A DNA stretch of 64,000 nucleotides from Candidatus Heimdallarchaeota archaeon (GTDB taxonomy: Archaea > Asgardarchaeota > Heimdallarchaeia > JABLTI01), in contig JAHLVW010000036.1 in NCBI GenBank assembly GCA_019058275.1, positions 64,001 through 128,000 on the forward strand, written 5' to 3'. Below the pieces are notes generated by a model. The model was not told where the DNA came from. It saw nothing but the letters and a program-made list of their open reading frames with translations, and searched no databases. Numbering within the stretch: position 1 is the stretch's first letter; every line of letters begins with the position of its first letter. A program made the position numbers and the translations under genes. Shown piece after piece: positions 1-64,000 of this stretch.

Positions 1-63
1 AATTGCACTTGAAGAGTATTTGTCGGAATGATTAATACATTTCTGGCATTCATACAATTCCAT
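1..63 (-). CDS. 5' part of a small CxxC (zinc-ribbon-like) protein, truncated by the window edge
   Basis: ATG at 63-61 preceded by GGGAG; reads MELYECQKCINHSDKYSSSAI... Confidence 0.55.
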   Translation of the reverse strand, partial: MELYECQKCINHSDKYSSSAI

Positions 64-131
64 CTTTAACTCCCATAAATAAAAGCTGTATACCTAATAA
101 GAGTAATGACCTTAAAATAGTGAAAATTAGA

Positions 132-216
132 TGCGTGGAAGTCATCCCAATGAGATGCCCCACGCAAAACAGGAGATAGTCTGTTTCTAAAAGGCGTGTT
201 AATGGCAACAACACGC
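132..216 (-). ncRNA. Candidate structured RNA or leader with three consecutive hairpins
   Basis: Stems 132-138/160-166, 167-172/181-186 and 194-200/210-216; GC-rich in an AT-rich background; TATA-like ATATATAAAG on the minus strand at 247-238. Confidence 0.4.
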
Positions 217-294
217 TACATAATCTTTGTATTCATCCTTTATATATGTCTTGTTTCTATGAAAACGTAAAAAATGAAAAATAGGCGCGAATTG

Positions 295-623
295 TTATTT
301 GATTTTTAACAATTCAACTTCGAAAATTAATGTTGATTTTGGTGGAATTAATCCATTACCACATTACGATTACCATAAGCTAAATCTGGTGGGATAGTAA
401 GTTTCATCTTACCACCTACTTTCATGGTAATTACTCCTTGATCCCAACCTTTGATAACCTGACCAACTCCGATCTTAAATTCTAAAGGTTGCTTACGGTC
501 ATGAGAGCTATCAAATTTCTTTCCGTTTGTTAACCAGCCAGTGTAATGAACAGAAATTGTATCTCCTTTATTTAGTGATTTTCCAGTTCCTTTTATTATA
601 TCTTCGATAATAAGTTCGCCCAT
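295..623 (-). pseudogene. FKBP-type peptidyl-prolyl isomerase, frameshifted
   Basis: [19 protein letters not shown] and IPPDLAYG motifs; the conserved end [19 protein letters not shown] lies in another frame after a 1-nt loss near 360. Confidence 0.85.
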
Positions 624-705
624 AGTAAAACTTCCAAATATATGATATTAATGGATTTAATCGAAATTAAAATATTAATGTTTAGATTATCCAAGAAAAA
701 CTGTT

Positions 706-2121
706 TTATTTAGTATTCATATCAGAATCTAAACCTATTGGGTAATCCTTAGTGAATGGTTTCTCTTCTTCAGTTTTTTCTAACTCAAACTTGTCTTCTC
801 TTCTACTTCTTAATCTTTTTTTAACTAGTTTACTTTGAATTAAAGGTAATAAACCTGCAATGGGATATGCTGTCATTGCAATTGGAAATAGTGTAGGACC
901 AAAAGCTGCAAATGCAAGACCACCTAACAGAGTACCTGTTGCTCTCATTCCTCTTTGACCTGTTTGTAGTAAACCTAAAGTCTTTCCTCTGTGCTTTGGA
1001 GGGATCCACTCATACATGAAACTATTCCAAGCTGCTCCAGGAGACATAGCAAAGAATGATCTCATAATAAAGAAAGCAGTAGCCATGTAGATTCCACTTG
1101 CAAGCATTATCCCAACAGCAGATGGAATTACTAATGTCCAGGAAACTACAACAATAAATTCCTTGCCTATTTTTTCTACAAACGAACCAATGAATAGATA
1201 TCCAAGAGTTAAAACCGCCCAATGAATACTATTGATCCAACCCCAAATCTCTTCTGCATTATTATATTTGCCTGAAATAAAATCACCGTAGATGTACCAT
1301 CCAACAAATGGTATTGCAACACCACTAGTAAATCCCATTAACATTCTACCTAAACCAAAGCTCATCTGCACACCTAAAACTGATTTTTTGCCATCTTTAT
1401 CCTCTGAGAATTTTGTAAATTCATCACAGCTATCTTCAGATAATTTCTCTGCATAGTTAATTTCATCTTTGGGAGTATCTTCAACAACCAATTTTAAAGT
1501 AAAAACCAGAACAAGTGACACTAAAGCAAATCCAGCCATAATTGTAAATACCCAATTAACCCATTCCACATATTCAATGTTGGGTAAATCTATTGTTAAT
1601 AGATACATAGAGATTAATGGAGCAGCTACATTAGCTATACCTCTTGTTACTTGATTTCCAGTAAAACCAAAGGTTCTGTGTTCTCCTCTTTTCGTTTCAT
1701 TTGCGATAAATGTATTTGTAGAGATCATCATTAATTGTTGACCAACAGCAAAAAATGAATAAAATAAAATAGATAGAGCAAATATCTTCATCCTTGTAAA
1801 TATTACAGCTGATACAATAGTGCAAACTAATCCTACGATCATTGTTGTTCTTTTAAATTGAATATCAACAATAATGCCTAAGAGGAATACAATAGCCATA
1901 GATGCATACCCCCCTACAGAAAGAATTAATCCAAACTCATAATCTGACCATTGCATAACATCTTCAGCATATGGGATAAGGAGAACTCGAAAGCCTTCGC
2001 CAAAGATTCGGTAGAAGAAATTAACTACAAAGATATTGATTAATATGCCTTCATGAGAGCCACTACCTTTTAACCTAGAATAAAAGCTCTCTCTCTGTGG
2101 TTTGGGGCTTTCCTCAGACAT
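706..2121 (-). CDS. MFS transporter
   Basis: 471 aa, about 12 hydrophobic segments in two halves, IPPKHRGKTLG loop motif. Confidence 0.85.
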   Translation of the reverse strand: MSEESPKPQRESFYSRLKGSGSHEGILINIFVVNFFYRIFGEGFRVLLIPYAEDVMQWSDYEFGLILSVGGYASMAIVFLLGIIVDIQFKRTTMIVGLVCTIVSAVIFTRMKIFALSILFYSFFAVGQQLMMISTNTFIANETKRGEHRTFGFTGNQVTRGIANVAAPLISMYLLTIDLPNIEYVEWVNWVFTIMAGFALVSLVLVFTLKLVVEDTPKDEINYAEKLSEDSCDEFTKFSEDKDGKKSVLGVQMSFGLGRMLMGFTSGVAIPFVGWYIYGDFISGKYNNAEEIWGWINSIHWAVLTLGYLFIGSFVEKIGKEFIVVVSWTLVIPSAVGIMLASGIYMATAFFIMRSFFAMSPGAAWNSFMYEWIPPKHRGKTLGLLQTGQRGMRATGTLLGGLAFAAFGPTLFPIAMTAYPIAGLLPLIQSKLVKKRLRSRREDKFELEKTEEEKPFTKDYPIGLDSDMNTK

Positions 2122-2228
2122 GAGAATGTAAAATATTCAATGAGATTTTAATGTTTTGGTTTTATTAAATACAAAGTAAAAAGAAAAGAAAAAGATGACA
2201 AAAGTCATCTCAAATTTATCAGCTGGAT

Positions 2229-3356
2229 TTAGATTTTAATAAAACTATCAACTGTTTTTTGATCCAAACGCTTTAGTACTTCTATTAGTAACTCAACGCA
2301 TTTTTCGATATCAGCAATGTCTAGTATGCCATAGTGAGAATGGATGTGTCTAGTTGGTATGCCTAACACTAAGCTTGGACAACCACTTCCAGCAACATGT
2401 ATTGCTCCTGCGTCAGTTCCACCACGAAACATAATTGATAATTGAATATCAATGCCCATTTCTTTTGCAACATCAATTACAAAATGCTTCAAATAAGGAT
2501 TAGCTAGCATTGAACCATCTGCAGCAAGCACGGAGGGTCCTTTGGACATTTTTGCCGGTGAAGTTGTTTCAGTTACACCAGGAACATCACCTGAAATGTC
2601 TACTTCTAAAGCAAAACCAATATCAGGCTGAATCATGTGTGCTGAAGTTCTAGCTCCCCTTAAACCAACTTCTTCTTGAACTGTAGCAACACCAAAGATT
2701 TGATTTGGATGTTCAATTTTTTCTTCCTTTATTATCCTCAATACTTCAGAAATAATGAAAGCTCCAAGACGATCATCAAAAGCCTTCCCAACAGCAAGAA
2801 TAGCATCTTTTTCAGTTGTTTTGTTTGATTCTTCATCTTTAATGAATTGTTTTCGTTTTATAAGTTCAAAAGTAGCGTCTGGAATTATCGGATCACCTAT
2901 TTTGATTCCTAAAAATTCTACTTCTTTCTTACTTTTACAACCAACATCTATGAACATTTTATCTTTAGTAACTACTTTATTTCGTTCTTCTGCTCCGAGA
3001 ATGTGAGGAGGTTTGGAAGTAATAATTCCTTTAATCTTAGTTTCATCTCGGATCTTTATCACAACTCTTTGACTCAGAAGAACCTGATCCCACCATCCAC
3101 CAAGTTGGTTAAAGGTAATAAAACCATCTTTACTTATTCCAGATACAATGAAACCAACTTCATCAATATGTCCTGCTAACATAATTTTTGGTCCTTTGTT
3201 TCCTTTTTTGAAGATTAAAGAACCTGTTTTATCATGCAATACCTCATCAGTGAAAGGTGTTGTATAATCTTTGACCATTTTTGCAACTTCCCGTTCAAAA
3301 CCGGAAGGTCCAAAAGCATCAGTCCATTTGCCAAATTCATCAATGTTTAGTTTCAA
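2229..3356 (-). CDS. M42 family aminopeptidase (TET/FrvX-like)
   Basis: GPSGFE, GHIDEVG, KAFDDR, QEEVGLRGA, GGTDAG and HIHS metal-ligand motifs. Confidence 0.95.
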   Translation of the reverse strand: MKLNIDEFGKWTDAFGPSGFEREVAKMVKDYTTPFTDEVLHDKTGSLIFKKGNKGPKIMLAGHIDEVGFIVSGISKDGFITFNQLGGWWDQVLLSQRVVIKIRDETKIKGIITSKPPHILGAEERNKVVTKDKMFIDVGCKSKKEVEFLGIKIGDPIIPDATFELIKRKQFIKDEESNKTTEKDAILAVGKAFDDRLGAFIISEVLRIIKEEKIEHPNQIFGVATVQEEVGLRGARTSAHMIQPDIGFALEVDISGDVPGVTETTSPAKMSKGPSVLAADGSMLANPYLKHFVIDVAKEMGIDIQLSIMFRGGTDAGAIHVAGSGCPSLVLGIPTRHIHSHYGILDIADIEKCVELLIEVLKRLDQKTVDSFIKI

Positions 3357-3498
3357 TAATTAAATCACCATTAAGATTTTTTTGTAAGATTTCAAATCTT
3401 ATTAAAGATTCAATTCATTTTAAACTTTTTTAATGATTAAATAATCTTTTTTGTCACTTAAATAATTCTTATATTCCACTAAAGTAAGACATAATGCT

Positions 3499-5622
3499 AT
3501 GCAATTACTCTTCGATTACTTTTTAGAAAGACTTCCTATAGAGACTAGAGACTGTTTAATTTCAGCTACTTCTCATCAAACTGATCTCAATCCTAATACT
3601 AGATTGTTTAATGGTGTTTGTTTAGTTCTTGAGGAAGTGTTAGATGATATTAAAGAGCTAAAAAAACATCAAAATATGAAAATTAAAATTATCTCTGAAG
3701 GCTTCTTTTCAAAAACGAAAGAGAAAAGGAAGATAAGAACAAAGAGAAATCTAATTAAATCAAAAAGTCTAAATAAGGAAATTGCTTTTGAGTTAGCGTC
3801 ATTAAGCTGTTACCTCATACCAAAGATGAAAACAACAGGTGACTATTTATCTTTACTCAAAAGAATTAATCATCCATATATTGATTTGTATATTGCTTAT
3901 TTTGAGGAAGATCCAAGTAACTATCAAGCAACCAGATTGAAAGTGGAAGAAATTTCTAAGAAACTAAAAGAAAATAGGCAATTCAATAAAGAAATGAAAG
4001 CCCACCAAATTTCCATATGTTCATGGTTATATGGACAGCAAGGTGATGTTGTCATCTTAAAAGAAGTTTACAAATATGTACACAAACGTTTACCAAAAAC
4101 TGACAATATCGTTGAGATTCGTGCATTACAAGATGCTGCTTCAAATGCTATATGGTGGTTACTTCATTCAGGAGTAGAAGCTAATATAGAAGAAATGATT
4201 GACTTTATTGAACCATTTATTCAGAAATATAAGTTATATATGTCTTATACAGACTTTTTGAATCTGAAAGGAGCTGCTCTAAGTTATTTCGGAGAAAATA
4301 TTCATGCTATTCAAAGTTTTGAGAAACTTATGACTGAACATGAAAAATACAACGACGATTACAGATTGTCAATAGCAATAGGAAATCTCTCTTCATCATA
4401 TTTCGTTGAAGGCCGGATTTTGCAAGCAAAGGAAATGATGGAAAAAGCAATCAAGCTCTACAAAGAATCTACAGGTAAATGGCCATATCTCTATCTTACA
4501 GAAATAGGTAATATGTATTACTTAACAGGTGATCCTAGAGCTGAGGAGTCCTTTCTGCATGCATATGAAATCCAGAAAAAAGAAACATCCCTGTTTAAGG
4601 CTTTTATTTTATTTGAGCTGATACATTTCTATTTAAGAACTGAAGAAATAGAGAAAGCTAAGACTTATCTAAATAAGTTAAGTTCATTAGCAAAAGAGCT
4701 CCAAGCAATTTCTGTTAATGCTCAAGTAACCTACCTCCTTGGTTATTCCGAAATGCTAGATTTAAATTTCTCAAATGCAATAAAGTACATGCAAAATTCA
4801 CTAGAGTTAGGACGACAATCAAAGGATTTTGATTTAATATTGTCAAGCAATATTCTACTTGCTGCTATTTATTTACAAAGATATCGATTAAGTGGGCAAC
4901 AAGCAACATTGAATACTGCCCTCAATTATATTGATACCTCTATTCAATTAGCTGTTGAAAATCAACACAGACAGATTTTATCATTAGGCCTAATAATTCG
5001 CTCTCTATTACGTGCAAGCAAAGGTGAGTATGAGAAATCATTTGCTGACATTGAAAATGCAAAAGTAATCGTTAATGATATTGATTATGATAAATGGAAA
5101 GAGGATTTACTCAAAATCGAAGAAAAAATTCAGAACTCGCAACGCCAAGGTAAAATGGTTCTTGATCGAGAAGACGTCTTCAAATATATTCTTCCACAAT
5201 TTAAGACAATGCTGTCTTTCAAATTAGCTGAAAGAAAACCCATTGAATCAGAAGTTATAGGTTTGCTTATTATCACACAAAGCGGTGTGCCAGTTTATAC
5301 TAAATTAGGTGCTAATCTAAAAACAGACAAGATGATTCTCTCAGGTTTACTTACAGCAATTAACCATCTTTCTGAAAGCATTGGTGCTGGAAAAGATAAA
5401 GGTAGATTACAAGAAGTTCTATATGATAAATTCTGGATAACTGTTCAACCAATTAAAAATGGATTCGTAGCAGTTATAGCTTCAGAAGCAACTGCAGAAA
5501 TAAGAATGTTAGCAAATGGTATTGCAGATAGGATCAAAGAAGTTCCAATAGTAATTTCGGAATTAACCACTAATTTAGAAGATAAGATTCAAGATATCTT
5601 AGATCAGATGGTTATCAAATAA
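3499..5622 (+). CDS. TPR-repeat protein with C-terminal longin/roadblock-like domain
   Basis: TPR-like helices (AIGNLSSSYFVEGRILQAKEMMEKAIKL); C-terminal GLLIITQSGVPVY...ILSGLLTAINHLSE longin-like pattern. Confidence 0.7.
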   Translation: MQLLFDYFLERLPIETRDCLISATSHQTDLNPNTRLFNGVCLVLEEVLDDIKELKKHQNMKIKIISEGFFSKTKEKRKIRTKRNLIKSKSLNKEIAFELASLSCYLIPKMKTTGDYLSLLKRINHPYIDLYIAYFEEDPSNYQATRLKVEEISKKLKENRQFNKEMKAHQISICSWLYGQQGDVVILKEVYKYVHKRLPKTDNIVEIRALQDAASNAIWWLLHSGVEANIEEMIDFIEPFIQKYKLYMSYTDFLNLKGAALSYFGENIHAIQSFEKLMTEHEKYNDDYRLSIAIGNLSSSYFVEGRILQAKEMMEKAIKLYKESTGKWPYLYLTEIGNMYYLTGDPRAEESFLHAYEIQKKETSLFKAFILFELIHFYLRTEEIEKAKTYLNKLSSLAKELQAISVNAQVTYLLGYSEMLDLNFSNAIKYMQNSLELGRQSKDFDLILSSNILLAAIYLQRYRLSGQQATLNTALNYIDTSIQLAVENQHRQILSLGLIIRSLLRASKGEYEKSFADIENAKVIVNDIDYDKWKEDLLKIEEKIQNSQRQGKMVLDREDVFKYILPQFKTMLSFKLAERKPIESEVIGLLIITQSGVPVYTKLGANLKTDKMILSGLLTAINHLSESIGAGKDKGRLQEVLYDKFWITVQPIKNGFVAVIASEATAEIRMLANGIADRIKEVPIVISELTTNLEDKIQDILDQMVIK

Positions 5623-5662
5623 CCTCTATTTTTTTAAACTATTAGTCTTTTAAGTTTAGAAC

Positions 5663-6091
5663 ATGAAGATTCGTAAAGCGACGAGTGAAGATATCTTAGA
5701 GGTACTAGAGGTTTGGAAATCATCAGGATTATCAATTCGTCCAAAAGGTCGTGATAAACCTGATAGTTTGGTTGAACAACTAACTCAACCAAATCTCTGG
5801 ATAATTGTTGCAGAAGAAGAAAGTGTAATTGTTGGTGTTGTATTAGTAACACATGATACTAGAAAAGGATGGATTAATCGTTTGGCTGTCCGATCTACAA
5901 AAATGAAACAAGGAATTGCAACAAAGTTACTGAAAGCTGCAGAAGAATCGTTATATAATATTGGGATAGAAGTGATTGCACTTCTTATTTCTGAAGATAA
6001 CTTACCTTCGCGATTGTTTTTTGAAAAAGAAAACTATCAATATCACAAGGAAATTACTTATTACTCTAAAAGAATTTCTCCAGATTCTTAA
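5663..6091 (+). CDS. GNAT acetyltransferase
   Basis: GWINRLAV...KQGIATKLL acetyl-CoA motif; N..S..FF. Confidence 0.9.
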   Translation: MKIRKATSEDILEVLEVWKSSGLSIRPKGRDKPDSLVEQLTQPNLWIIVAEEESVIVGVVLVTHDTRKGWINRLAVRSTKMKQGIATKLLKAAEESLYNIGIEVIALLISEDNLPSRLFFEKENYQYHKEITYYSKRISPDS

Positions 6092-6104
6092 AAAGAAAAA
6101 GAAA

Positions 6105-6128
6105 ATTCTACCATAAAAATGGTAGAAT
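6105..6128. terminator. Perfect 10-bp hairpin between convergent genes
   Basis: ATTCTACCAT-AAAA-ATGGTAGAAT. Confidence 0.55.
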
Positions 6129-6136
6129 ATTCGCTA

Positions 6137-7300
6137 TTAATCTAATCTTGGAAGACCTTTTACTTTCTTTGGTTCTGAAGTTAGATGAACACCTTTTTCA
6201 ACCGTTACATCATCAGTATATTGAACTTCTCCTGATATCCTAGAATCTTCTTCAATATAGACTGATTCGCCATAGACATTCTTTGCTCTACTGCGTTCTT
6301 CCAAAATAATTTCTCCACCGTATAGATCTTCTACAGAAGCTTTTGTGGATATAACAATCTTTTCTGCTTGTATAGGACCGATAACTCTACCTCTTCTACC
6401 AATTTTGAAATAGGTTGCTTTGATTTTTTCAGCTTGAACTTCTCCGCCAACTGAGATTTCATCAGCACTTAGTACACCATCTAGTTTAGCAGTACCACCA
6501 ACAGATAACTTGCCTGAGAGACTCATGTTAGAATCACAAGAGAGTGTACCACCAACAGAAATAGAATCGCCTCTTCCTTCACCATTAACTTTTATTGTTC
6601 CGCCAACACTTATTTTTCCAAATTCCAAATTGCCATCTGCTTTTAGTGTACCACCAACACTTACTTGTTGAATTGCTGCATTTGATCCAAGTTTAACAGT
6701 TCCACCAACATCGATAGTTTCAATTGAAATTTCACCTTCTGATTTAAAGGAGCCACCAATCTTAACAGTACCTATTTTTCCACTTCCAACTTTGCCTGTT
6801 CCACCTACTCTTAAAGAATCCAGATCAACTTCTCCTCTAAGAGAGACTGAACCTCCAACAGAGATTGTGCCAATATTGCTTTCACCTTCAATTTTTAAGG
6901 TACCACCAACTTGAACTGTTTCGATTGCTGCGTTGCCACGGATTTTGATACTACCGCCAACTTTTACTTCATCACATTGAATGTCTTGATGAACTTCAAG
7001 GGTTCCACCAACACCAACTTCAGGTGAGACAAATGTTCCTTCAACAATTAGCCTTTTGTCGATTTTAGCATATTTTGTTAGTTTCAAATCACCTTCTACT
7101 TCAAGAGCACCACGTTTGCACCGAATACTAACAGCTTCTAAATTGCCTTCAACTACAAAACTACCTTTACTGATAATTGAACCTTTGACAACTATTGTTT
7201 TGTTTTTTGCAACAAGGGTTACATCATCACCAATCTCAAGGTTTCCTTGAACCTCAGATAACTCAACTGTTTTTCTAGGGGGTATTTTTTCTACGGACAT
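6137..7300 (-). CDS. Bactofilin-like / polymer-forming beta-helix protein
   Basis: Many ~17-aa repeats centred on (I/V)xVGG(T/S). Confidence 0.75.
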   Translation of the reverse strand: MSVEKIPPRKTVELSEVQGNLEIGDDVTLVAKNKTIVVKGSIISKGSFVVEGNLEAVSIRCKRGALEVEGDLKLTKYAKIDKRLIVEGTFVSPEVGVGGTLEVHQDIQCDEVKVGGSIKIRGNAAIETVQVGGTLKIEGESNIGTISVGGSVSLRGEVDLDSLRVGGTGKVGSGKIGTVKIGGSFKSEGEISIETIDVGGTVKLGSNAAIQQVSVGGTLKADGNLEFGKISVGGTIKVNGEGRGDSISVGGTLSCDSNMSLSGKLSVGGTAKLDGVLSADEISVGGEVQAEKIKATYFKIGRRGRVIGPIQAEKIVISTKASVEDLYGGEIILEERSRAKNVYGESVYIEEDSRISGEVQYTDDVTVEKGVHLTSEPKKVKGLPRLD

Positions 7301-7326
7301 TTTTTTATCACCATTTTTCTTTTGTT

Positions 7327-7422
7327 TTATCTACCAGTTAATAGCATCATTTTCATTCTAGTTTTTTCATAATCTTTTTTGATTAATTCCTTCAAATTTT
7401 GTTTTGTTTTATTATTTGTCAT
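7327..7422 (-). CDS. 31-aa small ORF upstream of the bactofilin-like gene
   Basis: MTNNKTKQNLKELIKKDYEKTRMKMMLLTGR*, preceded by GGAG; too short for the ORF track. Confidence 0.5.
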   Translation of the reverse strand: MTNNKTKQNLKELIKKDYEKTRMKMMLLTGR

Positions 7423-7512
7423 TTTTTTTCATTCTCCATAATTGTTTTCTTAATTATACTACCCCATTTTTCATTTAAAAAGCAGATTCACTTTTTAGAG
7501 ACTCAAATCGAG

Positions 7513-7527
7513 GTCACAAGTTGTGAC
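7513..7527. promoter_or_regulatory. Operator-like palindrome
   Basis: GTCACAA-G-TTGTGAC in a divergent intergenic region. Confidence 0.5.
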
Positions 7528-7627
7528 TATGTTTTGCTAAAAACAACATTATTTCAAGGATATTAGTGCAACTAGAATGAAATTTTTCACCAAATCCCTT
7601 TTATTAAAATGAGTAGTGTCTTAAATC

Positions 7628-8167
7628 ATGCATGGTTTAGTTTCCCTTATAGAAGAGGAGTATTATCAAAGAGTTGAAGATATTTGGGGAAGATTAAAGA
7701 AATCGTTTAATTTAGAGGGAATTCTGATTACACCTTTTCCACATTTCTCTTGGCAAGTTGCTGAAGATTATGATTTTGATCTATTAGAACAAAAAATGGA
7801 AGAGATTTCACTAACCATAAAACCTTTTGTTTTATACACAGCTGGCTTAGGAATTTTCACAGGTGAAAAACCAGTAATTTTTATTGCAATTAATAAGAAT
7901 AATCAACTTATAGAAATTCATAAGAAAATCTGGGAAATGTTTAATGAAATAGCTTTTAATTCTCTCGAGCATTATAAATCTGAAAACTGGATTCCTCATA
8001 TCTCAATAGCTTACGAAGATGTATCAAAAAATAATATTGGGGAAGTAATGAGATATCTAGCATTTGAGAACTTCTATTGGAAAATGAAAATAGACAATTT
8101 AGCTTTCATCTTTGAACCTACAGGTGAAATTGGGAAGCTGAAATATAGGTTTAAACTTCAAGGATAA
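7628..8167 (+). CDS. 2H phosphoesterase (2'-5' RNA ligase family)
   Basis: Two HxS motifs: PHFSW and PHISI. Confidence 0.85.
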   Translation: MHGLVSLIEEEYYQRVEDIWGRLKKSFNLEGILITPFPHFSWQVAEDYDFDLLEQKMEEISLTIKPFVLYTAGLGIFTGEKPVIFIAINKNNQLIEIHKKIWEMFNEIAFNSLEHYKSENWIPHISIAYEDVSKNNIGEVMRYLAFENFYWKMKIDNLAFIFEPTGEIGKLKYRFKLQG

Positions 8168-8175
8168 TGTGCGTT

Positions 8176-8973
8176 CTAAAGTTGATTTAAATACTCATTA
8201 GCAATTGCAATATATTTATCATCAATTTCAAAACCAACAAAATAGCAATCAAGTTTTTTAGCAGCAATTGCTGTTGTTCCTACTCCCATAAATGGATCTA
8301 GTATTGTAAGAGGACTGTTTTTGTCTAATCCATGTAGTTTAATACACATTTCTGGCAATTGTATAGGAAACATAGCTGGATGAATTTTCTTTTGATGAAC
8401 TGTTTCATAAGGAATAAACCATTGATTACCTCTTCCACGAATATCTTGTTTGGCATGTTTCCATCGACCAATGTTGCTTTTATCTGCATATGGTACTCCA
8501 ATAGATAATTTGTCAAGTTCTACATCCCCCTTCTTTGAGAAGTGAAATAAATATTCATGTGAATTGTTCAAGAATCTGCTTGAATTTACTGGCTTATAAT
8601 GACCTATGTTAACATCCTTTTCAGGAGCTGCAATAGACTTTACCCAATGAATAGTGTTTTGCAGTTTGAATTGTTCTGTAATTTTTTGTGCAACAGTAAG
8701 AGATCGAAGCTCATCTGAGGGTTTATCACCGATATTAAAAAAGAAAGAGCCATTTTCTTTCAGAACTCTGAAACATTCCTTGCTAACTTCACCTATCCAA
8801 TCTAGATATTCATTAAACGGTTTCTTATCATTGTAGCTATTATAATCAATACCAATATTATAAGGTGGAGAGGTAACTATAACATCTATAGAATTGGATG
8901 GTAATATTTCTTTCATTCCTTGTATGCAATCCATACAAAAAATCTCGTTCTTCCACTCTTTCATCTTCGTCAT
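8176..8973 (-). CDS. N4-cytosine/N6-adenine DNA methyltransferase (beta class), orphan
   Basis: TSPPY before LDPFMGVGTT; HPAMFP motif. Confidence 0.93.
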   Translation of the reverse strand: MTKMKEWKNEIFCMDCIQGMKEILPSNSIDVIVTSPPYNIGIDYNSYNDKKPFNEYLDWIGEVSKECFRVLKENGSFFFNIGDKPSDELRSLTVAQKITEQFKLQNTIHWVKSIAAPEKDVNIGHYKPVNSSRFLNNSHEYLFHFSKKGDVELDKLSIGVPYADKSNIGRWKHAKQDIRGRGNQWFIPYETVHQKKIHPAMFPIQLPEMCIKLHGLDKNSPLTILDPFMGVGTTAIAAKKLDCYFVGFEIDDKYIAIANEYLNQL

Positions 8974-9077
8974 TCTATTTTAGAGATATGGTTTAAAATT
9001 TCTTTTTGTTTTTTACATGAAAAAGGATGAATTATAGCAAAAAAACAGGTAAATTCAACATAGGGTTAATTTACCCA

Positions 9078-9158
9078 TTTAATAAGATTTATTTTGAACA
9101 AAAATGCTTCAGATATTAATCAAGATAAGATTATCTGAAAATTATTAATCTTATTAAA
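9078..9158. promoter_or_regulatory. Divergent promoter pair with the same AATCTTATTAAA element on each strand
   Basis: 12-bp inverted copies at 9078-9089 and 9147-9158; inner TTCAGATA/TATCTGAA inverted repeat; the same 12-mer also occurs near 3396. Confidence 0.45.
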
Positions 9159-9206
9159 CGAGCTAAGTGTTAAAATGATATAGAAAACGTAGGAAGGACA
9201 TGCTTA

Positions 9207-9737
9207 ATGGAAGAAATCTATCTAAACTGTGATTCCACATGTTTTAGTTGTCCAGCTTATGATAGAATGATAAAAATAAGTGATTTTAGTCAAAGAAAAC
9301 TTCCTGGATCCTATTATTGTGATCATTGTGATATCTATTCTTTATGTAAAATGGGTTTAACTTATCGTAGATTTAGGGATGGAAACCTAAAACCAGTATG
9401 CAGTAAATGTGGTCGTTTTGTAGAAAAGATTGTATTGAGTTACCAAGAAGGTCAAAACGAAAAACCATTTAGCAGCAGTAGTTTACTTATTATTAGAAGA
9501 CCTAATGGAGTAAAATATGACATCCTACAAACTGTGAAGGGTTCTTATTTCAAAGATCTAGCAGAGGTTCTACTGTATATATTATACAATTTGGGAACAG
9601 AGAAGTATGACATAATCAACTATGATACAATGACCAAGAAATATAATCAAATCTTTACTGGAGAAATTTTGCCCCAGAAAGTCGCTGTTAAAAATGATAA
9701 ACCAACTACTATATCCCCAAAAATAGCTTTTGATTGA
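9207..9737 (+). CDS. Cys-rich zinc-finger protein (ZZ-like spacing)
   Basis: 8 Cys in the N-terminal 70 aa: CFSC...YYCDHCDIYSLC...CSKC. Confidence 0.6.
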   Translation: MEEIYLNCDSTCFSCPAYDRMIKISDFSQRKLPGSYYCDHCDIYSLCKMGLTYRRFRDGNLKPVCSKCGRFVEKIVLSYQEGQNEKPFSSSSLLIIRRPNGVKYDILQTVKGSYFKDLAEVLLYILYNLGTEKYDIINYDTMTKKYNQIFTGEILPQKVAVKNDKPTTISPKIAFD

Positions 9738-9765
9738 AATTCTGTATGTTATGATCTTCTATTAG

Positions 9766-9960
9766 TTATTTTTCCCACTCATGTTTACATTCTCTACATC
9801 TAAATTTCCTAAGAACTTTGAAACTAGTTGAACCACTGCTTCTACTACTGCAAGTAACAACATTGTAAGGACTTTTTTGAGCAACCATAACTAAGATATT
9901 AGATGTTGTGCATTTGGGGCAGTTCATCATAACCACTTGTGTTTTTTTACTCTCACACAA
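9766..9960 (-). CDS. Small zinc-ribbon protein
   Basis: CPKC...CRECKHEW; true start may be the ATG at 9930. Confidence 0.6.
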   Translation of the reverse strand: MCESKKTQVVMMNCPKCTTSNILVMVAQKSPYNVVTCSSRSSGSTSFKVLRKFRCRECKHEWEK

Positions 9961-10050
9961 ATAAAATATTTGTGATTATTATGTTAATACGATATATTGG
10001 TCAAAATACAAGATAACTATAGCTATTTTATAAAGACGAGATGAGAGAAG

Positions 10051-10461
10051 TTAATCATCAATCTCTAAACCACAATTTGAGCAATATTGTGAGTTCTCTT
10101 CTTTAGCTTCACCACAAAATTTACAGAATTTTGCGTTATTGGAAGCATTAGGAGTTGGGACTTGTGGTTTATGTGTTGGATCACTTTCGATAATATAATC
10201 AGATGTATCCAAATCTGTTGAATAATGTCTAACTTCTGCTTCTTGTGGAACTGAGGAGAATCCATATGCAACATATCTCAATGTTGAGCTGACAGCACCT
10301 ATTAGTGAGAAACCTATAATCATCCAAACCCACCATGCATTATGCCACCAACCTACAAGTAAATCTCCAATAATATAGAAGAAGAAGAAAACAAATGCAA
10401 AAGATGCCCAGGCACTAATTAAAGCATTATAACGTCGTTTTCTAAATCTTGAATCATTCAC
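10051..10461 (-). CDS. 2-TM protein with C-terminal zinc ribbon
   Basis: Two hydrophobic helices; FCKFCG...YCSNCG. Confidence 0.75.
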   Translation of the reverse strand: MNDSRFRKRRYNALISAWASFAFVFFFFYIIGDLLVGWWHNAWWVWMIIGFSLIGAVSSTLRYVAYGFSSVPQEAEVRHYSTDLDTSDYIIESDPTHKPQVPTPNASNNAKFCKFCGEAKEENSQYCSNCGLEIDD

Positions 10462-10616
10462 TTATTTTCACCATTACTGAGTATAATTATAATCTTCTAA
10501 GATTTAAACAATACCAATTACTAAACAAAATTTCTCTCTAGTTTGAACTTGTCTTATTAGATGTAAAAAGTATGATAGACAAAAATCTAAGAAATAAAGG
10601 AAAAAAATGAGAATAG

Positions 10617-11448
10617 CTAAAAATTAGTCTCATTTTTTTAATTTTCTATAATAGAAGACAGCAATAATACTCACACTAAAAAGACAGAAAATAGTTAGTA
10701 TTATTGACAAATTATTTGTTGTTAGTGTTGTTGTTGGTGCACCTATATTTAGAATTGTAATAATCATAGTCGTCGTCAGTTTCTCTTAATTGTGAGTAAA
10801 GTGAGTCAGAAGTGTCGTTCTTATATGTGAAAAAGAGTTCAAATCTATCACCAACTGTAATTAAAGGATCATTCGCCAATTCTATGTCTGATGAATCAAA
10901 AAGCATAGATAATTCTACTGAAATATGGGAATTAGCTGTGTATTAACATCTACCAAAGATATCATTAGTTCCTCCATCATCAAAATCACATTATCCAAGA
11001 CCATCATCTTCCATATGACCATCAATGGTTACATTATTGTGCATGATAATTGATTTCACATCATGACCGCCTAAGAATCTAAATCCTTGGATCTTGTATC
11101 CATTATTTCTTCAGAGCTAACTCTAAAGATTATACCTAATTCATCATCACCAGTTGTATTATCAATTATCGTTATACAAAAATAGAGAACTTCATTAGTA
11201 CAATACATTGATTTGACAGAGATGTTCATTTCAATCGTTTGATCTAATAAATTATATAATGTAATTTCTTGAGCAATTGCACTATTCCATTCTGTGCTTC
11301 CTAAGACTCCATCAATAGTAGGTGCAGTACTTTCTATCTAATAAATTGTACCTGTCTGTGTTTTTGAATTAATTACCATTAAAGAAAGAAAACTCATTAT
11401 GCTTAACAACAAAATCGAATATAAAATCACTTTATTAATGCTATTCAA
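10617..11448 (-). pseudogene. Decayed secreted, membrane-anchored protein (CBM9/DOMON-like N-terminus)
   Basis: Signal peptide, APTIDGVLGSTEW, C-terminal Thr linker plus TM; TAG at 11338-40, TAA at 10991-93 and 10943-45, and two frameshifts. Confidence 0.7.
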
Positions 11449-11578
11449 AAAAATCCCCCCTTATTATTTACAAAGAAATGTTAACTTCTGATTATATTTA
11501 GTTTTCTGCCAAAAGAAATTGCAATTATTATAGAATTAAAATAAATAAAAATAAGAAGAAAAATGGGTTTTTCTTCTA

Positions 11579-12094
11579 TTAGCTTTCATTAATAACAACT
11601 GTTTTTGCTTGTTGGTCTGCAAATTGTTGGTTATTGGGATCATTATTCATAAGATAAATACCAACTAAGAAGAAGAAAAGCGTATCAATAATCGTAAAGA
11701 CTAATCTCATAAGTGTAGTTCCTACGTCTACATGTTCCATTTTTCTTATTTTGCCTGTTTCAAGATCCTCTACAATCATTATACGAATTTTCATGAACTT
11801 CTTGCCTATGGATTGTCCTTCATGTCTTGCTGACCAAAATATCAGATAGTAAATGTTAAAGATTGAACCAGCAAGGACTGATATAACACCTATAATTGTA
11901 TACATAATATAAAATGAGTCATCAGGAACTGTATTATTTATATTAACTGCCCACATAATGAGCCAAACAATTAACATAATAAAACCTCCAATACAAAGAT
12001 AGTCTTGTACTACTAGGAAATCAATCAGATAAGCCATAATCCTATCGCCTATAGATGCTAAAGGCTCTTTAATAGTAGTTTTACTTTCACTCAT
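11579..12094 (-). CDS. RDD family membrane protein
   Basis: RIMAYLID, GQSIGKKFMKIRI, QQFADQQAKTVV. Confidence 0.9.
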   Translation of the reverse strand: MSESKTTIKEPLASIGDRIMAYLIDFLVVQDYLCIGGFIMLIVWLIMWAVNINNTVPDDSFYIMYTIIGVISVLAGSIFNIYYLIFWSARHEGQSIGKKFMKIRIMIVEDLETGKIRKMEHVDVGTTLMRLVFTIIDTLFFFLVGIYLMNNDPNNQQFADQQAKTVVINES

Positions 12095-12225
12095 GGAGTA
12101 TCCTCCAATATATCTAAATTAGTTTAATTTATCAGATTATAGAATTTTAGCAAGTCAAAAAACAAAGTAAAAATCCAGATATAAAGAATAAAAAAGCTCA
12201 AAACAAGTATTTTGAGCATCTAAAA

Positions 12226-12621
12226 TCAAAGCTTCTTCCATATCATTTCTACTAGTTTTCCTATTTTCTCAACAACAGGTACCATTGCTTCTGCTGAAGC
12301 TAAACCAACATCTCGAGCGATTTTCATTAATGAAGTGTGAGAATCAATTACTTTGTCTCCTTCCTCATAAACTACGAAACTACATGGAAATAGTAAACCC
12401 ACGTTATAGTGTGCTTCCAATGACATCTTTGTTAATTCTGAACCACATGCAAGAATTGTAGTGTATTTTGGTTGATCAATTATACCAAGTTTCTTCTTAA
12501 ATATTTCATCTATCGATTTAACAAGCAAAACTGAAAAGCCTTCTTCTTGAACTGTTTTATTGACGTGTTCTGCAGCTTCATCAAAACTCATTAACATATC
12601 TTTTTTTAGAACTTCAACCAT
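12226..12621 (-). CDS. DUF302 family protein
   Basis: YTTILAC...VGLLFPCSFVVYE. Confidence 0.85.
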   Translation of the reverse strand: MVEVLKKDMLMSFDEAAEHVNKTVQEEGFSVLLVKSIDEIFKKKLGIIDQPKYTTILACGSELTKMSLEAHYNVGLLFPCSFVVYEEGDKVIDSHTSLMKIARDVGLASAEAMVPVVEKIGKLVEMIWKKL

Positions 12622-12826
12622 TTTTTATCACCTATTCAATAGGTAATCTTCCTTGTTAAAAAGCTCCATGACTTTATTTCTAAGGTATAACATGGCAGAA
12701 ATTACTAAAAAAAATAAAAAATATTGTATCCATCATTTCAGATAGATTTAATTACTTGAGAATAATTGTCACTAATAATTCTTCCATAATTTAAAGATGA
12801 TAGCAAATAAGTAGGGAAAGTAAAAA

Positions 12827-13249
12827 ATGTCTGCTGGTAGAATTGTGAGACTTTTTATTAGTCATTCATGGGATCATGATGATGATTATATTAATCTTAT
12901 TAAACTACTCCGAAAAATAGACATGTTTGAATTTTACAATTATAGCGTTCCTGAATATGATCCTCTTGTAGCTGATGGTGATAAAGAATTAATGCAGGAA
13001 CTTTGTGATCAACTGCGAGGATGTCAAGTACTAATAGTTATTGCTAGTGTGTATCCTTCCTATAGTGAATGGATACAAAAGGAAGTATTAATAGCACGTG
13101 TCTATGGTAAACCAATTCTTGGAGTTATTCCAAGAGGACAAAAACGAATTTCTACTTTTGTTAGAACATATTCTGACAAACTAGTTGGATGGAATTCTAT
13201 ATCAATTGCTAAAGCGATTATTAAATTACTAGAAGAGGATAAACGCTGA
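12827..13249 (+). CDS. TIR-domain protein, ThsB/MTH538 (DUF1863) type
   Basis: FISHSW, NYSVP..DP, SEWIQKE (catalytic-position E86), KPILGV, VGWNS. Confidence 0.88.
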   Translation: MSAGRIVRLFISHSWDHDDDYINLIKLLRKIDMFEFYNYSVPEYDPLVADGDKELMQELCDQLRGCQVLIVIASVYPSYSEWIQKEVLIARVYGKPILGVIPRGQKRISTFVRTYSDKLVGWNSISIAKAIIKLLEEDKR

Positions 13250-13251
13250 TT

Positions 13252-13815
13252 TTATACAAATGGATTTGGGATTACCTCTTTAGCAACTAGTATCAAAATT
13301 ACTGATATTGTAACTAGAGCTATTGAATACAGACTAAGTAAGCTAATTGGTATCCATTGTTCTATAAAGGTTAATTCATGATGCTTCTTCAATGGTTTCT
13401 CTTGTAATTTGCTGATTTGCCATTCAGCAAGTAACCCCTTAACCGGTAATTTTTTCTCAATCTCATTAATAACTTTGTATTTGCAACTGTTAAGATTCTT
13501 ATAATAGATAATAAGCAACCACCAACTAATAGAAACAAAAATACCTACGATTAAAATCATTGGAACAACTACAACTAAATCATTACTCATTAAAATGCCC
13601 AAAGCAACAAAAAGGAAACTATTAGCTGTGAGATAGAAACTGTTTGTTGTTGCTCTACGAGCACTGATTCTGTCAGCCATTTCAACATAAAGCTTGTACT
13701 GATCAAAAATAAGACTAGTATTATCTTGAAGACTATCTTTTGTGTTAAACATCTCTTCCAGAGGATTCTTATCATTCGATTTTGTTGACTGTTTTATTGC
13801 TTTTTTGTCAGGCAT
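13252..13815 (-). CDS. Small multi-TM protein, candidate pore-type effector (RipA/SLATT-like)
   Basis: QYKLYVEMADRISARRATTNSFY + 2 TM + W..I..YKNLNSCKYKVINEIEKKLP..EW + TM. Confidence 0.65.
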   Translation of the reverse strand: MPDKKAIKQSTKSNDKNPLEEMFNTKDSLQDNTSLIFDQYKLYVEMADRISARRATTNSFYLTANSFLFVALGILMSNDLVVVVPMILIVGIFVSISWWLLIIYYKNLNSCKYKVINEIEKKLPVKGLLAEWQISKLQEKPLKKHHELTFIEQWIPISLLSLYSIALVTISVILILVAKEVIPNPFV

Positions 13816-14010
13816 AAAATCACAAACTAGTTCTTGAACTTTTCACTTATACAATATCCAAATCAGTGCTACCTTAAAAATTTTTGTTGTAAACCTCAAA
13901 TAGCAATCTGAACTAATTTTTTTATTAAATATTCGATACATTTTAAACTGCAATGTATGATGAAAATTATAACTGGTAAATTCGATTCTTAAAATGAAGG
14001 ATGATATTGT

Positions 14011-14565
14011 ATGTTTGAAGGAAAAATGGTAAGGCTACGGTCATTTGAATTAGAAGATTTAGATAGCATCATGCAACAATGGAATAAGATTAATTTGCGA
14101 AGAGAACTAGGTCCAATTGTTCCACATTCACGTAAAGAAAGGGAAGATTGGATTAGAAAAACGTGGGTTGATAGAAGAAATGGAAAAGCTTATGCCTTTG
14201 CAATAGATGATCTCAAAACTGGTGAATTCTTAGGCCATTGCATTCTAAATAATGTCAGATCAATAAACAGAACTGCATCAATTAGTGTAGCAATCTATGA
14301 TGAGAATAATCGTAGTAAGGGATATGGTACTGATGCAGTTAGAGTCTTACTAAAATTTGGTTTTGATTATCTAAATCTGCACCGAATTGGCTTAAATGTC
14401 TTCGATACAAATCCTAGAGCAATTCATGTTTATGAAAAAGTAGGTTTCAAGAAAGTAGGTATAATGAGACATACTGATTTCGTTGGGGGCGTATATGTAA
14501 ACGATGTAGCAATGGACATTCTTGAGGATGAATGGAGAGAATTGTATAAAAAAGAAAAGAAATAG
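14011..14565 (+). CDS. GNAT acetyltransferase, RimJ/RimL type
   Basis: RSKGYGTDAV, FDYLNLHRI, NPRAIHVYEKVGF. Confidence 0.92.
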   Translation: MFEGKMVRLRSFELEDLDSIMQQWNKINLRRELGPIVPHSRKEREDWIRKTWVDRRNGKAYAFAIDDLKTGEFLGHCILNNVRSINRTASISVAIYDENNRSKGYGTDAVRVLLKFGFDYLNLHRIGLNVFDTNPRAIHVYEKVGFKKVGIMRHTDFVGGVYVNDVAMDILEDEWRELYKKEKK

Positions 14566-14582
14566 GAAGAATAGTTACATTC

Positions 14583-15950
14583 CTATAAACATATCCAAAA
14601 CCATTTAGCATATTCAGGCGAATTTAATACTCAAGTGTCCGAAGGGATATGTATGTGGTTATCAAATCCGAACCTTTCAGCAACAGTTTCATAAACGAAA
14701 CCACATGTTCCAAATGATACATCATCGTCTATTGAATTAATAAAATAGTTTCTAACAATATCCACACTGCTTATTTCATCATACCATTGCAATGTATAAC
14801 TGATTACTCCTAAATCACCTAAGGTCATAATGACATCTATTGCAGTAATAACATCTTCATGGAATAAATCATTGCGAAGATTATGGGGAGTTACAGTAAT
14901 ATCATTAAATACCATAGTTTCTTCAGTTTTTATAATTCTGACTTCAAGAATGATAACTGCACCATTGTTTTCTTCGTATCTGAAGGTTTCCTCTCGATAG
15001 TACTCATAGATATCTGATATGAAATCTTCTGAAGTAGTGTATACCACAAAGGTTGTTCCTTCTTTCCAAGGATAATGATCCATGTGAAATACATTGTTCT
15101 CTCGCCATCCACCACTATAGTATGCATAGTACCACCAGTTACTTTTACCATCTGGTGAATCTATGACATCTGTGTTAAGTAAAGGATTGAAATGATAGGT
15201 CATATTTAACTTCCCCTGTTTTTCCAAGTGAACTAAAATATCAAACAAGGAAAAAGCTCCATCTGAAAAATATCCGGTCGAACTGTTTCAACTAGTGATG
15301 AATTGAAATCAAAAGAATCAGTTCCTATTCTTAATGATGAATTGATACCTCGATCATTATCTGGCAGAAAGAAAATTGTACCTTTTGGGATTGCTGCGAT
15401 TATAATTATTGTAATGAGTGCTGATGTTGCAATGGTTGTTGCAGTATTTGGAGTTATACTCTTTACTTTGTTACGAATAAAGACAAACTTTACTCCAATA
15501 GCAACATGGATAATTATGAAGATAGTTAGCAGTGAATCAAAGATTCTATGCCATTCAAATGTTATGACTTTACATATTGAACTAGCATACCACTCGTATC
15601 CGTTAAGACCTGAAAGAACAACGAATATTGCTGTAATAATTATTAGCCAGCTTGAAACCCTTGATGTGATTTTTAGAACATATAAGAAGGTTGCTCTTCT
15701 ATTTTTAACATTCGATATCATTCTGGACCATTTAGCTCGCATAAAGATTGCTGTGTAGATAATATGAGTAATTAAAATTGGTAGAAATATCCATTCAATA
15801 ACCCTATGAATTGTAGCCATTCGATAATAATTATCAAACCAGCCATGAGTAAGACTATAACCAGTATAGATAGTTGCAGTTGCTAGAGGTACAAGCAACT
15901 AAGAAATAATTCTATGAATAATTACTTTTATATTGGGTATATTCTAACAA
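14583..15950 (-). pseudogene. Decayed cytochrome-b-like membrane protein fused to a soluble domain
   Basis: ORFs 15233-15898 and 14631-15248 join by a frameshift in a T run near 15268 (RPDIF|SDGAFSLFDIL); in-frame TAG at 15899-901 (HRIIS*LLVP); TGA at 14631-33 followed by VLNSPEYAKWFWICL*; paired His in TM helices; start uncertain. Confidence 0.7.
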
Positions 15951-16063
15951 GGTTATACACGCTACGGTGAAATAATAAAATACTCGATTATTTCTTGAGA
16001 AGAAAATTCCATTTTGTTTTAGGATATATACTGTTTATAGTAAATCTTTATTAGATTCTAAAT

Positions 16064-16252
16064 TCACTCGTCATATTTTCGACCTACAATCTTCATATAC
16101 TTAGCTAATTTGTCATGTAATCTGTCAACTTGTTGAATAACACTCTCTATTTCTATCCGCTCCATTCCCTCAACGATATTTGCTTCATTAAACTCAGATA
16201 TTTTATTATTTAGTTGTTCAAAAGCTTGCAATAAGTCTCTGCTTTTCTTCAT
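16064..16252 (-). CDS. Small helical hypothetical protein
   Basis: 62 aa, amphipathic; GAGGG upstream of ATG. Confidence 0.55.
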   Translation of the reverse strand: MKKSRDLLQAFEQLNNKISEFNEANIVEGMERIEIESVIQQVDRLHDKLAKYMKIVGRKYDE

Positions 16253-16363
16253 CTACAGCCCTCTGGAAAATGTGCAAAGAAATACACATTGTTAACATGT
16301 AAAAATAATGGATAGTTTGATATAATTTCTATGGTCCAATTGAGCTTAAAAGAGAGTGGGTTT

Positions 16364-16435
16364 GAGATGGACTGAAGAAGGAAAGGAAATGTATCAGTCC
16401 ATCTCGGTTCTTTAGCCGGAGAATTATTGCTAAAG
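16364..16435. repeat. Two adjacent hairpins (12-bp and 7-bp stems)
   Basis: GAGATGGACTGA-N18-TCAGTCCATCTC (16364-16405); CTTTAGC-N12-GCTAAAG (16410-16435). Confidence 0.7.
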
Positions 16436-16984
16436 CATGACATAATGGATTATTAATCCTGTTCACTTCATTAGGGGGGCTATTTGGTTTGTCTAGTTTT
16501 TCTGGAGGATAGATTAACTAGTTTTCTCCGGCATATGGAAAGTGTTTTTGGGATTCTTATGTTCTAAAAGTTCTTGGCTTTTCTCCAGCTTTGTTTTGAT
16601 TTATAATCAGGATTCTTTTTGGTTCTTTGTTACCAAGTTAATTGTTTCGTTGTGATTAGATTGTTATTATGAATTGTTATTTTGTAATCATTGACTGTTA
16701 GTTATTTTATGGAGAGTTTGTTTTTCTTTGTAAGGTGATCGTTTTAGCAACCAGTTTTGTCGTTGTTTTTAGTTTTCTAGTTGTTTGCCAAGGTTTTGAG
16801 GTGAATAATTGTGGTTTGTTATCCAATTAATACATCATCTTGAAACTATTAAAGCGTTTTAGAAAAAACGCTATGTGCTTGTAGGCAAAGGATACGGGGA
16901 TTCTAATAAAAACATCCGCTCTTTTTTTGTGATAGTGACAAAAAGAAAAAGTAGATTTTCACAAAATAATTGCTGTTAATCTGA

Positions 16985-17668
16985 CTAGTCGTATAATGAA
17001 TTTAATTTAAAAACAAATTCTTTTGCTTCAGTAATAGATAAATCATACCAATTTTTGTATGCACTAGCTACTGCAAATGAAAATCCCTCACGAATATTCA
17101 AACAATATATTTTAGTAACAAAAGGCAAAATATTTTCAACAGATCTAAGTGGAGCTGTTGGAACAGCCAAGGTAATTTCAGATGCTCCCAATTTTTTTAT
17201 CCATTGGGAACCTGCTTTCATTGAAAATCCAGAAGCAATTCCATCATCAACAATTAAAATTTTTTTATTTTCAAGAGAGGGTATATCTGGAAGGCCAAAC
17301 TCAGCTCGAAGCTTAGTTATTCTCTCTATTGCTTGTTTAATCTGAACTTTTGTTTGCGAATTTGAAATGGTATAATGTGAGATTAACTGATCATTAAGAA
17401 TCACTTGCCCATCTGGTGTAACTGCTCCCATGCCTGCTTCTGTCGACCATGGAACTTGTACTTTACGAACTATCAATAAGTTATAAGGAATAATATCAAA
17501 ATCCTTAGCTGATAGTAAACCAAAACCTACTGGTAAACCACCACTAGGAATTATGAGCAAAATATCAAACTCACTCTTTTGAATTAACTTTGCAAGCATC
17601 TCCCCAGCTTGAACTCGAGTATCAAAAATGTATTCCTTATTGTGTAAGCTTTTATCCTCTACTATCAC
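16985..17668 (-). CDS. Phosphoribosyltransferase family protein
   Basis: ILIVDDGIASGFS PRPP-binding loop; IPSGGLPVG. Confidence 0.9.
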   Translation of the reverse strand: MIVEDKSLHNKEYIFDTRVQAGEMLAKLIQKSEFDILLIIPSGGLPVGFGLLSAKDFDIIPYNLLIVRKVQVPWSTEAGMGAVTPDGQVILNDQLISHYTISNSQTKVQIKQAIERITKLRAEFGLPDIPSLENKKILIVDDGIASGFSMKAGSQWIKKLGASEITLAVPTAPLRSVENILPFVTKIYCLNIREGFSFAVASAYKNWYDLSITEAKEFVFKLNSLYD

Positions 17669-17745
17669 AACACATCAAATATACTATTCAAACTTGATTA
17701 AAATAAATTGTTAACAGAGAATCGAATAAAGTTTGAATCCTATCA

Positions 17746-18135
17746 TTAATTTTGACCATGACATGCTTCTATGGTCCAATCGATGAGAGGTAATAGAGCT
17801 GAAGCAAGATTTTCTCCTTTCTTAGTTAAAAAATATTCAACTTTTGGGGGCAATTCAGGAAAGACTTCTCTTTGAAGCAATCCTTCTTTAGTGAATTCAT
17901 TCAATCTTGTAGATAGTGTTGCATCACTAATTCGATCTTTTTTCCATCCTTTTTGGAGCATATCTCTGAGTTTATGATATCGAATTCTTTTACCATCTTT
18001 CAGTAGATAAATTAATCTAATTCCCCATTTTTTACTAATTAGTTTAAGCATTCTTTGAGCTGGAATAAAACAAGGGAAACTTTTGTTATCTTTCAAACAA
18101 TCATCTTTTTTGGGGGTTTCTATAACGTCTTTCAT
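17746..18135 (-). CDS. HxlR family transcriptional regulator
   Basis: KKWGIRLI, ISDATLSTRL, REVFPELPPKVEYFLTKKG. Confidence 0.9.
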   Translation of the reverse strand: MKDVIETPKKDDCLKDNKSFPCFIPAQRMLKLISKKWGIRLIYLLKDGKRIRYHKLRDMLQKGWKKDRISDATLSTRLNEFTKEGLLQREVFPELPPKVEYFLTKKGENLASALLPLIDWTIEACHGQN

Positions 18136-18180
18136 ATTACTTCACATTCTTGAAGTTACTCAAAAGTAATTTAGCGAGAC

Positions 18181-18234
18181 TTTAAATATAAATACTTTCA
18201 TAACTAAAGTAATAATACTTTAAAAATTAAAGTG
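18181..18234 (+). promoter_or_regulatory. TATA box followed by tandem operators TACTTT-N7-AAAGT
   Basis: TTTAAATA at 18181; palindromes at 18193-18211 and 18216-18234. Confidence 0.6.
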
Positions 18235-18244
18235 TGGTGAAGAA

Positions 18245-18403
18245 ATGAATAATGATTGCAAAGGAAAACCTAAACACAAATGTGGAGAATTCAAAGGAAA
18301 TGAAGATAAAGAAGCAAAACTCAAGCATCTAAAGGAATGTAGAGAAGATTTGTTAGAAAAAGTCGATGAAATAGATCAAGCAATTAAAAAGCTAGAAGAG
18401 TAA
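18245..18403 (+). CDS. 52-aa Cys-containing coiled-coil protein (DUF5320-like)
   Basis: MNNDCKGKPKHKCGEFKGNEDKEAKLKHLKECREDLLEKVDEIDQAIKKLEE*; GGTGA RBS; absent from the ORF track. Confidence 0.7.
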   Translation: MNNDCKGKPKHKCGEFKGNEDKEAKLKHLKECREDLLEKVDEIDQAIKKLEE

Positions 18404-18412
18404 ATAAATTAC

Positions 18413-21616
<3,204 letters not shown>

Positions 21617-21777
21617 TTATTCAATAAATTCTTAAAATATTATTGGAATGTAGGAATATTCGTTAAAAGTAATTTTTTATCTAAAAACATTATTTGAAGT
21701 GCACAAAATGAATACAAATTCTAAAAAATCAGCAAAACCACAAATAACATTTAAACAATAAAAACTAAAGATTATGT

Positions 21778-22233
21778 ATGATAGCTAATTTTCTAAAAAC
21801 AGCAATTGATAGGCATTTTGATGAAACAAAATCAATAATAATGCAATTATCAGATGATATATTTGACAGTAAAGCAACACAAAAAACACGAAAAACTGCA
21901 GAAATTATACTACATATGATTAGATCTTTCGAATTTTACTCTCGAGGTTTAAGTGAAGGTGAATGGATTCCCGCACCTTACAGTTTATCAAAATATAATG
22001 ATTCTCAGAAAGTATTAGCTCTTTATGATGAAGTTGTATCAATTACTAAATCATATTTAGAGAAATTAACAGATGAATCATTAGAAGAAATACTAAACCA
22101 ATTTAATCGTACTGCAACAAAAGGTGAACTCTTATTGGAAATGCTTGAACATAGCGTACATCATAGAGGGCAACTTACTGTTTATTATAGATTATATGAA
22201 AAAAAGCCAGCAGAAATTAAATACATAATATAA
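21778..22233 (+). CDS. DinB family protein
   Basis: ILHM...EHSVHHRGQLTVY. Confidence 0.88.
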   Translation: MIANFLKTAIDRHFDETKSIIMQLSDDIFDSKATQKTRKTAEIILHMIRSFEFYSRGLSEGEWIPAPYSLSKYNDSQKVLALYDEVVSITKSYLEKLTDESLEEILNQFNRTATKGELLLEMLEHSVHHRGQLTVYYRLYEKKPAEIKYII

Positions 22234-22333
22234 AAAAAAGAGATGGTACTTTCAATTGTAAACATTTTTATCGAGAAATAAATATGATAACATAAAAGAA
22301 TTACAATCTAAATTATTGTAATAAAGAATCAAG

Positions 22334-22777
22334 GTGAAATTTTTGAACCCAAGATGGAGAATACCTGGAAGAATAATTCGTAATGCTGTTAGAAGAAATG
22401 TACGACGTAATGTCAGAAGACAAATAAGAAGATCATTTATGCGTCGTAGAGCTAGAAGATGGATAGTTGGTGGAGCAGTCCTTTTGGCAATTGCAGGAAC
22501 TCATAGAGCAGTAAAATTACGTGATGAAGATGCAAAACAACTGGAACAGCATTATGGTCGACCAGTTGAAGAATTGTCTGAAGATGAAATTAATCAAGGA
22601 ATGAACTATTACAATATGCAACCACTAACAATCGAAGAAGATGATAGACAGAAGATTTATGATGACGATGATCAAGCAGAAGGATTCAAAGCTCAAGGTC
22701 AAAAGTATTGTATTCAATGTGGATATTTACTTCTCAGAGATGCAAGCTTTTGCAAAAGCTGTGGAGCTCAAGTTTAA
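22334..22777 (+). CDS. Arg-rich N-terminal protein with C-terminal zinc ribbon
   Basis: RRNVRRNVRRQIRRSFMRRRARR; YCIQCG...FCKSCG. Confidence 0.7.
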   Translation: MKFLNPRWRIPGRIIRNAVRRNVRRNVRRQIRRSFMRRRARRWIVGGAVLLAIAGTHRAVKLRDEDAKQLEQHYGRPVEELSEDEINQGMNYYNMQPLTIEEDDRQKIYDDDDQAEGFKAQGQKYCIQCGYLLLRDASFCKSCGAQV

Positions 22778-22834
22778 TTGTTCATACAATTAAGCTACCT
22801 CATTTTTCTTTCTATTATGACTAATTCATAGTTA

Positions 22835-22862
22835 AATATCACTATATAGAATATCACTATAT
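22835..22862 (+). promoter_or_regulatory. 13-bp direct repeat at the start of the wHTH regulator
   Basis: AATATCACTATAT at 22835 and 22850. Confidence 0.45.
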
Positions 22863-23649
22863 GATTAATTGGTTGATATCTTTGAAGAAAAAAGAAATTT
22901 TCTCACTAATAATAAATCCAATACGAAATAAAATCATTCAACGATTAAATAAATACGAAAAAGCTTCTTATTCAGGTCTATTTGATTCAGCAAATGAACA
23001 TATACATCCTTTAAGTAGCACTGGGAATTTCAATTATCATCTCAATTTTCTAATTAATAATGATATAATTAGAAAAGAAGGAATCGTTTACAAATTAAGT
23101 GATAAAGGAAAGGAAATTGCTAGATTCGTTAAATATGTCGATCAAAAATGGTTTAAATTAGAAAGAATCATAAGAGGTGGAAATTTGAGCTTGTATGCTT
23201 TAGCTGAAAGTTTTGAAGAAGAAACTGGATTAAAAATGAATAAAGAGGTAATTGATTTCAAAGGTTCAGAAATGATAATGGATGATAAGCAAATTATAGG
23301 AATTTTTCAAGAAGGAATAGAAAATAAATTTTTTTCAGATTATAAGGAATTAGATATTGAAAAATTCTCTATACAAAAAATCTCAGATGAATCAATACTA
23401 AATGAAACAAAAACAGTAATTCTGCTAAAACATCCGGAATTAGATTATTATCTCTCGCCTAAATACTATGGAATAGTTGAAGATTATTTAGAAAGATATT
23501 TTGGTAAAACAGTTGTTTATGCAAATGTATTAAATCCATCACCATTTCTATTTATCGCAACTACTAAAAATAAAAGATGTTCGTTTGTAATTGCCCCTTC
23601 ATTTTTCGATAAAAATCAAATTAAGATGATCGAAAAGAAAGAGAAGTAA
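22861..23649 (+). CDS. Winged-helix (ArsR-like) regulator
   Basis: NPIRNKII...SSTGNFNYHLNFL...YKLSDKG. Confidence 0.8.
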   Translation: MINWLISLKKKEIFSLIINPIRNKIIQRLNKYEKASYSGLFDSANEHIHPLSSTGNFNYHLNFLINNDIIRKEGIVYKLSDKGKEIARFVKYVDQKWFKLERIIRGGNLSLYALAESFEEETGLKMNKEVIDFKGSEMIMDDKQIIGIFQEGIENKFFSDYKELDIEKFSIQKISDESILNETKTVILLKHPELDYYLSPKYYGIVEDYLERYFGKTVVYANVLNPSPFLFIATTKNKRCSFVIAPSFFDKNQIKMIEKKEK

Positions 23650-23683
23650 ATATATCTCTTTCTACTTTTTTTGTTGTGCACAA

Positions 23684-24670
23684 CTATTTTTTATGATTCT
23701 TCCTTGCTAGATATGTATCAAATAGCGAAACTTTTTCATCGAAAGGCTGAGGCCAAGTGTAACAAGAAGATCTCACAATTAGGATATTTAATTTCATAGG
23801 TAGGATTCCTATGCCTAAAACAGTAACAAACATGAGGAATAACCAAACATTAACATTACTGGCAGAAGTTACAAGAGTAGAGAAACCGTCTACCAAGTAA
23901 TGAACAATAATACAAGGTATAAGGCTATTTGCTTTTATAAACAAATATGCTAGAAATATTCCAAAGAATGTTGTATAAATAACTTGAAAGAGTACCTGAA
24001 ATATCATTTCATTATTAAATTCTGTTCCAAAGACGATGAGTCCTAAAAACGCTCCAAAAATATTTACAAGATGAAATGCTCCAAATAAAATACCATTAAT
24101 AAAAATTGAAGTTCTTTCACTGTAGATTTTTAGTAACAGAACAAGTATAATACCACGAAAAGCGACTTCTTCCCAAATACCTGGTCTTAAAGAAGTGTAA
24201 ATGTTTATCGTACTAGGATTAATCAACAAATTTGGATCAAAGATAACTTGTCCAGTTGTGCTTGTAAGTGTAGTCAAATAGGTAGCAAACAGCATACAAG
24301 CTAAAGTAACAATTGCAGTAATAAAACCTAAGACGACTGTACGGAAAGCTGGTTTGATATTAACAACTCTTATACCCTTTGTATATCCAACAAATTTCCT
24401 TCCATTTGGTAATCCTAAAGCAAAAGGTACGATGATGATAAATAAAATCGCAACACCAAAAAAGTCTATTAAATGAGCTACATAAAGATGTGTATTATAA
24501 AATGTTTGATTAACAAATATTGCATAGAGTAATCCTGGTAGGAGTAAAAAAATAACATATAAGAATAATAATATAAATATCCCCATCCAAGGATGTTCAC
24601 TTAACCAAGTAGATTCTTGTTTTTTACTGCTTTTTCTTGTTTTATTTGAAACCATAAAATTCAAATCCAC
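23684..24670 (-). CDS. CPBP/Abi (CAAX-type) intramembrane metalloprotease
   Basis: EEVAFRG, FGAFH, HYLVD. Confidence 0.92.
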   Translation of the reverse strand: MDLNFMVSNKTRKSSKKQESTWLSEHPWMGIFILLFLYVIFLLLPGLLYAIFVNQTFYNTHLYVAHLIDFFGVAILFIIIVPFALGLPNGRKFVGYTKGIRVVNIKPAFRTVVLGFITAIVTLACMLFATYLTTLTSTTGQVIFDPNLLINPSTINIYTSLRPGIWEEVAFRGIILVLLLKIYSERTSIFINGILFGAFHLVNIFGAFLGLIVFGTEFNNEMIFQVLFQVIYTTFFGIFLAYLFIKANSLIPCIIVHYLVDGFSTLVTSASNVNVWLFLMFVTVLGIGILPMKLNILIVRSSCYTWPQPFDEKVSLFDTYLARKNHKK

Positions 24671-24771
24671 AATGTTTTAACAAAAAAATTTCCCACAAAG
24701 CTGGGATTTTAAGTTAGTTAATCTATGACCTATCTTGTATTAAATAATTATGAAGAAAAAGAAAAAAAGAA

Positions 24772-25245
24772 TCATTTGAGATTCTTACTAATTTCTTTAA
24801 CCCAGTCTTCTATATGCTCTTTTTTCCAGTTGTCAACCATTGGTTTGCCAAACATAATCAAGCGACCACCAAAGGCTGTAGTAGCAACTGGTTTGATTTT
24901 TGGATATTTGACTAATTTGTCATCAATATACTTCTTGATAGCAACATGCAATTTTTCTTCACTATTCTCTGCTCTAGCTTCTCCAGAGCAAACGTAAAAA
25001 CAAACTTTCTTATCTTTCAGGTTATTTTTCAAGAATTTCTTTACATGTCTTGTCCATTGTCCAATAGCTATACCAGTTCCAATTATAACATTCTTGTAAT
25101 CATCTAAGTTTACTTTTCCACTCTTCTTCAAGTTTACAACATCAACAGTATGTTTGTGTTTACTCGAGAGAACTTCAGCAATGACATCTGCTGTTTTAGC
25201 TGCCATTCCCATCCTTGTGCCATATACTATTAGTGTTTTTGTCAT
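24772..25245 (-). CDS. Flavodoxin-domain protein (HemG-like)
   Basis: IVYGTRMG.A..TADVIA; FGG. Confidence 0.85.
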   Translation of the reverse strand: MTKTLIVYGTRMGMAAKTADVIAEVLSSKHKHTVDVVNLKKSGKVNLDDYKNVIIGTGIAIGQWTRHVKKFLKNNLKDKKVCFYVCSGEARAENSEEKLHVAIKKYIDDKLVKYPKIKPVATTAFGGRLIMFGKPMVDNWKKEHIEDWVKEISKNLK

Positions 25246-25332
25246 AGTATCACCAATAATACATATTTGAATTAATGCTTATAATATTTTCAAATAAAAA
25301 ACTTGATAAAAGACACTATTCTTCATCAAGTC

Positions 25333-25788
25333 TTATGGAAATAAATCTATTACAATTTTAACTGCATCAACAACAAATTTTGGGCAGATTGTACTAAAAA
25401 TTCCTTCATCGTTTCCCTTCTGGCGAGCATCAGGATTTGTCATATCGAATCCAACAAGTTCATTACAAATTGGCGTATCATGAATTTCACTGAATTTCTC
25501 AATTAACTCAGCAGTTGATTTGTATGTTGCAGCTTTAAGTTCTGATCTGTCATCAATTGTTTGTTCATGTATAACTCCTATAGCCATAATTGCTCCAGTT
25601 AAGGTCCCACATATTTCACCTCTACGACTAATACCTCCACCAAATCCTGCAGCAACCATAGGAGCTTCGTTAAAATATAATCCCTTGTGCTCAAGTACTG
25701 TTCTTAAAACTGCTTGTGCACAATTATATCCAGTAGCGAAGTAATCTTTAGCTATTTTTTCAATATCATCTGTCATCTTGTAACTCAA
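25333..25788 (-). CDS. C-GCAxxG-C-C family redox protein
   Basis: YNCAQAV, GFGGG, CGTLTG and two further Cys. Confidence 0.9.
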   Translation of the reverse strand: MSYKMTDDIEKIAKDYFATGYNCAQAVLRTVLEHKGLYFNEAPMVAAGFGGGISRRGEICGTLTGAIMAIGVIHEQTIDDRSELKAATYKSTAELIEKFSEIHDTPICNELVGFDMTNPDARQKGNDEGIFSTICPKFVVDAVKIVIDLFP

Positions 25789-25835
25789 ACCATAAATCTG
25801 TTGATAGTTTTATCACAAAAATGGTTATAAGTATT

Positions 25836-26687
25836 TCACTCAAGTGGATTATTTTCTTCCTTTTCAACTTTTTTTGGTTTGAGATACATGTAGTAATAGA
25901 GAATAGCAAATGCTAATAATCCCATGCCTGTTGAAAAGAGAACATCTGAAGCAAAATGGGCTCCCACAACAACTCGAGAGCAAGCAACAAAAAAGCCCCA
26001 AAGGAAAACAAAACCAACAGTAATTATTTTCATAGGATCCTTAGTTTCTTTTTCTCTGACAAGTACAAGTAATGGCAGTACCATCCATCCCATTGCAGTA
26101 TGCCCTGATGGAAAACTCATATGACGTATAGTTGGTTCGGGTGGTAAATACCAAGGAGTATAAAATTCAAATCCCATGTCTACTAAATCTCTAAAACGAA
26201 CACGCCCACAAAGCAATTTGGTAATTTGAACAAAGCCTAATGGATTTATTATCGATAGTAGTAAAACTAACCATGCGAATTTTTTGTAATTATTCAAGTC
26301 TCTATTTAACTCTAAAAATGAAAAAATTAAAACTGAACCAGCAATAGATCCACAAATAGTGGCTGCTTTGGGAGTATAATCAAATAAGAAGTAAATCATC
26401 AAGGTAATTCCAATTGCACTTATAACAAAAGCTGGTATTTTTTGCATTTTAGTTTTCTTAATAAAGCTACCAAAAAGCACTGCAATTGATATGCCAATTA
26501 ATCCAAATCCTGGTGTTTCTCCATAATCCGCTCCAAAATTTCCCCACCATGATTCAAAATTAACAACTGCATTAGAAATTTGAAGATCATATATACCAAA
26601 AACAATAGCAAGAATAATCCAAGGAATGAATATTGCCAATAAGGCAATTAAAAGAAATTGCTGTCGCTTATTTTCCAAAACATTCAT
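25836..26687 (-). CDS. PAP2 family phosphatase
   Basis: K...GRVR, SFPSGH, SRVVVGAHFASD. Confidence 0.92.
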   Translation of the reverse strand: MNVLENKRQQFLLIALLAIFIPWIILAIVFGIYDLQISNAVVNFESWWGNFGADYGETPGFGLIGISIAVLFGSFIKKTKMQKIPAFVISAIGITLMIYFLFDYTPKAATICGSIAGSVLIFSFLELNRDLNNYKKFAWLVLLLSIINPLGFVQITKLLCGRVRFRDLVDMGFEFYTPWYLPPEPTIRHMSFPSGHTAMGWMVLPLLVLVREKETKDPMKIITVGFVFLWGFFVACSRVVVGAHFASDVLFSTGMGLLAFAILYYYMYLKPKKVEKEENNPLE

Positions 26688-26886
26688 TCTTATAATTCAG
26701 TAATATCTGACATATTTAGGTTTTGAAACAAGAAAAAAACTAGTAAATCTTAATCGTCTGATAAGTCAACAGCAATTCTAAGTTTAGCATGTTGTCAATT
26801 TTTTGGGAAATTCCCAAAGCAAATCAAGAGATAAATAAATATAGTGCACTGCTTTTTCATAAGACAGAAATTGCTGTACAAAGTGT

Positions 26887-27816
26887 GTGAACTCAGTGGG
26901 TAAGAAACAGGAAGAAAAACTCGAAGCTTTAAAGTCTAATTTTGAACGTAGTGCAACAGAACAATATATTCAGGTTAATGATGGAAATCAATTGAGGGTA
27001 CTTTCCTTTATTAGGGAAGAACAAACTGTAAATGAAATTGAAGTTATGTTTATACCAGGTTTATTAACGATTTTTCCTCGCTGGGAAAAGGTGGTCAAAG
27101 AGTTAAACAAACACTATACAGTTCATTATATTGAGAGCCGAGAGAAAATCTCTAGTAAACTCCTAAAAAGAGCATCTCTTGATCTGCGAAAAATTTGGAA
27201 GGATCTTTCAAACATCGAAAAAACTCTTGGTTTGGACAAGAAAAGATATATTACAATCTCAAGCTCAATGGGTGGATCTATGATTATTGAGAATTTAGCA
27301 ACAAATGAGTTATCACCCATAGGTTCAATACTAATTGGTCCTGGTGTTAAGGTTCACTTTCCTAAATGGGTTCCCATATTTCTCCATGTCTTTCCAGCAT
27401 TTGGCATGCGAATGTTAAAACCACTCATTCGATGGTATCTTAGAACTTTTACAGTTGATGCTAAGAAAGAACCTAAACAAGCTAAACAATATACACGTTC
27501 TGTGAATGAAGCAGACATGCCTAAACTCAGAAAATGGATAATTAAGAATGCTAACAAATACAATGGATGGCATCTTTTACCTAAAATCGAAGATAGGATA
27601 ATACTAATAGCTGCTTCAACTGATAAAGTTCACAAAAGTGACTTCTCAGCTAAAGTATCTGAAGCATTGTCTAATTGCACCTATGTTGATCTCGGAACCA
27701 ATGAAGCAGCTCATGACACTCCTCTCGTTGAATTAGCAATAGAATTTACTAATGAACTTCAGGGTATAGGTCCAAAAGTTGTAGAACGTGATTTATTAAG
27801 TAGAGATAAGTATTAG
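26887..27816 (+). CDS. Alpha/beta hydrolase
   Basis: FIPG, SSSMGG nucleophile elbow, D and H (NEAAH) of the triad. Confidence 0.8.
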   Translation: MNSVGKKQEEKLEALKSNFERSATEQYIQVNDGNQLRVLSFIREEQTVNEIEVMFIPGLLTIFPRWEKVVKELNKHYTVHYIESREKISSKLLKRASLDLRKIWKDLSNIEKTLGLDKKRYITISSSMGGSMIIENLATNELSPIGSILIGPGVKVHFPKWVPIFLHVFPAFGMRMLKPLIRWYLRTFTVDAKKEPKQAKQYTRSVNEADMPKLRKWIIKNANKYNGWHLLPKIEDRIILIAASTDKVHKSDFSAKVSEALSNCTYVDLGTNEAAHDTPLVELAIEFTNELQGIGPKVVERDLLSRDKY

Positions 27817-27839
27817 GGTGCAGAAGATACAAAGTAAAC

Positions 27840-27985
27840 GAAATTTAAAAATCATATACACCAAAATCAATTGCCAGAACAATCCAAGGAATAAATATTG
27901 CCAATAAGCTAATCAATAGAAACAGTTGTTGCTTATTTTCCAAAACATTCATTCTTATAATTCAGCAATATCTTGCATATTTAGG
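27840..27985 (-). pseudogene. Truncated duplicate of the PAP2 gene 5' end and upstream region
   Basis: 146-bp colinear imperfect direct repeat of 26575-26720; MNVLENKQQLFLLISLLAIFIPWIVLAIDFGVYDF* (27952-27845). Confidence 0.85.
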
Positions 27986-28014
27986 ATTTTTATTAAAAAA
28001 ATGATTAATGTATC

Positions 28015-28245
28015 TTAATCTTCTGAAAGGTCAATAGGAACTCTAGGTTTAGCTGGACCAAACAAACGTAAAGCGTAACTAACTAGAATTAATAAAATCA
28101 ATATACTAAGTGTTAAGTAAATGTAGTTGTAGAGTTCTGAAGGATTAGCAAAAATTCGTATAATGCTGATAATTAAACCTGGAACGGTTACTACTGCGAT
28201 TAATAACATCATGAGTAATATTGATTTTAGTGTTGCTTGTACCAA
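28015..28245 (-). CDS. Small 2-TM protein
   Basis: 76 aa, two hydrophobic helices, GAGG upstream. Confidence 0.65.
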   Translation of the reverse strand: MVQATLKSILLMMLLIAVVTVPGLIISIIRIFANPSELYNYIYLTLSILILLILVSYALRLFGPAKPRVPIDLSED

Positions 28246-28304
28246 GTACTTCCTCTCAAATATATAATAAAGAAAACTTATCTTTAATATTATTGCCTAA
28301 TCAA

Positions 28305-28608
28305 TCACTTGTTTTCTTATCCAGAATTTCTTGTAGCATAACAGCTAATTCTTGAGTGCAAGAGCTTGCTCTTCTGCAACCAGCTTCTTTTAGCTCATCA
28401 ATAGGAATATCTTCTGCTTTCTTGTCTCTAATCAATATAGACATTGATTTATTATGACCTATACAACCTTTCTTACCTTCAATTGTAAGATTTCTTATGA
28501 TAGTTTTTCCTACATCTTCTTCTATTTCAAAAATAAATTCTGTTTTACAGGTATCTGTTCCTTCTGCTGGTTTGAAGTATGAGTATAGATTTTACCCAAT
28601 ACATTCAT
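28305..28608 (-). pseudogene. TSCPD-domain protein with an N-terminal frameshift
   Basis: YFKPAEGTDTCKTEFIFEIE...KGCIGHNK...AGCRRASSCTQELAVML; start lies in another frame (shift near 28580); not in the ORF track. Confidence 0.7.
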
Positions 28609-28895
28609 CTCTTTAATTTCTAGTTCTTTCAAATGATTTAATCTTTAAATAAATGGTTACTTAGATTGTAAAAGTGGTGATAAGTTTACATCAACTCTTA
28701 CATGATTTTTTTCAATAATTTAGGGATTGTAATCTATCATTAAATGGTATGTGTTTGGCATTCTTGCTCCAATATTGATCAATGTTACCAATTTGAAATT
28801 AAGTGAAGGGTATATTTGTTCAGTAAAATTAGTACTATTATTCAACAAAACATTTAATAATGTTCAGCTTAAATAGGTATTTGTGAGATGAAATA

Positions 28896-29762
28896 ATGAT
28901 GGAAAATTTCGATGATAGAAATGATATCGAACTAACAAAAGTTCCATTGGATGATTTAGCAAATATCTTAAGTGCTATTGCAAACAAAAGCAGACTGCAA
29001 TTAATCGAAGCGTTATTTGAAGGTCCTAAGGAATTTAGTGAGTTGAAAGAAGTTGTCAAGCTGAGTAAAACAGCACTAGCTCATCATCTGGAGAAATTGG
29101 TTCAATTTGGGATAATCAAGAATGTTGGTAGAGGGAAGTATAAGATAAATGATGATGGAAAAGAGCTTTTCATAACTGTGAAAGATGTTTACTTTAATTT
29201 AGAAGTAAGGAAAAAAATGAATGCTAAAAGAAAAGCAGATCATATACAGCAAATGTATTCTTCACGTCATAAAGATGAATTGAAATTTGAATTCATACGT
29301 CTTTTACCTATGAGAGTCATTAGTTTTCATGCTGTAAGTGATACACCAGAAAATGATGCTTGGATAAAGCTTCGCTCTTGGGCTGAACCAAGGGGTTATT
29401 TTGAAGATTTAGATAATCATCCCATATATGGTTTTAATAATCCTAATCCACGACTAGGAGAAAAGGTATACGGTTATGAGTTCTGGCTTGTTGTAGAACC
29501 TGATTATGAAACAGATGATGTTACTGTTAAGGATGTTCCAGAATCATTTAACGTTGTGACTAGATGCCATGTAGAAGATCCAATGAAAGATATTCCAAAA
29601 GCATGGGGAAAATTGCTTGATTGGATAAAAACCAATAATGTAAAATTTGCTGGAAAATGTGGTTTGGAGAAGGTCATCGATTCAAGTCATTCTAGTGGGG
29701 AGTTTATTCTTGATATCTATATCCCTATTGTTGAGAGCAGTATCCCAAGAAATTTGAAGTGA
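28896..29762 (+). CDS. ArsR wHTH fused to a GyrI-like small-molecule-binding domain
   Basis: NKSRLQLI...LSKTALAHHLEKL; PENDAW..L..WA, YGFNNPNP, YGYEFW. Confidence 0.88.
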   Translation: MMENFDDRNDIELTKVPLDDLANILSAIANKSRLQLIEALFEGPKEFSELKEVVKLSKTALAHHLEKLVQFGIIKNVGRGKYKINDDGKELFITVKDVYFNLEVRKKMNAKRKADHIQQMYSSRHKDELKFEFIRLLPMRVISFHAVSDTPENDAWIKLRSWAEPRGYFEDLDNHPIYGFNNPNPRLGEKVYGYEFWLVVEPDYETDDVTVKDVPESFNVVTRCHVEDPMKDIPKAWGKLLDWIKTNNVKFAGKCGLEKVIDSSHSSGEFILDIYIPIVESSIPRNLK

Positions 29763-30706
29763 TTATTATGCCAGAAGATATTGTTGTTAGGAAACAATTC
29801 GAAGAAGCTCTTGAAGCTTTTATTGAACAAGTAAAACAAGATGAGAGTATAACTGCTGCTTTATTATTCGGTAGTTTAGTAAAGGGTACAGTATGGAAGA
29901 AATCAGATATTGATTTAGTTTTAATAACTAAAGATCAGAAAACACCACTTCGAGATTTTTGGTTGATGGATGAAGACATAAACATTCAAGTTACAGTTTT
30001 TACAAGGAATTCATTCATTAGACACCAGCAAAGGTCTTTACAGGGTTCTGGTACACACCATGTATTAACTACTAGCAAAGTCTTGTTTTCTAATGATGAA
30101 ACCTTAGATGAGTTTATTGAGAGTATGAAGCAAGTAGGAAGGCGTGATTTTGAGATTGAGATACTTAGGATAATAAATATGGTAATTGGTGATTTAGAAA
30201 AAGCAGAAAAATATCTTACCGTTAATGATGATGTCCTCCAAAGCTACTTGTTTATCACTCGATTACTTGATAGATTTGCTTCAGTTATTGTTATGCTAAA
30301 TGATGAAATACCTGGAAGAGAATCTGTAGAACAAGCTATGAAATTTGAACCGGATTTGTTCAATGAAATATATTCACAAGTGATTATCTGTAAAACAGAC
30401 AAAAAGACCATGTCTAAAATTATTTCTAGAATAAGAAAGTATCTTGAAGATAAAACTCCCATCATTTTCAAGCCTATTATCGATTATATGAAAAAGGAAA
30501 GCACTTTTCGAAGTGTAACTGATATTGCTAATTTTCTTGATGATAAAGTAAAAACATCTTGGTGGCAGATTGCTGCTATGGCACTAGGTAATTGGTTAGT
30601 CGAACTAGGTTACTTAGAGAGATCTCCATGTCCTACTAGGTTAACATTAAGAAGTCATCATGAAGTAAACGAAATTGGTTATTATTTTATTGGAGATGAA
30701 ATATAA
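29759..30706 (+). CDS. Pol-beta superfamily nucleotidyltransferase with helical domain and C-terminal wHTH (YgxA-like architecture)
   Basis: LFGS...SDIDL; C-terminal helix-turn-helix plus wing pattern. Confidence 0.78.
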   Translation: MIIMPEDIVVRKQFEEALEAFIEQVKQDESITAALLFGSLVKGTVWKKSDIDLVLITKDQKTPLRDFWLMDEDINIQVTVFTRNSFIRHQQRSLQGSGTHHVLTTSKVLFSNDETLDEFIESMKQVGRRDFEIEILRIINMVIGDLEKAEKYLTVNDDVLQSYLFITRLLDRFASVIVMLNDEIPGRESVEQAMKFEPDLFNEIYSQVIICKTDKKTMSKIISRIRKYLEDKTPIIFKPIIDYMKKESTFRSVTDIANFLDDKVKTSWWQIAAMALGNWLVELGYLERSPCPTRLTLRSHHEVNEIGYYFIGDEI

Positions 30707-33597
30707 TGAAAAATTACATAGAAATTATTGGTGCAAAAGAAAATAATCTAAAGAATGTCACTGTAAAGATTCCTCGAGATAAATTTACTGTGGTAACTGG
30801 TGTATCCAGATCTGGGAAATCCTCACTAGCATTTGATGTATTATATGCTGAAGGACAAAGAAGATTCTTAGAGACTCTTTCAGCTTATGCTAGATCTCGA
30901 GTTCCACAAATGAAAAGACCTGATGTTCAATTTATCAAAGGATTATCTCCAATTGTAAGTATAGATCAAAAACGAGGTATAAGTAATCCTAGATCAACAG
31001 TTGGTAGTTTAACAGATGTGGGAAGCTATGTTAGGTTACTATATTCAGTTATAGGAGATGCGTATTGTCCTTATTGCGATCATCAGATTAGTATCAAAAC
31101 AGCTGGTCAATTAGCTGATGAAATTGGATCTTTACCAGAAGGAGCTATTATAGAGGTTCGTTCTATTCTCTTCAAAGTTTATGGAGAAGATTATCAGTAT
31201 TTACTCGATCAAATAAGAAATCATGGTTATAGACGCTTTAGGATTAATAATGAAGTATTTGACATAGGAAAAGAGATTGAATTAGATGCAGATAATGACT
31301 ATCAAATAGAAGCGATTATTGACAAATTTACTGTTAAGGGAGATATCTATAAGCAAATTATCGAAACAATCGAAAATGCATTTTTCATTGGTCAGAAATT
31401 AATTATTATAGAGGTATTAAATTCAAAAGAGATTAAGGTTGATTTGAAGGATTTCTTTAGTTTCATGTGTCCGGAACATCATACTGTTTGTGGTGAATTA
31501 TTACCTTGGTTTTTCACATCAAATGATCCTGAAAGTGCTTGTGTGACATGTGCTGGATTAGGCACTCAATTTAGAGCTTCTCCATTCTTAATTGTGAATG
31601 ATGAAAATAAAACTATAAGAGATGGAGCATTAGATACCAGAATCTTTAATTTTAGTCAGAAAACATACAAGCGATTCAATAATATGGATGGAGTTATGAT
31701 GCATAGTTTAGCAGAACATTATAACTTCAGCTGGGATGATACATTCAAGGATTTACCTGAAAAAATACGAAATATTCTTTTTTATGGTTCAGAAGGTGAG
31801 AAGATAGAAATAATCATTCCTCCTGATGCCCCTATTCAAGATGATAAAAATAAAGGTAAGCTAGTTGCTTGGGAAGGCTATATTTCTAGAATTGATCGTT
31901 GGTACAAAAGAGTCACTAATCAAAGAACTCCGAAGTCATACGAAGAGGATATGTACAAACGAGTAATGGTAGAACAAACATGCCCTGATTGTAAAGGGTT
32001 GAAATTACAAAAACATCGAACGTTCATACGCATTAAGAACAAGAGTATATTTGAAGTAAATTCACTGCCTCTAGATGAACTGTTTGAATTTCTTGGGAAA
32101 TTAGATATCTCTGAGGAAAAAAAACACCTAGCATTACCTGTTCTTGAGGAAATTAACAAACGACTTAAGGTTATGATTCGAATTGGTTTGGATTACATTA
32201 GCTTGAATAGAAGAACAGATACACTATCTGGTGGGGAGCTACAAAGAACAAAACTGTCTACACAAATTGGTTCAGAACTAATGGGATTAATGTTTGTTCT
32301 TGATGAACCTTCGATTGGTCTACATCCCAGAGATTCTCATAAACTGATTACTGTGCTAAAGGAAATGCGCGACCTTGGAAATACAGTCATTGTCATTGAG
32401 CATGACGTTGATACAATACAAGCTGCTGATCATTTAATTGAAATGGGACCTGGTCCAGGAATTTATGGTGGAGAATTGGTAGCTCAAGGCACTATTAATG
32501 AAATAATGAATCACAAAACCTCAATTACTGGTCAGTATTTATCTGGTGTGAAAAAGATAGCTACTCCATCAAAACGAAGAAAATCAAATGGTCATTCGCT
32601 GGTAATAAAAGGTGCTCGAGAAAATAATCTGAAAAATCTGAATGTAAAAATACCTTTAGGGAATTTTGTATGTATAACTGGAGTATCCGGATCTGGAAAA
32701 AGCAGTTTGATTCATGAAATCCTTTACAAGAAACTCTATTCAATATTCAGAGATAAAAGAATCTTACCTGGAAAGCATAATGCAGTTGAAGGAACAGAGT
32801 TTTTAGAAGATGTTAGAAATATTGATCAAACTCCTATTGGTAGATCAGCCAGATCAAATCCTGCTACTTACATTGGTTTCTTTGATAAAATAAGACGAAT
32901 ATTTACTAATTTAGAAGAATCAAAAGCAAGAGGTTATAATGTAGGCCATTTTAGCTTCAATGCTAGTACTGGTGGAAGATGTCCAGAATGTAGAGGCTGG
33001 GGTAGGATTGTAACACCATTACAATATATGGCTGATATTGAATCGATATGTCCTGTCTGCAAAGGAGCACGATTTAGAAAAGAGATTTTAGAAATAAAAT
33101 ACAAGAATAAGACAATTGCTGATGTCCTAGATATGAGTGTTGAAGAAGCATTAGAATTTTTTAAAGATGATAACTACCTTGTAAATAAACTAAAAGTGAT
33201 GAAAGATTTAGGATTAAGTTATCTGAAAATCGGACAATCATCCTCAACTATTTCAGGTGGAGAAGCTCAACGAATAAAATTGGCTCAAGAACTAGGCAAA
33301 ATGAAACGAAGAAAAAACAATTTGTATATTTTGGATGAGCCTACTACAGGTTTACATCTAGCAGATATTCAATGTTTACTTGATATTATCAATCGTTTAG
33401 TGGATGAAGGAAACACTGTTCTAGTTGTTGAGCATAATCTTGACGTCATAAAAACGGCTGATCATGTTATTGATCTTGGACCTGAAGGAGGAAAACTAGG
33501 TGGCGAGCTTGTTGCACAAGGAACTCCCGAGGACAATGTAAAAATTTCTTCTTCATACACCGGTCAACATCTACAAAAATTTATTAATGCTTCATAG
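30706..33597 (+). CDS. uvrA: Divergent UvrA family ABC ATPase
   Basis: GAKENNLKNV, TGVSRSGKSS, LSGGELQR, LDEPSIGLH, TGVSGSGKSS, ISGGEAQR, Zn-finger CxxC pairs. Confidence 0.9.
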   Translation: MKNYIEIIGAKENNLKNVTVKIPRDKFTVVTGVSRSGKSSLAFDVLYAEGQRRFLETLSAYARSRVPQMKRPDVQFIKGLSPIVSIDQKRGISNPRSTVGSLTDVGSYVRLLYSVIGDAYCPYCDHQISIKTAGQLADEIGSLPEGAIIEVRSILFKVYGEDYQYLLDQIRNHGYRRFRINNEVFDIGKEIELDADNDYQIEAIIDKFTVKGDIYKQIIETIENAFFIGQKLIIIEVLNSKEIKVDLKDFFSFMCPEHHTVCGELLPWFFTSNDPESACVTCAGLGTQFRASPFLIVNDENKTIRDGALDTRIFNFSQKTYKRFNNMDGVMMHSLAEHYNFSWDDTFKDLPEKIRNILFYGSEGEKIEIIIPPDAPIQDDKNKGKLVAWEGYISRIDRWYKRVTNQRTPKSYEEDMYKRVMVEQTCPDCKGLKLQKHRTFIRIKNKSIFEVNSLPLDELFEFLGKLDISEEKKHLALPVLEEINKRLKVMIRIGLDYISLNRRTDTLSGGELQRTKLSTQIGSELMGLMFVLDEPSIGLHPRDSHKLITVLKEMRDLGNTVIVIEHDVDTIQAADHLIEMGPGPGIYGGELVAQGTINEIMNHKTSITGQYLSGVKKIATPSKRRKSNGHSLVIKGARENNLKNLNVKIPLGNFVCITGVSGSGKSSLIHEILYKKLYSIFRDKRILPGKHNAVEGTEFLEDVRNIDQTPIGRSARSNPATYIGFFDKIRRIFTNLEESKARGYNVGHFSFNASTGGRCPECRGWGRIVTPLQYMADIESICPVCKGARFRKEILEIKYKNKTIADVLDMSVEEALEFFKDDNYLVNKLKVMKDLGLSYLKIGQSSSTISGGEAQRIKLAQELGKMKRRKNNLYILDEPTTGLHLADIQCLLDIINRLVDEGNTVLVVEHNLDVIKTADHVIDLGPEGGKLGGELVAQGTPEDNVKISSSYTGQHLQKFINAS

Positions 33598-33682
33598 TGA
33601 TTATTCAAAGAATCTCTTATCAACGTAATTCCATATAACTTAAAGACTTGAAGATTCAAATATAGTTAGAAGTCTGTTTGAT

Positions 33683-35776
33683 TTGAAAAAGGAGTTTTTT
33701 ATCTCAACAGTAATGGAGTTACTAATTATGAAAATACGTCAGAAAAATGCTTCTTTCTTACTATCATTTGTTGTAATCATGCTTTTTTTTACAATTTATA
33801 TTGATGTTTATAGTAGAAATGTTAGTGAGATAAAGCCAATTGTTTCAGCTTTAGAGATTTGTGAACCTGACGTTCTTGAACCAATGGTTGAGCATTTTGA
33901 TTGGTTAATTATGATCTATTTAGATGGTGACAATAATCTGGAAGAAGATGCAATTAATGATTTCAATGAATTAGAAGATGGAATTGAAGTAGGTTCATCA
34001 ATAGCTATCATCGTTCTTTTTGATCGAATACCCGGCGAAGACAGTTTAAATGATGATTGGACTGGTACAAGATTATTTAATGTAACATCTGATTCAGATG
34101 CTACAAATATAAATTCTGAACTACTAGAAGATTGGGGTGAGAAAAACATGGGAGAAAGCAATACTTTAGAACTTTTCATAAATTATTGTTTTGACAAATA
34201 TACTGCTGATAATTACTGGCTGAACATTTGGGATCATGGTGGAGGAGTTGTTGGTCTCTGTACAGATGATACAGATTCTGATTTTCTAACTCTTGATGAA
34301 ATGCAACAAGCAATTGATGCAAGTACCACACTATATGCACAGGACTTTGATCTGATTTCCCATGATGCATGCTATATGAATATGATAGAGGTTGCATATG
34401 AATTAGAAGAATATACAGATTATTTTGTTGGTTCTGAAGAATCAGTACCACTTGATGGTTTTGATTACTTAACGATTATTTCACAACTCGAATCTGATAC
34501 TTCTATGAATGAAACTACTCTAGCAGAGATAATTGTTGATTCTTATAATGCATCCTACGATTCAATTTACTATGATGTCGCTCTTTCATGTCTGAATCTA
34601 AGTGTGTTTGATACTCTAATTCCTAATGTAAATAATTTTGCTGGTTATCTTTCTCTGGTTATTGATGATGGACAGGGAGCAAGTATTGAGAATGCTTACT
34701 TTAACACATTAATCTTAATGTTTGATTATTCAATTGATTTCATAAATTTCGTTGAAGAAATTATGGCTGATACCACATTAATGGCGACTTATCCTGATCT
34801 TAATAGTGCTGCTCAAGATCTTTTATCTAATCTTACATCTCTTGTTTTGTTTAATTACCAAAATAGCTACTATTCAGGTGATGCAAATGGAGTTACTATT
34901 TTCATGCCACTCATGAATTTTATTAATTCACCTGATATAGATGATTATATAAATTCAAGTGTTAATTATGCAAACATTGATTGGCAAACTGATACTTTCT
35001 GGGATGAATTCTTAGCTGACTTCTATTCGAATTGTTTTGGAGTATCTCTAGCTTACGAAGAACTTTTACTAGGTGTTTCAACAGGTACACAAACAATTTC
35101 TCTGGGAGAAGGACATCTCTATGCATTTGAAGTAGTTGAAGAAGGTCCATATGATATTAGAGTTAATATTGTAGATGGTGACGTTGATCTTTATTTATTT
35201 AATGGCACAGATTTATCTGACATGGCTTATAGTAAGCTATATAATTCAATTGATGGCTCTATTGAGAGAATCCGAGGTTATTTCATACCAGGAATTTACA
35301 TTGTAGATATAATTGGTTGGATGTATTCTAGTTATAATTTAGTAGTGAATCAATACACTTTGCCAATTGTTGAACCTAGTGAATCAATTACTGTCAGTAG
35401 TGGAACAGCATTAGGAGATGAGTCGGGTCATTACCAGCAAATTGTATATCACTATTTTGAGGTACCAATTACTGAACTAGGAAACTATACGTTCAGTTTA
35501 TCTTATAATTCACATGCAGTTAACTACGATCTCTTTCTTTTAAATAAAGCATATAACTTGCAATATTATTCTGAATCTACTTCTTCTTTAGATTCCATAA
35601 CAGTGAGCTTTAGCGAATCAGCAACAGTAATTGTATGTATATTTGGATTAACAGGATATGGATCATTTACTTTAGAAATAATACATCTTACACCTACTTC
35701 AGAAACTTCTGGATTAACTTTTATCTTTAGCTTTATTGCTTTGCTAGGAATGGCTTTTTGGAAAACGAAAAATTAG
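33683..35776 (+). CDS. Clostripain (C11) peptidase, secreted and C-terminally anchored
   Basis: YLDGDNNLE, WDHGGG (His), DACYM (Cys); PPC-like domains; terminal TM; start may be 33728. Confidence 0.9.
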   Translation: MKKEFFISTVMELLIMKIRQKNASFLLSFVVIMLFFTIYIDVYSRNVSEIKPIVSALEICEPDVLEPMVEHFDWLIMIYLDGDNNLEEDAINDFNELEDGIEVGSSIAIIVLFDRIPGEDSLNDDWTGTRLFNVTSDSDATNINSELLEDWGEKNMGESNTLELFINYCFDKYTADNYWLNIWDHGGGVVGLCTDDTDSDFLTLDEMQQAIDASTTLYAQDFDLISHDACYMNMIEVAYELEEYTDYFVGSEESVPLDGFDYLTIISQLESDTSMNETTLAEIIVDSYNASYDSIYYDVALSCLNLSVFDTLIPNVNNFAGYLSLVIDDGQGASIENAYFNTLILMFDYSIDFINFVEEIMADTTLMATYPDLNSAAQDLLSNLTSLVLFNYQNSYYSGDANGVTIFMPLMNFINSPDIDDYINSSVNYANIDWQTDTFWDEFLADFYSNCFGVSLAYEELLLGVSTGTQTISLGEGHLYAFEVVEEGPYDIRVNIVDGDVDLYLFNGTDLSDMAYSKLYNSIDGSIERIRGYFIPGIYIVDIIGWMYSSYNLVVNQYTLPIVEPSESITVSSGTALGDESGHYQQIVYHYFEVPITELGNYTFSLSYNSHAVNYDLFLLNKAYNLQYYSESTSSLDSITVSFSESATVIVCIFGLTGYGSFTLEIIHLTPTSETSGLTFIFSFIALLGMAFWKTKN

Positions 35777-35872
35777 AAAATAGATTTTTAACAGATTTAT
35801 TTTCTTTTAATTTTTTCTAAGTTTTACCTATCGTCAAAAATAAAACTGAAAATAAAATTTGATATCCAGCAA

Positions 35873-36286
35873 TCAATCTTCCCAATCAAGAGTTTTCCAG
35901 AAATTATAGAAGATGTCAGCTTCTTCTAGATATTCAAAACCAACTTTGTCTATAAATAACCAAATATAACGTTTACCTACAATAAACAAATCAGATAATT
36001 CATTCTCTTCTTGCGAATAATGCACAAAGGAATTGATGCTTAGCATTTGTAGTACTTTCTGATAGATTTCCAATTTGGTATCGGATGCATGTTGTATGGA
36101 TAAAATCATCTCTCCATTATCATTAGTGAATACCAATCCTCTACTATCAAAAACCCCACGTAGATATGCGCTTAAATTTCCTTTCTTCCAGGTGAGCACA
36201 TCTTCGGGATTTGTTTCAGATTCATCAATTTTCTTACTATAACTTCGAAGATTATAAATTGGTTTATCTTCATTTTTATGACTCAC
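35873..36286 (-). CDS. Stand-alone single LAGLIDADG-like domain protein
   Basis: AYLRGVFDSRG...LQMLSINS...LFIDKVGF. Confidence 0.65.
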   Translation of the reverse strand: MSHKNEDKPIYNLRSYSKKIDESETNPEDVLTWKKGNLSAYLRGVFDSRGLVFTNDNGEMILSIQHASDTKLEIYQKVLQMLSINSFVHYSQEENELSDLFIVGKRYIWLFIDKVGFEYLEEADIFYNFWKTLDWED

Positions 36287-36425
36287 AGCAATAACTCTCT
36301 TGGTATTTTTTGATTCAATTTGCTTTTATCAAATAATCCTCTGAAATTATATATAAAAACAACTAAAAAATCTAGCAATCACAAATTAGTTGGTTTTAAA
36401 AGAAAGAAAAATGATAAAGATTATT

Positions 36426-36903
36426 CTAACTCTTTATCCATTTTGAAATTTCCTTACATTCCTTTTCGATTCTTTCTATAACTCCTTCTTTAAATGGTCC
36501 TTCAGCAGTTTTCACTTGGCCATCTATCCATTCAGGGTAAACATTGGCAATTACATTTCCCTTTTTTAATGACTCATTAAATCTGTTACCTTTGTTCTTT
36601 ATTTTATCAAAATCTAGCACATGAGTAACAAAGGAAATACCATATTTTATGCTCTTTTTGTTTTTGTTCAATTGTCCTTTTAATTTTCGTAACCATTTCT
36701 TAGATACAGGACTTATCATAAAAATCCTAACAGCAGTACCAACAATAAGAACATCTGGGGAATCATTGGCAACCATTTCGGGGGCTGTATTTTTTATATA
36801 GACCAATATTAACATCCATTTTTTTACCCAAGACTTCTCCTAAAGTCTTCGCTAACTTCTCACCATTACCAAAAGTAGAATCATGAACTATCCATAGTTT
36901 CAC
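36426..36903 (-). pseudogene. Flavodoxin-like protein, frameshifted
   Basis: GTG at 36903 gives MKLWIVHDSTFGNGVKLAKTLGE...; a +1 nt near 36801 joins ORF 36426-36815. Confidence 0.75.
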
Positions 36904-37071
36904 AGATTATCACAATAATATTAACAAAGATTTCTTGGTTGAAAGCTAATATAAACATTAGTTTTCAATTTCAATCATATTATTGTTTTTCTGTAAGTTA
37001 AATCAAAATAACTAAAAATGAAGACATCCCCAATAATAGTGGTTTGAAAAAATTCTGGGAAGAAGATACAA

Positions 37072-38106
37072 TTGAAGAAGAATAAGGTAATATCACTTTT
37101 AGTTCGATTCAGTATACTAATGGTTGTGTCAGTTACATTAATTGTTAGTAGTGTTTTAATCGCTTATTACCCACCAGCTCAATATAACTATACTGATGAG
37201 AGTTTTAATTTTGAATTAAAACCTGAATATAATGAAACTCAGTTCAACATAGTTTTTGATCATCATAGTCACACAAAGTACTCAGATGGCATTTTAACAG
37301 TTGAACATAACATACTATGGCATATTGCTCATGGATTCAATGCTATGGCTTTATCTGATCATAATACTCTTGATAATGCAGATGAGCTTGCAATAATGGT
37401 TAATAAATATAAAGATCAGATAGTAATAATTCAAGGATTTGAATGGACTACAAATCGTATTCATCTTAATTTTATTGGAATTTCTGAAGATATTCCTGTA
37501 CCATCAAATAAATCCACTGATGTAGAAATCCAAGAAGCTATTGATGCTGCTCATGATCAAGGTGGAATTGTTATTGTTAATCACATTCCCTGGAGTTTGC
37601 CAATTATGCCCGATCATCCTACTCGAGCTCAATTACTCGCTTGGGAAGTTGATTATATAGAGATTGTCAATGAAAACATCTATGATGAAGAATCAGTACC
37701 ATGGTGCAACAACACTGGAGGGTTTGGTATGATTACTGGCACTGATATGCATTATCCAATGAATGTTTACAGTTGGACTTTAATGAATACTACAAGCTTT
37801 ACTGCAACAGCTGTTATGGAACAATTATCAGCAAGAAATACAACTATTCTTTATGATAGAGCTAGTCAGGTTGATCAAACAACAGGTCCACCGAGTGTAA
37901 AATATAAACTAGTTAAACCTTTAATTTCCATTGGTAGGAATTTTAAACCAACAGATATTGCTGTTGGTTTAATTGACTGGCAAGCTTTTGGCATCGCAAT
38001 TGCTTATATTATTGTTGGTTTTGTGGTTGTAGAATCGGTAACTATTGGAATAGCTGCCATAAGAAAACGAAAGAAAAAGGAAGATTACGATAAATACTAT
38101 GATTAG
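37072..38106 (+). CDS. Membrane-anchored PHP-domain metallophosphoesterase
   Basis: DHHSHTKYSDG, SDHN, EWTT, NH, GTDMH; TM at both ends. Confidence 0.88.
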   Translation: MKKNKVISLLVRFSILMVVSVTLIVSSVLIAYYPPAQYNYTDESFNFELKPEYNETQFNIVFDHHSHTKYSDGILTVEHNILWHIAHGFNAMALSDHNTLDNADELAIMVNKYKDQIVIIQGFEWTTNRIHLNFIGISEDIPVPSNKSTDVEIQEAIDAAHDQGGIVIVNHIPWSLPIMPDHPTRAQLLAWEVDYIEIVNENIYDEESVPWCNNTGGFGMITGTDMHYPMNVYSWTLMNTTSFTATAVMEQLSARNTTILYDRASQVDQTTGPPSVKYKLVKPLISIGRNFKPTDIAVGLIDWQAFGIAIAYIIVGFVVVESVTIGIAAIRKRKKKEDYDKYYD

Positions 38107-38213
38107 AATGATGTTGGAGCAATTACAATCAATTGTTTCAATTATTTCTTTGTTTTTTAACAAAATTTTCGATAGCAAAATATATCAGCATTAAACCTAT
38201 TTGTTGCTTTAAT

Positions 38214-39293
38214 ATGGTCGAAAAATCCTTCTCTATAGATGCTCCTGGTAGAGTATTCCTTTTCGGAGAACATAGTGATTATCTAGGATTAGAAGTTATC
38301 TCAGCTGCTCTGAACAAGACAATAACTATTGATGTGAAACCAAATGCTGAGAAACAGATTCATATTAAGTATACAGATCTTGCTGAAGTAGATAGTTTTG
38401 AAATATCTGATAATTTGATTTATAGACATAAACGCGATTATGTGAGAAGCTCACTAAATGTTTTAAAAAATAATAATATCATTCCAAAGAATGGAGCTTC
38501 TTTGGAAATTTCTGGGAGCATACCAATTGCTGCTGGGTTATCAAGCTCATCAGCCCTTTCAGTTGCAAGTATATTGACCTTTTCAAAATTAGCTGATGTT
38601 GAATTAAATAAAGAAGAAGTCGCTCAATATGCATTTGAAGCTGAAGTGCTTGAGTTTGGCGAGAGTGGTGGAATGATGGATCATCTCGCATCAATTTTCG
38701 GAGGGATAATTCATGTGGACTTTGGTCATCAGTTTAAAATCACTCCATTATCAACCAAAATTACTGGATTAATCATTGGCGATTCTTTAGAAAAAAAGAA
38801 AGATACAGTAGGGGATTTGAGAATGATTAGAACCAACGTAGAAGCAGGTTATAATCAACTCAAGAATTATATTCAAGGTTTTGATCACAGATTAACTTCA
38901 CTTGATGATGTATTGACTCATATTGGAAAAATATCCGATTCGACTAGTAGAATGATGACCGAAGCAACCATCCGCAACCGTGATTTAACGAGAGAAGCAC
39001 TGCAATATCTTATAGAAGGAGCTAAAGAACCTAATACTTTTGGTAAGTTGATTGATAGACATCACATGTTAATGAAAGATGGACTTAGACGCTCTACAAA
39101 GAAAATTGAGAGGATGATTTTAGCAGCTAAGGATGCTGGAGCCTTAGGAGGTAAAATTAATGGTAGTGGTGGAGGAGGTACTATGCTTGCATATGCTCCT
39201 GGGAAGGAGGATGATGTAGCTAATGCTTTAGAGGATGTTGGTGGTAAACCTTACATTGTTAAAATTAGTGATGGGGCTTCTATTAGATATTAA
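38214..39293 (+). CDS. galK: Galactokinase / GHMP kinase
   Basis: APGRVFLFGEHSDY, PIAAGLSSS, GMMD, GSGGGG; start taken at MVEKS. Confidence 0.8.
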   Translation: MVEKSFSIDAPGRVFLFGEHSDYLGLEVISAALNKTITIDVKPNAEKQIHIKYTDLAEVDSFEISDNLIYRHKRDYVRSSLNVLKNNNIIPKNGASLEISGSIPIAAGLSSSSALSVASILTFSKLADVELNKEEVAQYAFEAEVLEFGESGGMMDHLASIFGGIIHVDFGHQFKITPLSTKITGLIIGDSLEKKKDTVGDLRMIRTNVEAGYNQLKNYIQGFDHRLTSLDDVLTHIGKISDSTSRMMTEATIRNRDLTREALQYLIEGAKEPNTFGKLIDRHHMLMKDGLRRSTKKIERMILAAKDAGALGGKINGSGGGGTMLAYAPGKEDDVANALEDVGGKPYIVKISDGASIRY

Positions 39294-39350
39294 GGAACTA
39301 ATTCTATTTAGAGAGATAATTATTGTAACAGTGTAAGTATATGCTGTTGT

Positions 39351-39917
39351 GTGATTTTGAATAAAGAGTCAACATTGGATGAGAGTAATGACAAAATAGA
39401 TGGTAAAGGAATCATTTGTGAGGTTACTTTTCAGAATAAGATAGTAGCTATAATTTACAAACAACCAGGGACTCTGTCTAATTGGAACACAATTCGAGAA
39501 AAATTGTTTAAGCATATTGAAGAGAAATTGCTCAAAAAGATAGTTGATAGAGGTTTAAAGAAACCACATCATAAAGATCTAATCAAAAACAATTACAGCG
39601 ATTTTAGTCGTTTCTTTGAACGTAAAATTCGTTATCTAATTTCACACTATATTAAATTAGGAAAATTCGATGTTATATTTTCTGACTATAATTCAAAATT
39701 AGAAAAAGAAATAGAACTAAATCTAAAAGAATCAATCCAATCAGAAAATAAACACGAAATGGAAACAAAAATTTCTGATGTAAATAAGCAAATTGACTTT
39801 ATACAACAGAATGATTTAGTTGATATGCTACAAGAATCATTGTTAAAGGATAGAGATTTTCTTGATAATATTTTGAATTATACCTCTGAGTTCATTTATT
39901 ACTTGGTTATGTTCTAA
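39351..39917 (+). CDS. Hypothetical protein
   Basis: 188-aa ORF, no motif recognised. Confidence 0.6.
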   Translation: MILNKESTLDESNDKIDGKGIICEVTFQNKIVAIIYKQPGTLSNWNTIREKLFKHIEEKLLKKIVDRGLKKPHHKDLIKNNYSDFSRFFERKIRYLISHYIKLGKFDVIFSDYNSKLEKEIELNLKESIQSENKHEMETKISDVNKQIDFIQQNDLVDMLQESLLKDRDFLDNILNYTSEFIYYLVMF

Positions 39918-39967
39918 AGATGATTTCATTCTGAATAAATCTTAAATTCATTGAATTACATTTTTGC

Positions 39968-40690
39968 TTAGCTGGTTGTGAGTGTTTTGATAAAAGTATC
40001 CTCCAACTGCTTCAATATCTCTGGTTTCTCTAATAACAAAATGAAAATTGCTGCATAAAGATTGATATAATTGATTTTATCAAGGCTTGTTTTACTATAT
40101 AGATCAGATAGCTTTTCACTGTCCTTTGCTTTATCTAACAGATCCATAACGATTCTATTTTCTTCACCAGCAACTGCTTTAAATAACTCAAAAACTGCTT
40201 TTGATTCCGCTGGTTGTTTGCTAAAATATTCAGTTACAAGTATGTTCAGTTTTTCTGATATCATCTTACCTTTTTCTTTCTCCCACCACTTATAATCATC
40301 ATCTTGTTTTTGGAAAAAGATACTTGCAGTTCGAGCATACAACTTTTCAGCTATTCGACTTCCTTCTGTCATTCTATGGCCTGCAACAGCGACTAAACCA
40401 GTTTTTTCCATCTTTTCTAAATGACGATATATTGTCTTTATTGTAAATCGATGTTTGTTTGCTTCTTTCTCAAAGAATAGATTGTGAATCTCCTTTGCTG
40501 TCATGTACTTGTTTCGTAAAGCTCCTATAATTTCATATCTTTCATAGAGTATTTTTGATTCGTCAGCTTCAAGAAACTTCACTACTTTTGGTTTAAAAGA
40601 AATGTAATCTTTGTGTTTACGAGTTTTATTATTCTCGCTATTCTTTTCTTCCATGACGCTCACTACTTTAATTAAAAGTTTTACTGACAT
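39968..40690 (-). CDS. Winged-helix transcriptional regulator
   Basis: MTAKEIH...TIYRHLEKMEKTGLV...EKLYARTA. Confidence 0.82.
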   Translation of the reverse strand: MSVKLLIKVVSVMEEKNSENNKTRKHKDYISFKPKVVKFLEADESKILYERYEIIGALRNKYMTAKEIHNLFFEKEANKHRFTIKTIYRHLEKMEKTGLVAVAGHRMTEGSRIAEKLYARTASIFFQKQDDDYKWWEKEKGKMISEKLNILVTEYFSKQPAESKAVFELFKAVAGEENRIVMDLLDKAKDSEKLSDLYSKTSLDKINYINLYAAIFILLLEKPEILKQLEDTFIKTLTTS

Positions 40691-40815
40691 ATAAGGTTAT
40701 CAGTGTGTATTGTTAAAGACAATCAATAACACTCATGGAAATACTAATATACAAAAGAGACAATGAATGTTATAATATGTCACTTGTTATGGATTGTTTT
40801 AAGTGAGGAATTATA

Positions 40816-41976
40816 GTGGAAAAAAGAAAATTAGGAAACACAGGAATAGAAACTTCGATTTTAGGTTTTGGTTGTATGAGATTACCAACTATCAAAGTAG
40901 GTGAAAATGCAATAAAACATGATGAAGCAATCAAAATTATTCGTAAGGGAATTGACGGTGGAATAAACTATGTTGATTCTGCGTATAATTATCATGCTGA
41001 TGAAAGTGAAATTGTACTTGGTAAAGCTTTGAAAGATGGTTATAGAGAAAAAGTAACACTAGCAACAAAAGCACCAGTTTGGAAAGCTGAATACAATAAA
41101 CCTGAGCATTTCGAAGAATATCTTGATGAGCAATTAAAGAAATTGCAAGTAGATACCATTGATGTCTATTTGCTTCATGCATTAAATGAAGCTCGATGGA
41201 AAAAAATTCAAGATCTGAAATTATATGAACGAGCAGAAGTTGCTAAGAAAGAAGGAAAGATCAAGCATCTAGCATTCTCTTTCCATGATAAACCAGAGAT
41301 TCTAAAGGAAATAATCGATTCCAGTTATTTTGAGGTAATGCTAGTTCAGTACAATGCATTAGATACAGTTAATGAAGAAATGATAAAATATGCTCATGTT
41401 AAAGGAATTGGAGTAGTAATAATGGGTCCTGTTGGTGGAGGAAGATTATCTGGAAATCCACCAAAAGATATGCAAAACCTTCTTACTGAGGGACGAACAA
41501 ATTTCACAGATTTAGCATTGAAATTCGTTTGGACCAATCCTAATGTATCTGTAGCACTCTCAGGTATGGGTTCTGAGGAAATGGTTGATGATAATTTAGC
41601 AGTTACCTCAGGTGATTACAAATTAACAGAGAAAGAGATGAAGAATGTCAAGATCATCACTGAGAAATTCAAAAAATTGACAGACAACATTTGTACAGGC
41701 TGTAATTATTGTATGCCTTGCCCTAATGAGGTTGAAATCTCCTTCATCTTTGAATCGCTTATCTATCATGATGTTTATGGTGATCTAGAACAAGCTAAAA
41801 TTTACTACTCAAAGATTGGTGAGCCCGATTGGCCACCAGGGGAAAACGCAACTGCATGTATTGAATGTGGTGAATGTGAACCTAAGTGCCCACAGAAAAT
41901 ACCCATCATAGATCAACTAAAGAAGGCTCATAAAGTATTATCCCAATTAGGATCTTCTAGATCAAAAGATAACTGA
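40816..41976 (+). CDS. Aldo/keto reductase with C-terminal Fe-S domain
   Basis: LGFGCMRLP, DSAYNY, ATK; CTGCNYCMPCP and CIECGECEPKCP. Confidence 0.93.
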   Translation: MEKRKLGNTGIETSILGFGCMRLPTIKVGENAIKHDEAIKIIRKGIDGGINYVDSAYNYHADESEIVLGKALKDGYREKVTLATKAPVWKAEYNKPEHFEEYLDEQLKKLQVDTIDVYLLHALNEARWKKIQDLKLYERAEVAKKEGKIKHLAFSFHDKPEILKEIIDSSYFEVMLVQYNALDTVNEEMIKYAHVKGIGVVIMGPVGGGRLSGNPPKDMQNLLTEGRTNFTDLALKFVWTNPNVSVALSGMGSEEMVDDNLAVTSGDYKLTEKEMKNVKIITEKFKKLTDNICTGCNYCMPCPNEVEISFIFESLIYHDVYGDLEQAKIYYSKIGEPDWPPGENATACIECGECEPKCPQKIPIIDQLKKAHKVLSQLGSSRSKDN

Positions 41977-42045
41977 GCTAATACTCGGTTATCTCAATTT
42001 ATTAGACAATACATTAACTAAAATTAATATTATGAGGGTTGGAAT

Positions 42046-43068
42046 TTGGAACAAATTCGATTAGGTAGAACAAACTTAAAAGTTTCTCGAGTGGGCATTG
42101 GTGGTATACCTTTACAGCGTCCTTCAGAGAAGAAAGCTATAGAAGTAGTTCAATATGCTGTTGATAATGGAATCAGTATTATTGATACTTCAATTGGTTA
42201 TGGTACTAGTGAGGAGAGAATTGGTAAAGCACTCGTTGGACGAAGAGATGAAGTTATATTAATTACCAGAACTGGTGTGATAGATAAACAACGTGCAACT
42301 GAGCATTTAGAGAAAAGCCTAAGGCAATTACAAACTGATTTTATTGATATTTATGAATTGCATAATATTAGTACTGCTGTAAGGTATCAAGCAGCTACTA
42401 GTGAAGGTGGTTCATTAGAAGCAATTTATGAAGCACAAGATAAAGGTAAGATTGGGTATATTGGAATAACAAGTCACTGTATGAAAACAATCAAAACTGC
42501 TGTTAAATCAGAATTATTTGATATCATACTTTTTCCATTTAATTTTGTAAACAATGAATCTGCTAGTGAGTTAGTTCCTTTAACAAAAAAATATGATATT
42601 GGGTTTACTGCGATGAAACCTTTCGCTGGTGGAAGACTAAATGATGCTAATCTAGCAATAAAGTATCTTTTACAATTCGATAATGTTGTTCCAGTACCTG
42701 GTGTAGAAAAGAAACAAGAAATTGATGAAATTTTGGATGTTGTTAATGGTTCCTGGGTAATGACTGGTGAAGAAAGTCGTAAAATAGAAAATATCCGAAA
42801 GGAATTAGGTAATCCATTTTGTCAATGGTGTGGTTATTGTGAACCAGGATGCCCACAAGAAATCTCTATTCCCATGATTATTAATGCTGAAGGCATGTGG
42901 AAACTTTGGCCCCATGAAAGGATTGTAAATAATTACAAAGAGCTTCTAGTAACTGCAAAAACCTGTATTGATTGTGGGGAATGCGAAGAAAATTGCCCTT
43001 ATAATCTACCAATCAGAGAAATGATGGCTGAAAGTATTGAATATATCGAAAGAAAAATTGAGATTTAG
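42046..43068 (+). CDS. Aldo/keto reductase with C-terminal Fe-S domain
   Basis: GIGGIPLQR, DTSIGYGTSE, MKPFAGG; CQWCGYC and CIDCGECEENCP. Confidence 0.92.
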   Translation: MEQIRLGRTNLKVSRVGIGGIPLQRPSEKKAIEVVQYAVDNGISIIDTSIGYGTSEERIGKALVGRRDEVILITRTGVIDKQRATEHLEKSLRQLQTDFIDIYELHNISTAVRYQAATSEGGSLEAIYEAQDKGKIGYIGITSHCMKTIKTAVKSELFDIILFPFNFVNNESASELVPLTKKYDIGFTAMKPFAGGRLNDANLAIKYLLQFDNVVPVPGVEKKQEIDEILDVVNGSWVMTGEESRKIENIRKELGNPFCQWCGYCEPGCPQEISIPMIINAEGMWKLWPHERIVNNYKELLVTAKTCIDCGECEENCPYNLPIREMMAESIEYIERKIEI

Positions 43069-43083
43069 ATAAGGTGATTAAGA

Positions 43084-43647
43084 ATGAATGAAAAAAAAGA
43101 AAGAATATTAGGTATTGTTGACAGTCCTCGTAAGGGAGGAAATACTGAGACATTGGTTGATGAAGTTTTAGCAGGAGCTAAAGAAGCTGGTGCTGAAATA
43201 TCAAAAATCATCCTCAATGATTTAAATATTGGATATTGTCAAGCGTGTAATTCATGTGCAAATAATGGTAAATGCAGATATGATGATGATATGACTAAAA
43301 TCAATAAGGAAATGAGTGAGAGTACTATTTTTGTTTTCGGAACCCCAGTTTACTATTGGGGTCCAACGGGTATATTCAAAACATTTCATGATCGTTTACT
43401 AGCTACTTCAAGACAAGGAATAATCAAAGGCAAAAAAGCAATACTTGTTGTTCCGTTGGGTGGTCCTGCATCAGTAGCACGACATACAGTAGGAATGCTA
43501 GAAGATGCATTGAATTATCAAATAGCAGATCTAGTTGCTCAAATAGTCTCTCCTTCAACGATGGAAATTGAGGATTTAAAACAGAAAAAAGACATCCTAA
43601 AACAAGCGTATAAAGTTCGTTATGATGCTGTTAAGAAAACAACCTAA
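43084..43647 (+). CDS. Iron-sulfur flavoprotein / NADPH-dependent FMN reductase family
   Basis: SPRKGGNT, CQACNSC...C, GTPVYYW. Confidence 0.9.
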   Translation: MNEKKERILGIVDSPRKGGNTETLVDEVLAGAKEAGAEISKIILNDLNIGYCQACNSCANNGKCRYDDDMTKINKEMSESTIFVFGTPVYYWGPTGIFKTFHDRLLATSRQGIIKGKKAILVVPLGGPASVARHTVGMLEDALNYQIADLVAQIVSPSTMEIEDLKQKKDILKQAYKVRYDAVKKTT

Positions 43648-43684
43648 TAATGAAGAATGATCAGAAGAAGTGAGGAATGAATAA

Positions 43685-44896
43685 ATGAAATACCGTAAAT
43701 TTGGTAAACTAGATTGGAAAGCATCTGTATTGGGATTTGGTTGTATGCGATTGCCATTAATTGATGATGATTATTCCAAAATTGATGAACCTGAAGCAAC
43801 AAAAATGATACATTATGCAATAGATAATGGTATCAATTATCTGGATACAGCCTATAATTACCACCAAGGGAATAGCGAGGTTTTCCTTGGAAAAGCATTG
43901 CAAAATGGTTATCGTGAAAAAGTCAAGCTTGCAACCAAACTCTTACCTATAGAAGTAAAGCAGTATGAGGATTTTGATAAGTTGCTCAACGAGCAGCTAG
44001 AAAAACTACAAACTGATTATGTTGATTTTTATCTTCTTCATGGAATAAATAGACGATGGTTTCCAAAACTGCGTGATCTAGGTGTACTAAAATGGGCTGA
44101 AGGAGCTATTGAAGATGGTCGAATAAAGCATTTAGGCTTTTCATTTCATGATGAATTGGACATTTTCAAAAAAATAGTAGATTCCTATGAAAACTGGACA
44201 TTCTGTCAAATTCTCTATAATTATATGAGTTCAGAGTATCAAGCTGGAACATTAGGATTGAAGTATGCTGCTGCAAAAGGATTGGCAGTTGTGATTATGA
44301 GTCCATTACTTGGCAGTTGGTTAGCTAAAGCACCCCAAGCTGTTCAAGATATATGGGATACTGCTCCAGTAAAACGAACTTCTGCAGAATGGGGTTTACA
44401 GTGGTTGTGGAATCAACCAGAAGTATCTGTTGTCTTAAGTGGTATGAGTACAATGGAAGTAGTTCAGGAGAACATTAATAGTGCAAAAACTTCTGCAATT
44501 GGTAAATTAACAAAGGAAGAATTAGCTATTATAAATAAGGCAAGAGAAGTCTACCATAGGCTAAGAGAAATACCATGTAATAGTTGTGGTTATTGTATGG
44601 ATTGTCCAAATGGAGTCGATATTCCTTATAATTTTAAGTTATTCAATGAAGGTTCAATGTATGAAAATGTACAACGTGCAAGAGGTTGGTACAGATTTAT
44701 GGTGGATGGTTATGAGGGTGATTACCACCGAGAAAAAGGACAAGCTGTCAAATGTACACAATGTCGGGAATGCGAATTAAAATGCCCACAAAATATAGCA
44801 ATAAGTGAATGGATGCCTATTGTTCATCAAGTTCTGGGCGAAAGAAAATCATATGATGACTTTCCAAAACCTAAGCAACTAGTGCCTAAAAGATAA
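43685..44896 (+). CDS. Aldo/keto reductase with C-terminal Fe-S domain
   Basis: LGFGCMRLP, DTAYNYH; CNSCGYCMDCP and CTQCRECELKCP. Confidence 0.93.
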   Translation: MKYRKFGKLDWKASVLGFGCMRLPLIDDDYSKIDEPEATKMIHYAIDNGINYLDTAYNYHQGNSEVFLGKALQNGYREKVKLATKLLPIEVKQYEDFDKLLNEQLEKLQTDYVDFYLLHGINRRWFPKLRDLGVLKWAEGAIEDGRIKHLGFSFHDELDIFKKIVDSYENWTFCQILYNYMSSEYQAGTLGLKYAAAKGLAVVIMSPLLGSWLAKAPQAVQDIWDTAPVKRTSAEWGLQWLWNQPEVSVVLSGMSTMEVVQENINSAKTSAIGKLTKEELAIINKAREVYHRLREIPCNSCGYCMDCPNGVDIPYNFKLFNEGSMYENVQRARGWYRFMVDGYEGDYHREKGQAVKCTQCRECELKCPQNIAISEWMPIVHQVLGERKSYDDFPKPKQLVPKR

Positions 44897-45018
44897 TTTA
44901 CTCAATTAAAAACCCCTAAATCAAGAGAAAGAGCAATTGAATACAGGTTTTCTTAAACATAATAAAATCTCAAGATACGAAAAGGAGATTTAATATACAA
45001 TTTGATGAGGACTGATGA

Positions 45019-45387
45019 ATGTTAGAAATAGCAATAAACCAAATAAATGTTCCAGATTTGGATAAAGCAATAGAGTGGTATACAGAGAAATTAGGATTCA
45101 AAGTATCAAAAGAACACTACTATCCTCCCCAAGCAGTTGATTTATTGCAAAAAAGTGGTATAAGATTACTTCTCTATAAAGTAGAGAAAAGTGTGAAAAT
45201 TGATTATCCGAATGTTAATCAATCAGTTATTATTTTTAAAACTGATGATTTGAAAAAAACCATGAAGACGATGAAAGATAACGGTGTTGAACTAATATAT
45301 CCTGATGCTATTGAATTCCCTGCAGGTCTTTTTAACGCTTTCAAGGATCCCTTTGGAAACGTCCATGAACTCGTACAATTTAGTTAA
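45019..45387 (+). CDS. VOC/glyoxalase family protein
   Basis: VPDLDKAIEWYTEKLGF...FKDPFGNVHEL. Confidence 0.9.
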   Translation: MLEIAINQINVPDLDKAIEWYTEKLGFKVSKEHYYPPQAVDLLQKSGIRLLLYKVEKSVKIDYPNVNQSVIIFKTDDLKKTMKTMKDNGVELIYPDAIEFPAGLFNAFKDPFGNVHELVQFS

Positions 45388-45482
45388 TTATCTCTTCGAA
45401 CTATTATTTGTTTTTTCTTTTCATTTTTTCGTCTATTTATTTTACTTTTTTCTCTTTTTTTATCTATGAAAACCTTTATATT

Positions 45483-45519
45483 CTAGAACATCTATAGACC
45501 ATCTGTAGAGATGTTCTAG
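45483..45519. promoter_or_regulatory. Long inverted repeat (operator) directly after a TATA box
   Basis: CTAGAACATCT-N15-AGATGTTCTAG; TTTATA at about 45475. Confidence 0.65.
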
Positions 45520-45546
45520 GGAATCTCTCTAAGGAGTAGAAAAACG

Positions 45547-46005
45547 ATGTATGAAGAAGCAAAAATGGAAAAACTGACGATCAATCTTCCCCCTGTAGAG
45601 ATTGGACGAGTAGACATTTTAGTTGAAGCTGGGTATTATCCAAGTAGAACTGAATTCATAAGAGCTGCTATAAGGAAAACTTTGGATTCACATCAAGCAT
45701 TCATAGATTCAAAAATCGATGAGCAAAGAGAGGAAATTAAAGTTGCGGAAGCAGATCATAAGAAGTATAGTTCTACGCTTTTTGGTATGGGTGTTATAAG
45801 TATTAACAAAAAAACATTCGAAAGAGCACTTTCCCAAAGTAAGAAAGTGAAAATTCATGTTATTGGAATGCTTAATCTTGAGAGAGATATTACCCCTGAA
45901 TTGATTGAAGAAACGGTTGATACTATTAAGGTCTACGGTGTTTTAAGAGCCTCTAAAGAGGTAAAAGATGCATTGCAAAAGATTAAGAGGAAGGATAAGG
46001 TGTGA
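45547..46005 (+). CDS. CopG/ribbon-helix-helix regulator with C-terminal domain
   Basis: EKLTINLPPVEIGRVDILVEAGYYPSRTEFIRAAIR. Confidence 0.85.
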   Translation: MYEEAKMEKLTINLPPVEIGRVDILVEAGYYPSRTEFIRAAIRKTLDSHQAFIDSKIDEQREEIKVAEADHKKYSSTLFGMGVISINKKTFERALSQSKKVKIHVIGMLNLERDITPELIEETVDTIKVYGVLRASKEVKDALQKIKRKDKV

Positions 46006-46008
46006 AAA

Positions 46009-46122
46009 ATGAAAGTAAATACTGAAATTCATCTACCAAATATACAAATTAATTTACCATTAATGAAAATCAAAATTAATTTGACTGAAAAGAAAATCCT
46101 ATTAATTGTAGGAATTTTATAA
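46009..46122 (+). CDS. 37-aa peptide downstream of the RHH regulator
   Basis: MKVNTEIHLPNIQINLPLMKIKINLTEKKILLIVGIL*; AAGGTG RBS; 3 nt after the RHH stop; followed by a hairpin and T-tract (46128-46157). Confidence 0.5.
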   Translation: MKVNTEIHLPNIQINLPLMKIKINLTEKKILLIVGIL

Positions 46123-46261
46123 CATCTAAAAGGTAAAGAATTATTTCTATGCCTTTTCTCTTCTGTGTCTGTTATTTCATTTTTAGATATCTGTTTCTTT
46201 TCTACAAAAAGTATTAATTAACCAAAATCAATTGTCAATTTAATAATAGATTATTTGAGTT

Positions 46262-48619
46262 ATGTTTGTTGGAGGGTTTATTCCAATGGAAGAAAATACT
46301 TCTATTGAAACAAGAACAGTAGAATCAGTTAAGGGAATATCAAATTTTTCTAACAGACTTTTATTATCTATTCTTTGCTCTGTTGTTGGTTTGGGATTAC
46401 TATCTTTATTAATATATAAGATACCAAATGTTGACTTTGCTAACGGTTACACTCCTTATCCATATAATTTCTTTTATGATATTTATAATGACAGTCGTGT
46501 AGGTGTTGGTCTTGGATATTATATTTTGATGCCAGTAGCAATTTGTCTTATCATGGTTTCAGGAACTACAATTTTGATTAAAAATAATAGGGAAAAGGTA
46601 ATTCTCATCTTAACGAATCTGTTTCTTTATATAGCACCCATTGTGATGGGTTTAATCAAATATTATCAAAATGACATTTATTATGATAGAAATATTGAAC
46701 AACCTTTAGGATTCTTCCCACTTTACCTTAATATCTTCCTTTATGTAGCTCTATTGATAGATCAAACTACTTTTCTCGAATGGATTGGAGCTAAATCAAG
46801 TGATTTGCCAAAAGAGGACAGATTCACTAGAATCTATAGAATAATTAATGCATCAATCTTTGCAGTCATTTATCTATATACTGCTTCTATACCTTTAGTT
46901 GGGATTGTTACCCAGAGAAACCTTTCCTATTATTATATGATGAATCATATGTGGACAATAATCGGAGTTTTTCCTGCTTGGTTCTTTTTTGGTGAATTAA
47001 TTCGTTTATTGGTTACACATTCAGGAGGAAGAAGACTTGTATTAAATACAATTGCTTCTGGAGAATTATCTTTACTAAATATCTCCTTTCAATTGGGCTT
47101 GAAATTGGTACGAGTTCAGAGAATTGTTAGAAGCTATATCGAAAGTGGAGCCATTTTAGGAATACTTTCAGATGACGAGCTATATATCATTCCAAAAAGA
47201 CCTGATGAGCTTTATGCTGAACCTAAAATTGAAGTTGCTGAAAAGGAAGATGAAATAGCTAAAGAAGTTCTTGAAACAAAAATGGAAGCTAAAGCAATTG
47301 CTAGTAACAAATTCTGGATTTCAGTAGCTTTACAAATTATTGCTACTGGATTACTAACACTTCTGATTTGTATGACACCAACCACTATTTTAAGTAGAAT
47401 TATGGGTGGTACTGATCCTAGTGGTAATAATTTCTTTTATCGATGGGATTATACTTTTGATATACCAAATTGGGAAATTACTAGGTTTTCTCCTTATATC
47501 GGATTCTATATTTTGATGCCAATTGCTATTGTTGCATTAGTAGTTTCTGGATTTACTATATTAACTACTGATAAAGAACAATCAAAAAAACTCTCTCTTA
47601 TAAACCTTGGATTATTCCTTATACCTATAATTGTTGGATATGTTTTTGGTACATTGATTTCAATTTATAATATTGATGTATATCAATATTGGAGGAACTT
47701 TCATGGTATAGAATTTACGTTCTTATTAGGTATTATCTACCTTTCACCTTTTATTTTCATTTTAGGCTCTATGTTTATTGAAGAAGAGACATTTATTGAT
47801 TGGTCTGGCTTTCACAAAAAGAAATCACCATTAAATCGTTTAGCTATTGGAAGAATTATTAATGCAATATTATTCTTTTTGTGTTTCATTGGTATGTGGA
47901 TTTATCCAATACTTCTTTGTTTACCTATGAGATTTGCTTCCTACTCAGCTGTTATATTTCTAATGTCATTTTATATTGCTGTGCTAGTTTGGTGGGTATT
48001 TGGAGAACTTGTAAAAATAATCGTTTTTAGAAATCGTCGTAGAAGAATAATCATTGGAATAATTAATCAAGGAATTTACGATTTGAAAACAATATCAAGA
48101 AGATTGAATATTCAGCTAAACGAAGTACAAGATGTTACTTATAGATTAATAGCAGAAGGTAAAATTGAAGGAACATTATCAGATAGCGAAACAAAAATAA
48201 TTCCAATTGAAAAAGAAGATACTATTTTATGCGAAAAGTGTAAAAAATACAATGATAAAGATGCAAAATTCTGTTCTCATTGCGGAGCAACAATTGATAG
48301 AGTAGCTGGTATTTCGAGTTCTACTTCAACTGAACCAACCAAATCGATGAAAAATGATAACGAATACATGCCCAGGAATAAATTGTATGGAATAATTTCA
48401 TTAATAATCGCTTTATTGACAATTCCAATTTATTCCTATATGATGTCATTCGATGCTGACTATTACTTTGTTCAATATCCAATTTTGATTTTCATGTATA
48501 TAGGTTTAATATTAGGAACTAAATCATCTTATTACTGTATAGGAAAAGCTGGATACGCACTTAATGCTGTTGGTATCTTTCCAGTTGCCATTTACATCTT
48601 TGTAATGCTTTTCTGGTAA
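46262..48619 (+). CDS. Polytopic membrane protein with duplicated TM + PCI-like winged-helix modules and a zinc ribbon
   Basis: Two homologous halves (GYYILMPVAI/GFYILMPIAI; FFGELIR/VFGELVK; ESGAILGILSD/EGKIEGTLSD); CEKC...FCSHCG. Confidence 0.7.
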   Translation: MFVGGFIPMEENTSIETRTVESVKGISNFSNRLLLSILCSVVGLGLLSLLIYKIPNVDFANGYTPYPYNFFYDIYNDSRVGVGLGYYILMPVAICLIMVSGTTILIKNNREKVILILTNLFLYIAPIVMGLIKYYQNDIYYDRNIEQPLGFFPLYLNIFLYVALLIDQTTFLEWIGAKSSDLPKEDRFTRIYRIINASIFAVIYLYTASIPLVGIVTQRNLSYYYMMNHMWTIIGVFPAWFFFGELIRLLVTHSGGRRLVLNTIASGELSLLNISFQLGLKLVRVQRIVRSYIESGAILGILSDDELYIIPKRPDELYAEPKIEVAEKEDEIAKEVLETKMEAKAIASNKFWISVALQIIATGLLTLLICMTPTTILSRIMGGTDPSGNNFFYRWDYTFDIPNWEITRFSPYIGFYILMPIAIVALVVSGFTILTTDKEQSKKLSLINLGLFLIPIIVGYVFGTLISIYNIDVYQYWRNFHGIEFTFLLGIIYLSPFIFILGSMFIEEETFIDWSGFHKKKSPLNRLAIGRIINAILFFLCFIGMWIYPILLCLPMRFASYSAVIFLMSFYIAVLVWWVFGELVKIIVFRNRRRRIIIGIINQGIYDLKTISRRLNIQLNEVQDVTYRLIAEGKIEGTLSDSETKIIPIEKEDTILCEKCKKYNDKDAKFCSHCGATIDRVAGISSSTSTEPTKSMKNDNEYMPRNKLYGIISLIIALLTIPIYSYMMSFDADYYFVQYPILIFMYIGLILGTKSSYYCIGKAGYALNAVGIFPVAIYIFVMLFW

Positions 48620-48671
48620 AATACTACAAATCCAAATATCTATGTTAATTGGAATTGGCTAAGCAAAAATC

Positions 48672-49625
48672 TCATATGGGATATTGTAAAGGATAGATAT
48701 CAAAGATATGTATAGACCCCTCCATTTCATATATAGCTTCTTCTGTCCAGTTTAAATTTGACCAATAATTTCCCTCTTGTAATGTTGCATCATACCAACG
48801 ATTATTATACGAAGTATAGCTTTTGCGCTTTTCATAACCTTGTGATCTATTATTATTATTCAAAATATAGTGATTATCTATGAAATTATTATGATATATA
48901 TGATTATAGTCACAATAGTAAAGACTAACACCATAATCAGAATTATATTTAAGGGTATTATGATAAATGACACAAGAATCTGATCTTATAATTATTCCCC
49001 TATCATTAAATTGACAAAGGTTATTTTCAATTGTTGAAAAATCTGAACCAGAAGTTACTTCTATTCCGATAAGAAATCCAAAACAAGTATTGTTTGCAAT
49101 GATTGAATTACGAGAATCGTAAATAGTTATACCATAACCAGAAGTATATATTTCATTATCAAAGCTGCAAGTATTGTTACAAATAACAATATCGGACGCA
49201 AAATAAACAACAATTGATTGAAGATTAGAATAATAATAGGCTTGTTTATATTCCATTATATTATTTTCAATTTTCGCTGTTCCTCTTTTTATATTGTTTA
49301 AGTATATTCCTATTTGATTGAAGATTATTTCACAATTACGAATGACAAAAAAGCTTGTAGTGTCACCAATAAAGATTGCATATCTTTTTTGTGTACTTAA
49401 AATCAAATTTTCAATAATATAAGGATCATTTTCGGTTCCTGAACCTGGAAAGTTGTATCTATTAACAAAGTCACTATTTTTATGAATTACAATTTCACCA
49501 TAGCTGTATTTGCTATGATAGTTTTCCCATATGATGAATCCTGTTGGTGAACCAATCAATATTACAAATGCAGTAGCTAAAGCAAAAATAAGAGTATTTT
49601 TGCTGACATACATTGACTGTGGCAA
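48672..49625 (-). CDS. NosD-like parallel beta-helix surface protein (paralog 1)
   Basis: N-terminal TM, FPGSGTENDPYIIENL, GIxI repeats, GNYWS, YPL. Confidence 0.85.
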   Translation of the reverse strand: MPQSMYVSKNTLIFALATAFVILIGSPTGFIIWENYHSKYSYGEIVIHKNSDFVNRYNFPGSGTENDPYIIENLILSTQKRYAIFIGDTTSFFVIRNCEIIFNQIGIYLNNIKRGTAKIENNIMEYKQAYYYSNLQSIVVYFASDIVICNNTCSFDNEIYTSGYGITIYDSRNSIIANNTCFGFLIGIEVTSGSDFSTIENNLCQFNDRGIIIRSDSCVIYHNTLKYNSDYGVSLYYCDYNHIYHNNFIDNHYILNNNNRSQGYEKRKSYTSYNNRWYDATLQEGNYWSNLNWTEEAIYEMEGSIHIFDIYPLQYPI

Positions 49626-49776
49626 TTTAATCCATCCCTTTACCTAATTGAAAATCTAGTTCACATTTATCACTATAATTAAATAACTTTTAGTTTACAA
49701 GATTTTCCAAATAAATACGATAGCTAATTTTTTACGGAAATTTTCAAAAGCAATCATCAATCTTAATGCATCAGTC

Positions 49777-50718
49777 CTATATTAGTATGGGATATTGTAA
49801 AGGATAAGGATCAGATACCTTTGCGTGACCTTCAATTTCGTATATAGCTTCCTCTGTCCAATTTAAATCTGACCAATAATTCCCCTCGAGTAAAGTTGAA
49901 TTAAACCATCTATCACCATTCCAATCATAAGCTTGAGACCGATTAGGATTGTTTAACATGTTATATAGAAAATTATTATGAAATATGGTATTAGTACTAA
50001 GATATTCTTCGCAATAATTAATGTTCATACCATAAATAATGTTATAAATTAACGTGTTTTGATATATAACACAATAATATGATCTAGCAACATCAATTCC
50101 AAAATAATTTGATCCGCAATAATTCTTTTTAATTTCTATAAAATCAGAGATTCCGATATCTATACCAGAAAAAAATCCAGTACAAGTATTGTTTACAATT
50201 TTTGAATAAGGAGATTTATAAATAGATATTCCGCAACCTTCATTGTTTATCTCATCAAGAATACATATATTATTGTAAATTTTAATTTCTGGTGAAGACT
50301 CAACATCTATAGCTCGGAGAAAACTCGAAATTGAACCTCCCCGATATTTAATCATATTATTTTCAATTTTTGCAGTTCCATCTTTTATATTTTCTAAATA
50401 AATTCCTATCTGACTGAAACTTATTTCACAATTTCGTATTTCAAAAAAGCTTGTTGTTTGATCAATATAAATGACATATCTCAATTCTGTACTAATATCT
50501 AGATTTTCAATTAGATAAGGATCGTTTTCAGTTCCTGAACCTGGAAAGTTATATTTTTTAAAATCCCTGTCTTTATGAATTACAATTTCACCATAGCTGT
50601 ATTTACTATGATAATTTTCCCAAATACTGAACCCTATTGGTGAAGCAATTATTATTACTAATGTTGAAACTAGAACAATTATTAATACATTTTTGCTCAC
50701 AAACATAGACCTTGACAA
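49777..50718 (-). CDS. NosD-like parallel beta-helix surface protein (paralog 2)
   Basis: Same motifs; near-identical termini to paralog 1. Confidence 0.85.
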   Translation of the reverse strand: MSRSMFVSKNVLIIVLVSTLVIIIASPIGFSIWENYHSKYSYGEIVIHKDRDFKKYNFPGSGTENDPYLIENLDISTELRYVIYIDQTTSFFEIRNCEISFSQIGIYLENIKDGTAKIENNMIKYRGGSISSFLRAIDVESSPEIKIYNNICILDEINNEGCGISIYKSPYSKIVNNTCTGFFSGIDIGISDFIEIKKNYCGSNYFGIDVARSYYCVIYQNTLIYNIIYGMNINYCEEYLSTNTIFHNNFLYNMLNNPNRSQAYDWNGDRWFNSTLLEGNYWSDLNWTEEAIYEIEGHAKVSDPYPLQYPILI

Positions 50719-50857
50719 TTAATCCCCATACCTTTGCTTATTTGAATAACTAGTACATATAGATCTTCTAAATTAAAGAATTTATAGTTCACGAGTAATC
50801 TAGCTTAAACACCATAGATATTTTCTTATGGAAATTTTCAAAAGGAATCATTAATGT

Positions 50858-51589
50858 TTGTTATTTATGAAAGAACAAGATCTATATAAGAAACTAGCAA
50901 AATACTATGATTATCTTTATGCTTGGAAAGATTACAAAAAGGAAGCAGAGCAGATAAAAGAAGAGATTGTAAAATACAAAAAATCAACTGGTAATAAGTT
51001 GCTTGATATGGCTTGTGGGACTGGCAGTCATCTTGAGCATTTTACTGATGACTATGAATGTACAGGAATTGATATTAATTCTGAAATATTGGAGGTTGCA
51101 AAGAGCAAAGGCCTTAAAGCATCTTTTATTCTGGGTGACATGACTGATTTTGACCTCGGAACAGAATTCGACATTATATTATGCTTATTTAGCTCAATTG
51201 GTTATGTTAAAACAAAGGAAAATCTAACAAAAACTATAGAGTGTTTTACTAAACATCTAAAGAAAGGAGGGGTGTTAATTATAGAACCTTGGTTAACAAA
51301 GGAGATCTACAGAGCTGGTTCCCCACATATGACAACATTTGATGGTGAAAAGCTAAAAATCGCTCGAGTAAATATCTCTGAACTAAAAGGTGATATATCA
51401 TATTTTGAAATGCACTATCTGATAGCTGAAGAAAATAAGCATGTAATTCATTTTGTTGATCAGCATGAGCTTGCTTTGTTTCCTATTGAGCTAATGGTTT
51501 CTCTTTGTCAGAATAATGGGTTAATTACTCATCATAATAAAGAAGGATTATTCGACAATCGTGGACTGTTGATTGGTGTTAAGGAATAA
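50858..51589 (+). CDS. Class I SAM methyltransferase (TylM1/DesVI-like)
   Basis: LLDMACGTGSH, GDMTDF, CLFSSIGY, IIEPW. Confidence 0.88.
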   Translation: MLFMKEQDLYKKLAKYYDYLYAWKDYKKEAEQIKEEIVKYKKSTGNKLLDMACGTGSHLEHFTDDYECTGIDINSEILEVAKSKGLKASFILGDMTDFDLGTEFDIILCLFSSIGYVKTKENLTKTIECFTKHLKKGGVLIIEPWLTKEIYRAGSPHMTTFDGEKLKIARVNISELKGDISYFEMHYLIAEENKHVIHFVDQHELALFPIELMVSLCQNNGLITHHNKEGLFDNRGLLIGVKE

Positions 51590-51672
51590 ATTGACCCATT
51601 ATTATTAGTATCAAGGATATTCCTGCACAAATATATGATGATAATAAAGACCAGATGCATGATTTATTTGTT

Positions 51673-53796
51673 TCATTTTATTCCTTTGTAGATAGCTTCA
51701 CTGAAATTAATTCTCCTCATTTGTGATTGAGAAATAATCTCCTCGAAATAATGAGCAGACATTCCTGCAACTCTACCAAAAATAAAGACTGCTTTAGCTA
51801 TTTTTGGGTCGAGATTCAAATCTGCAATAATGGCACCAATAACTCCATCAACATTTATTGGAAGTTCAATACCTCTTACTTGTTTGAAGATATCAGTAAT
51901 TACTTTAGAAATTTCTATGCTTTCAGCTGCTATGTTAGCATTATCTGCTTTCTTCCATAAAACATCACGTCTAGGATCCTTAGTATGAATTCTGTGACCT
52001 AATCCTTGCACTCTTTTTCCATCTTTGATATACTCAGTAATAACTACCTGAGTAGCTTCAGCAAGACCTATGTTTTTTTCTTTGGCTAGTTGAATGCATT
52101 TCTTATAGAATAGAGTAGCTTTTGTTCCTGCACCTCCATGAACATCAGTTATCGCACCAATTCCTTGTGCAATTGCTACTTCATATGGAGCTCTAACAGA
52201 TGCAGCGATTCTTGCAGCTTGTGTAGAAGGTGGTGTGACTCCATGGTCAACACTAGCAACTATCATAGCTTCGATTAGCTCAGCTTTTTTGTTTTGTGTT
52301 GACGCTTCACCTGTTATTACTGAATAAATAACTTGAGTAAAAGTATGTTTGTTTTCAACGTTATCAATTATCTTCTCATAACCTAGTATGGATGCTAAAT
52401 ATCTTGTAATCCTTCCAAGTCCAAAAACAGCTATTTCCAATGATGATTTAATACCCTTTTTAGAGTACTCTGCAAGTTCTTCATCTAGTAAAAGATATTT
52501 GCTAAGCGTTTTTGCTATATCCTCATCCTTAATTGGTTTTACTTTTGGAACAGGTAATTTTACAGCTTCAATTGCAATTTTGTTTAATTCATTACTAATT
52601 TCTTTTGTTGGAAGTTTTCCTTTCAAAAGTAAATGAGTTGTCTCGAGTAGATTATTGTTCTTAATTATCTCTTGTAATGGTTTTCCAGAGACAATAATAT
52701 TATTGGGTTCAATTTTCGTGATTAATGTTGCCCATTCTGGTTTTTTCGGAGGTTCTTCCCAATTTTTCCTAAGTTTTTCTTGATAGCTTTCAACAGAGAA
52801 ATATTGTTTGTCATGCAATTTCTTTTTGACTTCTTTTATCAAATTATGTTGACCATTTACTACAGGAATACCTACCTTTTCAAAAGCTTCCTTTTTTGTT
52901 ATGAAGGTACCATATTCTTGTCCAGGAGTAACTATAGCTCCCGCGTGTCCCATGGTTTTTCCTTCAGGAGCATTTGCTCCAGAAATCAAAGCTACCATTG
53001 GTTTTGGGTATTTCTCTGGATGCTTTTCAACATCCTCTGCTAAAATCTCTTCTTGGCATCCTCCAATTTCTCCTGCAATAACAATAAGATCTGTATTGAA
53101 ATATTTCTGTACTAGTGGAACAATGTCCAAGAATCTTGTTCCGATGGCTCCATCTCCACCTATTCCTAATACTGCATTTTGTGCTATGCCTACACTTGCT
53201 AATGCATCTGACATGTGATAGAGAATTGCTCCACTTCTCGAGACAATTGTAACTCCTTTTGGTCCAAATTCAGTTGATGTTTTTTCTTCTGGATAGAAGA
53301 TATCAGGTAACATACCTACCTTGATTCCTTCTGGTGGAAAGATTATTCCCGGAGTATTTCCACCAAATAATATCGTTTTATGTTTTTTTGCAGCAACAAT
53401 AATATCTCTTACATCTTTGAGAGGTATAAATTCACTAATTAGAACTACTATTGGTATTCCTGCTTCTATTACTTCAATTGCTAAATCCTTTACTGCTGAA
53501 TAATGTTTCCAGATGCTAGCAATTGCTACATTAGGATTTTCTTTTAGACATTCTGTGATTGTATCATATACGGGAATAACTTCATGAATTCTAGTTCCAC
53601 CTCGTCCTATTGATACTCCAGCAGTAATTTTAGTACCAAAATCTTTCATTAATCCAGCATGTTTCATTCCTTGTCTGCCTAATCCAATGATTACTGTGTC
53701 AACTGTACCAGTTTTTTCAATATGTGCAGCTAGATCTGGTCTTACTTGATTAATTAGAAAATATAACATACCATCTTTTACTGGTATTCTTTTCAT
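51673..53796 (-). CDS. SucD-like CoA-binding/phospho-His subunit fused to a citryl-CoA lyase (citrate synthase fold) domain
   Basis: GNTPGII, SRSGA, GIGGD, GEIGG, MGHAGA; then DHGVTPPS, HGGAG, GLGHRIHTKDPR, PINVDG. Confidence 0.88.
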   Translation of the reverse strand: MKRIPVKDGMLYFLINQVRPDLAAHIEKTGTVDTVIIGLGRQGMKHAGLMKDFGTKITAGVSIGRGGTRIHEVIPVYDTITECLKENPNVAIASIWKHYSAVKDLAIEVIEAGIPIVVLISEFIPLKDVRDIIVAAKKHKTILFGGNTPGIIFPPEGIKVGMLPDIFYPEEKTSTEFGPKGVTIVSRSGAILYHMSDALASVGIAQNAVLGIGGDGAIGTRFLDIVPLVQKYFNTDLIVIAGEIGGCQEEILAEDVEKHPEKYPKPMVALISGANAPEGKTMGHAGAIVTPGQEYGTFITKKEAFEKVGIPVVNGQHNLIKEVKKKLHDKQYFSVESYQEKLRKNWEEPPKKPEWATLITKIEPNNIIVSGKPLQEIIKNNNLLETTHLLLKGKLPTKEISNELNKIAIEAVKLPVPKVKPIKDEDIAKTLSKYLLLDEELAEYSKKGIKSSLEIAVFGLGRITRYLASILGYEKIIDNVENKHTFTQVIYSVITGEASTQNKKAELIEAMIVASVDHGVTPPSTQAARIAASVRAPYEVAIAQGIGAITDVHGGAGTKATLFYKKCIQLAKEKNIGLAEATQVVITEYIKDGKRVQGLGHRIHTKDPRRDVLWKKADNANIAAESIEISKVITDIFKQVRGIELPINVDGVIGAIIADLNLDPKIAKAVFIFGRVAGMSAHYFEEIISQSQMRRINFSEAIYKGIK

Positions 53797-55079
53797 GCTG
53801 CTTCCTCCTTAAGAATTTCAAAGCCTTTTTTCAGAGCATCTTTGATGACATCTGCCATAATCCTTTCATTTCCAACCTCTATTTGCATTAAAAACAATGC
53901 ATCAGGTGTTTCAATGATCGCTTTCTCAAGATATTTCTTTGCAGAGGGTAAATCAGTTCCCACCATTCTACCAATAACTGGAATCATTCTTTGCTCGTTT
54001 TTATAACGATCTCTGAACGCCTTTACAACACCTCGTATGAATATATCACAGCTCGAGATACCTCCAAATCTTGAAGTGACAATGAGGTCAACAAGTGGAT
54101 AATCCATTAAAAGATGAAACATTTCTGCTACTCTAGCAACTGGAGGTCCTCCTCCGCTATCCATAAAGTTTATTGGAATAACCTTTCCATCAAAGAATTT
54201 CTTTCCAATATTTGCTACTTCATCTATTGATAAAATTCCATAACCTGCTCCACCGGGAACTAATCCAACATACAGAATACCCTTTTCTTTTTTATCATTG
54301 AAAGGCAATAAATCAACATAAGGAAATTCATTGTCATATGATCGAATTTCATTTGCTGTTGGTTCCGCAACATCATGTCTCTTGTGTGTCAAATCAACAC
54401 TTTCAAGGAGTTTACTTTGTCTGTATAATCCATTATCGTCTAATACAACCTTAGCATCTGCAGCTAAAACATCAGTTGGAGTGATTATTAATGGATTTAT
54501 CTCGCACAATTTGGCATCTATTTTTTGATAAAGGTTGTAAAGATTGCTTATTATTGTTGCCAATATCTTGACCTTTTCTTTTGTAAGTTTAAGAGTCTGA
54601 TTAAGTTTTTCAGCGAGTTCATTAGCAATTTTTCTTGGGAGTTCTTTTTCATTTTTTGTTAATTCTTTTCTGAAAATCAGCTCAGGATTTGTCTTTGCAA
54701 CCTCTTCAATATCCACACCACCAGAAGGACTGACAATTATTACATTGTTGTATGATTTAGGTTCCATTGTAACTCCTAAATAGCAAGCTTTAACCTCTCC
54801 TACTGCTTCCTCAAAAAAGACAATTTCAACAGGATAATCCTTAATCACAAGGTTGAGTAAATCTTCTGTTACCTTTTTTGCTTCCTTTAGAGAATTTACT
54901 TTTTTTACTCCACCAGCTTTCCCACGACCACCAATTAAAACAGACGCTTTAACCATAGCTGGGAATTTAATTTTAAGTTGTTCGATCTCTGAAACATTGG
55001 TCACAACACCATATTGTTTTGGGATTGGTATGTCATTTTCTGCGAAAATCTTCTTGGCTTCATGTTCATAAAGTCTCAA
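53793..55079 (-). CDS. SucC-like ATP-grasp beta subunit (succinyl-/citryl-CoA synthetase type)
   Basis: RLYEHEAK, GGRGKAGGV, GGVDIEE, EINPL, ADAK, GGAG, NFMDSGGG; ATGA overlap with the downstream gene. Confidence 0.9.
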   Translation of the reverse strand: MRLYEHEAKKIFAENDIPIPKQYGVVTNVSEIEQLKIKFPAMVKASVLIGGRGKAGGVKKVNSLKEAKKVTEDLLNLVIKDYPVEIVFFEEAVGEVKACYLGVTMEPKSYNNVIIVSPSGGVDIEEVAKTNPELIFRKELTKNEKELPRKIANELAEKLNQTLKLTKEKVKILATIISNLYNLYQKIDAKLCEINPLIITPTDVLAADAKVVLDDNGLYRQSKLLESVDLTHKRHDVAEPTANEIRSYDNEFPYVDLLPFNDKKEKGILYVGLVPGGAGYGILSIDEVANIGKKFFDGKVIPINFMDSGGGPPVARVAEMFHLLMDYPLVDLIVTSRFGGISSCDIFIRGVVKAFRDRYKNEQRMIPVIGRMVGTDLPSAKKYLEKAIIETPDALFLMQIEVGNERIMADVIKDALKKGFEILKEEAA

Positions 55080-55169
55080 CTTTTGGTCCTCCCAAGATGA
55101 TCATTTTACGAATTTAATATACAATAATACTTCATAAATTATATGTAGTGCTTTATTTATAGTTATCAT

Positions 55170-55734
55170 ATGAAATTGGTTGTTATTTTTGGTCCACCTG
55201 CTGTAGGAAAAATGGCTGTTGGTAGAGAGTTAGCAAAATTGACAGGATTCAAATTATTCCATAATCATATGACAATAGAATTAGTGATAGAATTTTTTGA
55301 TTATGGTACACCAAAGTTCAATATTCTTAATCAAGAGTTTCGACGTAGAATCTTTGAAGAAGTAGCATCAAGCGATTTGCCTGGTTATGATTTTTACCTA
55401 TGTTTGGGCACTTGATGAAGAATCTGACACAAAGTATGTTGACGGATTTACTCAATTATTCAAAGAAAAAGGCGGAGAGGTTTTTTTTGTTGAATTAGAG
55501 GCTACTTTAGAGGAACGGTTAAAGAGAAATGTTTCTGAATTACGTTTACAAAAAAACCCTATAAAAGAGATACAGAACTAAGTCAAAAACGAATGTTAAG
55601 AACTGAAAAAAAAATACAAAATGAATACAGATAATGATTTCTTTTATCAAGAGAATTATGTCAAGATAAATAATACAAAACTTAGTGCTGAAGAAACTGC
55701 CCAACAAATCAAAAAGGAATTTAGTTTTTTGTGA
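55170..55734 (+). pseudogene. P-loop kinase/AAA family protein, three frameshifts
   Basis: GPPAVGKM, LFHNH; shifts near 55386, 55555 (A run) and 55610 (A run); reconstructs to ...INNTKLSAEETAQQIKKEFSFL*. Confidence 0.8.
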
Positions 55735-55817
55735 TTTTACATCAATCTAGAATTTATCTGAGATAAAAAGTATCTTAAGAACAAGAAGTAATAATATAAT
55801 CATTTAATTTCGTTATG

Positions 55818-56141
55818 TTATGCTGATTTGTTACTTCTTTTAGTTGACAATTCTAAATCTAGTTGTAAGGCTATATTATTTTTTTCTGAATAGAGCTTTG
55901 CTTCTCGCTTAGTTTTGAAAGTCTTGATAACATAGCATTCGTAAAAATTTGTTTTATCATTTATTGTGAATTCCATAACACAACTTGCTTGTTCTCGAGG
56001 TTCTGTGTAGACTTTTAGAAGACAAATTTGCTTTTCTTTAGCAAATTCCTTACATTTCTAGCAATGTTTTGGTCCTCTTGCACAATGGCTGGGTATAATT
56101 TCTCTTATAAAAAGAAGTTCTTTAATTGCTTTCTACCTCAT
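55818..56141 (-). pseudogene. Small Cys-containing protein with an internal TAG
   Basis: KELLFIREIIPSHCARGPKHC*KCKE...KTFKTKREAKLYS; TAG at 56058-60; start codon apparently damaged. Confidence 0.55.
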
Positions 56142-56315
56142 ATTTCATCTAATAGCATATTATAATCATTTTGTCACTTAAAAAATTATATAACAAATAT
56201 CTGTAAATACTTTCGATGAAGTCTTACAATAACAAATATCTTACTTTATGAATCATAGTTTTTAATTGATTGTAATACATAAACAACTTGTAAATATACA
56301 AAGGAGAATTATGTT

Positions 56316-56702
56316 TTGAAAAATCCAATGAAAATTAGAAGAGTCTATTTTCAAGTAAAAGTAGATGATTTAATTAGAGCTAAAGATTTTTACAATGATG
56401 TTTTTAGTTTCGATGTTGCCTATTTCGAGGGAGCTGCAATTGGTTGGTGCGAAATGCAATTGCCTGGTGACTCAAGATTAGGATTAAATCTAAGACGACC
56501 AGATGAAGAAAAGAAACCTCCAAGTTGGGGCGTTCTTACTCTTGAAGTTGAAAACCTTGAAGAAACAAGAGAGTATTTAGTGAAGAAAGAATTAGAAGCA
56601 AGTGAGATTTTTGATAATCCTAATTACGTCTCATTCTTTAACGTAAAAGATTCAGAAGGTAATACAATACAAATAGTTGGTGATCCTCGAATAAAGGATT
56701 AG
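56316..56702 (+). CDS. VOC/glyoxalase family protein
   Basis: VDDLIRAKDFYNDVF...VKDSEGNTIQI. Confidence 0.88.
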   Translation: MKNPMKIRRVYFQVKVDDLIRAKDFYNDVFSFDVAYFEGAAIGWCEMQLPGDSRLGLNLRRPDEEKKPPSWGVLTLEVENLEETREYLVKKELEASEIFDNPNYVSFFNVKDSEGNTIQIVGDPRIKD

Positions 56703-56708
56703 AGATTA

Positions 56709-57527
56709 TTACATATAATCCTCTAATCCATAAGCTTCATTTAATAGTTCATATAACCTGGCAACACATCGAACAGCTGGTGCTCCGTCGACTACATCAT
56801 GATTGAACTCGACTACAACATGTAGAATATCTCTTATAACTATCTTATCATCCCTAACAACAGGCTTCTTAACGATACCCGCTATTGCAAAAGTTGTTGA
56901 GTGCATAGTTTTAGGAATTGCCCAACCAGTAATACCTTTGCCCATCATACCCATAGAAGTACAACCTACTGTTCCAAAATGTTTCCTTATCTTAAATGGA
57001 TTAGTCATAATTGAACCCCAGACAACTTTCCTACGTATGAATTGTGGTACTTTCATCAAGAGTTTTTGTGTGTTCTTTACCTTACGTTCCTTCTCTCTTT
57101 GATCATCATCATACTTTTGGGCAGATCGAATTTCATCATTGATTTCTTTAAAGCTCTTCTTATCTGCTTTTCTGATTATATAAACAATAGGAACTTTCCT
57201 ATCTTTGATTTGCTTTTCAACTAAGCACTTAATATCTACATCATGAAAGACAATCATCTTTCTTCGACCTTTTCTAAAAGTCTGAACAACTTTATTCTCT
57301 GAAACTGCTTGTCCAATGCATTTCATTACCCAAGAAGTAAATGACAATCTCTCTCCAGTTTTCTCTCTATGTTTGGCGATAATTTCTACACCCTTTGTTA
57401 CATCGTATTCTATTAAGCCAATAATATGATTATAATATTTACTCATGTTTACTGCATCTGTAATCATTTCACGTGCTTTTGTAAACCGCTCAACGTGATA
57501 ATCTTCTGTTCTGGTCATTCTTATCAC
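56709..57527 (-). CDS. Stand-alone 2-oxoacid dehydrogenase E2 acyltransferase catalytic domain
   Basis: FNHDVVDGAPA (HxxxDG); no lipoyl domain. Confidence 0.88.
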   Translation of the reverse strand: MIRMTRTEDYHVERFTKAREMITDAVNMSKYYNHIIGLIEYDVTKGVEIIAKHREKTGERLSFTSWVMKCIGQAVSENKVVQTFRKGRRKMIVFHDVDIKCLVEKQIKDRKVPIVYIIRKADKKSFKEINDEIRSAQKYDDDQREKERKVKNTQKLLMKVPQFIRRKVVWGSIMTNPFKIRKHFGTVGCTSMGMMGKGITGWAIPKTMHSTTFAIAGIVKKPVVRDDKIVIRDILHVVVEFNHDVVDGAPAVRCVARLYELLNEAYGLEDYM

Positions 57528-57732
57528 ATCAATCTTTTAGGAAATACACATTAAAAAATTTTATCAGTTGTTATTGTAAAATTTGTCTATGTTTATATCA
57601 AAATTATTTATCTCAGTAATAAATTTTCATTACTTTATTTTTTAATAGGAAAGACTAAAACACAACGTTACTACTAGAATTACTGATGATAAATTCACCT
57701 CTAGATAATCTATGTAAGGAAATAAATTTGGA

Positions 57733-58308
57733 TTGAGTAAAATGAACATATTCTCTAAGGTAGCACATAAATATGATAAAATCGTCGGAACATTTGATCT
57801 TAACAGCATAATAGATTACATGCCACTTGATGACAAAACATTATTGGTTGATCTAGGAGGAGGGACTGGTAGAGTAGCAAAAGATCTTCAAAACTATGTT
57901 AATGATTGTCTTGTTTTTGATTTGTCCTATGAAATGCTACAACAAGCTAAATCTAAAACAAATGCGTTTATTTTACTTCAAGGAAGTAGTGATGAATTAC
58001 CAATAAAATCAAATTCTATTAATCAAATTTTCTTGAATGATTCATTGCATCATATTAGAAAATATAGAGAAACTTTAGATGAATGCTATAGGTCTTTGAA
58101 ACCAAATGGTAAATTAATCATTCGCGAATTTGACAAAAAATACATAGGAAATATTTTCTTAAGATTTTTTGAGTTCATCTTTGGCTTTAAGAGTAAATTC
58201 TTTTCTGTTAAAGAGATTTCAACTTTGTGCCAGGAAATTGGTTTTTCAGTTACTGTTAATAAACCAAATAAAAGCACCTTTATCTTAGTTGCTGAAAAGA
58301 AAGCATAG
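57733..58308 (+). CDS. Class I SAM methyltransferase (UbiE-like)
   Basis: VDLGGGTG, DLSYEML, DSLHH, LKPNG. Confidence 0.88.
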   Translation: MSKMNIFSKVAHKYDKIVGTFDLNSIIDYMPLDDKTLLVDLGGGTGRVAKDLQNYVNDCLVFDLSYEMLQQAKSKTNAFILLQGSSDELPIKSNSINQIFLNDSLHHIRKYRETLDECYRSLKPNGKLIIREFDKKYIGNIFLRFFEFIFGFKSKFFSVKEISTLCQEIGFSVTVNKPNKSTFILVAEKKA

Positions 58309-58327
58309 AATTTCTCATCTATAAATT

Positions 58328-59293
58328 TCAGTGTGTATTAATGATTTCATAAAATAAATCATCCTCAATATTGCCACCTGAAATTATACAAACAATTTTC
58401 TTTCCAACAAATTTTTCTGTTGTTTCAATTAAAGGAGCAATTGCTGCAGCTGCTGAACCTTCTGTTATGAGCTTCTCTTTTCTCCAGAGTAATGCTAATG
58501 CATCTTTTATCGTTTCTTCTTCAACTACCACAACTTCATCTACAAATTCCTTAATAATATCAAAAGTCATTGAATCCTTCTCAATTCCCCCGTACATGCC
58601 ATCAGCAATTGATTCTTTCATATCAACGTTAACGATTTTGCCTGCTTTGAGTGATTCATACATAGCAGGACAAGCAGCAGTTTGTATGCCTGTTATCCGT
58701 TTTTTCTTATCACTATTTTTTATAGCAATTGCTATTCCTGATATTAATCCTCCCCCACCAACAGGAACAAGTACTTCATCAACTTCAGGTAATTCATCAA
58801 GTATTTCTAATCCGATTGTACCTTGACCAGCAATAATCCATTTGTCATTATAAGCTGAAACGTAGGTTCTTCCTTCTGAATAGGCTAAAAGTAAAGCTTC
58901 TTTTTCAGCTTCATCATAATTTTCTCCATGAAGAACAAGTTCAACTTCAAATTTCTTAATTTTATCAAGTTTAATTTTTGGAGTAGTTTTTGGTACAATT
59001 ATTTTTGCAGATATATTTAGCACTTTAGCACTAATTGCAATTGCTTGTGCATGGTTCCCAGAAGATGCAGTTATGATCCCTTTTATAGACTCCTCTTTCG
59101 TTAAATTCAGTAATTTGGAAAAAGCTCCTCTAATTTTGAATGAATTAGTTAATTGCTTATTTTCTAATTTGAGGTAAATCTCATTGTTAAATAATGTACT
59201 TAAGAACTCTGATTTAATTAGTGGAGTTTTCTTGATATAAGGATCTATTAATTCTTTGGCTCGAATAATTTCTTTGATATCTATCATCATCAA
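58328..59293 (-). CDS. Threonine/serine dehydratase (PLP), no regulatory domain
   Basis: SFKIRGA, SSGNHAQ, GQGTIGLE, VGGGGLISG, SGGN. Confidence 0.92.
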   Translation of the reverse strand: MMMIDIKEIIRAKELIDPYIKKTPLIKSEFLSTLFNNEIYLKLENKQLTNSFKIRGAFSKLLNLTKEESIKGIITASSGNHAQAIAISAKVLNISAKIIVPKTTPKIKLDKIKKFEVELVLHGENYDEAEKEALLLAYSEGRTYVSAYNDKWIIAGQGTIGLEILDELPEVDEVLVPVGGGGLISGIAIAIKNSDKKKRITGIQTAACPAMYESLKAGKIVNVDMKESIADGMYGGIEKDSMTFDIIKEFVDEVVVVEEETIKDALALLWRKEKLITEGSAAAAIAPLIETTEKFVGKKIVCIISGGNIEDDLFYEIINTH

Positions 59294-59369
59294 ATAATAT
59301 TAGTGCTCGTAGATTTAAGCTTTACACAAAAAACGATGAAAGTTTAAAAATTTAGATGCGATTATAATA

Positions 59370-59990
59370 TTGATTGTAATGTTAATAAACGAAATGATTA
59401 GCTGCAAAGATTTTTCTTGTTATGATCTAAATAAAAGTGGCTATCTTGTTCCTGATGTATCCATTAATCCTGAGAAAATTAAGATATTAATGATTGCTGA
59501 AGCTATGCCTGAAAATCCTAATGATTATTTTTATTCCAAGAAAGATCCTGTTTTTATGGAAACAACTTTACAAGCATTTAGAGATGCAAATCTAGAAGTT
59601 AATACAATTGATGATATTGTGGACCTAGGATTTTACCTAACAATTGCTGTGAAATGCGCAAAGATAGGGTATTCTGTACCAACTAATGCAATCAAGAATT
59701 GTTCTTTTATTCTCGAGAAAGAAATTAATCTTTTTCTGAATTATAAGGTAATAATGCTTATGGGTGATGTAGCAATAAAAGCAATGAACTATATAGCTAG
59801 AAGAAATTCTGGAAAACGAGCAATTCCCAGTGGTTCGACATATAAGATTAGAAAGGATGAGTTTTATTATAAAAATATTCGATTGTTCCCTTCCTATCTT
59901 ATAACAGGCAAAAATTATCTTATAGAAAAATCAAAAAGAAGAATGATAGCTGAAGATATTACAAATGCTATGGATTATATTAAGAAATAA
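59370..59990 (+). CDS. Uracil-DNA glycosylase superfamily protein
   Basis: MIAEAMP, AVKCAK, CSFILEKEI, LMGDVA. Confidence 0.8.
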   Translation: MIVMLINEMISCKDFSCYDLNKSGYLVPDVSINPEKIKILMIAEAMPENPNDYFYSKKDPVFMETTLQAFRDANLEVNTIDDIVDLGFYLTIAVKCAKIGYSVPTNAIKNCSFILEKEINLFLNYKVIMLMGDVAIKAMNYIARRNSGKRAIPSGSTYKIRKDEFYYKNIRLFPSYLITGKNYLIEKSKRRMIAEDITNAMDYIKK

Positions 59991-60080
59991 TATCTTAATC
60001 ATCCATCACTTTAATATATTAGAAACAGTGAATAACATTAAAAAAGGGTAGTTAACAAATTTCAAACGAGGAAAAATATT

Positions 60081-60227
60081 ATGACAAAATATGTTTGTCA
60101 CCGTTGTGGTAAAATAATTACTCCAGAAGCATTAAACTTAATGCCTGGATCAAAATGCCCTGATTGTGGTCACAGAATACTATTAAAAACTAGACCACCA
60201 ATTATCAAGAAATTAAAAGCAAGATAA
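60081..60227 (+). CDS. rpoP: DNA-directed RNA polymerase subunit P (Rpo12)
   Basis: MTKYVCHRCGK...KCPDCGHRILLKTRPPIIKKLKAR*; not in the ORF track. Confidence 0.9.
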   Translation: MTKYVCHRCGKIITPEALNLMPGSKCPDCGHRILLKTRPPIIKKLKAR

Positions 60228-60266
60228 TCATCCTTTTTTTAAATAAAGAAATTAGAATAAATGAGA

Positions 60267-61826
60267 TTAGCTCTCATTTTTTTCTTTTAAAATCTTATCC
60301 ATTTCTGTAAAGGAATATTCGCCTGATAGTAACAAAACTAAAGCTTCTGTTAATTCATCTAAGTGAATTCTTACTTGTTCCATTGAATCTCTGTCTCTTA
60401 TAGTAACTGTTTCATCTTGCAAAGTGTCATAATCAATAGTCACACAATAGGGTGTTCCTATTTCATCAGAACGAGCATAACGCTTTCCTATTTTTCCACT
60501 ACTATCAAAGATTGCTTCTAATCCTTCAGCTTTCAAATCATCAAATATCTCAAGAGCTTTCTCTTCTAAGCCATCCTTTTTCATTAATGGACAAACCTGA
60601 ACATCATAAGGTGAAATTGTGGATGGAAATTGAAACCATGTCCAATCTCTATCATCTGTTTCTTTATAGCAACTCTCGAGTATACAATACATTGTTCTAC
60701 CAACACCAATAGATGGTTCTACAACATAAGGTATGACATTTCCAGCAATGTGTTGAATTCCCATTTTTGTTTTGCTTGCTTTCTCATGACTTGTTAAATC
60801 ATGTTGTTGTCTGAAAGCATTACCAACAACTTCTGTCCAACCAATTGAAAGTTTTACCTCAAGATCAAAATTTCCTCCACTATAATGAGGAGTTTCTTTT
60901 GGAAGCATGTGTCTGAATCGTATTAGCTCTGGTTTTATTCCAGCTTCCTCAAAGAATATTTTTTCTTTTACAAGATAATATGCTATGGCAGCGTTTGGTA
61001 ATATGCCTTTTTTAACTGCATCATCAGCAGTCACTAGCAGTGGTTCTTCTTCAGTTTTGTCTTGTTGTTCTCGAGTTAAAATTGGTAGAACTTCATCAGC
61101 TAGCTCTTCAAATCTTGGAGGATCATTTAGTTGCTCTTCTGCAAAGAAAACTTCTAGCTCCATCTGTGTGAATTCCCTAACTCGAATAATGAATTGTCTT
61201 GGAGAAATCTCGTTTCTAAACACTTTACCAACTTGTGCAATACCAAAAGGTAATTTAGCTCTCATTGCATGAGAGACTCGTTTGAAACTTGTGAAGATAT
61301 TCTGAGCTGTTTCGGGACGTAAGTACGATACATTACCCTTTAATGAACCAACTTCTGTTTTAAGCATTAAATTAAACTCTCTTGCATCCATGAACTCTCC
61401 TTGACATTGAGGACATGTGAGTTTATTTTTTACAATAATCTTATCAAGTTCATCAAGTGCTAAGCCATCTGTATTTTGATTCAGATTATCTTCAATAACC
61501 TTGTCTGCTCGAAACATTGACTTACATTTTTTGCACTGAACTAGTGGATCATTGAATTTATCAACATGTCCTGAAGCCTTGAAGACCTTTTCAGGAAGAA
61601 TGATTGCACCTGAAATTTCAAAATGATTCTCTTCTTTTACAAAGTATTCTCGCCAGAAATTAATCAATTTATGTCTCATCAATGTTCCTAGTGGTCCATA
61701 GTCAAATGTACCCGATAACCCACCATAAATTTCACCTGTAGGGTAAGCAAACCCTCTTCTAAGTGAAACTTCTTGGATCTTATCTAAGAGTGTTTGTTCT
61801 TTCTTTGAAATACTCACTTCCTCCAA
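60267..61826 (-). CDS. glyS: Glycine--tRNA ligase (archaeal/eukaryotic type)
   Basis: EIYGG, DYGPLG, LRPETAQ, FRNEISPRQ..RVREFTQME, EPSIG, IGKRYARSDEIG. Confidence 0.96.
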   Translation of the reverse strand: MEEVSISKKEQTLLDKIQEVSLRRGFAYPTGEIYGGLSGTFDYGPLGTLMRHKLINFWREYFVKEENHFEISGAIILPEKVFKASGHVDKFNDPLVQCKKCKSMFRADKVIEDNLNQNTDGLALDELDKIIVKNKLTCPQCQGEFMDAREFNLMLKTEVGSLKGNVSYLRPETAQNIFTSFKRVSHAMRAKLPFGIAQVGKVFRNEISPRQFIIRVREFTQMELEVFFAEEQLNDPPRFEELADEVLPILTREQQDKTEEEPLLVTADDAVKKGILPNAAIAYYLVKEKIFFEEAGIKPELIRFRHMLPKETPHYSGGNFDLEVKLSIGWTEVVGNAFRQQHDLTSHEKASKTKMGIQHIAGNVIPYVVEPSIGVGRTMYCILESCYKETDDRDWTWFQFPSTISPYDVQVCPLMKKDGLEEKALEIFDDLKAEGLEAIFDSSGKIGKRYARSDEIGTPYCVTIDYDTLQDETVTIRDRDSMEQVRIHLDELTEALVLLLSGEYSFTEMDKILKEKNES

Positions 61827-62006
61827 ATTGGTTAATTATTTACAGATTTTTTAATATGTATATGGATTTTTTGCTTTTGTTTTAGATTAAAAGCATTTTC
61901 TTTTCAACGGTCTTTTTTTCAAAAGAGATATCTGTTTTTCAACAAAGTAGTAAATTTTATGTAATCAAGGTATCAGAATTAACTAAAAATAACTCGAGGA
62001 ATTATC

Positions 62007-62705
62007 TTGCCTAAAGAAAAGAAAAAAACGATTACTAAAGAAACGACTAAAGAAAAGAAAGAAACAACTGCTAAAGAAACTAAAGAAGAAAAGGGTGAAG
62101 CAAGTAAAGAAAAACCATCAAAATTCAAATTTGAATGTACAAGATGTGGCACTTGTTGTCAAAACCAGGACTCCATACCAGTAACTTTTACTGATTTAGC
62201 AAGATGGACAAAACAAGGAAGTTTTATGTCTATTATATTACCACACCTTGAGCTTGGGAGTATAAGTGAGGACGATGAGTTAGGCAAGCTTGCGTTAGTT
62301 CCATATATAGCTGTGAAAGATAAAGATGATAATGGCAAAGGAACATGTCCCTTCTATGATGAAGAAAATAAGATGTGCAATATCTACTTTACTCTACCAG
62401 TTTTTTGTAAAACCTTTCCACTATCGTATAATGGTGAAAAATACTATATTTCTGATCCCTCTTGCCCGGGAATAGGTCAAGGTTCAATGACTAAAGAAAA
62501 ACTTCTTGAAATACGTAATGTTGCTATGAGAGACTTTAATGAAAGAGCAGATACAACTATTGCTATGGTTCCACTACAAGGATTATTTATTAGACATTTC
62601 ATGAAACAATCTCAAGAAACAGTTGATCGTTTATCTGATGAAGAAAAAACAAAACTTGATGAATTAATCAAAAAGTCACAAGAACAAGCATCTGATGGAT
62701 CTTAA
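62007..62705 (+). CDS. YkgJ family cysteine-cluster protein
   Basis: FECTRCGTCC, CPFY, CNIY..LP.FCKTFP, CPGIG; K/E/T-rich N-terminus. Confidence 0.88.
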   Translation: MPKEKKKTITKETTKEKKETTAKETKEEKGEASKEKPSKFKFECTRCGTCCQNQDSIPVTFTDLARWTKQGSFMSIILPHLELGSISEDDELGKLALVPYIAVKDKDDNGKGTCPFYDEENKMCNIYFTLPVFCKTFPLSYNGEKYYISDPSCPGIGQGSMTKEKLLEIRNVAMRDFNERADTTIAMVPLQGLFIRHFMKQSQETVDRLSDEEKTKLDELIKKSQEQASDGS

Positions 62706-62763
62706 ATTTAAAGAAACAATTTTCCCATTTCTAAATTTCTAGCTGGAACATATTTCCAGCATT

Positions 62764-63738
62764 TTATTCCAACATTTCTACCGAATCTATAGTTCCGTCT
62801 CCGTCTAAGTCATACCCTTTGACAACTGTTCTAAAGGAACCTTTCTTGTAATTCTTCAGTATAGTTTCCCAATTATTCGTTAGAGCTATGATTGCAGCTT
62901 TGGTTCCTCTTCTTCCTTGTCCTGCAAAAGCAATGACAGTTTTCTCGGGGTTGAATGGGTTTGGAACTTTGAAGATTATACCAGCATTATTTTGTGAGTA
63001 AAATGTTTTGGGATCCTTAGAGGTAATACCTCTACCGAATCTCGCATCAGGTGCAATACCTTGCATATGATTATCAAAAGCTGGATTCTTTAATCGTGTA
63101 TTAATATCATGAGTTACTAAATTAACTGCTGGGCCACCAACTAAGATAAGATTTTGATCTAATGCTTTTTCTGCTCTAACTTCAACATCTAATTTAACAA
63201 AAAGTTCATCTGATGGATGTAAAAATTGTCCCATGAACATTGCCAGATATATTGCATAATGACCATCTCTTGCCCATGTTTTGTGTGGACCATGAGCATC
63301 AGGAGCACCTACAACAATTAAACCATTAAATTTCGAATTACGATAAAATTCTTGGAAAAATTTCAATAATTTATCATTCACTGGTGTATTTGCATTAAAA
63401 TGCATGCCGACATCTTTTGAGTCAATTTCTATTCCAAATGCTTTTTCTGTTGTTTTATAATAACGTGCTTTTGCTCCTCTTATCTCCTTTTCAAAAACTA
63501 CTTCTACTAATCCAACATTGATTAATTGTCTAATATGATAGTAGACTTTCTGTTCATGTAGTCTCATCTCTCTTGCAAGGTCTGCTGGATATCTAGCTTC
63601 TTTCGATAGTTTCTTCAATATTGTCCAGCGGATGTCATTGAGTATTGTTTTCATTTTATTTGGATCATCAAACATTTTAATCTCTTTTGCAGCTATTCCC
63701 TTATCTGTTTCTGAGATTAATCTTTTCTTCATTTTCAT
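62764..63738 (-). CDS. ArsR-type HTH regulator with S-layer-like C-terminal domain
   Basis: YPADLAREMRLHEQKVYYHIRQL; NLILVGGPAVN; terminal DLDGDG. Confidence 0.78.
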   Translation of the reverse strand: MKMKKRLISETDKGIAAKEIKMFDDPNKMKTILNDIRWTILKKLSKEARYPADLAREMRLHEQKVYYHIRQLINVGLVEVVFEKEIRGAKARYYKTTEKAFGIEIDSKDVGMHFNANTPVNDKLLKFFQEFYRNSKFNGLIVVGAPDAHGPHKTWARDGHYAIYLAMFMGQFLHPSDELFVKLDVEVRAEKALDQNLILVGGPAVNLVTHDINTRLKNPAFDNHMQGIAPDARFGRGITSKDPKTFYSQNNAGIIFKVPNPFNPEKTVIAFAGQGRRGTKAAIIALTNNWETILKNYKKGSFRTVVKGYDLDGDGTIDSVEMLE

Positions 63739-64000
63739 TCATCACAGTTATGCTGGCTCAATAATAATTCGCAATTGTTGTCCAATTTTGAAATCAATTC
63801 AAATAAATCTTTAATGCATAGAATCACCTAACTACTATAAATTTTTTTATAATAGTTTACAATTGTAAAATATCTAATCACCAAAATTCAAACACCTACC
63901 ACTAACATTTTTTTATTAATGGTTCAAGCACAATATTAGAATTACTTTTAATAAATGGATGCGACTTTATATTTCAGTGAAATGGATTTAAACATTCTCG

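What the first reader, a model, noticed from the sequence alone, without database searches (positions are those of the whole stretch)
12827..13815. TIR enzyme facing a small membrane protein: candidate Thoeris-like antiviral pair
Seen: a ThsB/MTH538-type TIR retaining the catalytic-position glutamate (SEWIQKE86), ending 2 nt from the stop of a 187-aa multi-TM protein. Established: Thoeris TIRs turn NAD+ into signal molecules that trigger ThsA effectors (SIR2-SLOG or TM-Macro). Neither effector type is in the window. The TM protein has no obvious ligand-binding domain and looks like small oligomeric pore-type proteins. Inference: a non-canonical TIR + membrane effector defence module, relevant to the ancestry of eukaryotic TIR immunity. 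The convergent rather than operonic layout is unusual and weakens the linkage.
Basis: partly seen in the sequence, partly recalled or inferred. Interest (0 to 1): 0.75.

Follow-up and report, generated by a model that had tools for sequence, protein, structure and literature searches.

The report
Asgard TIR plus RipA-like membrane effector
Two tail-to-tail genes in a Heimdall-group Asgard archaeon encode a Thoeris-type TIR signalling enzyme and a three-helix membrane protein of the 8xMP/RipA family, a pair that stays together across archaea, bacteria, plasmids and viruses and is most likely an anti-virus alarm-and-kill module that a 2025 preprint lists as a candidate but nobody has tested.

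Summary
A 140-aa ThsB-type TIR (12827-13249, +) carries an invariant Glu86 at the catalytic position. Its stop codon lies 2 nt from the stop of a 187-aa three-TM protein (13252-13815, -). That protein belongs to Pfam PF24838, '8xMP', which NCBI names the RipA family.

The convergent layout does not weaken the link. All 10 TIR genes of this type found in 61 Heimdall-class genomes lie next to an 8xMP gene. Within the genus the pair sits at two different chromosomal sites, always tail-to-tail. Other Asgard genomes carry 8xMP next to TIRs in co-directional or divergent layouts. At least 51 of 80 loci from other species, mostly bacterial, have a TIR directly beside 8xMP, usually just upstream, as do plasmids and 5 of 7 viral contigs.

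The pairing matches the untested '3TM' candidate class in Yirmiya et al. 2025 (bioRxiv 10.64898/2025.12.03.692087). It is not the validated DUF2270, SLATT or SIR2 type. This scan has already found TIR+8xMP pairs on other DNA at least eight times, including another Heimdall genome.

Most likely the TIR senses infection and makes an ADP-ribose-derived signal that opens or assembles the 8xMP ring. I rate it a new member of a known kind, of moderate interest. I found no support for a special link to eukaryotic TIR ancestry.

The parts
12827..13249 (+). thsB-like gene: a 140-aa single-domain TIR enzyme and the predicted sensor and signal producer. Glu86 occupies the catalytic position in the W82-x3-E86 motif.
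   Evidence: ORF. PF08937 E 1.3e-15 and PADLOC ThsB1 E 2.4e-11. F10, I11, H13, W15, W82, E86, P102 and W122 are invariant in 17 homologues. The AF2 model has pLDDT 87 with a beta-alpha fold. Foldseek matches EcThsB 8wcf (E 5e-6, TMq 0.70), SARM1 and TIR-1 TIR domains, and MTH538.
13252..13815 (-). 8xMP/RipA-family gene: a 187-aa three-TM membrane protein and the predicted effector. Predicted topology is N-terminus in the cytoplasm, a TM hairpin at about 58-103, cytoplasmic helices at 104-137, and TM3 at about 153-178.
   Evidence: ORF. PF24838 E 1.1e-35. NCBI calls homologues 'RipA family octameric membrane protein'. Q39, Y40, A47, S51, R54, N58, W98, Y105, L108, K112, E120, E131 and E152 are invariant in 38 sequences. 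The AF2 model has pLDDT 83.7 with helices 33-77, 81-120, 127-137 and 146-178. Hydropathy agrees.
13250..13251 (.). Two-base spacer between the convergent stop codons. The 3' ends of the two transcripts must therefore overlap or terminate inside the partner gene.
   Evidence: Sequence read. The same tail-to-tail junction, with 8-12 nt between the open frames, occurs in same-genus relatives.
12622..12826 (+). AT-rich intergenic region upstream of the TIR gene, with a TTTAAA element about 35 nt before the ATG. It is a presumed separate promoter and is not tested.
   Evidence: Sequence read. This is inference only, because AT-rich hexamers are common in a 30% GC genome.
13816..14010 (-). AT-rich intergenic region upstream of the 8xMP gene, shared with the divergent GNAT gene. 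It is a presumed promoter region and is not tested.
   Evidence: Sequence read. This is inference only.
12226..12621 (-). DUF302 gene: the left boundary of the insertion site. It is context and not part of the module.
   Evidence: PF03625 match. In G010 and G008 this gene lies directly beside the GNAT gene with no TIR/8xMP pair between them.
14011..14565 (+). GNAT acetyltransferase gene: the right boundary of the insertion site. It is context and not part of the module.
   Evidence: PF13302 match. Synteny comparison.

Best explanation
The two genes form a Thoeris-type antiviral module. The single-domain ThsB-like TIR is the sensor and signal generator. On infection it converts NAD+ into an ADP-ribose-derived nucleotide, probably a cyclic ADPR isomer. 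Its TIR subfamily is the one the 2025 preprint links to types IV, VII and VIII, which make N7-cADPR or canonical cADPR. The 8xMP/RipA-family protein is the effector. It is a small three-TM protein that forms a ring in the membrane. It would bind the signal at a conserved, partly basic cytoplasmic juxtamembrane site (R53/R54, K112 with E120, E131, E152). It would then open or rearrange to breach the membrane, stopping the infected cell before virus release. Shown here: the family identities, the retained catalytic Glu, the three-TM topology, and a very strong gene linkage that does not depend on gene order. Inferred: NAD+ chemistry, the identity of the signal, ligand binding by 8xMP, ring formation in this protein, membrane damage, and protection against viruses. 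In this genus each gene has its own promoter and the genes converge. The cassette has nevertheless moved as a unit, which argues that selection keeps the two together.
For: Identities come for the TIR and for 8xMP.

Linkage within Heimdallarchaeia. All 10 TIR loci of this type in 61 genomes lie next to an 8xMP gene, and identities fall in parallel (TIR 94 to 39%, 8xMP 92 to 46%).

The cassette moved as a unit. In G000 and G003 the pair lies between DUF302 and GNAT. In G010 and G008 those two genes are adjacent, and the same tail-to-tail pair sits elsewhere; in G010 it lies between a subtilase and an MFS transporter. G009 and G006 carry other cargo in that gap.

Other gene orders in Asgard genomes. 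G035 (Hodarchaeota) has 8xMP followed by two TIRs, behind two STING-domain proteins. G042 has 8xMP followed by a TIR, directly behind a type I restriction HsdR C-terminal fragment and a YgjP-like gene. G009 has a TIR and 8xMP in divergent orientation.

Outside Asgard. 48 of 80 species-representative loci have a TIR ORF within 600 nt by my HMMs, mostly 10-90 nt upstream on the same strand. Three more were found by Pfam.

Plasmids. Polaromonas has HsdR-TIR-8xMP-PIN, Clostridium perfringens has caspase-TIR-8xMP-TIR, and Halorubrum pHLAC01 has TIR followed by 8xMP.

Viral contigs. 5 of 7 loci have an adjacent TIR.

Negative control. None of 12 haloarchaeal DUF2270 loci has a TIR by the same HMMs.

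Metagenomes. At least 16 TIR and 8xMP clusters share the same longest-contig length.

No other candidate partner. The genome has no SIR2_2 match and only this one ThsB_TIR.

Precedent. TIR plus small oligomeric membrane effector is validated for Thoeris types V (3'cADPR) and VII (cADPR).
Against: No member of the TIR+8xMP class has been tested for defence; it is absent from the 30 operons tried in Table S2 of the preprint. The 8xMP protein has no PADLOC model hit. About 29 of the 80 8xMP loci show no TIR with my tools, and some have other neighbours, namely S1-domain proteins or pentapeptide repeats. The only studied family member I know of, Francisella RipA, is linked to LpxA and intracellular growth, not to defence. 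That RipA is the founding member rests on the NCBI family name and my own knowledge. The immediate neighbours in this window are not defence genes. Convergent genes cannot be co-transcribed, so stoichiometry and timing are not coupled as they are in an operon.
Confidence: 0.7

Rival explanations
1. The roles are reversed. The 8xMP ring senses a membrane or envelope disturbance caused by infection, and it activates the TIR, which then acts as an NAD+-depleting killer rather than as a signal producer.
For: Some prokaryotic TIRs act as NADase effectors, for example in CBASS, Pycsar and SPARTA; the preprint had to filter these out. The TIR is tiny at 140 aa and has no obvious sensor domain. Foldseek also matches the SPARTA TIR.
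Against: Pfam and PADLOC place the TIR with ThsB. TIR entries in Table S1 with the same conserved sequence pattern are listed next to types IV, VII and VIII, whose TIRs produced signals on infection; this resemblance was judged by eye, not measured. In other loci 8xMP sits with two or three different TIRs, or beside a caspase effector. That is the pattern of one effector served by several ThsB sensors. Small membrane proteins are the effectors in every characterised TIR, CBASS or Pycsar pairing cited.
Confidence: 0.12
2. The pair is a real two-gene unit but is not antiviral. A TIR-made nucleotide would regulate a membrane channel for stress or envelope physiology, or the pair behaves as a toxin-antitoxin-like addiction module of mobile elements.
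For: Francisella RipA has a physiological role in the envelope, not a defence role. The window's neighbours are housekeeping-type genes. The pair is frequent on plasmids and viral contigs, as addiction modules are.
Against: Archaea have no LpxA or lipid A pathway. The distribution is patchy even within one genus, and the chromosomal position is variable. The pair is embedded with restriction-modification, PIN, caspase and STING genes in other genomes. All of this is the signature of defence genes.
Confidence: 0.1
3. The adjacency is chance. An orphan TIR and an unrelated RipA-like housekeeping membrane protein happen to be neighbours, held together only by local synteny within one genus.
For: The convergent orientation rules out co-transcription. 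Synteny within a genus is expected in any case.
Against: The pair occupies two different chromosomal sites within the genus. TIR and 8xMP are also adjacent in other Asgard families in three other orientations, in at least 51 of 80 loci from other species, on plasmids and on viral contigs. In a genome of a few thousand genes, the chance that a given gene lies next to one specific single-copy gene is well below one in a hundred.
Confidence: 0.02

Closest known systems
Putative 'TIR + 3TM' Thoeris configuration (Yirmiya et al. 2025, bioRxiv 10.64898/2025.12.03.692087, Fig. 1C and Table S1)
   Same: A small ThsB-type TIR sits next to a roughly 150-200-aa three-TM protein. I linked that class to 8xMP directly. 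The TIR of Halorubrum lacusprofundi pHLAC01 is an exact or near-exact match to two Table S1 entries labelled '3TM'. Its downstream neighbour is PF24838 (E 1.5e-26). Other '3TM' TIR entries show the same FISHSW...NYSVP...YS.WI..E pattern as the window's TIR.
   Different: The class is only predicted; it is not among the 30 operons tested. The preprint does not use the 8xMP or PF24838 names. [quoted passage not shown] Here the host is an Asgard archaeon.
Type V Thoeris (ThsB + ThsF, DUF2270/PF10028; signal 3'cADPR)
   Same: It pairs a TIR with a small three-TM effector that is modelled as a ring with charged pockets between protomers. One TIR identical to the TIR beside an 8xMP gene in L073 is even labelled 'DUF2270 - Type V' in Table S1.
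   Different: 8xMP is not detectably DUF2270. PF10028 gives no hit on any 8xMP protein tried or in their genomes. A profile-profile comparison with haloarchaeal DUF2270 gives a probability of 0.9%. I could not obtain the validated Bacillus ThsF sequences.
Type VII Thoeris (ThsB + ThsH, SLATT membrane effector; signal canonical cADPR)
   Same: It uses a small membrane-spanning oligomerising effector. A type VII TIR entry in Table S1 (Pseudohongiella) carries the same conserved sequence pattern and the same cluster label as the '3TM' TIR entries.
   Different: No SLATT family matches the window's membrane protein at E 0.1 or better. ThsH is modelled as a filament, not a ring.
Canonical Thoeris types I and II (ThsA SIR2-SLOG; TM-Macro effector)
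   Same: The logic is the same, a ThsB TIR signalling to a separate effector. Loci with several TIRs per effector occur here as they do in canonical Thoeris.
   Different: The genome has no SIR2_2 match, and there is no Macro or SLOG domain next to the TIR. The effector has no recognisable soluble ligand-binding domain.
Francisella tularensis RipA (namesake of the NCBI family name)
   Same: NCBI gives homologues of the window's protein the family name 'RipA family octameric membrane protein'. RipA is a small conserved inner-membrane protein.
   Different: RipA is studied for intracellular growth and for a genetic and physical link to LpxA, a pathway that archaea lack. I did not test whether Francisella RipA itself matches PF24838 or lies next to a TIR. 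No RipA structure turned up in the PDB copy, either by sequence profile or by fold.

Membership tests
ThsB-type TIR (PF08937), Thoeris signal producer | Sequence match to the family model above its curated cut-off | tested here: met
   PF08937 scores 58 bits against a cut-off of 21.2. PADLOC ThsB1 gives E 2.4e-11.
ThsB-type TIR (PF08937), Thoeris signal producer | TIR (flavodoxin-like beta-alpha) fold | tested here: met
   The AF2 model has pLDDT 87. Foldseek matches EcThsB 8wcf (E 5e-6, TMq 0.70), B. cereus TIR 8fz9, SARM1 and TIR-1, and MTH538 (TMt 0.76).
ThsB-type TIR (PF08937), Thoeris signal producer | Catalytic glutamate in the W-x3-E helix motif | tested here: met
   W82 and E86 are invariant in 17 homologues with 31-79% identity to the window's TIR. 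E86 aligns with the KE of the Paracoccus TIR 3h16.
ThsB-type TIR (PF08937), Thoeris signal producer | Infection-triggered conversion of NAD+ into a signalling nucleotide | not testable with these tools
   This needs an enzyme assay and LC-MS.
8xMP / RipA family (PF24838) | Sequence match above the curated cut-off over the whole model | tested here: met
   122.8 bits against a cut-off of 30, covering model positions 1-134 of 136. The ESM Atlas nearest clusters are 8xMP.
8xMP / RipA family (PF24838) | Small protein with a cytoplasmic N-terminal helix, a TM hairpin and a third TM helix | tested here: met
   AF2 helices at 33-77, 81-120, 127-137 and 146-178. Hydropathy peaks at 64-106 and 154-187.
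8xMP / RipA family (PF24838) | Octameric ring assembly | not testable with these tools
   An eight-copy model cannot be run here, and no solved homologue was found in the PDB copy.
'TIR + 3TM' putative Thoeris class (Yirmiya et al. 2025) | A ThsB TIR immediately adjacent to a three-TM protein of this family | tested here: met
   The genes are adjacent here. The class equals 8xMP, shown through the Halorubrum pHLAC01 match.
'TIR + 3TM' putative Thoeris class (Yirmiya et al. 2025) | Both genes in one co-directional operon | tested here: not met
   In this genus the genes converge, with stops 2 nt apart in the window and 8-12 nt between the frames in relatives. Co-directional versions exist in G035, G042 and bacteria.
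'TIR + 3TM' putative Thoeris class (Yirmiya et al. 2025) | Protection against viruses | not testable with these tools
   The preprint did not test this class either.
Type V Thoeris effector ThsF (DUF2270, PF10028) | Match to PF10028 or detectable homology to its members | tested here: not met
   There is no PF10028 hit at E 1 or better on the 8xMP proteins or in their genomes. hhalign of 8xMP against 8 haloarchaeal DUF2270 proteins gives a probability of 0.9%.
Type VII Thoeris effector ThsH (SLATT) | Match to a SLATT family model | tested here: not met
   No SLATT family appears in the Pfam scan at E 0.1 or better.
Type I Thoeris (ThsA SIR2-SLOG) | A SIR2-SLOG effector gene near the TIR or elsewhere in the genome | tested here: not met
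   No SIR2_2 match exists in the 4.1-Mb assembly, which is 93% complete, and none among the neighbours.

The most novel reading that the evidence does not exclude
Heimdall-group archaea maintain their own lineage of a Thoeris type whose effector is the 8xMP/RipA ring, gated by a cyclic ADP-ribose-type signal. Operon-based and model-based defence finders would miss it, because the genes converge and 8xMP has no defence model. It would then be the missing target of the Tad2-like sponge that a 2026 study found in a virus predicted to infect Kariarchaeaceae, whose hosts had no complete Thoeris system predicted (PMC13700489). The conserved tail-to-tail junction would couple the two genes through overlapping antisense 3' ends.
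Probability: 0.2. Interest if true: 0.6.

Novelty: new member of a known kind. Interest (0 to 1): 0.4.

Why it matters
If the module works as proposed, TIR-based nucleotide signalling would be an active antiviral strategy in the archaeal group closest to eukaryotes. The widespread but uncharacterised 8xMP/RipA family would gain a biochemical role as a signal-gated membrane effector. It would also give a concrete candidate target for the Thoeris-type sponge genes seen in Asgard viruses.

There is a practical lesson for genome surveys. The genus keeps the two genes together without an operon, so pipelines that require co-directional genes or known effector models may undercount such systems. The finding is not evidence for descent of eukaryotic TIR immunity from Asgard archaea, because the TIR is of the prokaryotic ThsB type and its distribution is patchy.

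Tried and rejected
- **Solved structure of the family.** phmmer and a 38-sequence profile against PDB sequences found nothing relevant. Foldseek and VIA-align on the AF2 model returned only generic helical bundles with Z up to 9.4, below the level that is informative for helical proteins.
- **Self-association.** The job with four copies of 8xMP gave no verdict (score 0.33, mark 0.42). I count it neither for nor against.
- **Literature searches.** Searches for '8xMP', 'PF24838' and 'octameric membrane protein' found no relevant paper. Searches on 'RipA' were swamped by RIPA buffer.
- **Is 8xMP the same as DUF2270 (ThsF)?** Rejected on sequence. PF10028 was also not found in 68 genomes of the order of the L073 genome (Flavobacteriales).
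- **Validated Bacillus type V effector.** I tried to reach it through a 75-residue TIR fragment against plasmids. That returned only TIRs next to Macro or SIR2 genes, so the family of the validated ThsF remains unchecked by me.
- **SLATT relationship.** Considered and rejected.
- **Defence island in this window.** Rejected. The seven nearest proteins have no PADLOC hit except the TIR.
- **Tad2 (DUF2188) in this genome.** None found.
- **Partners of the two divergent 8xMP paralogues.** They have no Pfam family and are not similar to each other.
Full report
**What is there.** The window holds two convergent ORFs exactly as described. One is a 140-aa protein at 12827-13249 (+). The other is a 187-aa protein at 13252-13815 (-). 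Their stop codons (TGA at 13247-13249, TAA at 13252-13254 on the other strand) are two bases apart. The region has the same roughly 30% GC as the rest of the window.

**The TIR.** The first protein is a ThsB-type TIR.
- It matches PF08937 at 58 bits against a cut-off of 21.2, and PADLOC ThsB1 at E 2e-11.
- PDB phmmer finds MTH538 at E 0.002.
- Its AF2 model (pLDDT 87) matches EcThsB, the B. cereus TIR, the SARM1 and TIR-1 TIR domains, and MTH538.
- W82 and E86 of the SEWIQKE motif are invariant across 17 homologues with 31-79% identity to it.

**The membrane protein.** The second protein belongs to Pfam PF24838, 'octameric membrane protein family (8xMP)', at 122.8 bits against a cut-off of 30. 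NCBI names the family 'RipA family octameric membrane protein'. Hydropathy and an AF2 model (pLDDT 84) agree on the layout. A cytoplasmic N-terminal helix runs into a TM hairpin, two cytoplasmic helices follow, and a third TM helix ends the protein. The 13 invariant residues of a 38-sequence alignment include R54, K112, E120, E131 and E152. They fall almost entirely in the cytoplasmic juxtamembrane helices.

**The organism.** The closest records are named Candidatus Heimdallarchaeota. Earlier notes of this scan call the genome a Heimdall-group Asgard archaeon.

The comparative data say otherwise.
- Among 61 genomes of the same class, the TIR was found in 10 and the 8xMP protein in 12. Every TIR locus of this type is adjacent to an 8xMP gene. 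The two proteins diverge in step, the TIR from 94 to 39% identity and 8xMP from 92 to 46%.
- Within the genus the pair is always tail-to-tail, with 2-12 nt between the genes. It is not simply frozen synteny. In G000 and G003 it lies between a DUF302 gene and a GNAT gene. In G010 and G008 those two genes are direct neighbours, and the same convergent pair sits elsewhere; in G010 it lies between a subtilase and an MFS transporter.
- In G009 and G006 the DUF302-GNAT gap holds an MscS-like gene, with a glycosyltransferase as well in G006. The pair is therefore a cassette that has moved as a unit.

**Other Asgard genomes show other gene orders.**
- A Hodarchaeota contig (G035) has 8xMP followed by two different ThsB TIRs on the same strand, directly behind two STING-domain proteins.
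- G042 has 8xMP followed by a TIR of the second subtype, directly behind a type I restriction HsdR C-terminal fragment and a YgjP-like gene.
- G009 has that second TIR subtype divergent from an 8xMP gene.

**Beyond Asgard.** A scan of one genome per prokaryotic species found 366 relatives of the 8xMP protein, and the best 80 loci were kept.
- HMMs built from the two Asgard TIR subtypes find a TIR ORF within 600 nt of 8xMP in 48 of the 80. It is nearly always 10-90 nt upstream on the same strand.
- Pfam adds three more (L033, L046, L048).
- As a control, the same HMMs find no TIR in 12 haloarchaeal DUF2270 loci.
- Loci without a TIR have other neighbours. Actinomycetes carry a large S1-domain protein, and a methanogen and a cyanobacterium carry pentapeptide-repeat proteins.
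- On plasmids the family appears in 36 records. Examples are Polaromonas HsdR-TIR-8xMP-PIN, Clostridium perfringens caspase-TIR-8xMP-TIR, and Halorubrum lacusprofundi pHLAC01 TIR followed by 8xMP.
- Seven IMG/VR viral contigs carry the family, five of them with an adjacent TIR.
- In a quick maximum-likelihood tree, all ten Asgard 8xMP sequences group together (SH-aLRT 94). The root is a midpoint and the sample is biased toward the query, so this is only suggestive of residence within Asgard archaea.

**What is known.** Yirmiya et al. (bioRxiv 10.64898/2025.12.03.692087) surveyed TIR neighbourhoods and validated Thoeris types V to XI. They listed 29 putative effector classes. Several validated effectors are small membrane proteins modelled as homo-oligomers with charged inter-protomer pockets. 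Examples are ThsF/DUF2270 in type V, which responds to 3'cADPR, and ThsH/SLATT in type VII, which responds to cADPR.

Table S1 of that preprint has a class called '3TM'. I tied this class to 8xMP directly. The pHLAC01 TIR matches two '3TM' entries exactly or nearly so, and its downstream gene is PF24838 at E 1.5e-26. The '3TM' class is not among the 30 operons tested, so the pairing is predicted but untested.

One TIR identical to the TIR beside an 8xMP gene in L073 is labelled 'DUF2270 - Type V'. However, 8xMP proteins do not hit PF10028, and profile-profile comparison with DUF2270 gives a probability of 0.9%. The L073 contig starts only 551 nt upstream of its TIR pair, so a DUF2270 gene may lie beyond its end. 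I therefore do not file the window's protein under ThsF.

The genome has no SIR2_2 match and only this one ThsB_TIR. This scan has already met TIR+8xMP pairs at least eight times on other DNA, including a tail-to-tail pair in another Heimdall genome.

**Mechanism.** The best-supported reading (0.7) is a Thoeris-type module. The TIR senses infection and converts NAD+ into an ADPR-derived signal. The 8xMP ring binds the signal on its cytoplasmic face and damages the membrane.
- Family identity, the catalytic residue, the topology and the linkage are shown here.
- The chemistry, ligand binding, oligomeric state and protection are inferred from precedent.
- The TIR shares its conserved sequence pattern with Table S1 entries paired with type IV, VII and VIII effectors, whose signals are N7-cADPR or cADPR.
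- The C. perfringens operon places 8xMP beside a caspase effector. This makes a cyclic ADPR isomer the most likely signal, but that is inference only.

The rivals are reversed roles with the TIR as an NADase killer (0.12), a non-defence signalling or addiction function (0.10), and chance adjacency (0.02).

**Context worth testing.** A 2026 study of the Asgard virome reports a Tad2-like Thoeris sponge in a virus predicted to infect Kariarchaeaceae. It notes that no complete Thoeris system was predicted in the putative host genomes (PMC13700489). A TIR+8xMP module would not be called a complete Thoeris by current models, since 8xMP has no PADLOC hit. It is therefore a candidate target. I could not determine whether this genome belongs to that family, and it carries no DUF2188 gene itself.

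**Verdict.** I rate it a new member of a known kind, with interest 0.4. Its distinguishing points are the Asgard host and a tail-to-tail architecture conserved across two genomic sites. The structural searches, the four-copy complex job and the closed contig look-up tool gave nothing usable.

Noticed in passing
L023:3-407 and L023:513-1445 (the same region as L032; Hodarchaeota contig JAUUVJ010000035.1): Two tandem proteins with prokaryotic STING domains (PF20300, E about 1e-12; PADLOC CBASS TIR-STING effector model) lie directly upstream of 8xMP and two ThsB TIRs in an Asgard archaeon. No CD-NTase was seen in the 3 kb downstream. The upstream side is cut by the contig start.
   Followed up: partly
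L002:1378-2244 (own genome, contig C73) and L027:1315-1902 (G010 contig C31): These are divergent 8xMP paralogues without a TIR. Each lies next to a roughly 305-312-aa protein of no Pfam family that contains an R-x4-H-like motif (IRNIFAH, IRNRLYH). The two partner proteins are not similar by BLASTP. This may be a different sensor paired with the same effector family.
   Followed up: partly
window 12622-14010, compared with L108, L109 and L112: The gap between the DUF302 and GNAT genes is a variable spot in this genus. It is empty in G010 and G008. It holds an MscS-like channel gene in G009, an MscS-like gene plus a glycosyltransferase in G006, and the TIR/8xMP pair in G000 and G003.
   Followed up: yes
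L130 (own genome, contig C31:374-757, minus strand): A second TIR (TIR_2, E 2e-18) with one in-frame TAG sits at the very start of a contig. It may be a pseudogene, an assembly-edge artefact or a longer multi-domain protein.
   Followed up: no
L073:967-1891: The TIR here is identical to a Table S1 entry of Yirmiya et al. labelled 'DUF2270 - Type V'. Its downstream neighbour, however, is an 8xMP protein with no PF10028 signal. Either the label covers a second effector beyond the contig end, or the preprint's DUF2270 class includes some 8xMP proteins.
   Followed up: partly
L034, L040, L041, L069 (Streptomyces and Kitasatospora); L047 and L094: In actinomycetes the gene upstream of 8xMP is a 450-650-aa protein with an S1 RNA-binding domain and a weak nucleoside 2-deoxyribosyltransferase-like hit. 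In a Methanotrichaceae and a Coleofasciculus genome the neighbours are pentapeptide-repeat proteins. These may be other sensor partners for the same effector.
   Followed up: partly
L114 (Clostridium perfringens plasmid NZ_CP065633.1, 12-16 kb): The operon caspase-family protein, TIR, 8xMP, TIR combines a type IV Thoeris-like pair with an 8xMP effector, about 2 kb from the cpb2 toxin gene on a mobilisable plasmid.
   Followed up: no
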